64,000 bases of DNA from the NCBI GenBank assembly GCA_026026165.1, contig JAPEUD010000004.1, positions 186,001 through 250,000 on the forward strand, in the 5' to 3' direction. Positions 1 to 64,000 of this stretch are shown one piece after another. The translations under genes were made by a program, and so were the position numbers. The stretch comes from Sarea resinae (taxonomy: Eukaryota). The notes below the pieces were generated by a model that was not told the origin of the DNA, did not search any database, and saw only the letters and a program-made list of their open reading frames with translations. Numbering within the stretch: the stretch's first letter is position 1; every line of letters starts with the position of its first letter.

Positions 1-284
1 GAAGTTGATGAGAAATTGATGAGAAATACGTTGTGACTTTCATAGATACGCCGGCGACCAAACGCCTGAAATGAGAAAAGAAGGAAGACACGCGCCCAAA
101 AGTTGCTTGTTTATTGCTCATGATCGGAGAATGGCTGAAGAAACGAGCAGTAAAACTTTCAGATAGTAAAGCCGTAAAAACGTAAGCAAAAAGGAATTTA
201 GTCCGAGATGAAAACAAATAGTCACTTCAATAATAGGAAGAAGTAGAGCCAGCTCGAGATTCAATGGGTGGGTGTTCGTGTCGG

Positions 285-1566
285 TCATACGTCCGGCACG
301 GAAAAGTGGTCAGGGGAATCATGGTAAGATTCTTGACGGTCTTTAGTCGAGGTAGATGTTTCGGACTTCGCATCGTCTGGCACACCGTGTAGTTCTTCCC
401 ATTTCCGGGCGCAGTACTTGGCGGGCCATTTCTCCACCGCACCAAAGTCGAGCATCTGTTGTTATCAGCTTTGGATCTCGTAGGGGTTGCGGCTCAGATT
501 TACCTTCGCGCCGATTATGTCGAATTTGAATTTTTCCCAATACTCATGAGCTTGTTGGAGAGCTCGTATCTGTGTCCTTGATATCAGTATCGTGATCCAA
601 GGATAAGCCAAGTATTGAGTCTCACATCAATTTCGGTCCATGTCCGCAATCTCTCGCGCAACCTCTTGTAGCGCATCTGCAGAGCAGGTACCTGAAATAC
701 CTTTCCCAGCTCGACTTGAAACCTCAAAGCGATATCTTTCCAAGGCAGAAACTCTTCGTCTTTGAGCTTTAACAGCAACTTCTCTTCCTCGCTAAGCTCT
801 ACCGAACTGGGATTCGACTCGGCTCGTTTTCTTCGTTTCGGCGGGCTGCTTGCGGATTCTTCATCATCGCGGTATCGTTTGAGATTGTTTATCTGTTCCA
901 ACCCCGCTGGATGTGGTGCGATAGGCACAGGGACCCATTTCTTCGGGGCCGCGTGAGGATCAAGCTTGGAGACGCCAAATGTCCCATACATCTGTGGGGA
1001 CTCATGCCTTGCCGAAAGGTTTGGTGAGTTCTCGTAGGATGCTTCTTCGACAGCTTCATGCTGAATGCGTAGCGGATTCCCCGTATAGATGAGATCTTCG
1101 ACATTTCTGCTAAAGCTCTGGGGGCTGCTCCTGGGCTGCAGGTTTGGTGTGAATGACTGGTATGGAGATGATCCCGCAGTTGGACCTTGTGGGGTATTAT
1201 AGGCAGTAGAGGCCTGCGAAAGGGCAGGAGTCGGGTAAGTATAATTGTAGAGATGGTCGTAGGAGAGCTGAAGGGCACAATAATGTAAGTTTGACGTTCA
1301 CGGAGCGAGCGAGCGATGAGGAAAGAGCTGGTACGTCGAATCGTGAAGTGTCAAAGTCAAAAGTAGCAAGAATATTGGAGGGGTTGCCCTTCGGTCGGGT
1401 CCAGAGATGCGCGATTCGCGACAGGGCAAGCAAGACTTAGGCGACTCAGACTTAAACTTACCGGCGGTGAGCCCCAACCATCTCGCGAACACGCCGGCAT
1501 CCCCGCCATCTGATTCGGGTACAGTAGATCGGGCATTGGACCGAATACAGACTCGGTGGATGCCAT
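285..1566 (-). CDS. Myb/SANT-like helix-turn-helix domain protein (spliced, 4 exons), putative transcriptional regulator
   Basis: ATG at 1566 (MASTESVFG) with GT-AG introns at about 1461-1268, 625-578 and 503-457. Exons give LSEEEKLLLKLKDEEFLPWKDIALRF...PALQMRYKRLRER and a second repeat (IRALQQAHEYWEKFKFDIIGAK-MLDFG..KWPAKYCARKWEEL). Basic NLS PPKRRKR; TGA at 285-287. Confidence 0.7.
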
Positions 1567-4500
1567 ATTCCTCCTCCTGCTCCTATCCCGCAGAGTACCC
1601 GCCCCCGCCGATGATGTGGGAGCTGAAGGCGTAATGTTGCTCGTCGAACTGGTAAGACGGTGAGGAAAAATGGTGATGGTATTTTAACGATAGTGGCAGT
1701 GTTGATTGAACCGGACCGCGCGTGAAGATTGGACGATTTGGATCGTCGAGTCACAAGACGGGAGAAATGGTGAAGACGGTGGAGCACTTGTTCTATAATC
1801 CCTCGCAGCTCAGATGAAATGGAATGGGCTCCGTGAAAAGAAAAGCCAAAATACTGGATGGTAATTGCTGCACACTGTCTCGCTCTCTCTGGCCAACAAC
1901 CGTCGTGCAGAATGGGAGGGGGAGGGGCTGCTAAATAGCAGAGCAACCGATCGGTCGGGCTACCTTGGGCAAGATGATGGCTTGCAGGCCCTGAGCAGCA
2001 GCGTCACCATGGATCAGAGAGGCCGCAGAATGAAAGTATGTATGGAAAATAGCACAGCCGTGACAGCACAGCACCAAAACACATGGCCTCTGCTGTCGAC
2101 CTGGAAGAGGTAAAGTAAGGTAAGGTAAGGATGGCAAGGTTCAGGTTGTGGTAGTCTTACCCTCGAATGCAGACTATACTACTCTGATCATCTATCTTAA
2201 TTGAGCAATTCCTGGACCTTGTCTGCCTCGCCATCATCTTTTGCCTACATCTAGCACGGTGGCTAGCGGGGACGATGTACTTCGTACGGTGTAATCCAAG
2301 TTTAGATGTTTCAGCCTTCTTGAACGGGAAACGGTTGGCTGCTGTGCCAGACCCCCACAGAAGGCTAACACTGATGCTAGCCATCGTGCTAACTTCACCT
2401 TGCGGAGTCTTACGACGCGAGGGCAGGTAGAGTGCAGACTGCGCTGGAGGTCCTGCACGGCGGTCCAGGGCATCCATGAAGGGACAGGAAGGGGCAGACC
2501 CTGGGGCCCTGGATGGTCCCGTCCTTCAATCGGCCACGCTTGGTACATTGGATGTAGATGCTGCTATCACTTAAGGTACACTTCGACACCACCTCAGGCA
2601 GCAGCTAAGGTGTGACTACGACATGGGCATCGACGAGTAGTGGCAGAGTTAGAGAATGATGGCCTGCACTAAGGCACCACGGTAGGGGTTCCCAGTCTGT
2701 TCCCCAGTATCTTACCGACTGTGCCCCTCGCAAGCATCGCTCTGTAAGGTAAGTAGTCACTTACTGCCGGTCTGTCAGGCGTACTAATCATCGATTTGTC
2801 AGTGCACTTCTTACCTGGAGTGGGTATACTCTACATATCGACTTTGCTCCCTTCCGTACGTATGCCCCAGACCGGTGGGAGAGGAGGAATGGATCGAGTA
2901 TGCTAGGTCAGGGAAGGTCGCCGGCATGGGTGTGGTATGGCTGGCCTCAGCCCTCGTTGCTCGTTCGTCCTCAAGATCGGCACTGCTGCAAGGCCACGGC
3001 TCGCTTGGAGTCCGAGTCCGTGGTTCTATTTTTTGCGACGAGGACTATCATTGGGTCTCTGGTCACACTAGACTGGCATATTGGTGTCTGTGGGTCTCAT
3101 TGCACGCGCCCGTCAGCCATTCATCCGTCAAGATGTCAGTGGCAGCAGTACTTCGATGCAATGCTAAGCTTCTCGACAGCCAACTTGGAAAGGTAAGGTA
3201 AGGTAAATTAAGGTACAGTAGGGTAGGACTAGGTATGACTACATGAAGTATGACTGAGTGCTTGAGCGTCAATTGCCAAGTCGTAAATAGACAAGAAATC
3301 TGGAATAGACTTTTGGAATGTGCGGTTGCCATTGTAGGTAATTCTGGACGAGTGCGCTGGGCGCCTGTGTATCTGTTTGTCTGCCTCCCATCTGTCTGTC
3401 TCTGACCGTCTATCTTGATGCGAGTCTATATTATTTCCGATCAACAATTTCTCTCCGAGTGAGAGCTACGGTAGCTCCCGACCCGGGCTGGGAGTCTATC
3501 CCATGAGAAGCTACAACAAGATGTGTAATGGATGACAGTACTTCGTACATTAGTGCAGTCAAGTACCCTTCTTACCCGACCTTCGGTAAGATATACCTTG
3601 GCTCGTCCCTAGGTCGCAGAACAATGAGCGTGTACAAAGTACAGAGTACTCTCGAGAGGAAAAGAGACGAGCGAGATGGGGGACGACCCAACCGAAACCA
3701 GGAAGCCCAGGGGACCTCATGGAGATCAGCTTACATTAGCTTGACACTGCTGCACTGGGCAGGGCCAAAAGGGCAAGAGCCACCCCGTTTCCCAATCGGG
3801 CCCGTGCTACCTCGTGGCCTGTAATCCTCCCGTCTCCCGCCTCTCCCGCCTCTCCCCCGCAGTAGAATTGGCAGAACTTGGCTTCTCCCGCCGGAGAAAG
3901 GTAATCAATGAACTCCAGAGAGAGAGTCGTCTTATTCTCGAAGAGGCTGAGCTGATCGTATTGTCACACTCATCATGTCCGACCTCCGATTCGGGTCGTC
4001 GTGACGCCGCTCATACATTCACAAGCAAATGCCGTTCCTGGCCTGACAATTGAGTCGGCTTTATCTTATACCGATACCAATGTCAGCCACCCGCAGGAAC
4101 GGTTCTGATGGCTTCCATGATCAACGTCCATCCCTCTCTTGGCATCGAAGTATTGGCCCAAGTCGAAGGATTTGAACGGCCATATGGCAAACTGCCAGTC
4201 ATTGTGCTTATCCGGCCCTCACCTTGCGCATACTCATTTGCCGTTCTGTGATTTTTCCGGAGAAACCATCGTTATCAGCAGGGACATCATCATACGGACG
4301 TAAATTTCGCCCTCATATTAGTCCGTGACTTCATGGCTTTCTTCCCTTTCCAGGGCTTTTCGCACGTATGCTAAGGGTGCTGTATGGAATGGTACCTAAA
4401 GGAATGGGTTACGACGTAATGAGCAAGTGCGGCTGAACAGCAAGGTAAGGTACATAGCCGACAAAGCATTATTCTCGCAAGCTTCGTCAAGTCAGGACAT

Positions 4501-7500
4501 CAACGATCCTGTGACAAATGACATGCAGCAGGGGTAGATAGACTTTCCTGGGTTGCCTGGTTGTCTGGTTGTATGGGGAATCGGATGGCTTGTCCTCCAC
4601 CAAAAGTCATTCATCGATCGCATGGAAGTCCTCTAGTGGTCGTGAGGTGACTGTTCGTGCTTCGACCGAGTACTTTACAGTGTCTCCAGAGCTTGATACA
4701 GCAAGTAGGTTGGTAGTGTGGGATCTAGCGCGAAAAGCCATCCGCACCAGAAGAACATGAACGTACGTTTCTGGACGGATCGAGAGCACGAGTTGAGCTG
4801 AGATTTGAGCTCACAGCTCAGGCAAACATCCAATTCAGACAAGCACAGAAGCGCCCTTCCAACTGCATCCATCTTTGACCATTCCACAATCATTATCTGC
4901 TCTGATCGCCGATCTAGCTCTGCCACATGGAATTCGTCATGATTTTCGGGTGGGCACGCGTCTCTCCGTCGCGCTCAACTTGTGATTGGCGCCGGCAATG
5001 GCTCAGTCTTCAATCTCACGTCGGTCTTTTCTCGCCGTACCTGAGAAGGCCGGTTGGAGTCCTCATCGACTGGAGATGATTATTGCAAGGACTTACGACC
5101 AACGGTTTAATGAACACCTGCGACTTAATCTTTGCCAGCCTGTAGTTCACAAGGATTGCTCGATCCAAGCTACAGCGAGGTTTCATTGACCGTATCTGTG
5201 GCGGCTCGCAGAGTGGGAGAGGCCAGTGCTTGCATTACGTATAGCAGTGTACAGTCTCCTGAATTTCTCGAGGTAGCTTGTCTGCTTGCTTTGCTTTTCT
5301 TGTCTGGTCCGTGTGCTTTGGCGCGATCCCTTCACGACTGCAACAAAACTAACACGGAACGGACAAATTGTGAAGAAGCTATGATCTTTGACGCTTGATT
5401 AGATATCTACTGCTGTTGTTCTCCACACCAAAGCTTTGATAGCAAGCATTTGGGAGTATCTGATTGCGATCCGGTCCTGTTCCTGGCATCTAATCTAGCT
5501 GTTCGAGGCAGCTGCTTCAGCAACACCAACTCAAAATATTCAAGTATACAGCAGTAGAGGTGACTTTATGACTTGATTCGTATACGGCCATATCAAAGGG
5601 TCCGCATCCATGGCGCTCATCATAGATGGCCTCATCCTGAGATAACCCCAAGGAACTATGCATTTACCGGCTACTTTTCGGTCTAGAGGCACCGCCTAAG
5701 ATTGCGAGCTCAACTTGATCAAAGGGTCGAACTCAACCGACAAGCGTGCGGGTTGTTCAGGTCCTGGTTGGCCGTGAAGTTCTTGTGAAGCATTTAATGC
5801 AGAAGTGTATACGTCCGTAAGCGGAGACAGCAACTAGAGTATACCTTTTCCAGTTCCACCTTCCGTTGGATTATCGATACCCTAAGGCAACAGCTTCGAG
5901 TTACTCACTTGCTAGCTTCAACGTGCAAGATACCCACACTGAGGTTTCAATGCCACCAGCGATATCGACGACTATCTGTGCCTCCAGGGTATTACACTGC
6001 CTTCCTCGGATTGGATAGTACCTATCGGCCGTAAATGTAATTCCTGAGCTGATATGACTGAAACGTTGTAAGAAGGAACCTCAGGTGGCGAAGACGGGAC
6101 TTCCATGACATTCAGAAGTGGACCTGATGCTTCAGCCTACAGAGAACAATGATCGACGAGTGTTACAATCAAGATCGCCCCCTTTCACTTTCACAGATTG
6201 ATTTACAGGTGAGATGTGCATTATCTCGACCTTGGCACGGCCCTCGAACCCCCACGGGCGATCAGACAGAAGACTGTAACATACGAAGTTCCAGTGCGGC
6301 CTTTCCCGCCTGGTACTGTTCTGCTTGCGACGGGCGGAATTGTGCGCATACCGTATGGTACGCTCCCTACTCGGTAGTACTTCATAGATCTCTTAGTACC
6401 TATGGCAGCTGCCTCTTGGCCAGCACTACTTTGAAGTACATTACCTAAGGTAGGTAGGTATTCAACTTCGCATCATGGATGTCCCGTGACGCTTCAGATG
6501 CAAGCAGGGTATGGAACGGATCCCGTTGATAGACAACGAGTGATACTGGAACAAGTAATGTCTTCTCTGATGTGCAGAGATTAAGGAGGCCAGGTAAGTA
6601 TCCGTAGTAGGTAGTAGGGGCTTATCCTGCATATCCCAGACATGCTGCTGTCGAGTACTCTGTAGAATCACAGTGGATTGATTGCCTTACGTACGTAAAG
6701 ATCTCTACCACTACTCTCCTACTGGAGTAAGTATCTACCTGGTACTGTGTACGAAGTACCTTGAACACTTCACGCTGGGACGAGAACATTGGCGACTAAG
6801 ATTCAGGGCGACTCGTTACCTACCTCTGTCTACGCGATGGAGCCCTAGCGGTGGTAGCCCACGAGCGAGGGCCTCGAGGTCGACACCTTAGGCACGCTAG
6901 ATACGTAGTAGTTCCAGTAAGTTGCATCCCCTCATGTACGACTTCGTCTTAACATTTCGCTACCTCACGCGTTCTCCAGGATCAAGGAAGAGAATCTACC
7001 CAGTCCTCAGGGCGGCAAAGCAAAAAGTGCGCAAGACGACCTGACAGGCAAGGCGAGTACAAACCTGGAATCTTAGTGTACGAGCTATCGTCATGCTAAT
7101 CGTACCTGCGAGAAGTACTAGCTAGGTGATGATTTGAATTCAAGAGGTCCCTGCTGCATTCATACCTAGGATGGACGCCTGAGCAGGGTTCTCTATGGCG
7201 CAGGGCTAACGTATCCGCACCGCTTCTGCACCGTTACAATCATTGTCGGCAGGGGCGCTTTGGCTAAAGTTACCGACAAGAAATCTCCCCAGCGATACTT
7301 TCACGTCGGCGGGGCTTCCCGAGATCGTCTCTGGCAAGGGTCCTCCACGTGCAGCTACAGCCCCTGCCACCCCCGTTCATCTGGTCAGAGCGGGGTCGAG
7401 GAGTGCTTGTCTAGGATGAGCAGTACTCTTCTCCTGGTGAGAGGGACAGCCTATCCGTACTCTACGGAGTACAGACCACCCTGCGAGACCTCCCCCAAGA

Positions 7501-10147
7501 GGAACTGAGAAGAGAGCTGAAGAGAGTCAGCATAGCCTGTGATCGGAATTGGCAAAGCCATCCAATCTCCTCATGCGCTCACAATCGCTCGGCCATTGAA
7601 AACATAAGCATACACCGAGAGTCATTTCCTTGTCAGACTTTTGTCATCTCACCAATCGCGACATTACTCTTTGCTCCAGTGCGTGGCTCCTTCATGGTGA
7701 TCGACTGATGAAGTGCTTGGTTTCGAGTTGCGAGTGCGCGCTCTCGACTTCGCGTCGACATACCCTGGCAAGAGACAGTTTACTGGGATCGGCTATCGTA
7801 ATGCATCATGGGCTCTCTAGGTCATCCTCTATCCGACGACGGCTGAGGCAAAGCGACTGTTTTGGGTGGAATTCAACTACCATTGGTCGTGTTGCCACCC
7901 ACTTGATCAACCTCACGCGACCCAATCAAGGTGGGAATCTATGGTGCACTCTCGCTTGCGATCTCTCACCTTATAGGGACATCAATGTGTGGTGTGGGAA
8001 AGTCCCCGGCCCGATGCATCGCCTACTTTCTTGGGGATCCCGAGCCCCCGGCCCTTCCCCATCACCATGCCCACCACCCTGATTCCTCTCGCGGTGCCCA
8101 GCTTCCTTGTCGATGCCCACGCTCATGATACACGTGCAATCATGGTTCAGTCTGGGTGCAGTGGGCCCCTGTCCTAAAGAAAAGCGCTAGTCAGGATTCC
8201 TAGTCTTCTTAGATGATGCTTACTCGTCCACAATACGATTACCGCCCATGAGCTACTGGGGGAAGAACAATGATGCCCCTTCGGACTAATTGTTTATTTC
8301 GCATGCGAAGAAGTCGAACGGTTGACGAACACCTTGCCGGATGGAGAACAGCAAGAACGCCAGAGCCGAAATTCGCCGTTGCCAACCGCAATGATCGCCA
8401 ACCTTCGTTCCGCGTTCTGCTGGTCTGAAGACGATCGGTATGGTCTTCTTCACCCATCAGAGCTAATACTGAGGCTACTACTCAGCACTACTCCTGGTGA
8501 TCCTAGACTTTGGCCTCAGACGAGGTAGGTTTGAAATACTCTACAGCACTGGTAACATTTAGTCTGAAGGTTATACAATAGGGCATCCACTTCGACGATA
8601 CCTCGTATTATCATTGCCTACGAGATGACTGATGAGCTTACGCTTCTGACGTTAGGCTCACGAAGAGCGAAATTAAGGTTTACGAAATCAGGGACCCGTT
8701 ACCTATTAAATTGTTTCGGTTACACGCAGAACAGACCAGTGGCGGCGGCAAGGTCGTAATGCTTTGTTAACGTGCTTTTAGCGGTGGTGCGCGATGCAAG
8801 TTGATGGTACCTTAGCAGACCGCGTGGCCAAATGTTTTCGATGCATGCTATCTGTGTCGATCACTCACTGATCGATCACCAAGCCGATTATGTTGGACGA
8901 CGATCGCTCTCACCGTCTCAATCATTTCCAATCTGAGGATTGTTCGGCAAGGCTTACTTGTACAAGTCCTATCTTGCTATTAACGCAGACGGGCAGGCTT
9001 TTGATACGCGGGACGCTGGCTTTAGCATTCGCGTGATCAAACCCGTGGCCACTATTGATCTATTTTGCGTTTTCTGGTTTGCGTAGGTATCTCAAATATA
9101 TGGCTTCATAGAGCTTTTCTATGATAGTTGGGATGTCTTCAAACATGACCGTTTGCTAAATAGACCATTACCCTCGATTTATCTACTGAGATGTGCTGAT
9201 CCCTTCCTTGTCACCCACTCCCAGTACTACAGGCTAGGAACATTAAAACTTAAGAGACTGGAGGAATATAATCAGTTCTGATTATCAAACAATAGATACT
9301 ACAGGATAATGTAAAATTAAGGCATCTTTAAGACTCGGTGACATTCCATTTTCCTTTCATTTTCATATCATCTAGTATCTTTCCCAAACAACTTATCGTG
9401 TCTGGAAATCTCTTTTCTGTTTTAGATTAAAGGGGTATGCTGATAATCCTATTACTGTTAGAGTAGCAGTAAAGATACATTCATTATATTTTGACATACA
9501 TATAATGTTCTGTATTCAGAGCCGATATCGTATGTTCTTCTTGGCTGTCTTGCCTGTGGGTTGAAAGATAGATGAACGTGACATTATAACAGGAGCATCT
9601 CTCTTGCAAAGGAAAACATTAATGTTGATGTCGTAGTGAAGTGGCGGCGTCGATATTGTGCAAAGTACAAGGTAAGGGTACTCCGAGTACGTAATCGGTG
9701 CGTGGCTTTCATGAGCCACATCAAATGTACCGTCGGCTTGTACCTCTGTTACGTCGTTGCTCTCATTTCACAGCCTCCTCTGGAGTACAGCTCACAGTTT
9801 GAGCGCTGCCGGCAACCGTCGAGCTTTACCTTCTCCAAGCCTACAGAATCTAGCAAAAATACAATTTGTACGACGTTGGGACCGCAACCGCTATTTTCAA
9901 AGGTCGTGTGTGATCCGAGGTGATGATACGCCACCCCTTGATCAAGGTCGTGAATCCTTGGCACCTCCGTCAACGCATCGACTCCGCACGCTTCTGTTGA
10001 CCACATTCTATCTATATCGGTGGAGTGTCTGAGAGCGCTCAAGCTGCATCTGAGGATCGTATGCTCATCAACCCGTATCCATAGCTCTTTCTCCATCTCT
10101 CAGCTGTCGCTGAGGCCTGGCTCTGAGCTGGGCCGTCTGTGATCGCA

Positions 10148-11333
10148 ATGCCGCTACACATGAATGTATTCCGCATCCTGGGCGATGTCTCCCATACCGC
10201 GTCCAAATGCATCCTCATTTGGTCCATCCATTCGAACAAGAGTGCTGAAGGTAAAGCAAGATCTTCGCGGAAGCCTGCAATTTACTGAAATCATCCATAG
10301 GTGTGTCACTCATCACGCAAGCTCTCTATGTGCTTGTCTTCATAACCAGATACCTGGATCTATTCTGGACTAGTCCCCGCGTATCAATTTGGAATTTTGT
10401 CCTGAAGAATTTCTATATACTGTCATCAGTTTATATTATTCTGCTGATGACTCGGATATATGCGCGGACGCGTGAGAGGGAGAAGGCTTGGCGGTTGGGG
10501 TTATATTGTCTAGGAGGTTCTCTGGTTACTTCGCCCCTGATTACCCTCATTTTTCACAAAGAGCACCACTTCCTCAGACGAGGAGAAGTATGTATAGATC
10601 CCTGAATATGCTCAAGGGAATAACTCTGATCTCTTCGAAGGTCCCCTGGGTCTTCTCCATCATCCTCGAATCTGTCTGCGTTCTTCCTCAGCTTCTCTTA
10701 CTCCGCCAAACGACCGTACCGACCGTCATTGACTCCTTCTACCTCTTAACTCTCGGCTCCTACCGTGCCTTTTATATCTGCAACTGGATTGTTCGATTGG
10801 CCTCGAAAGAACACTACTGGGATTCCATCGCTGTCATCTTTGGCATCATTCAGACGGCCTTCTACGTCGATTTCGCCTGGGTCTACTGGTCTCGCCAGCG
10901 CGTCAAGCTCCGCGCCGGCGGAGTTGTTGACTCAGATGATCTGAGCCGTGGATGGCTCATCAGCCGCATCCTCGGCCATAAACACAATGAACTCGAAGAT
11001 GAAGAGACGACGCATGCCTTAGATGAGGATGACGAGGACGATGAGAGTGGGCGTAGGGCTGCCTCGAGAAGGACCACGTCTAGTAGCGGTCGTTGGGGAG
11101 CCCGTGGCATTTCCGTCTCAGCGGACCATGGCCTACCCGATACGCCGTCTCGCGGCCATGTTCATCCTGGCGATGTGAAAGCGAGGCTTGCACTAGACTC
11201 ACCAGCCGATGAGCTAGGAGATATACTGGAAGGCGACGAGGACGAGGGTTTGGGCCCTAACATTTCTCCTGCTTTTGCACAGGAGACCGGCGTGACGAGT
11301 GGGGAGGAATGGAGGGATGGCTCGGGGAAGTAG
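10148..11333 (+). CDS. ERD2: ER lumen protein retaining (KDEL/HDEL) receptor family protein with long acidic C-terminal tail; 3 exons
   Basis: MNVFRILGDVSH, QALYVLVFITRYLDLF, SIILESVCVLPQL, LGSYRAFYICNWIVR and QTAFYVDF motifs. Introns 10251-10300 and about 10588-10640. Alternative start at 10160. Confidence 0.9.
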
Positions 11334-12391
11334 AAGGGTGTTGTAAGCTCTTCAGGCTGGCATTATCCCAGCGACCAAAGCACCATTGACCTGTCATACT
11401 ACTCCTTGGTCTTGAGGATGTTTAATCTTACCACCACCTGCTCCCGTGCAGTGATCTAGGAGTCGCAGTTGTCCGCGCAACTTTCTTGATACCCACACGC
11501 TCTCGTCCTCTCTGCTATTTGCGCTGCTCGCTCAATAAAACATGTTCATAGGAAGGAGGTGAAGGAACATGATAGGGAAGGACGGTAACAGGATGTGTTT
11601 GGTTTTATAACAAGTCGTTAGAGAGACCAATGGACATTTTACTATTCCTCGGTCTTCATACTCTTATCAATAGATTCGTATCTAGCTGTATGTGCATCCT
11701 TGCCTGAATCGGATTGCATAAGCTGACCATTTGCTTTTTTAGCTCGTTAAGGGAGTATGTGATCTGATTTGATGCAACATTTTTCATAGAAAGGTAGTAT
11801 GGTGCAACTGGCAAATCCTCCTAGCGGTTTCAAATTCACACCTTCCATCATTGGAAGGTCGTAGGACCGAGTCCCGCCCGGACGTTTTACGCTGCGGCCA
11901 ACAATAAATGTCTCAGTTGGGTAACTTAGACAGCCTTTCAACACTGGGGCGACTCATTGAGCAAACCTCCTATAAATACTGGGAGAGTATCGTAGGACTA
12001 CTCGCAAGAGTGGCCTGAGCTTTTGTCACTTTCTTTGTACGGCTTGTTTTCGATTTGCTTTTGAGACTCTGCCAGCGGGCTTTTTAGTCCAATTCAAGTG
12101 CTCATCAATGTTATAATTGGAAGTCAAGATACGCCTGCTGCTATCGCGATGCATCGCGGCGAAGATTTAGGTATCTGATGGGTTGATTGGCTATCGGCTG
12201 TGAAGTAGATACTCGACTAAATCTTATCTTATCGATCCCGATAAACAAAATCCCCGCGGCCAGGGCCCGATGGCCACACTATGAGATGATGTCGGGTGTC
12301 GATGTGACGAGTTGACGACAATTGGCAACCCCAAAACCCTTCTCCACAACGAGACTCATCACCCATGTTTGAAGCCTAACAGTTGCTGGCA

Positions 12392-13787
12392 ATGCGGTTG
12401 ATCAAACAAAATATTGACCGCGATGGCTCCGGAACCATCACCCTCTTCCCTGAAGAGCCAGAAGATATGGTATGCACTCTTCACCAAGCCCCGCCTCTCA
12501 CTTATGGCCTTACCAGGACTGGCTGACTTTTACAACTAAAAGTGGCACGCCTACAATCTCATCCGCCCTACAGATCTCCTCCGTGCATCTGCCCTCCGCC
12601 GTGTAACCACGGAATCTTCTACTGGTGCCACCTCGTCTCATCGCGTGCACACAACCCTCACACTGCGCGTCACTTCCATCGACTTCGACCCGCAGGCCGG
12701 TCAGCTGCACGTGGCGGGCCGCATCGCTGAAGAGAACAAATACGTGAAGACCGGACAATACCACACCCTGGACCTGGAACTGCTGCGGAATTTTACGCTT
12801 GAGAAAGCCGAGGGGTGGGACAGTGTCGCGCTGGATGTGGTGCGTGAGGCTGTGGACCCGGACAAAAGGGCTGAGGTCGTGGCCGTTGTGATGCAGGAGG
12901 GCCTTGCGAATGTTTGCATCATTACCGAACATCAGACAATCCTGAGGCAAAGAGTTGAGATGAGTATTCCAAGGAAGCGGGCGGGGAGGGCGGCCGACCA
13001 TGACAAGGTGAATGACTTCCTGTCGATGCCACATCTAATCCGAAATCTTTTCTTTCTAATATTTGATTGCTAGGGACTATCGCGCTTCTTCAATACCCTC
13101 CTCGAAACTCTCCTCCGCCACCTCGACCTTTCGCTGACCCCTCCACGGCCCCTACTCCTAGCCTCCCCTGGCTTCACCGCCGCAGCCTTCCTCTCCCATA
13201 TCCTTCAAACGGCGCAAACCACGTCCAACAAACCGCTCCTTGCTCTTCGCCCTAGCATCCTAGTTGTGCACTCGTCTTCGGGCCACCTGCACGCGCTGAC
13301 CGAAGTCCTCTCCTCCCCTGAAGTGCTCTCGAAACTCAGTGATACGAAATACGCGCGTGAAACCTCCCTCATGGACACCTTCTTCACGCTACTCCGAAAA
13401 GACGATGGGAGGGCATGGTACGGGCCGCGCGAAGTGGAGCGTGCCGTAGAAAAGGGGGCGGTCGGAAGGGGTGGGGGTGTTTTGCTGATCTCGAATGCCC
13501 TCTTCAGGGCGCAGGACGTGGCTGTTAGAAGAAGATGGGTCAGGCTTGTGGACACGGTTAGAGAGAAGGAAGGCGGGGAAGTGAGGGTATTGAGCAGCGA
13601 GCACGAGAGCGGGAAGAGGTTGGAGGACTTGGGAGGGGTAGCTGCGATTCTGACCTTTCCGTTGCAAGAGCTCGATGAGGATGAGACCGGGGATGGCGAT
13701 GATGATGAGGGAAAAGGCAGTGATGATGGATACCGGACACAGCAAGGAGTGGCTGTTGCGGAGGCCGTCGAGAATCTGCAGATATAG
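12392..13787 (+). CDS. DOM34: Ribosome rescue factor Dom34/Pelota (eRF1-like); 3 exons
   Basis: MRLIKQNIDRDGSGTITLFPEEPEDM|WHAYNLI, GQYHTLDLEL, LLASPGF, RAWYGPREVERA and SSEHESGKRLEDLGGVAAILTFPL. Introns 12470-12542 and 13008-13073. Confidence 0.95.
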
Positions 13788-14723
13788 AAGTTTTCTTTCA
13801 TCATTGGCGACTCCCCTTCAAAATGCTGGCAAATCTAAGAAATTACTGCCTTTCCTCACGCCTTGAAGGATTTGCATTGACCAAACGAGCTCTCCCTCTC
13901 CCTCCCTCTCCCTCCCTCTCCCCCCTCTCCGAACGCAGCCGTATTCGTACCCGTCCTTTGCTCAATGATCCAGAATTTCAATCCAATCTACTCCACATGT
14001 CCCATCGGTCCGTCGCCGTCGCCATCGCCATGGCCGGGTAAACGATGATCATCTCCAAAGCCAGTATCTCCAGCCTTGGTCTAAATCGGACGTGAGTGCT
14101 TGCAGCGTCCTTGGTTCCAGCCGTCTGTCTACGCTCCGGATCCAATGCAGTCGAAACTTGATTCTCGCCAACGCTCGCGCCAACGCGCTCGCCAAAGCAA
14201 CCATCACGCCAGAACATCGAGGGGCAAAAGACTGGACTTGATTTTCACGACTTCGAAGTGCATCCATGCGTGCTGTCGAGCAATGCCGCCGCCGCTACTG
14301 CTGCTGCTGCTGCTGCGGCTGCTTGCTGATCCCGAGACTAGCCCGGACGGCCGGCCGGCGGGCCGGCGCGGGCCTGGGTCGTTGTCAAGAGAGAGAGAGG
14401 AATGGGAAGAAGTCGGCTTCTGTTGGTTGCTACGCTATGTAGGTATCTGCTATGCGTGCCATGAAGAAGAATCAATCTCCACCTGCCATTGATCCCCGAT
14501 TATCCCACTACCTACCTCCTTGGCAGCCCCGATGGGTCAGTCAGTCAAGAACCTAGAGATCTAGCAACACAGTAAGTTCAACATCCATCGTCAAGCTAGA
14601 TGGCCTATACGATTGACTACTTACTTACTTGCTTACCTACTCACTCACTTCCAATGCCTCTCTACCTTAAGGAAGCAGGTAGGCAGTATCCTACATACCG
14701 TTAGGCCCGCGCGGCTCATGATA

Positions 14724-14750
14724 CCAAGCCAAGCCAAGCCAAGCCAAGCC
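14724..14750 (+). repeat. (CCAAG)n pentanucleotide microsatellite
   Basis: ccaagccaagccaagccaagccaagcc seen directly. Confidence 0.9.
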
Positions 14751-15721
14751 CCCAGCTAAGCCATAGCTTATATTCCTTACATACACAATCTCACTGCCCC
14801 TCGATTTTTTTTTTTGAAAGCCCAGTGTTACGTATGCCCTGACCGTCCATCCTTCCCGCTCTATGCCTTGAATTTTCGGCCCGGCCCGGGGGCCTGGGAA
14901 AAAGTAATTCTTATCGGCTACCTTACCTCATTGGCGGGTGGGCTTGGTGTGGATTTGCTGTGCTGTGCTGTGCCGTGTTGCGCTGTTTTTCGTCTTATCT
15001 TGTTGAATGTGAGTGTGGGTGGGGAAGATTTGGACCCCACCGTCCCATTGTGGTGGGTAGAGGAGTGAGAAAGTGTGTGTGGAGGGGTGTGGAGGAGTGT
15101 GGAGGAGTGTGGAGGATAATAGGGAATGGAATGGTGGTCAGCGCATGGCATGGCTTGAGGAGCGCTGGTGAAGTAAGGTACGGGACGGGAGGCTTATTCA
15201 CTGCCCTGGACGCATCGGCTCTAGTCTTCTGTTGCTGGAAGGTTCGGACCTGTATGGATGCGTACGTGGATTTGTGGAGCTCTATTGCCGTTTGCCTCTT
15301 CGGCATTTCAAAAACTTCAGGCTGCTTTACTCTATCTGCTTTAATTTGATATGTATTTTTATTCTTTAATTCTAGATTTTTTTTCTTTTTTCGGCTTTTG
15401 CGTGTAGAAAGTGAAAAGAAATGAGCAAGAAGATTGCTATCGAGAGACAGAGAGAGAGAGACTGGGAAAGAACTGGATACTAAAGGGGATTCGGTCTGGT
15501 TTGGTCTCCTGCCATTCGTTGCCGTAGCTTCGTTATGGGAAGGCCGTCTCAAGTAAGAAAAATTTGAAAAAAAAAAATTTGAAGAGCTTCTGATGGGCAT
15601 GTTTAAAGGCCTTGCTCTGTGTAACCAGATGTCCACGGAGGCGACAGTTAATTTTGTCCTACCCCTCTTAGACCTTACCCGCTAGGCTATACCTCATCAA
15701 CAATCTCAACGATAGACCCAC

Positions 15722-17669
15722 TCACAGCTCCGTGCGCACTTCCGGTTGCATGACCAATTGCATAGGATCGGCCTCCTTACCAGGGGCGACCTTCTTCTTC
15801 TTGTACTCATGCAGCGCGGGGCGGGTCGAGGCTAGCTTGGCGGCCATATCTCGGCGGATTGGCTGGTAGGCGTCGAACATGCCGGTGGGATCGTACTCTT
15901 GCTTCAGCCGGAGCAGTCTCTCGATTCGCCACGGCTCATAGCCGTATAGCGACTCCATCGGGTCATAGTAGCCGTGCCCGTAGTTGACGTATTGGTGTAG
16001 TCGCCCATAGCCACTGACTTCCACTAATAGCTGCTGCCAGCTCTTGAGCCAGCGATCAATTTCAGAGCGCAGCGAGAGGTCGGTGTAGGTTCCTTGGACA
16101 ATCCTGGGATGGTTAGAAGGGGAAAAAACCACTATGTTCAACGTTAAAGTGTAATGAATGACTTACATGAAGTGGTTCGAGCTTTTCCGCCAGGGGAAAG
16201 CGGAAGAGTCCGGATCGACCGCTCGCACGGCTTGTGAGGCAAACGTTTGGAACATGAGCAGGAATTTGGCCTTGCCAGCGTGCTTCAAGCTCATCTTCTC
16301 CCAGTCCTGCCAGAGGCTCACCATGGCCGACACGTCATACGTGGCCGTATTCGCGGCGTAGAAGTTACGCTGGCCGCCGGGCTGGGCACACAGGACGTTG
16401 TTGAGGCCCTTGTACGTCTCCCATGGGAGTTGCGCCCAGTCGACGTACACTGCTTTTATGTGCAGCGGTGCGAGGTCGAGCCAAGGTTGGAGATGCTCGG
16501 CGGCAGACTCCTTAGTGCCGTGCCAGACGAAGTTGATGTTGATGACGGGCTGGTGGTAGTTCGTTAGTTGGTGATACGTCTTCAGTTGGCCAAAGGACAT
16601 ATCAACTTACCACACCAGCCTCACCGGGGTTATGTCCAGTGATGAAGAAGGCCAAGTTTGGAGGCAGCTCGTTAGCTTGCACCAGGTTCATTAATTTGAA
16701 GACCTGTTCCGTTCTGCTAATCGGAAACTCCATGTCGACCGAGTAGTGCATGCCGTCATTCGTCTGGGGGAAGACCTGGATCTCGGCTTCAAGCCCGATA
16801 CCAAAGTTGTGTCCCGCGCCGCGCAAAGCCCACCATAGGTCGGGGTTGGTCGCTTCCGAGACCTTCTCGATCGTACCGTTCGCGAAGAGCATCGTGACGG
16901 ACTTGATGTTGTCCATGAACAGACCGTACATGCCTTGCAGACGACCAATTCCGGCGCCTAAGCCGACACCCATGACACCCGTGCAAGGGCATGATCCAAC
17001 GGCTGGGATATATCGTCAGTAGTGGACAGTGTATATCAACCGAGTCGCTGAAAGAACAACGTACTGACTTCGTAACCGTTTGCGTGGGTTACATTAGCTA
17101 GTTCGCCAGTCACGGCACCGCCGCCAACGGTGACGATGTTGGTTTTCTTGTCAACTTTGAAGTAGTTCATTCGCCTCATGCTAATCTGGAGGGCATTCTG
17201 GACGGTCTGCGTTGAGGTGGTCAGACCATGGCCTCCTGACTGGGCTAGGAAAGGCATGTCCTTGGACCGAGCATAGTCCACCTAGAAACAAGTTAATTGT
17301 CACAAGATAGTTGATACGAGAGGATTGACTCAGGTAAATTGAGGCGAGTCAATTGTCTCCAAGGGGGGCCATTCAAGAGCAGTCGAGAAGACCTACAGCA
17401 TGTTTGACATCGTCCATCGAAGCAACCGCAACCGCCACACTGAACGTAGGACGGTCGTAGTCGCTGTAACGTGTTACCAGTTCATCGTAGAGAGGCTCCC
17501 CTGGGAAAGCTATTGAGGCTTCCGGGGACAATAGCGGGCCCAGGACTTCCTTTGCATCGGCAGCAATGTCACTGGGAGTCCACACGTTGCCTCCAAACTT
17601 GTTCAGGGCAGAAACATTGCTGGGACCAAGGCAAATGGCCAAAAGAGCAAAAAAAAGGAAAGAAAACAT
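15722..17669 (-). CDS. Secreted FAD-linked oxidoreductase, berberine-bridge-enzyme/VAO-PCMH family; about 5 exons
   Basis: Signal-peptide-like N-terminus MFSFLFFALLAICLGPSNVSA. Motifs AQSGGHG, VGSCPCTGVMGVGLGAGIGRLQGMYGL, DLWWALRGAGHNFGI and C-terminal BBE motif YVNYGHG...LYG...RLLRLKQEYDPTGMF. Confidence 0.9.
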
Positions 17670-18101
17670 GATGCAAGATGTTCGCTGCTGAGAGCTTGGG
17701 AGTTCTTGTGAAGGAGAGTCTGTAAGATCGGGATCTATTCATATAGTCGCCTCCGCCCACCGTTCACTGCTCACGAACCGAAGCAAGTCAAGCGCACGGC
17801 CTATGATATCCGATCGATCGCATAGACGGATCCACGAGTAAAGTCTGTCGGTGAGATATCAGGGGATCAACAGTGCGGATCCCCAAATCTCGTTCGATAT
17901 GACCTACGGGATCTTCGTCCTCGTTGGAAGGAGATTCCTATCACGGTCTCGACCTCGCTGCTCTTAACTGTTCTTGATCCCATCCCCTCGATACCGCCTC
18001 GAGATCGCGAACGAAAAGAGGGGTAAGAAGCATGAACACCCCAACACCCCTCCCAGCCTCGCAGTGACAGTAGCCGCGATAAGCCGAGAAACGCCAAATA
18101 T

Positions 18102-18108
18102 GCAGCAT

Positions 18109-18141
<33 letters not shown>

Positions 18142-18167
18142 CAGCAGCAGCAGCAGCAGCAGCAGCA
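18102..18167 (+). repeat. Compound trinucleotide microsatellite (CAG)n(TAG)n(CAG)n
   Basis: Seen directly; it generates the spurious poly-Ala and poly-Leu ORFs in the track. Confidence 0.9.
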
Positions 18168-19649
18168 CAGATGGACAGAATGCCGTTGGCATGCTGCGGG
18201 TACGAACACAGGTCATCCACCCTAGCTCTTTTGTGGGGTCGTGAGGAAATCGGACGCAGATTCGGACGCCTACATACTGCTAGTATGTTCTGCTCTTCTG
18301 GGCCGTCCGACTCCACTTGGAAGACAGGATAGACGCCCGACAGGTAGGTGAGGATTCCGGAGGAGGAGTAAGGTACGAATACTGGAGTAGGGAGCTGGAA
18401 TCCATGAGGTTCCAGTGGTTGAGATGTCACGGAAGCAAGCGGACCGTTCCCTTAGCGTCCAGCCATGACTGACATGCTCCGACAACCTTGACGCCGCTCG
18501 ACGATGTTATCAACGGTCGAATGCCAATGCCGTTCTAGTCGGGTCGGCTGGATTGGCTCATTTGGCCCAGCCGTGCCACGACGAATGTCGAGGGTTTACG
18601 TGTTGCCGCGCATGCACGACGGTTCAGGGGGCGGGTCCCACCACACAGGTACTTCGTATCTAGTGCTTTGTAGCCATACCCCATAACGCACATACTATCT
18701 ACTTCTTGGGATTCTTCTACCTACCGCTACACCACCTCCTCCGGCGTACACCCGTCCAGACGCCTATCACTCCGCCACTAGCCAGCAGAGGTCAGTGCCC
18801 CACGCGCACATGCGCGGTGCGCTTCGACCGGCGTTGGCGCTCATTGCTCGAGAGCAATGGTGCTGCAACGCCGGCATCATCGATGGCTCCATCGTCTTTG
18901 GCTGCACAGACCAAAATGTGCACAAGCGTGAGGAGCCTGCTGGTGGCACAGAGTCTTCCAATTTGGGAACAGACCCCGCGCCATGGTCCGCACCCAGGTC
19001 CGTATGCTGATGGTCCGCGGTATTGGGATTTCGCGTCTCGGTACGAACCGAGTCAAATGGCGAAGACGGCGGATTGGCGTGCCGACAGGAGAAAAAAGAA
19101 GAAGACGACGAAGACGACGCGCTCGAACTGCATTGTCGGGATGGGATCGCGACCCACCTCGTGTAGGTAAGAAGTACTCAATTGGGACAATGGGAGAGTG
19201 GAAGAACCGGAGGGGCCAATGCGCCCCCGGGCGAGAGTGAAGAGATAAAAGGCAATGGAAAGCGAAGGGCAGGACGATTGAGGATGGACTGAACCCATCT
19301 CGTAATACTGATGGTACCAAGGGCCAATGGGCCGTCAATCCAGGGCAAGGGTCGGTCGAGAAGTCAAGGCTGCGTCTGACGGCCGCCTCGGGTTTGCGTG
19401 TTTGCATCTGCAAGTCCACATTGGGGGCGATTCTGCATCAAATCATTTGATCCAGCTGAGGTATCTGGTGCATATGGTGGTGGCCCCGGCAATTTCTCAT
19501 ATTCCTAGTATTCCTAGTCTTTCTAGTTGACGTCGAATTGAGATAGGATTTGCGTTGTCCGGCGGCATTGTTGCCATGTTATCGTCTGTCTGCAGATCGC
19601 CGCGATCAACATGGACCGAAAAGGGAGTCACCGTTCACAGGCGTGGTGA

Positions 19650-19723
19650 CGGTGATGGTGCTGGTGCTGGTGCTGGCCATGGTAGTGATTATGATTATGA
19701 TGATGATGATGGTGATGATGATG
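19650..19723 (+). repeat. Degenerate GGT/GAT trinucleotide low-complexity tract
   Basis: ggtgatggtgctggtgctgg...gatgatgatgatggtgatgatgatg. Confidence 0.8.
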
Positions 19724-19940
19724 CCTTGCATTCCATTTCCAGTAGCGCGTGGCTTGTCGGCTTCCTTTACGTATCGTATCTATCGACCATGGGTAGGCTT
19801 TCACTGGACCGGCGGAAGAGTTCGGTCCTGTGAGGTCAGCGATAATCGGGCTTGGAATCCAATATGGTTATCTGTTCACCTTACCTACCTAGTGAACAAA
19901 TCGTGGCTTCCTGACTCTGTCTATATCTTCCTCTTTTATC

Positions 19941-19969
19941 TTTTCCCTTTTCCCTTTTCCCTTTTCCCC
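19941..19969 (+). repeat. (TTTTCCC)4 tandem repeat in a polypyrimidine tract upstream of the PKS
   Basis: Seen directly, about 70 nt before the PKS ATG. Confidence 0.9.
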
Positions 19970-20035
19970 TTTCTCTTTTCTCTATTCTCTTCTTGCTTAT
20001 GCTCGCTCCATTGATTCTGCTGCTTCAACTCAGCT

Positions 20036-23000
20036 ATGGCTACGACTGAACGCCTTGACGGGCAAGCCAAAATGTTCAATGGATTCGTCCCGGAGCCCGG
20101 CCAGCCCATGTTGGCCGAGCCAATTGCCATTGTGGGCATGGGTCCGTTCATCCTCCGTTTCCCACAGCAGTCTCTATGATGCCCTCGATACTGACGCATA
20201 CTTGAGTCGCTAGGTTGTCGATGGCCTGGCTCAGCCGTGAACCCGTCTGCCTTCTGGGATATGTTGAGTGAGAAACGCTCTGCTCACTCAGACTTTCCCT
20301 CGAATCGATTTAACATCGATGCCTTCTATCACCCTAATCGTGAAAGACCGGGAAGCCTCACGACAAAGGGTGGCTACTTTATCCAAGAGGATCCCCGACT
20401 CTTTGATCCAGCTTTCTTTGGCATAAATCCCCGAGAAGCCGCGACGTTAGATCCCGCTCAGCGAAAGATACTGGAGGTCGTCTATGAAGCCCTCGAATCT
20501 GCTGGTGCTACCCTTGAATCTATCTCTGGATCATCTACCGGCTGCTTCATGGGCAACTTCAATCATGACCATCTGTTCTCGCAGATCAAGGACTCTGAAT
20601 ATACCCAGCCATACACTGCTACGAGTGCAATTGCACCCTTCTTGTCCAATCGTATCAGCTATGTTTTTAATTTGACAGGGCCAAGGTATGAGCCCAGTAC
20701 CTTACTTTGATACTGAGGAGACTGACGACTGTGCCCAGTTTGACTGTCGACACCGCTTGTTCTGCTTCTTTATATGCCTTGCATCTTGCTTGTTCTTCTC
20801 TGCAGTCTGGCGAATCAGCTGCAGCGATCGTTGGTGCTTCAAATCTCATATTGACTCCGGATATGCAGATGTTTTTGGATAAATTAGGAGCCCTCTCACC
20901 TACGTCTCAATGCCATACCTTTGAGTCGTCAGCCGATGGTTATGGACGTGCGGACGGGTTCGGGGTATTCTATCTAAAGAGACTCTCTGATGCCGTTAGA
21001 GATAGAGACCCTATCCGCTCCGTTATTCGAGCAACTGCCGTGAATGCGTATGCTTCTATGGATTGTCAGTTTTTTTTGTGCGAGCCTACTAATCGTTTGA
21101 CAGGAATGGCAAGAATTCAGGTATAACCCACCCGAGCCCATCAGCACAAGAAGCTGCAATGCGCTTGGCATATGCTCGAGCAGGAAACATCAACCCTGAC
21201 ATGACTGGGTACTACGAGTGTCATGGGACCGGTACACCTGTGGGCGACCCCTTAGAATTATCCGGCATATCGAAAGTCTTCTCAAGTGGCCGAACTCTCG
21301 AAAAGCCACTCCTAATTGGCTCTGTAAGTGGGATCTGTAATTCTGTCGCTTTAACATATCTGACACGAGTGCAGGTCAAGACCAATCTGGGTCACTCGGA
21401 AGCCTCTAGTGGTCTAGCTGGCCTGATGAAAGCTGTCCTTGCCATTGAGAAGGGAGTGATCCCGCCTTCAGTTGGTGCGGAGAACTTGAACCCAAAGAGT
21501 TTGTTAATGACCACACCGTGTGAAATTCGAACTAATCAATTTTCAGTTGACTTTGAGAACAACATGTTTCACATTGTGAAAGAAAATTCCGCGTGGCCTC
21601 CTCATATCCCGTTCCGTCGTGCAAGTGTTGCATCTTCAGGATTTGGTGGAGCCAACGCTCATGTGATCGTTGAAGGTGTTGAGAGCTTCGTTCCCAATTA
21701 TGGCCACGGAAACCGACTGCCTGCATTGTCAGCTAAATCTGACCAGCCTGACTGCTGTAAGGGTGACCAGCAATATCTGTTGCCGTTCTCCGCACATGAC
21801 CGCCTATCTCTGGCCGAGAACATCGAAGCTCTGAGATCAGTCGCTAGTCAATACAGCATCTTAGATCTGTCCTACACTCTGGGTATGCGAAGATCGAAGT
21901 TTCTTCACAGAGCCTTTGCGGTGTCAGATCAGCAAAATCTGTCCTCAAGTCTGGATCAGAACAGTGTGACGAACGCAAGCGCAGTGGTAACGGACCCTCC
22001 TAGTCTAGGGTTCATCTTCACAGGTGGGTACCATGACTTCAGTCTGTATTGTAGTCATCCGCATGTTGCCTTCTACCATAAGCCTCCTTAGCCTCTTCAG
22101 AAAATCCTCTATGCCCCCTGGCAGATACTGACAATGCTTTAGGCCAAGGTGCTCAATGGGCTGGAATGGGCAAAGAGCTTTTACAGAGATTTCCAGTCTT
22201 CAAAAAAACCCTAGAGATTCTAGACAGAGTTCTTCGACTGCTCGATGACCCTCCTCAATGGAAGTTTGAAGATATCTTGCTTGCTCCTCCAGAGACTAGC
22301 ACGGTCAATATCCCGGAAATCTCGCAACCAATTTGCACAGCACTTCAGATTGGTCTGGTTGAGTTGCTGGCATCTTGGGGGATAAAACCTGTGGCGACCA
22401 TGGGCCACTCTTCTGGTGAGTCAGTGTGTTGACCCTTACTTTTAAATTTGAAACTGATTGCCTCTAGGTGAGCTGGGAGCAGCATACTCAGCAGGTATAA
22501 TTACTGGCGAAGAAGCTATTGTTGCTGCCTATTATCGAGGAAAGCTTGTTGAGGAAGTCACCATAAAGGGCTCCATGGCCGCTATTGGCCTAGGAAGAGA
22601 AGATGTGAAAGCCTATCTAGAAGATCATAAGGATTCTGTCACCATTGCAGCCGTCAACTCACCTCAGAGTGTAACACTCAGTGGCGATCCCGACGCAGTT
22701 CAATTGCTGACACAGAAGCTGACAGCCGAGGGAATCTTCGCGCGGCAATTGCATACGGGCGGCAAAGCTTACCATTCATTCCACATGAAGGAGATCTCGG
22801 GTTCATACGAGTCCGTGACATCGGAGGGCCTCAAACGTGTTGTCCAAGAGCCACCGCTGTTGCGACGCCCACTGGTCACCTTTTACTCCTCTGTTCTGGG
22901 CAAGAGATTTCAGGGGTCTGGTCTAGATGCAACTTATTGGCGCGAGAACCTTGAAAGCCCAGTTTTGTTCACTGATGCCTTGGATGAATTGGTTACCAAT

Positions 23001-26000
23001 CAGGAGCTGCCTGTTGATATGCTTGTTGAGATCGGCCCTCACTCTGCGCTTGCTGGCCCTATTCGACAATTAGAGGCGAAGCACCGTTCAGAAGGATCTG
23101 GGTTTCCGGCTTATGCATCGTGCTTGTCCCGTAGAAAGAATGCAGAGACTACGGTTCTTCAGCTTGCAGGAGCACTCTTCACACGATGTGTGCCGCTCAA
23201 CTTTGAAGAAATCAACGCTACTATCGATACCGAGACGGGAGACGCCATCCAAGGCATGGCAATTCCCGACTTGCCCACTTACCGCTTCCAGCACAAGACT
23301 ATATCGTTCTACGAGAATCGGATCGATAAAGAATATAGGCAGAGGAAGTTCCCTCGTCATGACATCCTCGGCTCAAGGCTTCCCGGTTGCTCACCGCGCT
23401 CTCCTGTCTGGCGCAATATATTAAGAGTTCAAGATGTGCCTTGGTTCGAAGATTGTAAAGTAAGCATCATTTTCTGTTGGTTTTCGTGGTAGACGCTAAA
23501 CGATCATCTGTCTCCTAGGTCCTGGGATCTGTAACGCTTTCGCCGGCTTGTTTCATCGCCATGGCAATTGAGGCAGTCACACAGCTTCATACTCAGAAGC
23601 AGGATGCCAGAGCCGTTCTCGGAATTCATTTAGCTACCGTTACATTTGAAGACGCTCTTATCCTGGATAGTTCTGAAGGCGTGGACGTCGTTACACATCT
23701 CCAGGAGCAGAGCATTGGGCTGCCTAGTGTGTCCCATGCTTTTGAAATTGTGTCCGTCCAAGAAGAAAAGGCCGTGCTCCACTGCCATGGGTTTGTCACG
23801 GTAGAAGAGACTAAAGATGGTGAGCGGCATCTCCATTACAATTGCTTGAGCTTTGTGTTGACTTTCCGGGGCTAGTTTTGGCAAGCTCCATGGCTTTTGA
23901 GGCTCCAAGGGCGCTTGCATCGACTGCTTGGTACAATCGATTTGCGAGTCTAGGCCTTGAATATGGGCCAGCTTTCCAAGCATTGGCGGACTTAAGTACA
24001 AATCCTATTGAAGGCGAAGCCTCCGCCAAATTACCCCTTCTCCCAAGGACTGGACGGCCATGCGGAGAGTCTCTCTATAATGTTCATCCTACGGTGATAG
24101 ACGCCTGTGTCCAACTAGGTCTTATTGCAGCTAAAGGTGGCGAGCCACGAAATGTGCATAACCTCGTTAGACCTGTCACGATGTCTCGACTTTTCATTCG
24201 AGGGAGTAATGTATCTCCGTCTGATGATGCATTTGCGTCAGCAATGGCTTGGGGAGAGCGGGAGGAATCTGGTACTCTGACAGCACGAATACAGTTGCTG
24301 GGAGCCACAGGCGAAGTCATCATGGATATTGGAAGTGTCGTTGCAGAGCCTGTCAAAAGCTCAAAGCGGATGAGCTCCATGAACGACATACCATTTACGC
24401 AGGCTGTTTGGAAACCCGATTTCACCAAGCTAAAGTTAGAGCAGGCACGCTCTATGTTCCCGCCACCAATTTTCGAAGCCGCAGAGCTTTTCAGGAAAAC
24501 TGAACAAGCTGCCATCACAATGTTGATTCAGTTCTTCACCGAAATATCCACGAAGATTGATCCCACAAAACTCGATATCGGCCTTGGCAGATTTTGGAAT
24601 TGGATCCATAGGACCGTCGAGCGAGCTGATGCAGGTGAAATTCCCTTTGGAAGAGAGGCCTTCTCTTTAGATGCTTCAAAACGTGAAGCTTTGATCGAGC
24701 GCTTGTGCGCAGAGACAGAGCCACTGTCGATAGAAGCTAAGCTTCTCAAGCGCATGTATGATAACTTGGAACCAATTTTCCAAGGGGAAGCCTCTGCTCA
24801 CGAAGTTCTCATGCGAGACCAACTTCTGCCAAAACTTTACACCAACTCTTCTACAGCATCTGGATCAATGACTCAGCTACGTCGAGTCATTGACCTGATC
24901 GGTCACAAGTCACCAGAGTCAGCGTATCTTGAGATTGGAGGAGGCACTGGTGGGGCAACACGAGAAATTTTGGACACACTTGGCGGAAAGAACCTTGTCC
25001 GTCGGTACGGAAGCTATACTTTCACAGATGTTTCGAGCTATTTCTTGAGCGGTGCTAGGGAAGAATTCAAGGAGTATGATGGGTTGAAATATGCCACTGT
25101 GGATATTGAACGCGATGTTGAGGAGCAAGGCTTTGCGAAGGCCTCCTATGACGTTGTAATAGCTGCCAATGTAAGTTTCTGTTCAATAGCAAGAGGCACC
25201 GCTAATAATAAACAGGTGCTCCATGCAACAACCACAATGAAGGAAACCCTAATCCATGTCAGATCTCTTCTTAAACCCGGTGGAAAGCTTGTGCTTATAG
25301 AAACCACAATCGAGACTGTCTGGTTGGCCATAGTACTGGTAGGAAGTCATGCTGTGCGGTATTGGGTCTTGACTAACAACTGCTATAGGGAGGATTCAGC
25401 GACTATTGGAAGGGAACAAACGATGGCCGGGCAAGCTCGCCATTCATGATAGTCGAGAAGTGGAAGAATTTGCTCCTTGAAACAGGGTTTACTCAGCCTG
25501 AAATCAACCTGGATGACTATATGGAGCCGTCCCGTACCATGAATGTATTGGTATCAACTGCTGTCGAGATTGATCTGCATGTGAATGGTCATGTCGACTC
25601 GAAAGATGATACACTAGTGCTGGTGAGTATTCATCAATATAAGAGCGATCTGGCACTAACATAGAAACTCAGGTCTATCGTTCTCAACCCACGCCTATAG
25701 CGAAGGTGATTGAGAAGTATGCCAATGAAAAAGGGATTCCCACGTGCCTAGTACCTCTATCGGCTTGTACTACGCCGCCAAAGAGGGCAATTATCCTGGC
25801 TGAGCTAGAGGGGTCTTTTCTCTCTAGTATGACAGAAGACGAATATTGCAATCTGCAACGTCTTTCTCAAAGCGCCGAGTCAATCGTTTGGGTTACTTCC
25901 GCCGATTTACTCGCAGAGCACATTCCGGACCCCATCACCATCTCGGGACTTGCAAAAGCCGTCAAGGCTCAGAATCCTTCAATCGCGTTCAGTGTATTCG

Positions 26001-28755
26001 AAGTTGATCCTGATAGTTCCCTCGACCAAGAAGCCGCGGAACAGGTCATCGATGAGGTCCTGTGCCTTGAAATCGATTCAGAGGCTGAAATTGCGACTCG
26101 CAATGGCGTGCTCCATATCAAGAGGATCCTCCCGTTTATTGGACAATATCAGCTCGATACTAGCAAACCTGAGTTTAGCACAGAGCTAACGGAAATAACG
26201 TCTAAGAACTCTCAAGGAGTGTTAGATCTTGGCCCTGATGAGGTCGATGTAGAACTCAAGACCGTTGGGCTGTGCTCCGAAAAAGACATGGATCAGTCAT
26301 TCAGACTTTCTCTGTCAGGAGAGTGTACTGGCACTATTATCCGGACTGGCGAGAATGTGTCAAGCCTGAAGGAGGGGGATAAGGTTTTTGCTCTATCGCC
26401 TAGCCGGTGGGGGCCTCGAGCCAAATTCCAGCAGCAATCACTGCAGCTTCTCGAAGCCGAAGAGACTCTAGAGGTATGGTTGTTACGATGCTTTTTGTTG
26501 AGGCACAGCTAATCGCCTACCGTTGGCAGAAAATGACCACGCTCCCTTTGGCCTATTGCTCGGCTCTATACCTGATCAAACATGTTGCAAGGTTGTCGGA
26601 AGGTGATGTACGTATAGCATTATTGGTCTCTCTTCTTTGCTGACATCTGTTGCAGAATCTCTTCATACATGCGCTGCCAGAGGAGCTTCTTCTTCCCATG
26701 ACCTTAATTGCTAAGCGCAAGGGGGCGAGGGTAAGAATCGTGTTTCTGTTATCTTCAGTCACGCCTTAACTAAATTGTTTTAGGTTTTCGTGTCTTCATC
26801 GATTAAGCTTATCGAGAAGGAAGATTTAGCAGAACATCTCAATGTTGCTTCCGAAGACATTCTGTCTCTCGGCGAGCCTTCGTTCGTGAAGGAAGCTCTA
26901 CGGCTGACACAGAAAAACGGATTCGACATCATAATATCATCAGAGTCCGAAAATTGGACCGATGCGCTCTCTGATGTCGTTGCTCAGCTAGGTTTGGTCG
27001 TACGCATCGCTGAAAAAACAAAGAAGCCTAGCGAACTGTGGAACCGGCCCGAAGATCGGAACTTGGCTCTGGTCACTCTGGATATGCCTTTGCTTATCGC
27101 TAAGAAGCCAAAGATCTTTTCAAGGTGTGTACAGATGTCCCTTTAGATTCACCGTATTTCTGGCGTTTGGCTAATGGTATCTGGTATCGAAGCTTGCTTT
27201 CAGAAGTCTTTTCCATGTACCGTGAAGGCTCATTGATGATTCCGGAGCCGACTTCATCCCTGCACGTCTCTGCTTTAGGGGATATCAATGAGGCCTGGGA
27301 ATCGGGGAAGAAAGTACTTCGTCTGGACGACGAGCACTTCAACAGCCTCGTAACTGCTTCTCTGTTCTATTTGAAATCTTCGGAGCATTCTGACATTCGA
27401 GCACAGGACCTTCCAACATTTTCAGAAATAAGATGTCACTCCGAAAAATGCTACGTACTCCTTCATTGCCTCGAGACCTCATTCGGCAGAGGAACGGCCC
27501 TTTATCTGGCAGAGAAAGGTGCAAGGGACATCCTGTTTATCTCTGATCCGTCAGCGATCTCACTATTGGCATCAAGCGTCGAGAAGTATCTCACCACACT
27601 GTCTGCCCTCGGAGTCAACGTCTCTTTAATCGAGAGCATGCAGACGGAAGAGGTCGACCTTAAGTGTCTTCTAGAGCGGTGCGAGAAGGGTGTTGGGGGT
27701 GTCATCCAGGGTTCTCCTGTTCTTGAGGTGAATATCTTGCCCCCTGTTTGGCAGAAACGAATACTTACGGCAAACGAACGCAGGATGCATCTTTCACCGC
27801 CCTCTCAAATGCGCAGTTCCAAGGACAAATCCAAATGCAACTTCACGAATTAGACCTCCTCTATACACTCCTAAAACAGACACCCCAACAGCCCCAATTC
27901 GTCATCCTTCTCGGCCGCACCGACTCCCTCATAGGCACTACCACAAACAGGACGCTGGATCCCATCCTCGATAGCATCCGCGAGTCCACCGCTCAAAAGT
28001 GGAACGCCGAAGAGGGGCTGAATACGCGTTTTGTGGCTCTGGGATCGGTTTCTGACCCCGTCGCAAGCTCAGGGGCCGGAATTAATTCCCCCCACGGTGA
28101 AGTGGACCAGGAGAGGGAAATGACGGCGGAGGAGTACATCTCGCCAGAGATGAGGGAGGAATTCATTAGTCTCCTGCCTCGCATAATCGGTTCCCAACCC
28201 TCGAAGCCAAACGCAGAATTCGGAGCGACGACCGTCACACCCCAGACAACGCTGTATATGGGACTAGACCCCACAAGGCCCAACTTTCCAGCGCTGGCCT
28301 CCCTATCCCCAACGACTGCGGAGACGAATACGCCAACGACACCAGTACCCAATCTTCGCGCGCTCAGCACCCTCCACCTCGCCTTCCACACCCACCAAAC
28401 CAGCTCCCATGCCGCCTCGTCTACCAACGCCACCGGAAACACCTCGGCCTCCCTCATCGACACTCTCGCATCCTTGGACAGATCTTCGCCCCAATACGCA
28501 GAACTAGCCACCAGCGCGATAACAGAACAGCTTGCGACGCTGCTTTTTGTGGCGCCCGAGGCCATCAGCCCGAAAAAAGCCCTCGCCGCTTACGGCCTCG
28601 ATAGCATGATCGCGGCGCTATTCCGTGGGTTTCTGAGGCAGACTTTTGGCCTGGCAATTGGCATGACAGAGTTGTTGGGTGAGGAGTGCTCTATTGAGGG
28701 GTTGGTGGGTTCTATTAGGGAGGGTGGGGAGGGCGAAGAGGGTAAGGGGCAGTAA
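20036..28755 (+). CDS. Iterative type I polyketide synthase with HR-PKS architecture KS-AT-DH(0)-cMT-ER(0)-KR(0)-ACP, no release domain; many introns
   Basis: KS: EPIAIVGMG, TVDTACSAS, ECHGTGT, KTNLGHSE. AT: FTGQGAQW, GHSSGE, AYHS. DH: HDILGS..., HPTVIDACVQ. cMT: YLEIGGGTGG, ANVLHAT. ER- and KR-homologous segments follow, then ACP YGLDSM and TAA at 28755. Confidence 0.95.
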
Positions 28756-28842
28756 CGGCTGTCGGTAAGATTGGTGACAGATGATAAATGAAAGTCGACG
28801 GTATTGATGGCTTTTGCTATATATCCCGTAACAAATCTCTTG

Positions 28843-28957
28843 CTCTTTTTCCTTTCCCTCTTCTTTCCTTTTTCCTCACCTTTCCCTTTTCCTCTCCTTT
28901 TTCGTCTCTTTCTCCCTTTTCCCTTTTCCCTTTTCCCTTTTCCCTTTTCTCTTTCCT
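28843..28957 (+). repeat. Polypyrimidine tract including (CCCTTTT)5 downstream of the PKS
   Basis: Seen directly; CCC runs at 28914, 28921, 28928, 28935 and 28942. Confidence 0.9.
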
Positions 28958-29339
28958 TAAGTCTTCCTCCTTCCTTTGTTCCACGCTCTACGATTTACAC
29001 GTATCAACAGATCGATCACTATGACTCATGAATCTCTCTCTCTCTGTTAGAAGTTTTATTTGATTTACAAGCTTGTTCAATTTAATCAATCTACCGATCG
29101 ATCTTAAACATTGAAGCTCCTGAAAATTGGAAACCTAGAAGCTAAGATGCTTCTATTCGAGAGCACAGAACAAGCTACTCTCATTTCTTTCGTCCTGTCC
29201 GGACTATCTGTCATCGCCATGATGCTCATACGCCTGACCCGTTACGGACAAAGATGTTTATCATCGAGCGTCTCAAACGATTCGGAGCGTCGAGACTATT
29301 CTGTACGCACAGTGACCCCCCCCAAAACATTTTCTCTCT

Positions 29340-31056
29340 CTACAACAACTCCTCCCACTCCCGCCTCGGCACGACCTTCTCATGCACCCCTCTCGCCCCG
29401 CCTCCATCCACCTTCTCCGTCCCCCTCGCATCTTTCCACCCCCACACCTCATCCAGCTCCGCCCCTAGACTCTCGCCCCGCAGTACTTTCGCCACGTACG
29501 CGCCCCAGATGGGCAGGAACTTGTAGCTGTGGAACGAGCCGCCGATGGCCAGATACAGGTTCTGGAGATGGCCGGACGGGTGCGAGCTGAGCAGTGGGTG
29601 TTGGGTGGGAGTGATGGAATCCCTTTTTGTTTGCGCGAGGCGGGGTGCGGGGCGTGTCAGTCAGGTAGTTGGACAGACGGATGTTTTGGATTTGGTTGAT
29701 TCATCAGAGGTAGGGAGGGGCGAGGGGTGCAGGTGCATGCAGTGGATAGGGGTGGGGTGGAGGGAATGACGAGCAGGTTGATCGGATGTGCAGAACGAAA
29801 TCATAAAGAAGGGGAATGGAAAGGGGGAGGAGGGGTTCAACAATACTAAAACATCACTCACCAGCAACACCGCCAATATGCAACCTCCTTCCCTCCCCCT
29901 AGGACCTGCGGCACGTATCTGCGTACCATTTCCAGCGTCTCAGTTTTCAGTTTCTGCGGGACGAAAGACTGGTCGTGCTGGAGAGGCGGCGAGGAGATGG
30001 TGTGTTGGGTGCGTGTGGAATAGTGGTTCGTGAAGGAGGTGGCGTTTGTTAGTTTGAGGTATTCCTGGCCCGGAGGATGGGGCGGGAGCATCTCGCCTTC
30101 ATTTGCCGTTGCGGCTAGCTGTCAGCTGGCTTTGTTGAGGGAAATGAATACACAGAGGACGGACTGAGAAGTGAAGACTGAGGAATTGCGAGATGGGGAT
30201 ATGGACGGATCGCAGAAAAAAGGCAGAGAAGGGACACACCATCTTCCCCAAATACGACCACAGGCAGTGCTCCAAACTTCCTCTTCTCCTCCTCGTCCAG
30301 CGAGAAATGCGCCACGCATACCCCGGCGGCTGTGGCCTGACTCTCGACCCTCTCATGCTCCCCAAGAGCCAATTCATCCTCCAAGGGAGCTAACAACGCA
30401 CTCGTCCATGCGCCCGTGGCCAGCAGGACCTTAGACGCCGTGTACACCTCGCCCTCGACCGTGCGGACGCCCTGCACGCCCCCCTCGCCTCCCGGGATCA
30501 CCTCCGCCACTTCGCCGACAGCGTAGCGTACCCCGCGCTCAACCGCAGCCCGCATCATGGCGGCGTCGGCATCCGCGGCGTCAGCCCACCCGGCAGACGG
30601 GTTCGCATAGGCGGAGTCGAAGCCGTCGAGCTGGGCGCGGGCGAGCACACCGTCGCCGAGGTCCTGCTTGACGGCTTCAAGGGGCATGTCGCTCGTGGGA
30701 TCCTCTTTACCGCTTTCTCTGAAGTTGGTGCGGATCCGGCTGGCGAGGTCGCTGTTTTTCTTGTTGAGCATGACCCAGCCAGTGCGGTGGTAGAAGGGCT
30801 GGAGCTTCGGGTAGGTCGACCAGGCAGCGATGGCGGACGAGGCCAGAGACATGTAGAGTGGTGAGGTGTAGTCTGCGCGGATGATCTTGTTCAGGTCTGT
30901 TGATGCTGCTGCCGGAGAGGGAAAGGGGGCACGGTCGAGAATTGTGATCGTGGTTGTTGGCGAAGGGGGAGAGAGAGAGAGGTGGTACGCTGTTGAGATG
31001 CCCATGACGCCGGCGCCGACGATGAGGATGTCCGAGTGACTTGTATCTGGAGCCAT
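29340..31056 (-). CDS. FAD-dependent amine oxidase, sarcosine oxidase / fructosyl-amino-acid oxidase / pipecolate oxidase family; 3 exons
   Basis: DILIVGAGVMGISTAYHL (GxGxxG), AASTDLNKIIRADY, VLLATGAWT, YWRCCW|DSITP (family flavinylation Cys region) and LYLAIGGSFHSYKFLP. Introns at about 30239-30098 and 29860-29623; TAG at 29340. Confidence 0.88.
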
Positions 31057-32063
31057 TTTTCGTAGCTGTAAAAATGAAGATGCGATGGACTGGTGTTGGT
31101 GGTGGCAGATGAGGAGGGGATTGAGGGTCAATAAATAGATAGATAAGGGGGGGAAGCTTTATCGATAAGGCGATAGGGTGATGGCTGAAGCGGGCCGGAC
31201 GCAGGGGCCAGGGTCCGGGGACTTCGGTACTAGCATATCTGGAAGTGAATGGCAACTCCAAGTAGGGATATATTGCTATTGAAAACGCGTCATCCGAGAG
31301 AAATCGTCTAAGGGTTTGGCATCTCGTGCACATTTTGCATAATGTGAAGGTTGGCCGTCAGGGGCAGGGTCAAGGGATCGAGCATGGTCCCCGCCATGAC
31401 GATGTTGTCAGGTGCACGCCAAATGTCAAAGATCGACCCTTTCCGGCTTTCTTTCAGAAGCAGGTTTTCCCTCTTGAGCCATAGACGTTCGACGATAAAT
31501 GTCAGAAACCTCCATATTAAAAGACTCCCCTAGGTAGCTTACCATTGATGGAAATGCTGGCAAGACCGGCACGTCTTGGCCCCCAGAGACTAGACGGGTG
31601 GCAACTCGCTGCATCGGCATAATCGAGCGTGCACCTTCAGGCGTGCGCAATGATATCTACAATACCCTAGGCTTGGATCGGTCATACAGTGGAGGAGATA
31701 TAGATGCGTGCATAGCAAGTTCTTGAGTCGCTATGGTATGATGTAGAGACGTCACTTGAAGTAATAATATCTATTTTATGGCATTTTGCAATTATGCTTG
31801 AAACAGCTAGCGTGGTCGAGAAAGCTAATCTCTGCATCGGGCCAAAAAGAATAATTGGCTTTGACTACCTTGCCCTTGAAAGAGACGGGTCGAGATGACT
31901 GACTCTTGGTATTTAGATAGCTAGATCTTGGCGGCAGGCAACGCAGTTCCGCTGCAATGTGAAAAGAGGGTCAGAAATTGACGAAGACTGGCTGCATCAA
32001 GGGCTAGACCAAGCAGCGCAGACGAACCTTGGTTGCGCCCACCCAACTATGCGTGCACGTAAC

Positions 32064-33125
32064 TCACAGATGCTTGTGGAAAAAGTCCAGCAGCGTCTTG
32101 TAACCGCGCTCATACTCTTCCTTGACACGGGAGCTTTCGAGGTTGGAACTATATTGCATCAATTAGAATTGTACGTAGTTTACAATAAGCCTTAAGAGCA
32201 GGTGAAACATTTGCACAAACAACCTAAAGCGGTAGCTGGCAGGGAAAGGAAACTCACCGAGCGCCCATCCAGCCGTGGATCTGGTCGCCGAAAGTCTCGA
32301 CGTGATGGGGGACCTTTAGGTTGTCCTTGAATTTCTGGACGGCGTCGGGATCTTCGTCTTTGGATGCGAGCATTGCCACGGGAATTGTGAAGGCGGCCGC
32401 ATCATTTGGGTCTACCATTGCCGGATGGCACTCCGCCGCCGCTTTGAAGAGAGTGCCAGACTGGTTGGCCAGAGAGACGACCTATTTCATGTACAGATCA
32501 GTGCTGCCCCCCAAGGGTACTGTAATCGTTATTGTTACAACAATGCAAGCTCACCTTGCCACCCCAGCAAAATCCCACGATGCCCCAATTCTCAATCTCG
32601 GGATGCTGTCTCTGCAGGTCCTTGACCAGCCCAGGGATGCGTCCGGCAGCCTTTGGCGGCGCGGCAGTGGTCTGGAAAAAGGCCTGGAGCTTCTCGCCCT
32701 TCTCCTTGGTGTCTGGTGGATACCACGAAATATCTGCGGGAGAGCCTTCGAAGAAATCGGGTATGAATACTTGGTATTGATGCTCCTTGTCCGAGTGAGC
32801 GAGGATGTCGGCGCCTTGGAGCGTTTGTGGGAAATATCCGAAGATGTCGGGGATGAAGAAGATGGCTTGCTTTGCGGTTGACGGACCGGTGGCGTCTGTT
32901 ACAGGAAAGGTAAGTGGTGTGGGGCTTTGAGGGTGTGGAGGTTGGGAATTAGGAGGTGCGTACAGGTCTTCAGACCATCAGCAGTGATGTAGGTGCCCTT
33001 GGGCTCGTAGCCCTTGCTGACCACGGGCGGGATGGTGCAGCATGCTAATCCATCTAGTCAGTATGAGATCGTTCATCCGCAACAGCAATGGGCTGCGCAA
33101 CGATACCTTTGCTGTGTTGAGACAT
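32064..33125 (-). CDS. Dienelactone hydrolase family alpha/beta hydrolase (multi-exon; not called as one ORF in the track)
   Basis: Spliced minus-strand translation: MSQHSK|ACCTIPPVVSKGYEPKG, DIFGYFPQTLQGADIL, nucleophile elbow GIVGFCWGGK, ECHPAMVDP, LASKDE, HGWMGAR, YERGYKTLLDFFHKHL*. Confidence 0.88.
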
Positions 33126-34039
33126 GGTGCTTTGGTATCTCGTTCCGGGAACGAATGGACTTGGCTTGTAAAGGGTACGGGAAATCAATTGGGATCTTTG
33201 TTGAAGAGGTGTACGGGATTGAAAGCAGAGGAGAGAGGCGTATCTCATTATTATTGTCATCGAGGAGCCTACATAGGTGGGGTGGGGCGGGGTGGGAATC
33301 GAATACTAGCGGGGGGAGCACGTCCATTTACTGAGGCAAGCCCTGGAGGGAACTACAGATCTGAATAAATGCATTATCGGATCCAGTTAGCTGCCCCAAG
33401 GACGAAGTCGTCGGCAGATGAAAGACCACTTGGATCGAAAAGCATCGTCCAATAGGGTGACAACTTAATGGAGATCCTGCCGTCGAGAAGACGATTCGGG
33501 TGCGATCGAAAGACGCTACCGTTACGTCATCAACCGGACGAGCCCCTGTCCGGGCCGTCCTGAAGTCCACGGGTATTTGCACTGTTGATTGACATCAGGT
33601 ACACTCTACTAACGCGCGGAACCCGATCGCCTGAGCGATCATCATTGCATACAGATATATCCATTGTTTCTTATGTCTCTTCAGCTCATATCCCATACCG
33701 ATGCGCCGCCACAATGCCTCGAGATCTAATCTAATCCAAAAGTACGCCAATCCAGTACTCAAACAATGGCTTCATGATCCCCATCCCTTCCTATTCAATC
33801 CATAGCCTGCAATGAGCAAAGATTTGGTGGGGGCGCGGGCTGGAGAGAGAGAGAGAGAGAGGTGCCAATTTGAAGCTGACTCGTAAACAAATAAGGGGGA
33901 GGAACGGAGTCAGGACAAGGGCTAGCAGATGGTAGAAGGCATGAACAAGACCTTCCGTCCTACGGCGAGGAGAAATGAAGGGCCGTGGAAGAAAAAACGT
34001 GCAGTGATACAATCGTGAAGAGCCCCCATCTTATAAACA

Positions 34040-36093
34040 TCATGTCTCTTCTCGATCGACATCAGCATCGTCATGGTCTTTGTTCAGACGGCCCTTACCC
34101 TTGCCCGTGTCTCTCTCATCATCATCATCGGCCCCTTCGCCAATGTATGCACCACCCGTGGCCTCGCTTCTACGTTCCTTTCGCCTCCGTTGCGGTTTCT
34201 TAAACCAGCTCATCTTCCACCATTCACCCGCTGTATCCGGCTCCCGTAACCCTGCCGGCGACGCTGTGTCACGTTCTCTTGCGAGCGTGCCTAGCTGGGT
34301 TGAAGCACGCCTCCGACTCCTGAATGTCCGGCCTGAAGTCGCTGACCGAAGTAACGCCGTTGACTCGGTCGAAGGCGAGCGGGGATCGTCTTGGCTGCCG
34401 CTAGATAGGCCGCGATGACGCTGTTGTCGAATCGTGGCAGAGGGAGTGCTAAGGGCGGTAGAAGCGCGCCGGTGGGCAATCTCCGCGCGTGAAGGGGACG
34501 AGATTGAAAAGGCTCTGGCAGTAGCCGCGCCGTCGTCTTGGAGCTCATCCCAAATCTCACTAGCTTCCACAAGGGTGGGCTGCCGACGCACAGGGCGGGT
34601 GACAGAGAGTATGGCGTTGTCTTTCGTGGTAGGGGAGAGAGATTGACATTTCGTATTAGCTCTCGAGGTTTTGGGGGTGCTGAGCAAAGGCTGACGTTCG
34701 GCAGCCGTGGCTGTGGAGACAGTTGTGCTACGCCTTCGTTTTCGTCTGTTCCTTCTTGGATTGCCGATACTGGCTTCCTCGTCATCAGTGGCGTACTGAG
34801 AAGAGATGTCCGACTTGTCATCTTCATCTTCTAGCTCTTCGTCGCTTGTAGCCTCGACTAATCCTATGCCCGGAGCAAGTGGGGTAGATGAGACAGTATT
34901 GATAGCCGTGGATTCGTCATGCAGACGCCAGGAGAGTGCCAGAACACCGGAAAGAAGTATGACCGTACCGAGGGCGATCTGGAAAATGTTAACAAGGACC
35001 TCAAAAAATGATGAAGATAGCTATTTACTAGAAGCCCATGCAGCACCGACAGTCTAGACGCTTGCCTGAAATATATCAAGCCATCCAGAATTGCTATGAT
35101 GTTATAGATGCAGAAAACAAAGGGGTATAACACGCTAGTAGAAAGAAGCTCTAAGCCGCAATGGAGGTAATAGAGTTGTGAAAGAGCAAGAGTAACGAGG
35201 CTAAGAAGTATCATCCAGGACTGCCACCGATTGAATTGGTTTACTCGATCGACGATGGTCCGGACCAGGAGTTCCACGGCGACCTTGGCAACGAGCAATG
35301 AATGTGCTGAGCCGATGCCGCTCAGACACCCATACGAGAGGCCACGAAACAACTTCATACGAAAATTATTGCCTCCCCTGGGATTGAAGAGCTTCGCAGC
35401 CCTTGTAGCAAGGATGATAAGAACAACCAGGATCGCCTGTCCTATCATCCAAAGTATGAATTGCCGTCTGCCCAATAGCCAGAGCAGTTGATCTAGATTA
35501 TGCGCCGGCTCTCCAAGGGCTCCGAATGTTGCAATGAGCACTGCCCCTCCAGAGACGAGTATCGTCCCGCCCAATGACCATCGCGTAAACGGTTCTCCAA
35601 GTATCAACGTCGCGCATATTGAGTTGAAGACCAAGCCAGACTGCGGAGAATAAGCCCTTCAGATGTCCTACTCACACAATACTGGGGACACATACAGCTT
35701 GCAGCGTCGACAGGACGGGAAGGGGTAACGTCGTAATCTGGATCGTGCTTCCCAGCAGATTTGCAACGATGAACATAAGCATGCCCAACTAGGACCCGTC
35801 AGGTTCTCCATTCAGCTCTGTCATACACCTGGTAAACTTGCCTGCCACCTCCTCCTTCGATGCGGCGGCCGCCGCGCAAGTCCCGGATCTTTCTCATCCT
35901 CTAGGATATGGCTTTTTCGCTGCAGCGTCAAGCCAACACTCTGGACACTTGTGGAGAGTATTCCCACGAAGATTCCGACCTGTCGGCAACACCATTGTCA
36001 GCAAGGGAGGACGCAATCGCTGGGATGATATCGGTCTTCTCCAAAGCTTACAGCAATACTGCCACCGGGTGACAAATCTCCCAACTGACCCAT
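34040..36093 (-). CDS. NIPA/DUF803-type magnesium transporter-like membrane protein (DMT superfamily); 5 exons
   Basis: MGQLGDLSPGGSIA|VGIFVGILSTSVQSVGLTLQRKSH, LGSTIQITTLPLPVLSTLQA|SGLVFNSICATLILGEPFT and QLYYLHCGLELLSTSVLYPFVFCIYN. Multiple TM segments and a disordered C-tail. Confidence 0.8.
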
Positions 36094-36859
36094 GCCGTGC
36101 GCCGCCTCGGGAGAAGATTCTCCTTATGGTCGACGAGGATTGTGGGTATGAAGCTGTATACTGAATGTAGGTGTGGTACGGGAAGGAATGCTTGCTATCG
36201 GTCCGGCCCATGCATTGTTGCAGATCGGGCACTTGACGCGCAGCTGCTCCCAGCACCGGTCAGGTCGAGTCAAGCTTGAGCGCGACTTATTTGGGATGAG
36301 GACATAGGTAAGGTAGGTATGAGGCAAACTCGTATATGTTTGACGACCAGAGAATGGAATTGATGATAGTAGATATGGTGAGGATCAGGGCACGATCTAT
36401 CTGTGGTCGTCTTGGCTAGGCTGGATGGTTGATGGACGCCGGTCCAAGACTGTACATGAGTACCTACGTTACTCGAGTAGCTGGAGGACGAGGTACATCT
36501 GTGACCTAACGACCTCGCTGGCGTCCAAGGTATCGATTGCCGTGGGATATCTACGAGTACCTACATAGTAGGTACTCCATACGCTGCGTGACCACTATAT
36601 CATCGGAGCTTGCCAGGTGCTCCCACTACTGACCTTGCGGCTTGAGGGTGCATCGATCAATCAATCGATCAACACCACTTCGGACCCTGACCTTCGAGAT
36701 CACCGGCTTTCGAGTTTCTCCTGATTTCCAGTCCTTGGCTTTGACACCTGCCTCTCTCTCCGCTTCCATCAACCATCAAGCAAAGCACAATCCTATTCAC
36801 CTCCGAAATCCCTAAGCACATCTCTCCCTCCAAGGACTGCAGTTTCACGAGCCGTCAAG

Positions 36860-37730
36860 ATGTCGCGCGCTCACGCAATGTCGGACGACCAGGTAAGCTC
36901 ATCCTGCACTGTCCAGGCCCTCGAAAGAATCGCAGAGCTGCCATGCAGTCCCACCTTTCCAATGCCATTCTCCCGCTAATAAATCGGTGGATCGATAGGT
37001 AGCGGGCGAGCTCAAAAAGATGACGGCTTTCATCCGGCAAGAAGCGCTCGAGAAAGCCAAAGAGATCCGACTAAAGGCAGACGAAGAATTCGCCATCGAG
37101 AAATCCAAGCTGGTACGCCAGGAGACCGCCGCTATCGACTCGCAGTACGAGAAGAAGTTCAAACAGGCCGCCATGTCGCAGCAGATCACCCGTTCGACGC
37201 TGGCCAACAAGACCCGCTTGAAGGTGCTGAGTGCGCGCCAGGAGCTGCTGAACGAGCTGTTCGACAAGGCGAGCAAGAAGCTGCCGCAATTCACTAAGGA
37301 TAAGGCCAAGTATCAGGATACGTTGAAGAAGTTGATCCTGGAGGGCGTGTATGCCTTGAATGAGGAGAAGGTGCTGGTCCGGGCCCGGAAGCAGGATTAT
37401 GATATCGTCAAGAAGGCTATTGCGGACGCAGTCAAGGAATACAAGGAGAAGCTAGGCCAAGATGTAGCGATCGAAATCGACGAGAAGAACCCACAGCCGG
37501 AAGCATGGTGAGTCTCTTCTACGCTTTAGTTGCCGACTCCTTCATGCCTGCCAGCCTACCCATGACTTACCTCTTCTAGTTCTGGTGGTGTCTCAATTGT
37601 GGGTGGCAATGGCACTATTGATATAAACAACACTTTCGACGAGCGCCTGAAGCTGCTCGAAACCGACGCCCTACCCTCCGTACGAACTACGCTATTCGGA
37701 AAGAATGAGAACCGCAGATTTTACGACTAA
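36860..37730 (+). CDS. VMA4: V-type ATPase V1 subunit E; 3 exons
   Basis: MSRAHAMSDDQ|VAGELKKMTAFIRQEALEKAKEI..ADEEFAIEKSKLVRQE, GGVSIVGGNGTIDINNTFDERLKLL and LFGKNENRRFYD*. Introns 36892-36998 and about 37508-37579. Confidence 0.96.
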
Positions 37731-38127
37731 GTACCAGCATTGTCCGTTTCATCGTTTTATGAGAAAGCAATCAATGCATCTTGATACCGGGATCTTGTTA
37801 AGAGCACATAAGATCCTTGCAGGGTCCGCCATTGTAATCAGGACTATCAACTGGCGTCCTAAGTACCCTTTAAGCAGAGGATCAGTGTACGCGCCCCTAT
37901 TCTAGTATATGTAGTTTGCGTGATCTTGATTTCTACAGCACCCTCTTGCATTATAGCGTTCATTTGTACTATACGTCGATATCTTTTGCTAGTCATTAGG
38001 CGCCTCATGAAAATATCGCTACCCTATGCTGAGATATGCCGTATGCCGATCATCGAGAGAATGCGAATAGAATAGCAGATGACCTCTTTCCTAGCACCCA
38101 TCTATGACTTCCTAAACGGCCACAGAA

Positions 38128-40482
38128 TCAACCACTTTCCACGCCCCCAGACTGATTCTTCGACTTGCTGAAGAACCGTGCAAACGCATCCGAACCCTCG
38201 CGACTACTAAGGGTACCAGAGTCAAAGATGCTCTTCTTGGCCTTCTCCTTCGTACGCACGGCGTAGACGAGCCGGTAATGGACTCGTTCCAGGACCTCCT
38301 TGGCTACAGTCCGTGGCATATGCGAAGCCCCCGTGTCGACGATACTGGTGAAAATCCTCTTGACACTCCTAGCGAGCTCATCAACATCGGAATTGAAGTC
38401 ATCTTCTTCCTCGATCGTTCTCGATGTGGTGGATGGACAGGCGCCATCATCGATACCAATGTCAAGGATCGAGATCAATGCCGCCAACTCGCTGTAGTTT
38501 GTGTCTTTGCTGATACAAAACGACGGTCGCAGGAGGTAGGTTATGATATCAGGAAGCCGAAGAAGGGAGTCGAGCGGTTTGGTGAGGTAATTCAGGTCGT
38601 CGTTGAAGAAATAGGTCAAAGCTAGGCGCCGGCGGAAAGTATGGTGTCGGGAAGGAAAAGCGGGAAGGGAGCAAATGAGTCGGTAACGCATTGGTGGATC
38701 CTGAACAAAAGATACTAATATCCTACCGACCCTAGAAAGCTATGGCGCATTGTAAGAAGTAGGGCGAAGATGAAGAGGTGGTCGACTTACGGAATCTTCA
38801 ACCTCACGCTCGGGAACAGCACCAATTAACAATGTTAAAGCATCTTCGATCGCCACCAGCACATTTCCGTCGTCTACAACAGACGGATCGAGGCTCAACC
38901 TTGCTAGAATACAAATTGTCTGTTCGCGAGCCTCTGTGGTCAAGCTGAATTGTGAGAATGAATTGGCACAGCTGGTATAGTAGTACAGAGTGAACTTACT
39001 AATCTGCAGAGGTGCCCAGTAGTGTTATAACAGATACTGTTCTGGACCAGTCATATTCTTGAAGACCTTTATAAGATCAGCTCCGCTAGATATGGTTTTG
39101 GACGGATCACTTACCATGAGCCTTTCTTGAACGTGGGATCGCCTTTTGAGTCAGATCCACAGCTTCTGATGTGGCACCGAGATTCTGAAATAGTTTCCGA
39201 ATTCGCGGCGGTTGTAAGAGGCTCTGCATTTGCGCTTCACAGGACTAGTTATGTGGTTAAAAACGATTTTAAAAGCAATATAGCGCGAAATACCTTGCAT
39301 GTGGATATGTACGCCTGTCGTAGGTCAATTCTGGGCTCAAACGATACTGTAAGATGTCAGGGATAGCAGATATCGACCAAAGAATAACCAAGACTGACAC
39401 TCTTCCAGAATCCACAGCATCATCTCATCAGGTAGAGGAATCATCGGAGCCATATCTCTCACGAAGCCCGAAAGAAACGATTGTTGCATTGAAGCAGGAT
39501 CTGTCGAGCATAATTAGCTCCGACCTCAGGGCTATTTCGGACACGATACCAACCGTTCAGAACTCCCCGCCAAGCGTCTGAGTGGATAGTCTTTATTGGA
39601 AATGTGTTGTATTTCTCTGTTTCAGAAGTTGGACCATCTTCAAAAAAGTACCAGCCCTTTTCGGAATATAAGGCATCAGTCCTTTCGATCGCGTGCAAGA
39701 TCCTGTTATAGTGGCCATCTTCGGCGGATTCATTCATGACGGATGCAATCAATTGAGTTTGAGCATGTTCACCGCCTCTGCTCATACCGGGAGTAGTGTG
39801 ACCTGTCTGCTCGCCTGACTGACGCTGACTCCTCATTGATGCTGGCCCCAAGATTGCTCGTGCCTCTGCCACTCCAGCCTCCGAAGCAACATCCTCCACA
39901 GTCCGCTCAACGAGTGAGTCGAGAGAGAATTTGTAATTAGGTGTCACCGAAGGGGCAATCGAGGATGAGTTCTCTTGTCTGCGTGATCTGCTACGAACTT
40001 TTAGGGTAGAGGAATTTTGGTCAAGGTGACGATCAGCTCCGACAGGGGGTCTCTGAGGCGCGAGAAGATCATTGAGATCATCCAGAGAATCCAAATCTGA
40101 CTCCTCATCATCTGAGCTTCTAATAATCGTTTTTCCATTTTTCACAATCCTCTGGTTGCCATGACTCGGAAGACTTTGAGACGAGGATGGTTGATCGATA
40201 GGAGAGCTACGGAGGTCAGGTGCACCTTTATCGACATGCTCTGACTCTGTACCTAGCATGACTTAGTGAAGCTTCGGGGATGAACAGAGATGCCACTAAC
40301 GGACCAGCCTCATGCAATCGACTCCGCCTCGACACCGTGTTACTGTTCAAACTGCCGGGACTTTGATCAGCCGGTTGTGCCACAATTATGGTATCATCCG
40401 AGCTGTCTAGAGAGCGGGGCCGCTTAATGGAGAGGGCAGCAGCAGGCCGGAAGAAGTCAGTTAATTTCCTGTTACTGGCCAT
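38128..40482 (-). CDS. Conserved hypothetical nuclear protein (disordered N-terminus, helical C-terminal domain); possibly Smc5/6-associated (CANIN/Nse6-like)
   Basis: ATG at 40482 (MASNRKLTDFF). ORF segments 40482-40305, 40252-39556, several short exons and 38740-38128 are joined by GT-AG introns. The family guess is from recalled resemblance only. Confidence 0.55.
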
Positions 40483-42513
40483 GGTAGAGGGGTTGCGGTG
40501 GTGGATTGTGCTGTATTGTAAGGCGTCAATCAAATCTACGCGACGGTGTGACACGCGGTCGCGACTTCAGATTGGTGAAGGATGCGCGACAAGCGAGACG
40601 AAAACCATGACGGAGTACGCAAACCTCAGTAATCGATAGAAGAGCCCGGCAGGTTAATCCTACTACTCCAGAGTAGGTAGATACTCCGCAGATTATCAAT
40701 GAAGTCTCCACCAAGACCCCCTATGCTTCCCCCCCGTCTCTTTGATGAGAGTCAGTACCTTACTCTAGAGTATCCCTCAAAACATGCTCTGGGAGCATGT
40801 CAAAGCTTCCACAGGAATTCGGACACGTGGGATAATACATGGATGGTCTACATGCTATCGAGCTCAATCATGAATTGGCTTCGCCCTTTGTTCAGATTGA
40901 CTACGAATGAACGAGCCGTTATATCAGTACCTTAGTGATGAACTTCAATCAGCATGTTTTCCCAATTACCGACCCATGATCTACCTTAGATATTAGGCAT
41001 CAGCTCTGTTGACAACGAGACAGCTGCTTTGACAATCCAACAAGATCCAGCTGTTAGCAACACCTGGCAGGTACCTGCCCATGTTTCTTTGCCGGAAAGA
41101 TACCTCCACGTTTGCTTGGCTGCCCGTCGTACTTTAGCTGTACTCCGTAGAGCTCTCGGCCCTGGTCGACTTGGTGACCTTAAATTAGGAACAGAGAAAT
41201 ATGGGGTAATCAGCATCACTGACGGCGTTGCTGCTCCTTGCAACGTGAAGTCTCTTGCCAGTCTTCAACCGCAATGTATCTGGGTGTACTGATACCTGGT
41301 GTTTATATCTGCTTGTACCCACTTATATTCGCAAGCCGACGCTCGAGTCTCGGAGTTCGGAGAACAGACAGTCCCGGAAGGAGACGCCACCGTTCATATC
41401 ATGGAACCGCTTCGATGGATAGCGAATAATGTTGAGCATTATTCAGGTAGCGAGAATTATGTGATGATGCCAAGGGCGAAAAGGAATCATTGAAGACACG
41501 TCTTTGAAGGTAGAGGTGAAATGGCGCAATGGAGATTTCAGTTTCATTTCGCTCACGAGTAGAGTAGCCGCGAGAGTCGGAGCTTGATCGTCTAGGTATC
41601 CTACTGTGAGAGCAACTGGTGCTGTGTGAACCTTGATATCCATCTGAGCGCAATTGCGTGGTGACGTTTCCAGATAGCATCCACCAACTATCCAGCTTAC
41701 TCGGAGTACATGCCTACCTTACCTACCTGACGAAGTAATACTACGTAGTACTCTACCTTTTGAGCGGCTGGCTGGCTGTCTGGCGGGCTGGCTGAGGCCG
41801 CGGCTACCTTACTTTAGTGGGCTGTAGCTGGTCTGAACTTTTGGGGGTCCCAGCTTCAGCTCGGGGGCTTGCGGTGCTGTGGTCATCTACCTCCGTATGC
41901 ATGTTTTGTCATCATCAAGCAGCCCTAGAGTAGAATCAGGTAGGTACCTCCGTCGAGAAGGGACACTCGAGGTACCTTCAAGGTTGACTGCTCGATTCGA
42001 GAGGTACAGAGCGGATACTTGACGGGAGTGAAGGACACGATTCACTCGAGAGACGGTCGTAGTACCTCGAAGTACCAGGGATAGTGCGCGCGTGTGGTGC
42101 TAGTGCGAGGTAGATGCCTGGTATCAAATGAAACAGCCGTCATCATCTTTATCCATGCACCTGGCAACCGCTGCAGAACTGGGAGCAACCTGGAGCAACA
42201 ACAACAGCAATGGCAGGCTGAATAACAAATAACACTGAATGGATAGACCAAATCTTCCCTATCAACCCCCATGATACCGCAGCCTCTCCCTACGAAGGTC
42301 CTCTCGGATGAAATGTATCAAAGTGACTACCTTACCCTCTACTCGTACTTCAATGTGAACAGCAAGACCTCCGAACCTCTCGCCATCAGCCACCTCCATC
42401 CCATCCGCATCGACCGAGACGGTACCTCCTCGAAGTCCTTCAGGAGTCGCGGACGGTCCGGGTACTTTCATCCGTGCGCATGGTCATGTACCTCAGCTAC
42501 GGTACACCTACTT

Positions 42514-42549
42514 ACTCGTACAACTCGTACAACTCGTACAACTCGTACA
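42514..42549 (+). repeat. (ACTCGTACA)4 perfect 9-mer tandem repeat upstream of the flippase gene
   Basis: Seen directly. Confidence 0.9.
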
Positions 42550-43097
42550 CCTCGAACTTGATCCTTAGACTTTTCGCACTGCTCCCTCGCCAATCGCTAC
42601 CGTAAATCCCCTCCTGGGACTCGAATTCTTGTCTTGTCTCTGGCGACCCACCAGCTTACCTACCTCCCCTTCAAGCTATTCCTACATCGGGCGCGCCGTA
42701 ATCTCTCTCCCTCCGTGACAATAATCTACACGCCAGCAGCAAGGCTCGCGACGACACATCAGACTCTTTCCGTACAACCTCACTCGATCCGCTTCACGGC
42801 AAAGAGAGGCTCGCTGCCTATCACCCTCATTCCTTTCGTTTGAAAGCGCATGTACCTCACTCGGACAAACCGGCAGCGCCTCCTGTCGCCGCTCTCCGAC
42901 GGTTCGACTTCCCAGCTTCAAGGGTCATTATCCTTCACGAGTACATTTCCAGAAAGAATCTATAGCTCATAGTCGGAAAGCAAGTGTACTGTGAGCGGAG
43001 GAAGCATATTCGCTACGCTAGGACCTTTGGGCCTCCTGGCTCCGATAGCCAGTGGGAGGAGTGAACACAAAACGTTGGGTGCCCTCACTCCTTGATC

Positions 43098-46000
43098 ATG
43101 GCGATCCAGCCTTATCAAGAAGACAGTAATGTCTCGACACCCATCAAGCGAATCCGGTGGGCGACGCAGAGGGTTACTGGGGCCAGCGGCCGATCGAAGC
43201 GTCGTTCGATCATGGATAGATTTTATAGCAAAGGAGCAGCAGAGAAGAAGAGAGATTCTGGAGGTGCTCATTCTGTGAACGGCCCAGGTTTTGGAGGGCC
43301 TGAAACGGATGGTAGTACCGAGGTGAACAATGAACAGGGCGAACCTAGGAAGATCTACTTTAATCAGCCTTTGCCCGCCGACCTCAGAGATGAAGAAGGC
43401 CGGCCAAGTACGACTTACAGCAGGAACAAGATTCGGACAGCGAAATATACGCCTCTGAGTTTCGTTCCGAAGAACCTGTTCTTTCAGTTCCATAATATCG
43501 CCAACATATATTTCTTGTTTCTCATTATCTTAGCGGTAAGTAGTATCGCACTCTGGTCCTGCAACTCACAGGCGCTGATTGCCGATGCGTAGATCTTCCC
43601 GATTTTTGGCGCGTCAAACCCGGGCCTGAACGCTGTCCCTCTAATAGTCATTTTGGTTATTACCGCCATCAAAGACGCTATCGAGGACTGGCGGAGGACT
43701 GTGCTTGATAATGAATTGAACAATTCTCCAGTACATCGACTGGTTGATTGGGAAAACGTCAACGTCTCCGAAGACAATATCTCTCTTTGGCGGCGTATCA
43801 AGAAAGCAACCACTAGGTTCATTGTTCGGTTGGTGCGGCGCTGGATTGTCAGAAAAGATGGCTCTTCGAAGGGGAAGAATTATGCAGAGAGTGCGGTAGA
43901 GGAGCCGCGCCCCTCGAATGCCACAAGAGGCACTCATCGGGCCTCAATGCAATCGGGACGGGACTCTTTCACCTCGACACATGATCAAATGGGCAACGAT
44001 GCCATACAATTGACTCCTGTGCCTTCTCCACTTCCTACGAAGGAGCAGCTAGGCGATGCCCAGTTGCAGATTCGCGAGGAGCCCGTGCCAGCTCCCTCAT
44101 ATGAGGAAGCCCAATCAGGCCTGCTGAGTCCAGACGGTGGTTTCACCTCATCCCATGGCATCCCTAGGTTCTATGGCAGTTTGATCAATCACGCCTTGCA
44201 GCCTCCCGAAAAGGCTCGGTTCGCCAAAGACTACTGGAAAAATGTTCAAGTAGGCGATTTCGTTCGAATCTATAACGATGATCAGATCCCAGCAGATGTC
44301 GTCATCCTTTCAACCTCGGACCCCGACGGTGCTTGCTATGTCGAGACAAAGAATTTGGACGGTGAAACAAATCTCAAAGTTCGCCAAGCGCTGCACTGTG
44401 GGCGTCAAGTTAAGCATGCAAGGGATTGTGGCAGGTCCGAGTTCGTCATTGAGAGCGAGCCTCCGCATGCCAACTTGTACCAATATAGTGGTGTCGTAAG
44501 ATGGAATCAGCACGATTCAACAACTTCAGACGCCGAGGGCACGCAAATGGCTGAGCCAATATCTATCAACAACTTGCTTCTTCGAGGCTGCAATCTTCGC
44601 AACACCGAGTGGGTGCTTGCTGTTGTCGTCTTCACCGGACAGGAAACGAAAATCATGCTGAACTCTGGTATCACGCCAAGTAAACGGTCGAGGGTTGCCC
44701 GAGAGCTCAACTGGAACGTCATCTATAACTTCTTCATCCTGTTTCTGATGTGTCTCGTGTCTGGAATCGTCGAGGGCGTAACCTGGGGTGAGGGCAACAA
44801 TTCCCTCAACTACTTCGAATTCGGCTTTGTTGCCGGCACGCCAGCGCTAAACGGTTTCGTTACTTTCTGGACCGCTGTCATCCTTTTTCAGAATTTGGTG
44901 CCAATTTCCCTTTACATCTCTTTGGAGATCATCAAGACTGCCCAAGCTTTCTTCATCTACAGCGATACTCACATGTACTACGATAAGATCGATTATCCTT
45001 GCACGCCCAAGTCCTGGAACATTTCGGATGACTTAGGACAGATCGAGTACATTTTTTCCGACAAGACCGGTACCTTGACGCAAAACGTCATGGAATTCAA
45101 GAAATGCTCAATCAACGGCGTACCATATGGAGAAGCTTACACTGAAGCTCAAGCTGGCATGCGACGCAGAGAAGGAGTGGATATTGAGGAAGAGGGTGCC
45201 AAGGTACGAGGACAGATCGCACAGGATAAGATCGTGATGCTGGAGGAACTCCGAAAAATACATGCCAACCCGTATCTTCATGACGATGAAGTCACGTTTG
45301 TTGCTCCAGATTTCGTATCCGACCTGGCAGGTGCAGCCGGAGATGAACAGCGCAAAGCAAACGAGCATTTCATGCTCGCGCTCGCGTTGTGCCATACCGT
45401 CATTACAGAGCGGACGCCCGGTGATCCGCCAACCATTGAATTCAAAGCTCAATCACCAGATGAGGCTGCCCTAGTTGCTACGGCCAGAGACTGTGGCTTC
45501 ACGGTACTAGGTCGGTCTGGAGATGACATTATTGTCAATGTTATGGGAAAAGATCAACGATACACGGTTTTGAATACGCTCGAGTTTAACTCTTCTCGTA
45601 AGCGAATGAGTGCTATAATGAGGATGCCAGACGGAAGAATCACTCTTTTTTGCAAAGGAGCTGACAGTATCATCTATTCCCGTCTCACTCGTGGCCAACA
45701 GCAGGAGCTAAGGAAATCCACCGCGGAGCACCTCGAAATGTTTGCCCGTGAAGGTCTAAGAACTCTTTGCATAGCCCAAAGGGAGCTAAACGAACAGGAA
45801 TACCAGATATGGAACAAGAAGCATGATCTTGCTGCCGCCGCTGTGCATGACCGAGATACCAAGCTTGAGACGGTTTCTGATGAGATCGAAAGGGAACTCA
45901 CTCTATTAGGTGGTACGGCCATCGAGGATAGACTGCAAGACGGTGTACCGGATACAATTGCTCTACTTGGAGATGCTGGAATCAAGCTATGGGTCCTTAC

Positions 46001-47786
46001 CGGTGATAAGGTTGAGACTGCTATCAACATCGGGTTTTCATGCAACCTCCTCGACAATGAGATGGACCTTATTGTTTTCAAGCTCGAGGGCGACGATCCA
46101 ATAATGGCAGAAGCTGAGCTGGACAAACATCTTGCTGTTTTTGGAAAGACAGGATCTGACGAGGAACTCGTTGCTGCTAAAAAGAATCACGAAGCTCCAC
46201 CCCCCACTCACGCTATCGTTATCGATGGTGATTCGTTGAAATTGGTGCTGCACGAAGACTTAAGACAGAAATTCTTGCTACTTTGTAAGGAATGCAAGTC
46301 TGTGCTATGTTGCAGAGTAAGCCCGAGTCAGAAAGCAGCGGTCGTTCAGATGGTCAAAACTGGGCTCGATGTCATGACTCTCTCGATAGGAGATGGTGCC
46401 AATGACGTAGCCATGATCCAGGAGGCCGATGTGGGAGTGGGAATAGCAGGAGAAGAAGGTAGACAAGCTGTTATGTCTTCCGACTATGCCATTGGGCAGT
46501 TCCGTTTCTTGCAAAGGCTTGTACTTGTGCATGGGCGCTGGTCATATCGGAGACTTGGCGAGACCATCGCCAACTTCTTTTATAAGGTACGTTGGGAGGA
46601 AACTTCTTAGCCACAAATCGTCCTGACTGACTGCTTTAGAACATCGTCTGGACTTTCGCACTCTTCTGGTACCAAATCTACAACAACTTCGACGGCTCGT
46701 ATCTGTTTGACTACACCTATATCTTGCTTTACAATCTTGCCTTCACATCATTAGCTGTCATTCTTATGGGCATATTAGACCAAGATGTTAGCGACAAAGT
46801 CTCCCTGGCCGTCCCTCAGTTGTATCGACGGGGTATTGAGCGCAAAGAATGGACCCAGCTTAAATTTTGGTACGCTCGATCAAATCCTATCGTTCTATAA
46901 TACTGACTCATTCAGGGTCTACATGACTGATGGCGTCTATCAATCTGTCATCTGCTTTTTTATGACCTACTTGCAATTTCGCCCTGCCACTTTCGTTACG
47001 GAGACCGGTCATAATCTCAACGACCAAAGGAGAATGGGTGTTTACGTTGCAAATGCCACCATTGTTGTAGTCAATGTCTACATCCTACTCAATACGTATC
47101 GATGGGATTGGCTCATGCTGCTGATTGTCGCAATCAGTATTCTTCTCATATGGTTCTGGACTGGAGTCTACTCGTCCTTCCAATCGGACCCGCAGTTCTA
47201 CAAAGCTGCGAGTGAGGTTTATGGATCACTCTCGTTCTGGGCCGTTACCCTCCTTACGATAGTCATCTGCCTATTACCCAGATTCGCGGCAAAGGCTTTT
47301 CAGAAGATCTTCATGCCTCGTGATATTGATATCATTAGGGAACAATTACGACAGGGAAAATTCAAGTATCTCGACAATTACGAAGCATATGTTCCTCCCT
47401 CTAAATTTCCAGATTCCACGTCATCATCGGATATCTCCAAGCCAATCCCCGGGAATGGGGATTCCAACCTCGAAGATGATGAGCGCCCGATTTATCCTCC
47501 TTCCGTGGCACCGACCGCGACGACGCACAATCCTCGTAGCCAGAATGGCAGCGATGGAACAGATTATACGGGGCATCGTTTATCCATAGACCGCCCTCCC
47601 CGAGTCTCCGTTGACCGGCCTAGGGCGTCATTTGAAAGACCACGAGCCTCAATGGATCGGGTCCGACCGAGCTACGAGGCGAGTAATGAATTCACCTCGG
47701 CAGCATTACTCACACGCTTAGAGTCGAGCGTTTCACACCAAAGTCCTTCGCGTCGTCACGAGGATATCACTTCCGATCTCCAATAG
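43098..47786 (+). CDS. DNF1: P4-ATPase phospholipid flippase, Dnf1/Dnf2 type; 4 exons
   Basis: [50 protein letters not shown] (phospho-Asp), QSPDE, KGAD, LTGDK and IGDGAND. Introns at about 43536-43591, 46586-46639 and 46870-46915. Confidence 0.93.
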
Positions 47787-49151
47787 GCGCGTTCGTTCTC
47801 TGCGATGTCTTTATAGTTTTCTACAACTCACCACACACAAATAACCGCGATTCATATTTTGGAATCGAATCTCGAAAGAGTCATCTGCGAAAGCAATCTA
47901 TGACTTCCTGTTCTTTCCTCTTATTTCTGAGATTATCACAATCGGCGTCTTATCAGGGGGCTTGTGTATGCGACAAATGTTAAACACAAAATCTTTATTT
48001 CCTTCGATATTCATTCTGGCGGATCAGTTTCCTTAGGCGTTCTTCTAATGCTGTTTCCCCAGGGAATCCTGCTTTGCACTTTGAGCGGCTGCATAAGGTA
48101 GATAATGTTGCGCGCCTCTCTCTTCGCCCAGCCGTAGTTTCTTTTGTATCGCCGCTTGCACTTGTTTTCGGCGAAGCAGCGTGACTTGTCTCCCTCTTCG
48201 TCTACTTCTCCCTGTGTATAAATCATGTTCAATAAAGGCTCTAGCCCCGAAAGAGTTGTCTACCTGCAAGTTGGGCCGTTGTAGGATCAGACCCGAAGTG
48301 AAAATGCGCCCCGGAGGTCGAGGCGTACTGCACCGTATGCATGTAGCCCAGCGCCAAAGCTGGAGAGGAGCGAGCTGAGTAACTGTGTAAGGTATGCTGC
48401 AGAGACTATTGTAGCTGATTTACATTCAAGGTGCCTGGGGGCCTGTCGTCATGGCTAAGGTATGGAAAGGTTCCCGTCCATTGGCATTGCTGATGCAACT
48501 TGCAGAATTGCATTCACGTATGAGAGTAATTGCCTACCTCCCTCCCTACCTGCCTACGTAGTACCTATTGTATACCTACCTTAGTAGTAGATGAGCGAAT
48601 TCATTAGGTAGGTAGGTAGTTGCAGGTCTATGATCTCCATATGCCTTGGCCTTACCTCAGGACGCGGCAGATGTCGCGTATTTCAATTACAGGACGCAAT
48701 TCACTCCACGACCCCAAGCGCGTCCCCGTCGGTCTAGTACAAAAGCTCAACTCGCCTAAGACATAACTCACCTCTCTCTCTAAGTGAAGGAACCTTGAAG
48801 TTAAGAGCAGCTCCAACTCGCCTCACCTATCTTGTTGGACTTACGATATTCATGTCATACATAGCGTGGTAGTAAGGGTGAAGGCTTCCCTTGCTGGCGA
48901 TTCTTCTCTTTGAATCCCTGGTCTTCATCGGCTCAATGCACCCACGCATGAACGCTCTAGTGAATTTAACGGCTTGACACAAATTTGAAGTCTATGAACT
49001 TCCGGAACGCCCGTATCGTGGTTTTGCCAACCCTGCTTGGAGCAAAAGACATGGCAACCGATTCTTTCACTTGGGAATGATCTAGAGATATTGCAATCTC
49101 ACTGGATGCTTGATCTTAAGAGCTGCGGCGGAGACGTCTTGCAAGGGCAGA

Positions 49152-52100
49152 ATGGCTGAACTTCTAGCCAACGTGGCGTATGGACTCGACGTTCCTTCTC
49201 ATTCTCTCTCGTTTCTTCGGTCCCTATAGGACAGATGATGCAAATGCTAACATGGTTTTCTTGCTTGGCAGGGAACTACACGCTCTACCAGAGGAAGTTC
49301 ACTGGTTCTGCCCTCGATCTGGTATACACGATCAAAACACATACGATCAAGATGACCTTCAGAACCTTTCGGGGGATGGAAACCCGGATCCAGATCTGCT
49401 TAGGCGGCTGAACGAGGCCGAACAGCGAAGGAAGCTCGTCTCTGATGCTCTGCAGCTTCTGGCTTACGATGGTGAAGACGTAGCCCAGTATCAGGATTGG
49501 CTAAAGGATGGTCTTGACAAACAAATGGGCAGATGTGAGATATGTGCAAGGGAATACCACAAAGGAAAGAAACGCCTCCTAGAGGATCTGAGACGGTATG
49601 TAAATATAAGATTGAGTACCTGGCACCTGTGCTGATCGACGAAGTATCTATCAAGACGAGGACGTAGCCACATTCTTCAAGATACTTGACGACCGAGACT
49701 TTGAGCGTATCAAAGCTGGGTTACAAACAGCATCGGTCAACCTGAAGAGCGCGCCACCCCAGGATCGCAGTCTAGTCAACTTAGATCTGCCTGCCATGTT
49801 CGCATTCTTTGAGGCTCTCAATTGTGAGGCTTTTCTCAAGGACGAAGGTCTCCTAATTTCCTTTTTCGACGAGCCATTTAGCCTGCTACAAAGCAGTAAG
49901 ACGCTGAAATTACGAGAGATGCTTCCTGCCACGGGTTGGTTCCTGTTCACGAGTAATGAGACTCGCCACCGCTGGGCAATGCAGTCCTGGACAAGGTTGC
50001 AGAGAAACCTTACAAAAACAGAATTCGAATGGGTTGTTCGAGAACCGCTATCCCAGGAAATGACCCGAGCATCCAACGGCGGACTGGACCTGAATTCCTG
50101 CACAAGATTCTGGTGTGGGGCGAAGCTCATCGTCGAGAAGCTAGACAGAGATCTCATTATACATTCTCTTCGTGAACTACCGGTTGACATATGCCGGCTG
50201 GCCCTCGAACATCTCCAGTTCAACACGGCTGGGCTAAGATTTCTTCTTCACACTATCCGCACGCTATTCGAAAAGTCGCCTGATCAATTTTGGGATGCTA
50301 TGGGTGCCATATCACCAACGGCCGTAATCGAGCAAGTTTTCAGCAATCCACAGTTCGAATCGTATATCGCTGGAGCAGATAGTCAAGAAAGCTTCGACAC
50401 GTCTGCTTTGAGAGATATGCTTTCTTGGATTGAGCCTTTCATGGCTTCTCTCAAGCCCGCGAACCAGCCACCAGCATGCCGGTCGCTCGTGTCTCAGCTG
50501 ATTGATCGTTTCCAATCGGATCAATACCCTGAATATTCAAGACTTCATTGCTATCAGGTGGGCCTGTCTGTTCTTGCTCAAACCATTCGCAATTTCTCGG
50601 AAGAAAAATCGGCTATTGGATCAGTTGGGCGCGTTGTCGTCTCTGACACGTTGGATGTCGTCAACAGCCATGTTGCTGGCTTGATCCGTGTCATCGATTT
50701 GCCTGCCGACAGTAGTTTGCACCGCGCAGCCGCGGGATTATGTACAGAGGTAATCCGTAATGCTCTTTCGCTCGAGTGCAAGTCTTTGAAAGCGGATCAT
50801 GAAGCATTAGAGGCTGGTCAGGCTCTTCAGCATGGTGCTAGCTCATACTCATCGACCCTCTGGCTTGCTGTAGTTGATAGCCTCAATCCCGATAGCATGT
50901 CGCTGGCAAAGACTGTGCTCATGGGTGTGGTTCCGCTTGTCGGTCTCGAGAAGTTCAAGACGAACAACGGTGGCGCGCTTGTAAAAGAGAAGATCCAGTT
51001 CAACAACACTTACAGCAATCTAACACACCTAGTGTCGCGAGTGCTAGAACGACTGAATGATTTCAGCGCACAGAATCTCGATGACCTGTATAGGTTCAAA
51101 GACACTGCCAGTTCTTTGATTGCGGCGCTCTTTTCTGCCGACCCAACAACCTATCAAGGTGCTGTCGAATTGCTCAAGACCGTTAGTGGTGAATTTGGTC
51201 GGCGAGAAGCAATCGGCCATCTACTGAAGGCGTTCTTCACCACCTCGGTCGACTGTATCTCTTGGTCTCTTCACTGTATTTCGAATAAGAAAACTTTCGC
51301 GTCTTTGCCGCGAATGTTAAAGACTTGCACAGACGTCTTTGACGTCCTTTGCAATCCCCAGGATGGAATACTAAGGAGAAGACCTCTTAGCTTTGAAGAG
51401 GTGCGTGCTGTTGAATCTTTATGGAAGCGTCAATGGCGGACTTTGGTCATTATCTTCGAAACGACAGAGCAATGGAGTCGGCAGGGTAACGACAAAAATG
51501 CCATGGCAGATTTTTGTCGCGACACTATGCAGTTTGCAGAGACGGTATTCGACCATTACGGAGCTCTTGCAAGTGCCATCGATACCGCTGGACAGGCCAA
51601 GCAAAATGCCAGCTTGGTCGAATCTGGCTTGAAGCCTGCGGGCAAGCAATTGCTTGAGGAACCGAGATCGACTCTGAATGCTATGGTCAAGTGGCTCAGG
51701 CTTCGAGATGAATATCTCGCAACCACACTCGTCAAGCTAGTGTGCAGATTGTTTCGGCGTTTGGGCGAGCAAGGAATGACGATCCCTGATGAGGCACTTG
51801 CTTGGGTGCGGAAGGTTGCTGTGACAAGAGAGTTGAAGACGACTCTCTCAGATCAGTCGAAGGTCGAGCTTACTCGAGCTATCCAGCAACATGAGGATCA
51901 GGCTCCGCGCTTGCCGATAGCACGATCGGAACCGTCGAAGAGGCAAGGGACTATAGACTCATGGGCACAGTCTGTCGACCCTACAAAGGCCGTCTCTTCC
52001 GTCACAATTCAGGCAAAACGGAAGGAGAAATCCGGAGGGGTGATTGACTTGGAAGCATGGAGATCAAAGGCTAGATCTCAAGCTGATGTCGCTGACCCTG

Positions 52101-55100
52101 ATGACCTCGACGACTTTGGATCTGACGAGATTCCTGATAAGGATATCCTAGAACTTTCTCAATCTGTAGAGCGCCTCAAGGCTCAGCAGCAGTCTCGGCG
52201 ACCGACTAATATAACCAGTCGCTCTATCATACCCAAACCCCCGCCAAGAATTGGAGGTGTTGACCCGTCTTTTCGAGAGAAGAGGCAAAAGGAGAGAGAG
52301 GAAAAACGACAGAGAGATGCGCTAGAATTGGCGCGTATGAAGAGGCATGCTATTCCTACAGGCGTTGCAGAGCAGACGGCAGGCGAAGGCTCTGGACTCC
52401 GGGGCCTTGGGGTGAAAGGCAAAGATCATGCCCCTCAAGGGCCAAGCATGATGGTGTCCTCTGACTCGGAGTCAGACTCTGATATGGATGAGTTGGATAA
52501 AGAACTCTTTGGTAGATCGAAGGGATCAAAGACATCCGCGGCATTCAAGGAATATCAAAAAAGCAAAGACGTGGCCCGCAAGCAAGCCCAAGCTCAGGGA
52601 CCGGTGAAGAAGAGAAAACAAATTCGATCTGCGAAGGACATGCGTGCTAGATTGAAGCCTGATCTGTCGCCGTTACATAGGACGATTCTTGGTTGGGAAT
52701 TTTTCCACGAGGGTGCATTTCCCCCAAATTCGGAAAGACATGACTACAGCCTGGTTTCTAATACCTTCAGAACTCCTTCTGACTACCAGGGAACCTTTGA
52801 GCCTCTACTTGTTCTGGAAGCTTGGCAGGGATTCCTCAAGGCCAAAGAAGAAGGCAATCTCAAACCTTTCGAGATCAAAGTTGTAAACAGACTGACTGTA
52901 GATTCATTTATTGAACTAAGTACAACAATGTCGATGGCCGAAGGTAAGGATCTGGGGGTGGGTGAGGCCGATATCATCTTGATATCTAAGGGTCAGTCGC
53001 CCGTCACTGAGCAGCAACAGCCACACTGTCTAGCTCGAGTTTTCAGCATCACGCGAAAGAAGAATGTCCTGGAAATCTCTTATCGCCTCAATCCCAATAG
53101 TCCTCTTGTACCTCTATTAGCTCCAGAGGCCATCATTCGTGGGGTCAAGATATCCTCTATAACTCCGCTAGAACGAGAGTACGCTGCTCTATGTGGCTTA
53201 CAGTACTATGACTTATGCGATGAAATCATCAAAGCGAAACCGTCGCCCCTACTCAATTATCAGGATAAGCAGCTGGAGTCGATCGTCAATATTTACAATG
53301 TCAACATTGCGCAAGCTAAAGCCGTCAAGTCAGCTACCGAAAATGATGCTTTCACCTTGATTCAAGGGTAAGTCCAAGATTTTCTAGGATATCTCCGGAA
53401 TTTGTGCTAATATCACTCAGTCCTCCTGGTTCGGGCAAAACGAAGACCATCACCGCTATCGTTGGTGCCATTTTAACCAATACCCTTGGAGACAAAGGCG
53501 TTGCTATTACTCGTCCTCAGCAAACTAACGGATTGAATCTCCCTCCTTCTGCCGAAGCTGCACCAAGAAAATTATTGGTCTGTGCTCCGAGCAATGCTGC
53601 CGTTGATGAGTTGGTCATGAGGTTCAAGCAGGGCGTAAAAACGCTAAAGGGCGAAGACCGCAAATTGTCACTCGTCCGCATTGGGCGCAGCGATGCTATC
53701 AATGCTAGCGTTCTCGATGTCACATTGGAAGAATTGGTACAGTCAAAGTTAAATCTTGCCAATGGGAATCAGCAAAATCTTGGCGAATCCATAAACAAGA
53801 TCATGATGGCACATAAAGCAGCCTCAGAGGAGCTAAGAGCGGCTTTCGATAAATACGACGAGGCGCGAAAGAAAGGCGAGCCCGCTGCAGAATTTCAACG
53901 TGAAATCGAAATTTTGAAACGAAAGAAGACCGCTCTAAGTAATCAGATTGACAGCTCAAGAGATAGCGGAAGAGCAGTAGCCAGAGATGCCGAGATTTCT
54001 CGGCGAAGGGCGCAACAAGAAATATTGGACGGAGCGGATGTCATTTGTGCAACTTTAAGTGGCAGTGGCCACGATATGTTCCAAGGCCTAAAGGTCGAAT
54101 TTGAGACGGTCATCATCGACGAAGCAGCGCAGGCCATTGAATTAAGTGCTTTGATTCCTTTGAAATACGGTTGCTCCAAATGCATACTGGTTGGGGATCC
54201 CAAACAGCTTCCGCCCACGGTCCTTTCGAGAGAAGCAGCGCGATTCCAATACGAGCAGAGCTTATTCGTTAGGATGCAGTCAAATCACCCAAAGGACGTC
54301 CATCTGCTAGACACACAATATAGAATGCATCCCGAAATCAGTGCCTTTCCAAGCAAAGCATTCTACGATGGCAAGCTCCTCGACGGAAATGGCATGGCGA
54401 AACTCCGGATCAAACCGTGGCATAGTAGCAATATTCTCGGCCCTTACCGCTTTTTCGACGTCCAGGGGCAACATCAAAGCGCCCCCAAGGGTCATTCTTT
54501 GATCAATGTAGCTGAACTCAATGCTGCTCTTCAACTATATGAGCGACTTACGACCGATTTTCGATCTTACGACTTCAAAGGAAAAGTGGGAATAATCACA
54601 CCTTACAAAAGCCAGCTTAGAGAGCTGCGATCTCGCTTCGGCCAAAGATATGGAGACGCCATCAATGATGCAGTAGAATTCAATACTACCGACGCATTTC
54701 AAGGTCGCGAAAGTGAAATTATCATATTTTCTTGCGTCAGAGCTTCGTCTCAGAAGGGTATTGGCTTTCTGGCAGATATTCGCCGGATGAACGTTGGCCT
54801 TACCCGTGCAAAGTGCTCACTCTGGGTTCTTGGCAACTCTCAGTCTTTGATTCAAGGTGAATTTTGGGGTGATCTGATTAGGGATACGAAGAGGCGTGGT
54901 CTATACACGAGTGGGGACTTGATGGCCTTGTTAAGAAAGCCCACACTTGTCTCAGCCTCGCCGGTAGACAATAGGATAGGAACCACGGATGAAGACGTCG
55001 AGATGACGGATGCTCCAGCACCCTCTCGTCCTGTATCGGCTCGCTCGAATTCATCGTCGGCAGCTCAACCTTCCAAAATAAAGGCAGTCGTACAACCAGA

Positions 55101-55920
55101 ACCCGCGTGTTTCAAGCCTCAAGAAGGGTCAGATAAGAAGAACACTGGCCAGAAAGACCCAAACTTGAATGGTTCTGGCTCGCGTGTCATGAAAGAGGCC
55201 GGTGCAATACCAGCAAATGCATCGAGATGTTTTCGCTGTGGTGATATCAATCATATAAAGTCCCGCTGTTTTACACCAAGGTGTTTATCATGTGGCGAAT
55301 ATGGCCATTTGGCGGACACATGCGTATCAGTAACCAGATTATCGAAAAGCACGCGAAGTCAGATCGAGATTGAGGAAAGATTGCATGCGCGTCTTCTGGG
55401 AAATCTTGCGGAAAAGGCGAAGGTGAGGCAACTGGGAGACCATGACCCGAGAGTGCCCAAAATACAGTCGACTCGGAAGACACCCCCCCTCACGGAAGAA
55501 GGGATCAGGAAAAAGGCACAGCAGGGGCAGAGACATAATGTTAAACGAAGACGAGAGCCATCACCTCCTGAGGCACCTGTTACTTTCAAACCCGAGAGTG
55601 TAAGTGCTTGCATCTTGAATCAACACTCAAGTACCTTCACTGATTCATGTTCCCCAGGCCACTGCTACTGCCGCACGGCCTCCACCAAAACCAAATGCTC
55701 CTGTTACTGCGAATTCCAGTTCGCTAAACGGCCCTGAATCGGCCAGCAATGGCCATAGAGTATGCATTGCCTTTCTCACTACTGTTCTGGTTTATGCTGA
55801 TCTCCGAAGATTACTCCATCATCTCGACCCGCTCCAGGATCGCGAGGTCCCCCACCGCCAAAAAAGAAAAAAGAAGCCGATCCCTTTATTAGGCCGAATA
55901 AAAGACGGCCAAGGCCCTGA
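49152..55920 (+). CDS. SEN1: Sen1/senataxin SF1B RNA/DNA helicase with N-terminal helical domain and C-terminal CCHC zinc knuckles; about 6 exons
   Basis: HWFCPR N-terminal domain, Walker A split by an intron (TLIQG|PPGSGKTKT), CAPSNAAVDE, IIDEAAQ, GDPKQLPPT, QYRMHP, TDAFQGRE and RRMNVGLTRAK. C-terminal NLS PPPKKKKE...KRRPRP*. Confidence 0.95.
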
Positions 55921-57044
55921 CTGCGACTGTCCAATTCAACGTATCTCGAGTAGTTTTTGAGCACACCTCAATTTTCAAGCGAGCCTATTGCAATGCATCT
56001 TTGCTCTGTCTCTGTATCAAGCATTATCGGCGTTGCGACAGATCTAGAGGAGTTCCGCCGTGCATTCCAAGGCGTGATGGGGTCAGTCATTAATATGGGA
56101 TCTTCTATCAATAGCTCAAAGTTTATTGTATTATATGGCTTGGTAATAAAAACTTCCCTAAGCACCTTCTGTCTATGCTTGTTGTAATGCGGCTAACGCT
56201 TTTCATATGATGAAGGTCGAAATCAGGTATGGCATATAGAATAAAAGCAAGCGTCGACAAGTAGATAACACACCTCCCCTTTTGCGGCTATCGACATGAA
56301 CCCAACGTCTTGATATAGTCGCCGTGATCACCTCTGCGAAAGAAATCAAGCACGGAGGACTGATACCGACTTGAGCATGTTAGATACGTAGGCAAAAAGA
56401 TACAGTCCTACGAGCGGAAACCTACAGCCTACATCGTCCTTCGTACAGACGAACAATCTGGTTGATGTTAGGTGGCTTGTACGACGTCGAATGCCTAAGC
56501 TAGGCCAACAAAGAAGTTCCTGTTCTTCTCTCGTCGACCGACATGGAGGTCGGTATCACAAAGAGAGGCATCTGTTCCTTGTCGCTTGCATATATTCAGG
56601 GATTTCCCCCGGTCTGGCTTGGTTGTGATTGCTACGCGATGTCACTCTGTAACGTAAGGCGGCCGCACTGCGAGCGCTGAAGCCCGAGCGTGATCATTGA
56701 TCAATTTGAGTGAAGTCGCTATTGATGGAATGGTGATGAGGCCACTTCGGAGTGCGATGGATGTATTTACAGCACTGGGAATAGCATTATCGAAGTGATA
56801 GAATTTGCAATGGCAACTACCGATGATCTCTCGCTTGCGGGCATCTACTCCGGAGTAGCAACTCGCGGGTGCTTTGATCGTCCTTTAATCGTCCTTTAAC
56901 CTAATCTCTTCCTGTCTCAATTGATCGTGGCCATCTGCAGACGACACCAATTCGACGCTGTCATTGGTGTCAGCATCAATCGTCGCACAGATGTACGAAT
57001 GATGGCGATTTGCTGTGCAGCCTCGAATGCTCTTCTAGACGCAC

Positions 57045-57066
57045 GCATGCATGCATGCATGCATGC
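57045..57066 (+). repeat. (GCAT)n tetranucleotide microsatellite
   Basis: gcatgcatgcatgcatgcatgc seen directly. Confidence 0.85.
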
Positions 57067-57971
57067 CTCGATCAGGGCTTCACAGCCACTCCTCGTTTGG
57101 ACGAAGGTGAATCAAAGAACTGAAGATACGATACTCAAGCCGTCAATCAAAGGAACTCTTCCGCCAGCAATCACGAACTAATACATCATACATGGGTCCA
57201 AGAAGAATCTCTTTGGACGTAACATATTTTACTCGTGGATTACTAAGGACCGCATCACAAGGTGAAAGAGGCGTCGTACTGCGTACTCAGTCCTGCTCGC
57301 TGTTTTTCCACTCATCTGAGGCTTCTTGCAGTTCTCAAGCGGGGCCCCTGCAGCGTATTCGTTAGCATTTGATCGTCACATCTCAGATCGCTCGGGAACG
57401 GCACAGTACAATGGCCTGCATGGCCAGGGGTACTCTCCACTCCCTTGCGTGTAGCGCATTTGAAATCGGCATCTTCTATCACAAAATCGAGTGCCTACAG
57501 TAAAGCACCCAATGCCGACTATTTGCCTGGCGGGCTCGCGGGCCATTTGGGCTTCATTCGGCGCATTCATGGTGCTCTTCTTGTCCCACAGGGTTCGACG
57601 TTTCTCACCGCGAACAAGGATCTTTCAATTGAGCGTCTATCATGTCTTTTGCCTGATTTTCTTTGCGTGCTCCTCGTTATCTACCCACATCCTTAGCAAG
57701 CCGTTTCCTGATCCATCGGGCTGCTCGTGCTCTCCTTGTTTTTGACCTTCCTACCAGGTTGCAACGTGGATCGGAGACCTACCTGGCATTTACGAACCCA
57801 TCGTGAAGAACTAAAGAGCGGGGCTTCTAGCCACCGCCCCAAGCGTCTTGTGGCACTTTATTGGTCTTTCATGATTAGTATTAAGAGGTGGCCTATTGCT
57901 CTTTCAATTGTCAGGGCAGACTTCTCGACGGAAAGCTGGACTCGAGATTCTTCTAGGTGAAAAGCGTTCAG

Positions 57972-60474
57972 ATGCAATTTGCCGATTACAATCAGCAGGC
58001 TCCCGCACCGAAATTTCTCAACCACACCCCGAGGAAATTCCCAGAAAACATTTCCCGTTCCCGCAACGTACAGCCTCGACCTGTGACCAAGTGCAGAAGG
58101 ATGGACCAAGAGATTTTTGGCGTCATTGCATCATCCCGTGGTCAAGAAGCCGTGTCGGGCAGGCCAACGGTTCAATCGTCAACATCTCGCAGGCGTCTTT
58201 CGACCCTTTTCGCTCACACTGGATCAAAGGACTTCCAGTCGACAGCTACTCCCTTCCAGTTGCCCCAGCTATTGAGCGATAGTACTCTCGAATTAGCTCA
58301 TTTTCTCAAGAATACTGGCCCTGTAGAAGGCACTGCCACTTCAACTGGGCCGATGCTGAAGGCAAATGCGGTCCGTAAAAAGTCTGCATTCAGCTTTCTT
58401 AGACCGAATCATTTAGCGACGAAAAGCGGCCTGAGACTACAACCGTCCGATTCCTCGATCATACATCTACCAGATACTGTCCTACCTAAGAGGTCTAAAG
58501 ACGGTCAGTCATTACTACAATGCCCAAATCACCTCAGCTAAGACAGGTAAAGGAAAACCGTACCTCGCAATTGCACCACCAGATCAATATTGTTTTGAAT
58601 CTCAAGATCCAACGTCAGCTGGCAACAGCTCTACCACACGCGATTCACACATGACGCCCGACTCGAACAGCGGGACACGGCAATCCGAATTCGAAAAGGG
58701 CCACAGCTGGTCAGTGAACGCAAAGGGTATTGGTCCATCTGACGTTGGCTGTAGTACTTTTAAAGAGGAGATCTCCTGGAACAGGCCTCCCTCTCCTCTG
58801 CGACATCATTCGTTTGATATCTTCATCCCTTTCATAACTAGCCAAGACGGATCTTCCATCGAAAGTCCCAGGCAAAGTCTGGTCCTGGAAGAGGAAGCCA
58901 AGCACCAGGTCTCGGAAGCAGACGAAAGAAATCCGTCATTTCAGTATCATCAAGATTCTGGGTACTGTCCCTTTTCGGAAGGCTCTACCGTGTCTGGCTC
59001 AACAACACTCAATCTGGACGAATTCAATACCGGAAATCCTATACTAGATACAAATGATATCGGGGAAGACTCAGAGCATATCCATAAATCGCAAACCTCG
59101 TCACCAAGTCCCAATGAAAAGAGTCCTTTTTCCTCGGTTCCGGCCTCATCTTCTGTCAACATCAAGCCAACTGAAAGTCACGGCGCCGAAGACATGTTTT
59201 TTGAGTGCTCATCGGTCTCAAATTATCAGGCGCAACGAACTTCTGTCCAGTCGGCCAAGTTGTCTCTTGTGGAAACGTTGTTATCAGATGCGTCTAGTGG
59301 CATTGTAATGAATGCGAAAAGCACGGAAATACATCGGCTTCCAGGTGCAGCTGGCCAGAATCATATCACAACCAAACCCCCGAGACCGGGGCCTGCACCA
59401 ACAAGAGCACTTCCGCCATTGCCCGAAGGCCATAACGGCACAGTGCCAAGCCGCAGGTCCTCGACCGTTTCAAAAGAGCGGTATCACCATGGAGACTTCC
59501 AGGAGGCTTCATCATCTTTATATAGTGGACGTAGTTCGCATGAAAAGTCTTCAGTGACCTCAGAATCTCGTTCTTCTCCATGTCAGGAGACTTGCAATCA
59601 AGGTGGGGTAATACGGCCCGTACGTCAGCTTCCAATACATCTTAATCCGAAAATATCTCCCAAGATTTCCACAACAACGCATAAGACAATGAGGGCTGTG
59701 GAACCACCGAAAGACACACCTATGGAAGAAGCCCTCAGAATGACGCGAAAAACCCGAGAAGAGCGAGTTCGTGCGCGAAAGCTGCGAGATCTTCAGGCCG
59801 TTCGCGCCGAACACGAAAACAGAAAACTCGACGAGGAACTCCACAAGCCAGTCGATAGCACCGAGTTTCCGGAAGTCGACCACTCGTCCGCCAAAGAATT
59901 CGTTCCCAGACAACCGAAATTGACGTTCCAGGAGCACCGTAATTCAAGAAGCTCACAGCAGTCGCGGTTCAGCCACCGTTCGAGCACCACTAGTTCTGCT
60001 AGGAGGGGCTTGGAAAATGTACAGAGATGTGGCTCTTTCGAGTTTTCACCCATCATGCACGTCTTTGACCAGGAGCCAACCGGGGCCCCAGTGACAGGAA
60101 AGGATACAACGCCGTCCTCCACACGGCGCAACTCCTCCCAAGAAGCCCAACGTACAGCGACTCGTAGATTTTCCAGTCCGCGAATACGCCATCACCCGCG
60201 CTCCTACAGCCCCTCTCTTCTCTCATCGGACGCCGAACGCATGGTAGCAGCCTCGCAGCGAGAACGATCTGGGTCCCTAGGCCCGCGGCGAACGATCCTG
60301 TCGCATTCACAGAATCCGCAACCAGGCCACCGATCGGCGAGTGCTGCGCCTTCTGTGAGTCATGGTCATGCCGACTTGGAGTGGCGACTTGAGGCAAGGA
60401 TGCATGCCATGGAGCGGAAGAACGCCATGCTTGAGGCGGCTCTCATGGCTGTTTTGGGAACAGGAGGGCCGTGA
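57972..60474 (+). CDS. Hypothetical Ser/Pro/Arg-rich, largely disordered protein with C-terminal coiled coil; 2 exons
   Basis: ORF 57957-58503 is spliced (GTCAGT...AG, about 58504-58546/58552) in frame to the 607-aa ORF. Short motifs LAHFLKNTGP, PGPAPTRALPPLP, REERVRARKLRDL and LEARMHAMERKNAMLEAALMAVL. Start is uncertain. Confidence 0.7.
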
Positions 60475-61239
60475 GAAGAATCCAAAGCTAATCTCAAGTA
60501 GAAAGTAGAGAGATGTGAGCTCTAAGACTGTTACCGGATCAATGAGTTTCGTGTCCTGCGGCCTGGGACATTCCTTCTCACAGATGCTCGAAACTGTTTA
60601 TGTTATTTTGTCGGTTTCTTTTCCGGTCAACCTTAGCTCCAACAGTTCCTTCACGACGCGATCGATCCAACGAGTCCATGACCGTTCTACATATTAGCTT
60701 CCTAGGTTCCGCTGCTGTTCTATTCCCGAATGTAAAGTCAGTCATGTATTCAGAGGCATTTCTCCCTAATGTTCAAATGTACGCCATCCATCATCTGGCT
60801 TCGCTCCTCGTGAGTTATGTGAAGCAATGTCGGACCTTGAGCCCCCTGCCGACCTACGGAGCAAGCTCGGCGCGTATGTAAATACGTAGGGAGAAGCGAT
60901 CCCTGGTTTGATAAGCGCCATCTACAAAGGTAAATTTAGGTCGCCGATACGCGAGATCTCTTCTACGCCGGAGTAGACGTCATACAAACAGAGCGTGCGC
61001 AGACAGATCTCTGAAGCTCTTCTCTCGAGCCTGTCATAAAGTAGTGACTCCCGGCTTAATAAATGGACAAAGATCGAGGAGATTGTACAACGGTGTTTGG
61101 GATTTTTGTTGTCAGCGAAAGACTCACGGTATCCGCCTTTGCATATGTCTGTGGTGTCTAGTAATACTCCAATACATCTGCCTAGCCCTCCCCCCCCTCA
61201 AATCTCCAAAACAATACCCCTCGTCCCCGCAGTTAAAGC

Positions 61240-62352
61240 ATGCCACCCTGGATACTCACCAGCCCGTCCTCGCGCGGGCTAGGGCTAGCATTGACGCGAC
61301 ATCTCCTGCGCTCGACCACACTGCCGATCATCGCGACAGCGCGCCGGTCGCCCGCAGAGACGCGGCACGACATCCTGCGCGATCTGGACCTTGGTGGTGG
61401 TGATGATGATGATGGTGGTGTGCGCCACGAGCAGGAGAGGCAGAGGGCAGCGGACCGACTTACGGTCCTGAGGCTTGACGTTACGGGTGCGCCTGAGCGT
61501 CCCTTCCCTTTCCTTCTCCCTCCCTCCCGTGCCCCCCCCCCCCTGACCACCCCCCCAAAAGCCCCACCGCCCGACTCTCTCTCATGAACACCCCAATACC
61601 AAAAAACTCCTTCAACCAGACCAGACCAAACCAAGCCGATCGCTAACCCCTCTCCAACAAGAAAAGACGAATCCTCCATCCTTGCCGCCGCAGCACAGAC
61701 GCAGGACCTCTTCCCCCGACAAAACCCAGGCAACTACCTCTCGCTCGCCTTCGTAGTCCCGGGGATCCTCGTCGCGCCCGAGAAAACACCGGCCCAGATT
61801 GACGCCGCGAATACCCTGGAGACGCTGCAGACGAACCTCGTTGGGCCCATGCTGATGGTCAAGCATTTCGCGCCGTTTCTCCCGACGAAAAGGACCGTGT
61901 ATCTGTCCTCGTCCTCGTCCTCTGCCAACAACAACGACAACAACAATATCAACAATGGCACTCCACCCGAGCCAGCACCAGCACCAGCAGTCTGGGCGAC
62001 CATGTCCGCGCGCGTCGGCAGCATCACCGACAACCGGCTGGGCGGCTGGTACGCGTACCGGGTCTCGAAAGCGGGCGTGAACCAGCTGACCAAGACGTTC
62101 GACGTCCACCTGCGGAATGTGGCGGGTCCGCGCGCCATGGCCGTGGCGCTGCATCCGGGCACCGTCAAGACGGGGCTCAGTCGGCGGTTCTGGGGCGGGG
62201 CGGAACAGAGGGGGCAGTTGAGTGGGGCCGAGGAGGCGGCCGCGAGGTTGGTGGATGTTGTCGAGGGCTTGCGGGAGGCGGGCAGGGAGGGCGGCGTGGA
62301 GGGCGCGAGGGGACGGTGTTGGGATTGGAGGGGCGTGGAGGTGCCGCCTTAG
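61240..62352 (+). CDS. Short-chain dehydrogenase/reductase, C-factor/CsgA-like; 2 exons
   Basis: TSPSSRGLGLAL Rossmann motif, LDVT|DESSI, MSARVGSITDNRLGGWYAYRVSKA (YxxxK) and ALHPGTVKT. Intron 61487-61666. Confidence 0.88.
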
Positions 62353-62675
62353 CTTGTGGATGGGACGAGGGGAGACACTGTATATAGGCGTCCTGTTCGA
62401 CCATTGAATCTGGGTATGGAGTGATGATGGTCCTTGATTATTGAGTACAAATTATAGTTTGGGTGTGGGTAATCAAAAGATAGACAAGCCAGACAGACAG
62501 ACGCCGTCAGCTATGCATGATGCTTGATTTGAGAAGAAGGAAAAGAAGAAAAAACGAGGACGCCTGAGAAAAGTATAGTATAGGAGCCTTACTTCCAACA
62601 CCCCACCAGGCCCATGCAAACGCCAGCGTATCCGCGCTTCAATTGCAATATAAAGATGAAAAGATAATCGCTCAT

Positions 62676-64000
62676 TCACTTCTTCTCCCTCAGCGCAGGC
62701 GGCAAAGCATGCTGTCGATCAGGATAGCTGGCAAAGCCACTCCTCTCATTCAACCTCCTGGCCCGATCTAGCCGTGAAGTAGCAGACGAGAGGCTGGAAG
62801 GCAAAGGATCAATGTCCCTCCAACTGCCCCTGCTATGTCTGCCGCCCTCGCCCCACATGCTGACGCGCTGGACCTTGCGCAGCTTGGTGAGGCCGTACGA
62901 GCACACCACAACGGAGAAGACGAAGCACCAAGCGGTCACGCCCGCAAAGCCAAAGTCCGACTCTTCGATAAAGTTCTTAAGATTCATGCCGTAGAGACCG
63001 GCGATGAAGGTGCCGCAGCCTATGCCGAGCGTGCCGATGGAGAACTTGAGATCCAGCAACATGAGCGAGTTGCGGTTGGCGTCGAGGATCGCTTTGACAC
63101 TGTTTCGTAGAAATAGGTCAGCAAGACATATTTTCTGGGGGGGATACAATGGTTGGCATAACGGGCTTGAATGAGACGCACATTTCTTCCGTGTTCCGTA
63201 TGTTAGAGACCAAATTGCCCGAAGCTTGAACGATCTCGTCGCATACTTTATGGTAACTCTCGAGCAGCATCTCGACTTCGGTATGGTCGTCCTCCTCCCT
63301 TTCGATGCCTTTCTTCTTCTCCGTCAAATACATGGCCGAAAGGTCGTCGTCCGCATCCAAAAGATCGTCAATAGCATCCCGCACCAATCGAGCTTTCTGC
63401 TCAAAAGTCCCCAGTTTCTTAGAATAGATTAGTAGATACCGCAACTTGTCTCGATCGATATCCTCTTCGAGTTCCCGCAGCACTCGAACAACCGGATCTC
63501 TTACCCCCTCAAATTCTCCCTCTAATCCTGTCGTGGCGCTAATGAGGACTGCTTCGAGAGCCCGAAATTCATAAGGTAAGCCTCCGCTCTGGCGCGAACC
63601 TTCTCGCTGCCGCAGCTTCCCCTCCAGATCATACATGAAGACCGACTGGGTATATGAGTCCGTGGAGCCGTAGGCATCGAAAACGAGGACACGATTGTGC
63701 TTTATCAATACTCGAAGGTGGACGAGGTTGATGAGAATGGCCGAAGGACGAATGAGAATAAGCGGCAACGCCGAGGAGTCGATCTTTCGGAGATCACGAG
63801 GCAAAAGGCCGTACTAGAACTGTCAGCAAAAGCATCTTGGGTTCTTGAGCTGGATGTGGCAGACCTTCGCAATCAGCTCGCTTTTCTTGAATTCGCCGTT
63901 CACCAGAGTAACGTTTCCGTTTTCGTCAAATTCCGTACAGCGAAGTCGTACCTCATTCGAGGGTTTGCCGGCCAGGCCGCGCCCCAGATTGAACATGGAA
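62676..64000 (-). CDS. MRS2: Mitochondrial CorA-family magnesium transporter MRS2/LPE10 (5' end outside the window)
   Basis: LRCTEFDENGNV, YGLLPRDLRKIDSS, LPYEFRALEAVL, EVEMLLESY, ILDANRNSLM and CorA signature LYGMNL between two TM helices. Confidence 0.92.

What the first reader, a model, noticed from the sequence alone, without database searches (positions are those of the whole stretch)
20036..28755. HR-type PKS with all three reductive domains apparently dead but KS, AT, C-methyltransferase and ACP intact
Seen: the exons I could splice are open over 8.7 kb. KS (DTACS/HGTGT/GHSE), AT (GHSSG/AYHS), cMT (EIGGGTGG; NVLHAT His) and ACP (GLDS) are canonical, whereas DH, ER and KR each lack their essential motifs (next three findings). 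Established: inactive ER alone is common (LovB/LovC type), but fungal HR-PKSs normally keep an active KR, and true non-reducing PKSs use a different SAT-KS-AT-PT-ACP scaffold. Inference: this enzyme has converged on non-reducing chemistry from a reducing scaffold. It would make an unreduced C-methylated poly-beta-keto chain (e.g. a methylated 4-hydroxy-2-pyrone released by lactonisation, as there is no TE/R domain) or depend on trans-acting reductases. Damage confined to the reductive motifs without frameshifts argues against simple pseudogenisation.
Basis: partly seen in the sequence, partly recalled or inferred. Interest (0 to 1): 0.85.

Follow-up and report, generated by a model that had tools for sequence, protein, structure and literature searches.

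The report
Reducing-type fungal PKS with dead reductases
An intact fungal polyketide synthase gene built like a "highly reducing" enzyme has lost the chemistry of all three of its reducing domains but keeps them as scaffold, so it probably makes an unreduced, methylated polyketide such as a small pyrone.

Summary
Window 20072-28755 (+) is an intact 18-exon gene. It encodes exactly the 2563-aa protein P0001, which a source names a Sarea resinae hypothetical protein. Domain order is KS-AT-DH-cMT-psiKR-ER-KR-ACP.

- **Intact:** KS Cys/His/His, AT Ser, cMT Gly-motif/His/Glu and ACP Ser.
- **Lost:** the DH catalytic His is Cys (Asp kept). The ER Gly motif reads PEEL. The KR has no Gly motif and no Lys, Ser, Tyr or Asn.

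It is not a pseudogene. The Xylona heveae orthologue (59% identical, a different fungal class) carries the same losses, including His to Cys. All 17 splice junctions align to it. Identity is KS 87% and cMT 80%, but ER 45% and KR 40%. The KR region has no sequence match among solved structures, yet still models as a KR Rossmann fold.

A signal-peptide BBE-like flavin oxidase is transcribed divergently next to the PKS and has a 73%-identical Xylona orthologue. No trans-reductase gene lies nearby.

Most likely product, inferred and not shown: a C-methylated poly-beta-keto chain that releases itself as a pyrone.

The design is rare but has precedents: the PKS part of CpaS, and a second dead lineage (Apiospora). 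I rate it a new variant of a known kind.

The parts
20072..28755 (+). PKS gene. 18 exons: 20072-20141, 20214-20685, 20739-21047, 21104-21323, 21375-21498, 21547-22023, 22143-22415, 22468-23459, 23519-23819, 23876-25170, 25216-25338, 25389-25622, 25673-26473, 26530-26607, 26656-26730, 26784-27124, 27193-27727, 27784-28755. An alternative in-frame ATG lies at 20036.
   Evidence: The spliced translation equals P0001 exactly (2563 aa). All 17 introns are GT-AG. The upstream ATG was seen.
20117..21476 (+). KS domain (aa 16-391), Cys188/His324/His364 intact
   Evidence: Pfam PF00109 255 bits and PF02801 117 bits. Motifs. 87% identical to Xylona.
22011..23132 (+). AT domain (aa 554-870), GHSSG Ser647 intact
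   Evidence: Pfam PF00698 195 bits. Motifs. 68% identical to Xylona.
23358..24357 (+). DH-like double-hotdog domain (aa 946-1240). The catalytic His is replaced by Cys978; Asp1155 and Gln1159 are kept.
   Evidence: Pfam PF21089 44 bits and PF14765 88 bits. The alignment to PsoA and MAS puts Cys at the His site. The same Cys is present in Xylona.
23454..23456 (+). Codon TGT = Cys978 at the DH catalytic His position, two codons before the donor site of intron 8
   Evidence: Xylona has the same D-C-K.
24838..25532 (+). C-methyltransferase domain (aa 1401-1600). Gly motif, His1514 and Glu1540 are intact.
   Evidence: Pfam PF08242 73 bits. Motifs. 80% identical to Xylona, second only to KS.
25700..26152 (+). 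Structural psiKR subdomain (aa ~1640-1790)
   Evidence: Pfam PF23114 29.8 bits.
26153..27322 (+). ER-like domain remnant (aa 1791-2105). The nucleotide-binding Gly motif is replaced by PEEL (26677-26688).
   Evidence: Only ADH_N at 19.8 bits, below its cut-off, and no ADH_zinc_N hit. Motif columns. 45% identical to Xylona.
27425..28053 (+). KR-like domain (aa ~2140-2330). The Gly motif reads HCLETSFG (27464-27487). The Lys, Ser, Tyr and Asn sites are M2258, R2285, D2299 and D2303.
   Evidence: Pfam KR 31 bits against 197 in P0003. Residue states. 0 solved-structure sequence hits. The AlphaFold model keeps the Rossmann fold and best matches the human FAS KR.
28516..28689 (+). ACP (aa 2485-2542) with Ser2514 in GLDS. 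No domain follows it.
   Evidence: Pfam PF00550 30.6 bits. Motif and C-terminus.
15722..17669 (-). Neighbouring BBE-like (VAO/PCMH) FAD-linked oxidase gene, 5 exons, with an N-terminal signal-peptide-like leader. It is transcribed divergently from the PKS, with 2.4 kb between the two start codons.
   Evidence: P0184 (548 aa, locus tag adjacent to the PKS's) maps exactly. Pfam PF01565 88 bits and BBE. The Xylona orthologue P0185 is 73% identical over 520 aa and lies on a contig of the same length as the Xylona PKS.

Best explanation
**What it is.** This is a functional, long-conserved iterative type I PKS descended from the fungal highly reducing (HR) lineage. Only KS, AT, C-methyltransferase and ACP still do chemistry. 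The DH, ER and KR domains have lost catalysis and, for ER and KR, their cofactor motifs. They are kept under weaker purifying selection as the structural core that holds cMT and ACP in place.

**How it most likely works (inferred).**
1. The enzyme condenses acetyl and malonyl units and C-methylates the beta-ketoacyl intermediates.
2. It never reduces them.
3. With no TE or R domain, the short methylated poly-beta-keto chain leaves the ACP by self-lactonisation. The product would be a 4-hydroxy-2-pyrone of the methyl-triacetic-acid-lactone type.
4. The co-conserved, signal-peptide-bearing BBE-like flavin oxidase next door is the likely tailoring enzyme.

**Shown versus inferred.**
- Shown here: gene integrity, residue states, orthologue conservation, fold retention, gene neighbourhood.
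- Inferred: enzyme activity, product, chain length, and the oxidase's substrate.
For: **Gene integrity**
- The 18-exon CDS is exact, with 17 GT-AG introns.
- All 17 junction windows (+/-12 aa) align with the Xylona orthologue. Relative indels occur in 2 of 17 windows, one residue each, and neither is at a junction.

**Active sites**
- KS, AT, cMT and ACP are intact. DH His is Cys, the ER Gly motif is lost, and the KR Gly motif and its Lys, Tyr and Asn sites are lost in both Sarea and Xylona. The Ser site is Arg in Sarea but still Ser in Xylona.

**Selection pattern, Sarea versus Xylona**
- KS 87%, cMT 80%, AT 68%, DH 56%, ACP 49%, ER 45%, KR 40%.
- The KR/KS ratio is 0.46, against 0.70-0.77 in four canonical pairs measured in the same call.
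- So ER and KR are relaxed but far from neutral between two classes of fungi.

**KR fold**
- The AlphaFold2 model has pLDDT 75-97 in all but two of the 10-residue blocks covering residues 41-230 (63 and 51 in those two), with Rossmann-type beta-alpha-beta order.
- Best Foldseek matches are the human FAS KR (TM 0.66, rmsd 2.7 over 198 columns), the PsoA KR and FabG.
- Sequence search finds nothing among solved structures.

**Phylogeny**
- Sarea and Xylona group together (99), then with Arachnomyces P0004 (99-100). P0004 has DH His to Thr and Asp to Glu. It has no ER hit and only an 8-bit KR remnant.
- This group stands beside a large clade of relatives in which every member checked motif by motif keeps the KR catalytic residues.

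**Neighbourhood**
- There is no SDR, MDR, P450, O-MT, transcription factor or transporter among the 142 ORFs of >=50 aa in the two flanks. Only the BBE-like oxidase, a DAO-type flavoprotein and a DLH hydrolase have Pfam hits.
- The oxidase orthologue in Xylona is 73% identical and lies on a contig of the same length as the Xylona PKS.

**Chemical logic from papers**
- FAS without NADPH, or reduced to KS-MAT-ACP, makes triacetic acid lactone. The authors suggest that release is spontaneous and needs no TE (PMC12856111, abstract and passages).
- Per a review, Sol1 lacks a release domain and pyrone formation drives release. Its partner Sol5 is an oxidase with a secretion signal, predicted to use a covalently bound flavin, which acts on a pyrone (PMC11686517, passages).
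- The CpaS PKS part works with KS, AT and ACP only, and its DH, MT, ER and KR are non-functional (PMC3202784, passages).
Against: - There is no expression or splicing evidence. No RNA run holds the locus, so transcription and the 17 introns rest on comparison alone.
- No product is known for this gene or for any clade member. No paper on them was found.
- Adjacency of the PKS and the oxidase in Xylona is not shown. Only equal contig length is known, which has roughly a 1 in 9 chance if that scaffold is about 2.7 Mb of a roughly 24 Mb genome.
- The family is very small: Sarea, Xylona and the truncated Arachnomyces form. Conservation therefore rests on few sequences.
- Xylona keeps a Ser at the KR Ser site and scores 67 bits on Pfam KR. 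Residual non-canonical function cannot be excluded by sequence.
- A conserved Cys at the DH His site could mean that this domain is not merely dead.
- Chain length and methylation pattern cannot be predicted.
Confidence: 0.6

Rival explanations
1. The synthase still makes a reduced polyketide, because free-standing reductases encoded elsewhere act in trans. This would be like LovC for LovB, extended to a trans-KR.
For: Trans-ER partners are established for ER-dead HR-PKSs (LovB/LovC; recalled, not checked here). The DH-like domain is well conserved (56%; Pfam 88 bits). This might mean that it still handles substrates.
Against: None of the 142 flank ORFs of >=50 aa matches an SDR or MDR family. 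The only weak SDR-like ORF in the window lies 33 kb away, beyond housekeeping genes. I know of no precedent for a trans-acting KR serving a fungal HR-PKS (recalled). Without the DH His, a reduced beta-hydroxy chain could not be dehydrated either.
Confidence: 0.08
2. The gene is a decaying relic or young pseudogene with no function. The open frame is a product of gene prediction threading introns around lesions.
For: There is no RNA evidence. The 17 introns include five whose length is a multiple of three. The ER and KR regions are strongly diverged.
Against: - The same architecture and the same substitutions occur in Xylona heveae, a different class.
- All junctions align without indels at the junction.
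- KS is 87% and cMT 80% identical, with every catalytic residue kept.
- Even the dead ER and KR keep 40-45% identity and a confident Rossmann model.
Confidence: 0.06
3. The DH-like domain has been re-purposed rather than killed. Its conserved Cys978-Asp1155 pair would act as a product-template-like cyclase, or as an acyl-transfer or release site. The product would then be a specifically folded (aromatic or otherwise cyclised) methylated polyketide, not a spontaneous pyrone.
For: - Cys occupies the His site in both Sarea and Xylona, while several neighbouring residues differ.
- Asp, Gln and the GYGP-type substrate motif are kept.
- DH is better conserved than ER or KR (56% against 45% and 40%).
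- PT domains of NR-PKSs share the double-hotdog fold (established knowledge).
Against: - Arachnomyces, the next relative, has Thr at this site and Glu for the Asp. The Cys is therefore not a clade-wide requirement.
- His to Tyr replacements occur in other relatives: 5 of 243 sequences aligned at this site. His to Tyr to Cys is a path of single transitions.
- I know of no Cys-dependent double-hotdog enzyme (recalled).
Confidence: 0.1
4. The enzyme makes only a very short unit, for example 2-methylacetoacetyl. It hands this to another enzyme instead of releasing a pyrone, as the PKS part of CpaS hands acetoacetyl to its NRPS module.
For: CpaS shows that an HR-type module with dead DH, MT, ER and KR works as a diketide maker (PMC3202784, passages). 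There is no release domain here. A DLH-family hydrolase and a DAO-type flavoprotein lie 0.6-4 kb downstream.
Against: No NRPS, condensation, acyltransferase or second PKS gene lies in the 64-kb window. The protein ends right after the ACP. It is not shown that DLH and DAO are co-conserved with the PKS.
Confidence: 0.12

Closest known systems
PKS portion of cyclopiazonate synthetase CpaS/CpaA (Aspergillus flavus/oryzae PKS-NRPS)
   Same: It has a fungal HR-type domain set in which DH, ER and KR are present but lack critical residues. Only KS, AT and ACP work, and the chain stays unreduced (PMC3202784, passages).
   Different: CpaS is fused to an NRPS module that takes and releases the product. 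Its methyltransferase is dead too, and it makes only a diketide. Here the PKS stands alone and ends after the ACP. Its cMT is intact and is the second most conserved domain.
LovB / LNKS-type and Sol1 (prosolanapyrone synthase) HR-PKSs
   Same: Same architecture and a related KS clade: relatives that sources name 'lovastatin nonaketide synthase' and 'prosolanapyrone synthase' fall in the sister clade. Their ER Gly motif is degenerate. Sol1 has no release domain and releases by pyrone formation. It is partnered by a signal-peptide flavin oxidase, Sol5 (PMC11686517, passages).
   Different: Those enzymes keep an active KR and DH and make partly reduced chains.
Animal FAS run without NADPH, KR-knockout FAS, and the minimal KS-MAT-ACP 'nrFAS'
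   Same: A megasynthase of the same fold family that, once beta-keto reduction is absent, makes triacetic acid lactone and releases it spontaneously without a TE (PMC12856111, abstract and passages). The KR-like model here best matches the human FAS KR.
   Different: Those are laboratory conditions or engineered proteins, and they lack an active C-methyltransferase. Here the state is natural and conserved between fungal classes.
Fungal NR-PKS pyrone synthases of meroterpenoid pathways (SpyA, Cle1, SubA/DpfgA)
   Same: They make small unreduced pyrones. SpyA, which has no TE, is thought to release triacetic acid lactone by spontaneous lactonisation (PMC10583710, passages; PMC7156458, passages).
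   Different: Those are SAT-KS-AT-PT-ACP enzymes of the non-reducing lineage, sitting in clusters with a prenyltransferase, a GGPP synthase and a terpene cyclase. Here KS starts at residue 16, so there is no SAT. The scaffold is HR-type, and no terpenoid genes are in the window.
Inactive KR0/DH0 domains of bacterial modular PKSs and the catalytically silent DH-like branching (B) domain of rhizoxin synthase
   Different: Those are single-use modules in assembly lines, not an iterative fungal enzyme in which the entire reductive loop is silent.

Membership tests
Fungal iterative highly reducing PKS (HR-PKS) | Single polypeptide with the domain order KS-AT-DH-(cMT)-(ER)-KR-ACP | tested here: met
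   Pfam hits in this order on P0001 and on the exon ORFs.
Fungal iterative highly reducing PKS (HR-PKS) | KS-AT region groups with fungal reducing PKSs | tested here: met
   In the trees of 36 and 39 KS-AT regions, the Sarea/Xylona pair falls among HR-PKS relatives, beside the clade holding proteins that sources name LNKS and prosolanapyrone synthase.
Fungal iterative highly reducing PKS (HR-PKS) | Catalytically competent KR (Gly-rich NADPH motif; Lys, Ser, Tyr, Asn) | tested here: not met
   No Gly motif, and M/Q, R, D, D at the four sites. In the survey, 157 of 162 relatives with a full-length KR alignment have the Tyr. The KR region has 0 sequence hits among solved structures.
Fungal iterative highly reducing PKS (HR-PKS) | DH with the His-Asp catalytic dyad | tested here: not met
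   His is replaced by Cys978 and Asp is kept. In the survey, 221 of 243 aligned relatives have His.
Fungal iterative highly reducing PKS (HR-PKS) | Makes a reduced polyketide using NADPH | not testable with these tools
   This needs an enzyme assay or heterologous expression.
Fungal non-reducing PKS (NR-PKS) | N-terminal SAT domain, PT domain, and usually TE/CLC or R, with KS in the NR clade | tested here: not met
   KS begins at residue 16, leaving no room for a SAT. The protein ends after the ACP. Its nearest relatives are all HR-type.
LovB-type HR-PKS with dead ER plus a trans-ER partner | Dead ER in cis and an MDR-family enoyl reductase gene in the cluster | tested here: not met
   The dead ER is met. 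No MDR or SDR gene is among the 142 flank ORFs or the 63 larger ORFs of the window, apart from a weak SDR-like ORF at 61.6 kb.
CpaS-like non-reducing HR-type PKS module | HR-type module with non-functional DH, ER and KR that still condenses | tested here: inconclusive
   The residue states match the description in PMC3202784. However, condensing activity is untested, there is no NRPS module, and no CpaS sequence was available for comparison.
Pseudogene | Frameshifts, premature stops, loss of splice sites, or neutral divergence | tested here: not met
   The CDS is open and exact with 17 GT-AG introns. The orthologue is conserved. dN/dS could not be computed because no Xylona DNA was available.

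The most novel reading that the evidence does not exclude
Fungi have evolved, at least twice, a second architecture for non-reducing polyketide synthesis by silencing the whole reductive loop of an HR-PKS while keeping C-methylation.

In the Sarea/Xylona lineage the double-hotdog domain, with its conserved Cys-Asp pair, would have taken on a new role. It could act as a product-template-like cyclase or as a covalent acyl-transfer or release site.

The neighbouring flavin oxidase, whose FAD domain resembles those of EncM and SorD, would work directly on the reactive methylated poly-beta-keto or pyrone product. Together they would give a scaffold not made by classical NR-PKSs.
Probability: 0.1. 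Interest if true: 0.85.

Novelty: new variant of a known kind. Interest (0 to 1): 0.52.

Why it matters
**Programming of HR-PKSs.** How fungal HR-PKSs decide when to reduce is a long-standing open problem. This is a natural enzyme in which the decision is fixed at "never", while KS, AT, cMT and ACP and the whole scaffold remain. It offers a clean system to study three things without interference from reduction:
- chain-length control
- methylation control
- the structural role of the KR/ER core

**Genome mining.** Automatic annotation labels this gene a highly reducing PKS, and the predicted product class would be wrong.

**Prior knowledge.** The one precedent I could document is CpaS, a diketide-making module inside a PKS-NRPS. 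A stand-alone, methylating version is conserved between fungal classes, and a second independent dead lineage exists. This suggests a recurrent and overlooked route to small methylated pyrone-type metabolites.

**Testability.** The two-gene locus (PKS plus flavin oxidase) is small enough for direct heterologous expression.

Tried and rejected
- **RNA evidence.** The look-up of sequencing runs listed no RNA holder. The only holder is a DNA run that may be the source of the window. No reads were laid.
- **Whole genome.** None is held for this window.
- **Synteny in other fungi.**
  - A metagenome scan with the oxidase alignment A3 gave 19 loci. The four with 56-58% identity matched over only about 34 residues, and none of the four had a PKS match. 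No orthologous locus was found.
  - The Xylona genome could not be fetched, so PKS-oxidase adjacency there is untested.
- **Meroterpenoid or diterpenoid-pyrone cluster idea.** Rejected. No prenyltransferase, GGPP synthase or terpene cyclase is in the window, and the known pyrone PKSs of those pathways are NR-type.
- **Hidden-motif idea** (canonical residues lost through mis-splicing). Rejected. The KR and ER motif sites lie inside exons. The DH Cys codon lies inside exon 8, and Xylona shares it.
- **Literature searches.**
  - Searches for an HR-type fungal PKS with an inactive KR and for PKS work on Xylona or Sarea found no paper on this clade or on a stand-alone case. The library holds open-access papers only.
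  - Two look-ups of the LovB reconstitution paper failed because it is not held. The LovB pyrone shunt products are therefore not cited.
  - Supplements were not consulted.
- **Earlier findings of this scan.** Nothing was returned.
- **dN/dS per domain.** Not computable, because no orthologue DNA was available. Per-domain protein identity was used instead.
- **Not used.** Complex prediction, read laying and the protein atlas.

Full report
**1. What is at the coordinates**

Stop-to-stop ORFs on the + strand between 20.0 and 28.8 kb carry, in order, these Pfam matches:
- KS, AT, DH and methyltransferase
- the HR-PKS psiKR fold
- a weak ADH_N match
- a sub-threshold KR match
- PP-binding

A search with the largest exon found P0001. 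This is a 2563-aa protein that a source names 'MAG: hypothetical protein M1819_004095 [Sarea resinae]'. P0001 maps letter for letter onto the window as 18 exons (20072-28752, stop to 28755). The 17 introns are 45-119 nt long and all are GT-AG. The spliced 7692-nt CDS translates exactly to P0001.

**2. State of each domain**

I aligned P0001 with its Xylona heveae orthologue P0002 and canonical relatives (A1 and A2).

Intact:
- KS Cys188, His324 and His364
- AT Ser647
- cMT Gly motif, His1514 and Glu1540
- ACP Ser2514

Lost or changed:
- **DH.** The His of HxxxGxxxxP is Cys978 (TGT, 23454-23456). Alignment to two synthases with solved structures, PsoA and mycocerosic acid synthase, puts the Cys opposite their His. 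It also shows that the HPxxxDxxxQ Asp and Gln are kept.
- **ER.** The nucleotide-binding GGLG/GGVG motif reads PEEL. Pfam finds no ADH_zinc_N domain.
- **KR.**
  - The Gly-rich motif reads HCLETSFG and has an extra residue.
  - The Ser-Arg after strand 2 reads Ser-Asp. I recall, but did not check, that this Arg binds the NADPH 2'-phosphate.
  - The Lys, Ser, Tyr and Asn sites are Met/Gln, Arg, Asp and Asp.

The decay is domain-wide:
- Pfam KR scores 31 bits in P0001, 67 in Xylona and 197 in the lichen-fungus relative P0003.
- The 246-residue KR region finds no solved-structure sequence at E<=10.
- The same region of P0003 finds 51 at E<=1e-5.

**3. Is it a live gene?**

No RNA run is available. 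The argument is therefore comparative.

- Xylona heveae belongs to the class Xylonomycetes and Sarea to the class Sareomycetes. Xylona has an orthologue that is 59% identical overall.
  - At the DH His site it has the same Cys.
  - Its ER motif reads DEDI.
  - Its KR Gly motif reads GCLESHLG, and its Lys, Tyr and Asn sites are Gln, Asn and Asp.
- All 17 splice-junction windows align with it. Relative indels occur in 2 of 17 windows, one residue each, and none sits at a junction.
- Per-domain identity is KS 87, cMT 80, AT 68, DH 56, ACP 49, ER 45, KR 40 and psiKR 36%.
- In four canonical pairs the KR/KS ratio is 0.70-0.77. Here it is 0.46.

So ER and KR evolve faster than in working enzymes, but they are far from free drift. 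An AlphaFold2 model of the KR region, built with the 26-row alignment A4, is confident over residues 41-230 apart from one short loop. It has Rossmann strand-helix order. Its best Foldseek matches are the KR of human FAS (TM 0.66, rmsd 2.7 A), the PsoA KR and FabG-type reductases. The fold is kept and the chemistry is gone.

**4. How wide is the family?**

- A word-indexed search on the ER-KR part found only P0002 as a close relative (37%, E 1e-147). The next hit is 23% (E 5e-30), among 65 hits at E<=1e-10.
- An exhaustive HMMER search of 1.84 billion representatives with the DH-cMT exon gave P0002 at 64%. It then dropped to 41% or less, except for one 379-aa fragment at 49%.
- In KS-AT trees, Sarea and Xylona pair (99). 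They then join Arachnomyces sp. P0004 (99-100; class Eurotiomycetes).
  - P0004 is a 2047-aa protein with DH His to Thr and Asp to Glu.
  - Its ER is gone and only an 8-bit KR remnant is left.
  - It sits on a long branch, so its place is less sure.

- 157 of 162 with a full-length KR alignment keep the catalytic Tyr.
- 221 of 243 keep the DH His.
- Of the 137 with the DH-N, DH-C and KR regions all detected, the DH His is replaced in five: P0001, P0002, P0070, P0128 and P0231.

P0070 (Apiospora hydei) and P0231 form a separate pair, nested inside the clade that holds the LNKS-named and prosolanapyrone-named proteins. Their DH, ER and KR are all degenerate, while their KS, AT, cMT and ACP motifs are intact. 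The same outcome has therefore arisen at least twice.

**5. Surroundings**

Upstream, on the - strand (17669-15722, five exons), lies a BBE-like FAD-linked oxidase, P0184. Its locus tag is adjacent to that of the PKS, and by eye it has a signal-peptide-like N-terminus. It is transcribed divergently from the PKS, with 2.4 kb between the two start codons.

Its best solved relatives by sequence are:
- a fungal oligosaccharide-oxidase-like protein (5k8e)
- EncM, over the FAD-binding half only
- SorD

Xylona has an orthologue that is 73% identical over 520 residues. It lies on a contig of the same length (2,708,766) as the Xylona PKS. That is suggestive, but it is not proof of adjacency.

Downstream lie a DAO-type flavoprotein (- strand, about 31056-29343) and a dienelactone-hydrolase-family gene (- strand, 32977-32257).

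Everything else with a Pfam hit is housekeeping:
- KDEL receptor
- eRF1
- NIPA
- V-ATPase E
- P4-ATPase
- SEN1
- MRS2

Of the 142 ORFs of >=50 aa in the two flanks, only five have Pfam hits. They belong to the oxidase, DAO and DLH genes. None matches an SDR, MDR, P450, O-methyltransferase, regulator or transporter family.

**6. Mechanism**

Shown here: a conserved, open gene with competent condensing, loading, methylating and carrier functions, no competent reductive function, no release domain, and no nearby trans-reductase.

Inferred: iterative condensation with C-methylation of beta-ketoacyl-ACP, no reduction, and release by lactonisation to a methylated 4-hydroxy-2-pyrone. Oxidation by the neighbouring flavoenzyme would follow.

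The inference leans on documented behaviour of relatives:
- Animal FAS forms triacetic acid lactone when NADPH is absent. A KS-MAT-ACP 'nrFAS' does the same. The authors take pyrone formation without a TE to mean that release is spontaneous (PMC12856111, abstract and passages).
- Per a review, Sol1 has no release domain and pyrone formation drives release. Its partner Sol5 is an oxidase with a secretion signal, predicted to use a covalently bound flavin, and it acts on the pyrone (PMC11686517, passages).

Chain length and methylation pattern cannot be predicted from sequence.

**7. Comparison with what is known**

The closest documented precedent is the PKS part of CpaS. Its DH, MT, ER and KR 'lack critical amino acids', and KS, AT and ACP make acetoacetyl (PMC3202784, passages).

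The present enzyme differs in four ways:
- it stands alone
- it keeps a strongly conserved cMT
- it has no downstream module to take the product
- it is paired with a flavin oxidase

It fails two defining features of a working HR-PKS: a competent KR and the DH dyad. It is not an NR-PKS either, since it has no SAT, its scaffold is HR-type, and its relatives are HR-type. The known small-pyrone synthases of meroterpenoid pathways are NR-type.

Searches of the open-access library found no paper on a stand-alone HR-type PKS with the whole reductive loop silent, and none on this clade. Subscription literature and supplements were not covered.

**8. Verdict**

Its chemistry remains a well-founded inference.
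- The case is a new variant of a known kind rather than a new principle, because of CpaS and the second dead lineage.
- It is a good, cheap target for heterologous expression.

Noticed in passing
window 19907-20002 and 28883-28978: Runs of the heptamer CCCTTTT (4-5 units) in the same orientation flank the PKS gene. One lies about 100 nt upstream of the ATG and one about 130-220 nt downstream of the stop. The repeat finder groups them as one family. They could be chance microsatellites, regulatory tracts or marks of the unit's borders.
   Followed up: partly
window ~19630-19870 and ~17940-18330: The PKS-oxidase intergenic region holds simple-sequence tracts. One reads as poly-His on one strand and as Asp/Tyr/Gly-rich on the other. 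A second is a GC-rich triplet tract that reads as poly-Ala/Thr/Leu. No Pfam hit was found in this 2.4-kb region.
   Followed up: no
P0070 (Apiospora hydei, 2500 aa) and P0231 (2279 aa, unnamed): A second, phylogenetically separate pair of HR-type PKSs. DH has His to Tyr and Asp to Glu, ER and KR are degenerate, and the KS, AT, cMT and ACP motifs are intact. The pair is nested in the clade that holds the proteins named LNKS and prosolanapyrone synthase.
   Followed up: partly
P0004 (Arachnomyces sp. PD_36, 2047 aa): Nearest relative of the Sarea/Xylona pair. DH has His to Thr and Asp to Glu, the cMT motif I has a Gly to Arg change, the ER is missing, and only an 8-bit KR remnant is left. Its annotated KS carries a 19-residue insertion next to the active-site Cys that looks like an unremoved intron.
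   Followed up: partly
session proteins such as P0062 (source name 'Polyketide synthase-like protein Preu9'), P0046, P0059, P0068, P0124, P0128: Several HR-type relatives of about 2000-2330 aa match only the first half of the KR model (positions 1 to about 90). These may be truncated PKS-like proteins lacking the catalytic half of the KR, or they may be cut gene models.
   Followed up: no
window ~29343-31056 (-) and 32257-32977 (-): A DAO-type FAD oxidoreductase (Pfam PF01266, 97 bits) and a dienelactone-hydrolase-family gene (PF01738, 31 bits) lie 0.6-4 kb downstream of the PKS. Whether they belong to the same pathway, for example as a hydrolytic release step, is unknown.
   Followed up: partly
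window 21324-21374, 21499-21546, 25171-25215, 26608-26655, 20142-20213: Five of the 17 introns have lengths that are multiples of three. At least three of them (51, 48 and 45 nt) contain no in-frame stop, so retaining them would only insert 15-17 residues. Removing them is supported by gap-free alignment to the homologues.
   Followed up: yes
P0186-P0189 (unnamed assemblies): Four further proteins or fragments are 57-59% identical overall to the BBE-like oxidase. Their genomic context could not be read, so it is unknown whether a dead-reductase PKS sits beside them.
   Followed up: no
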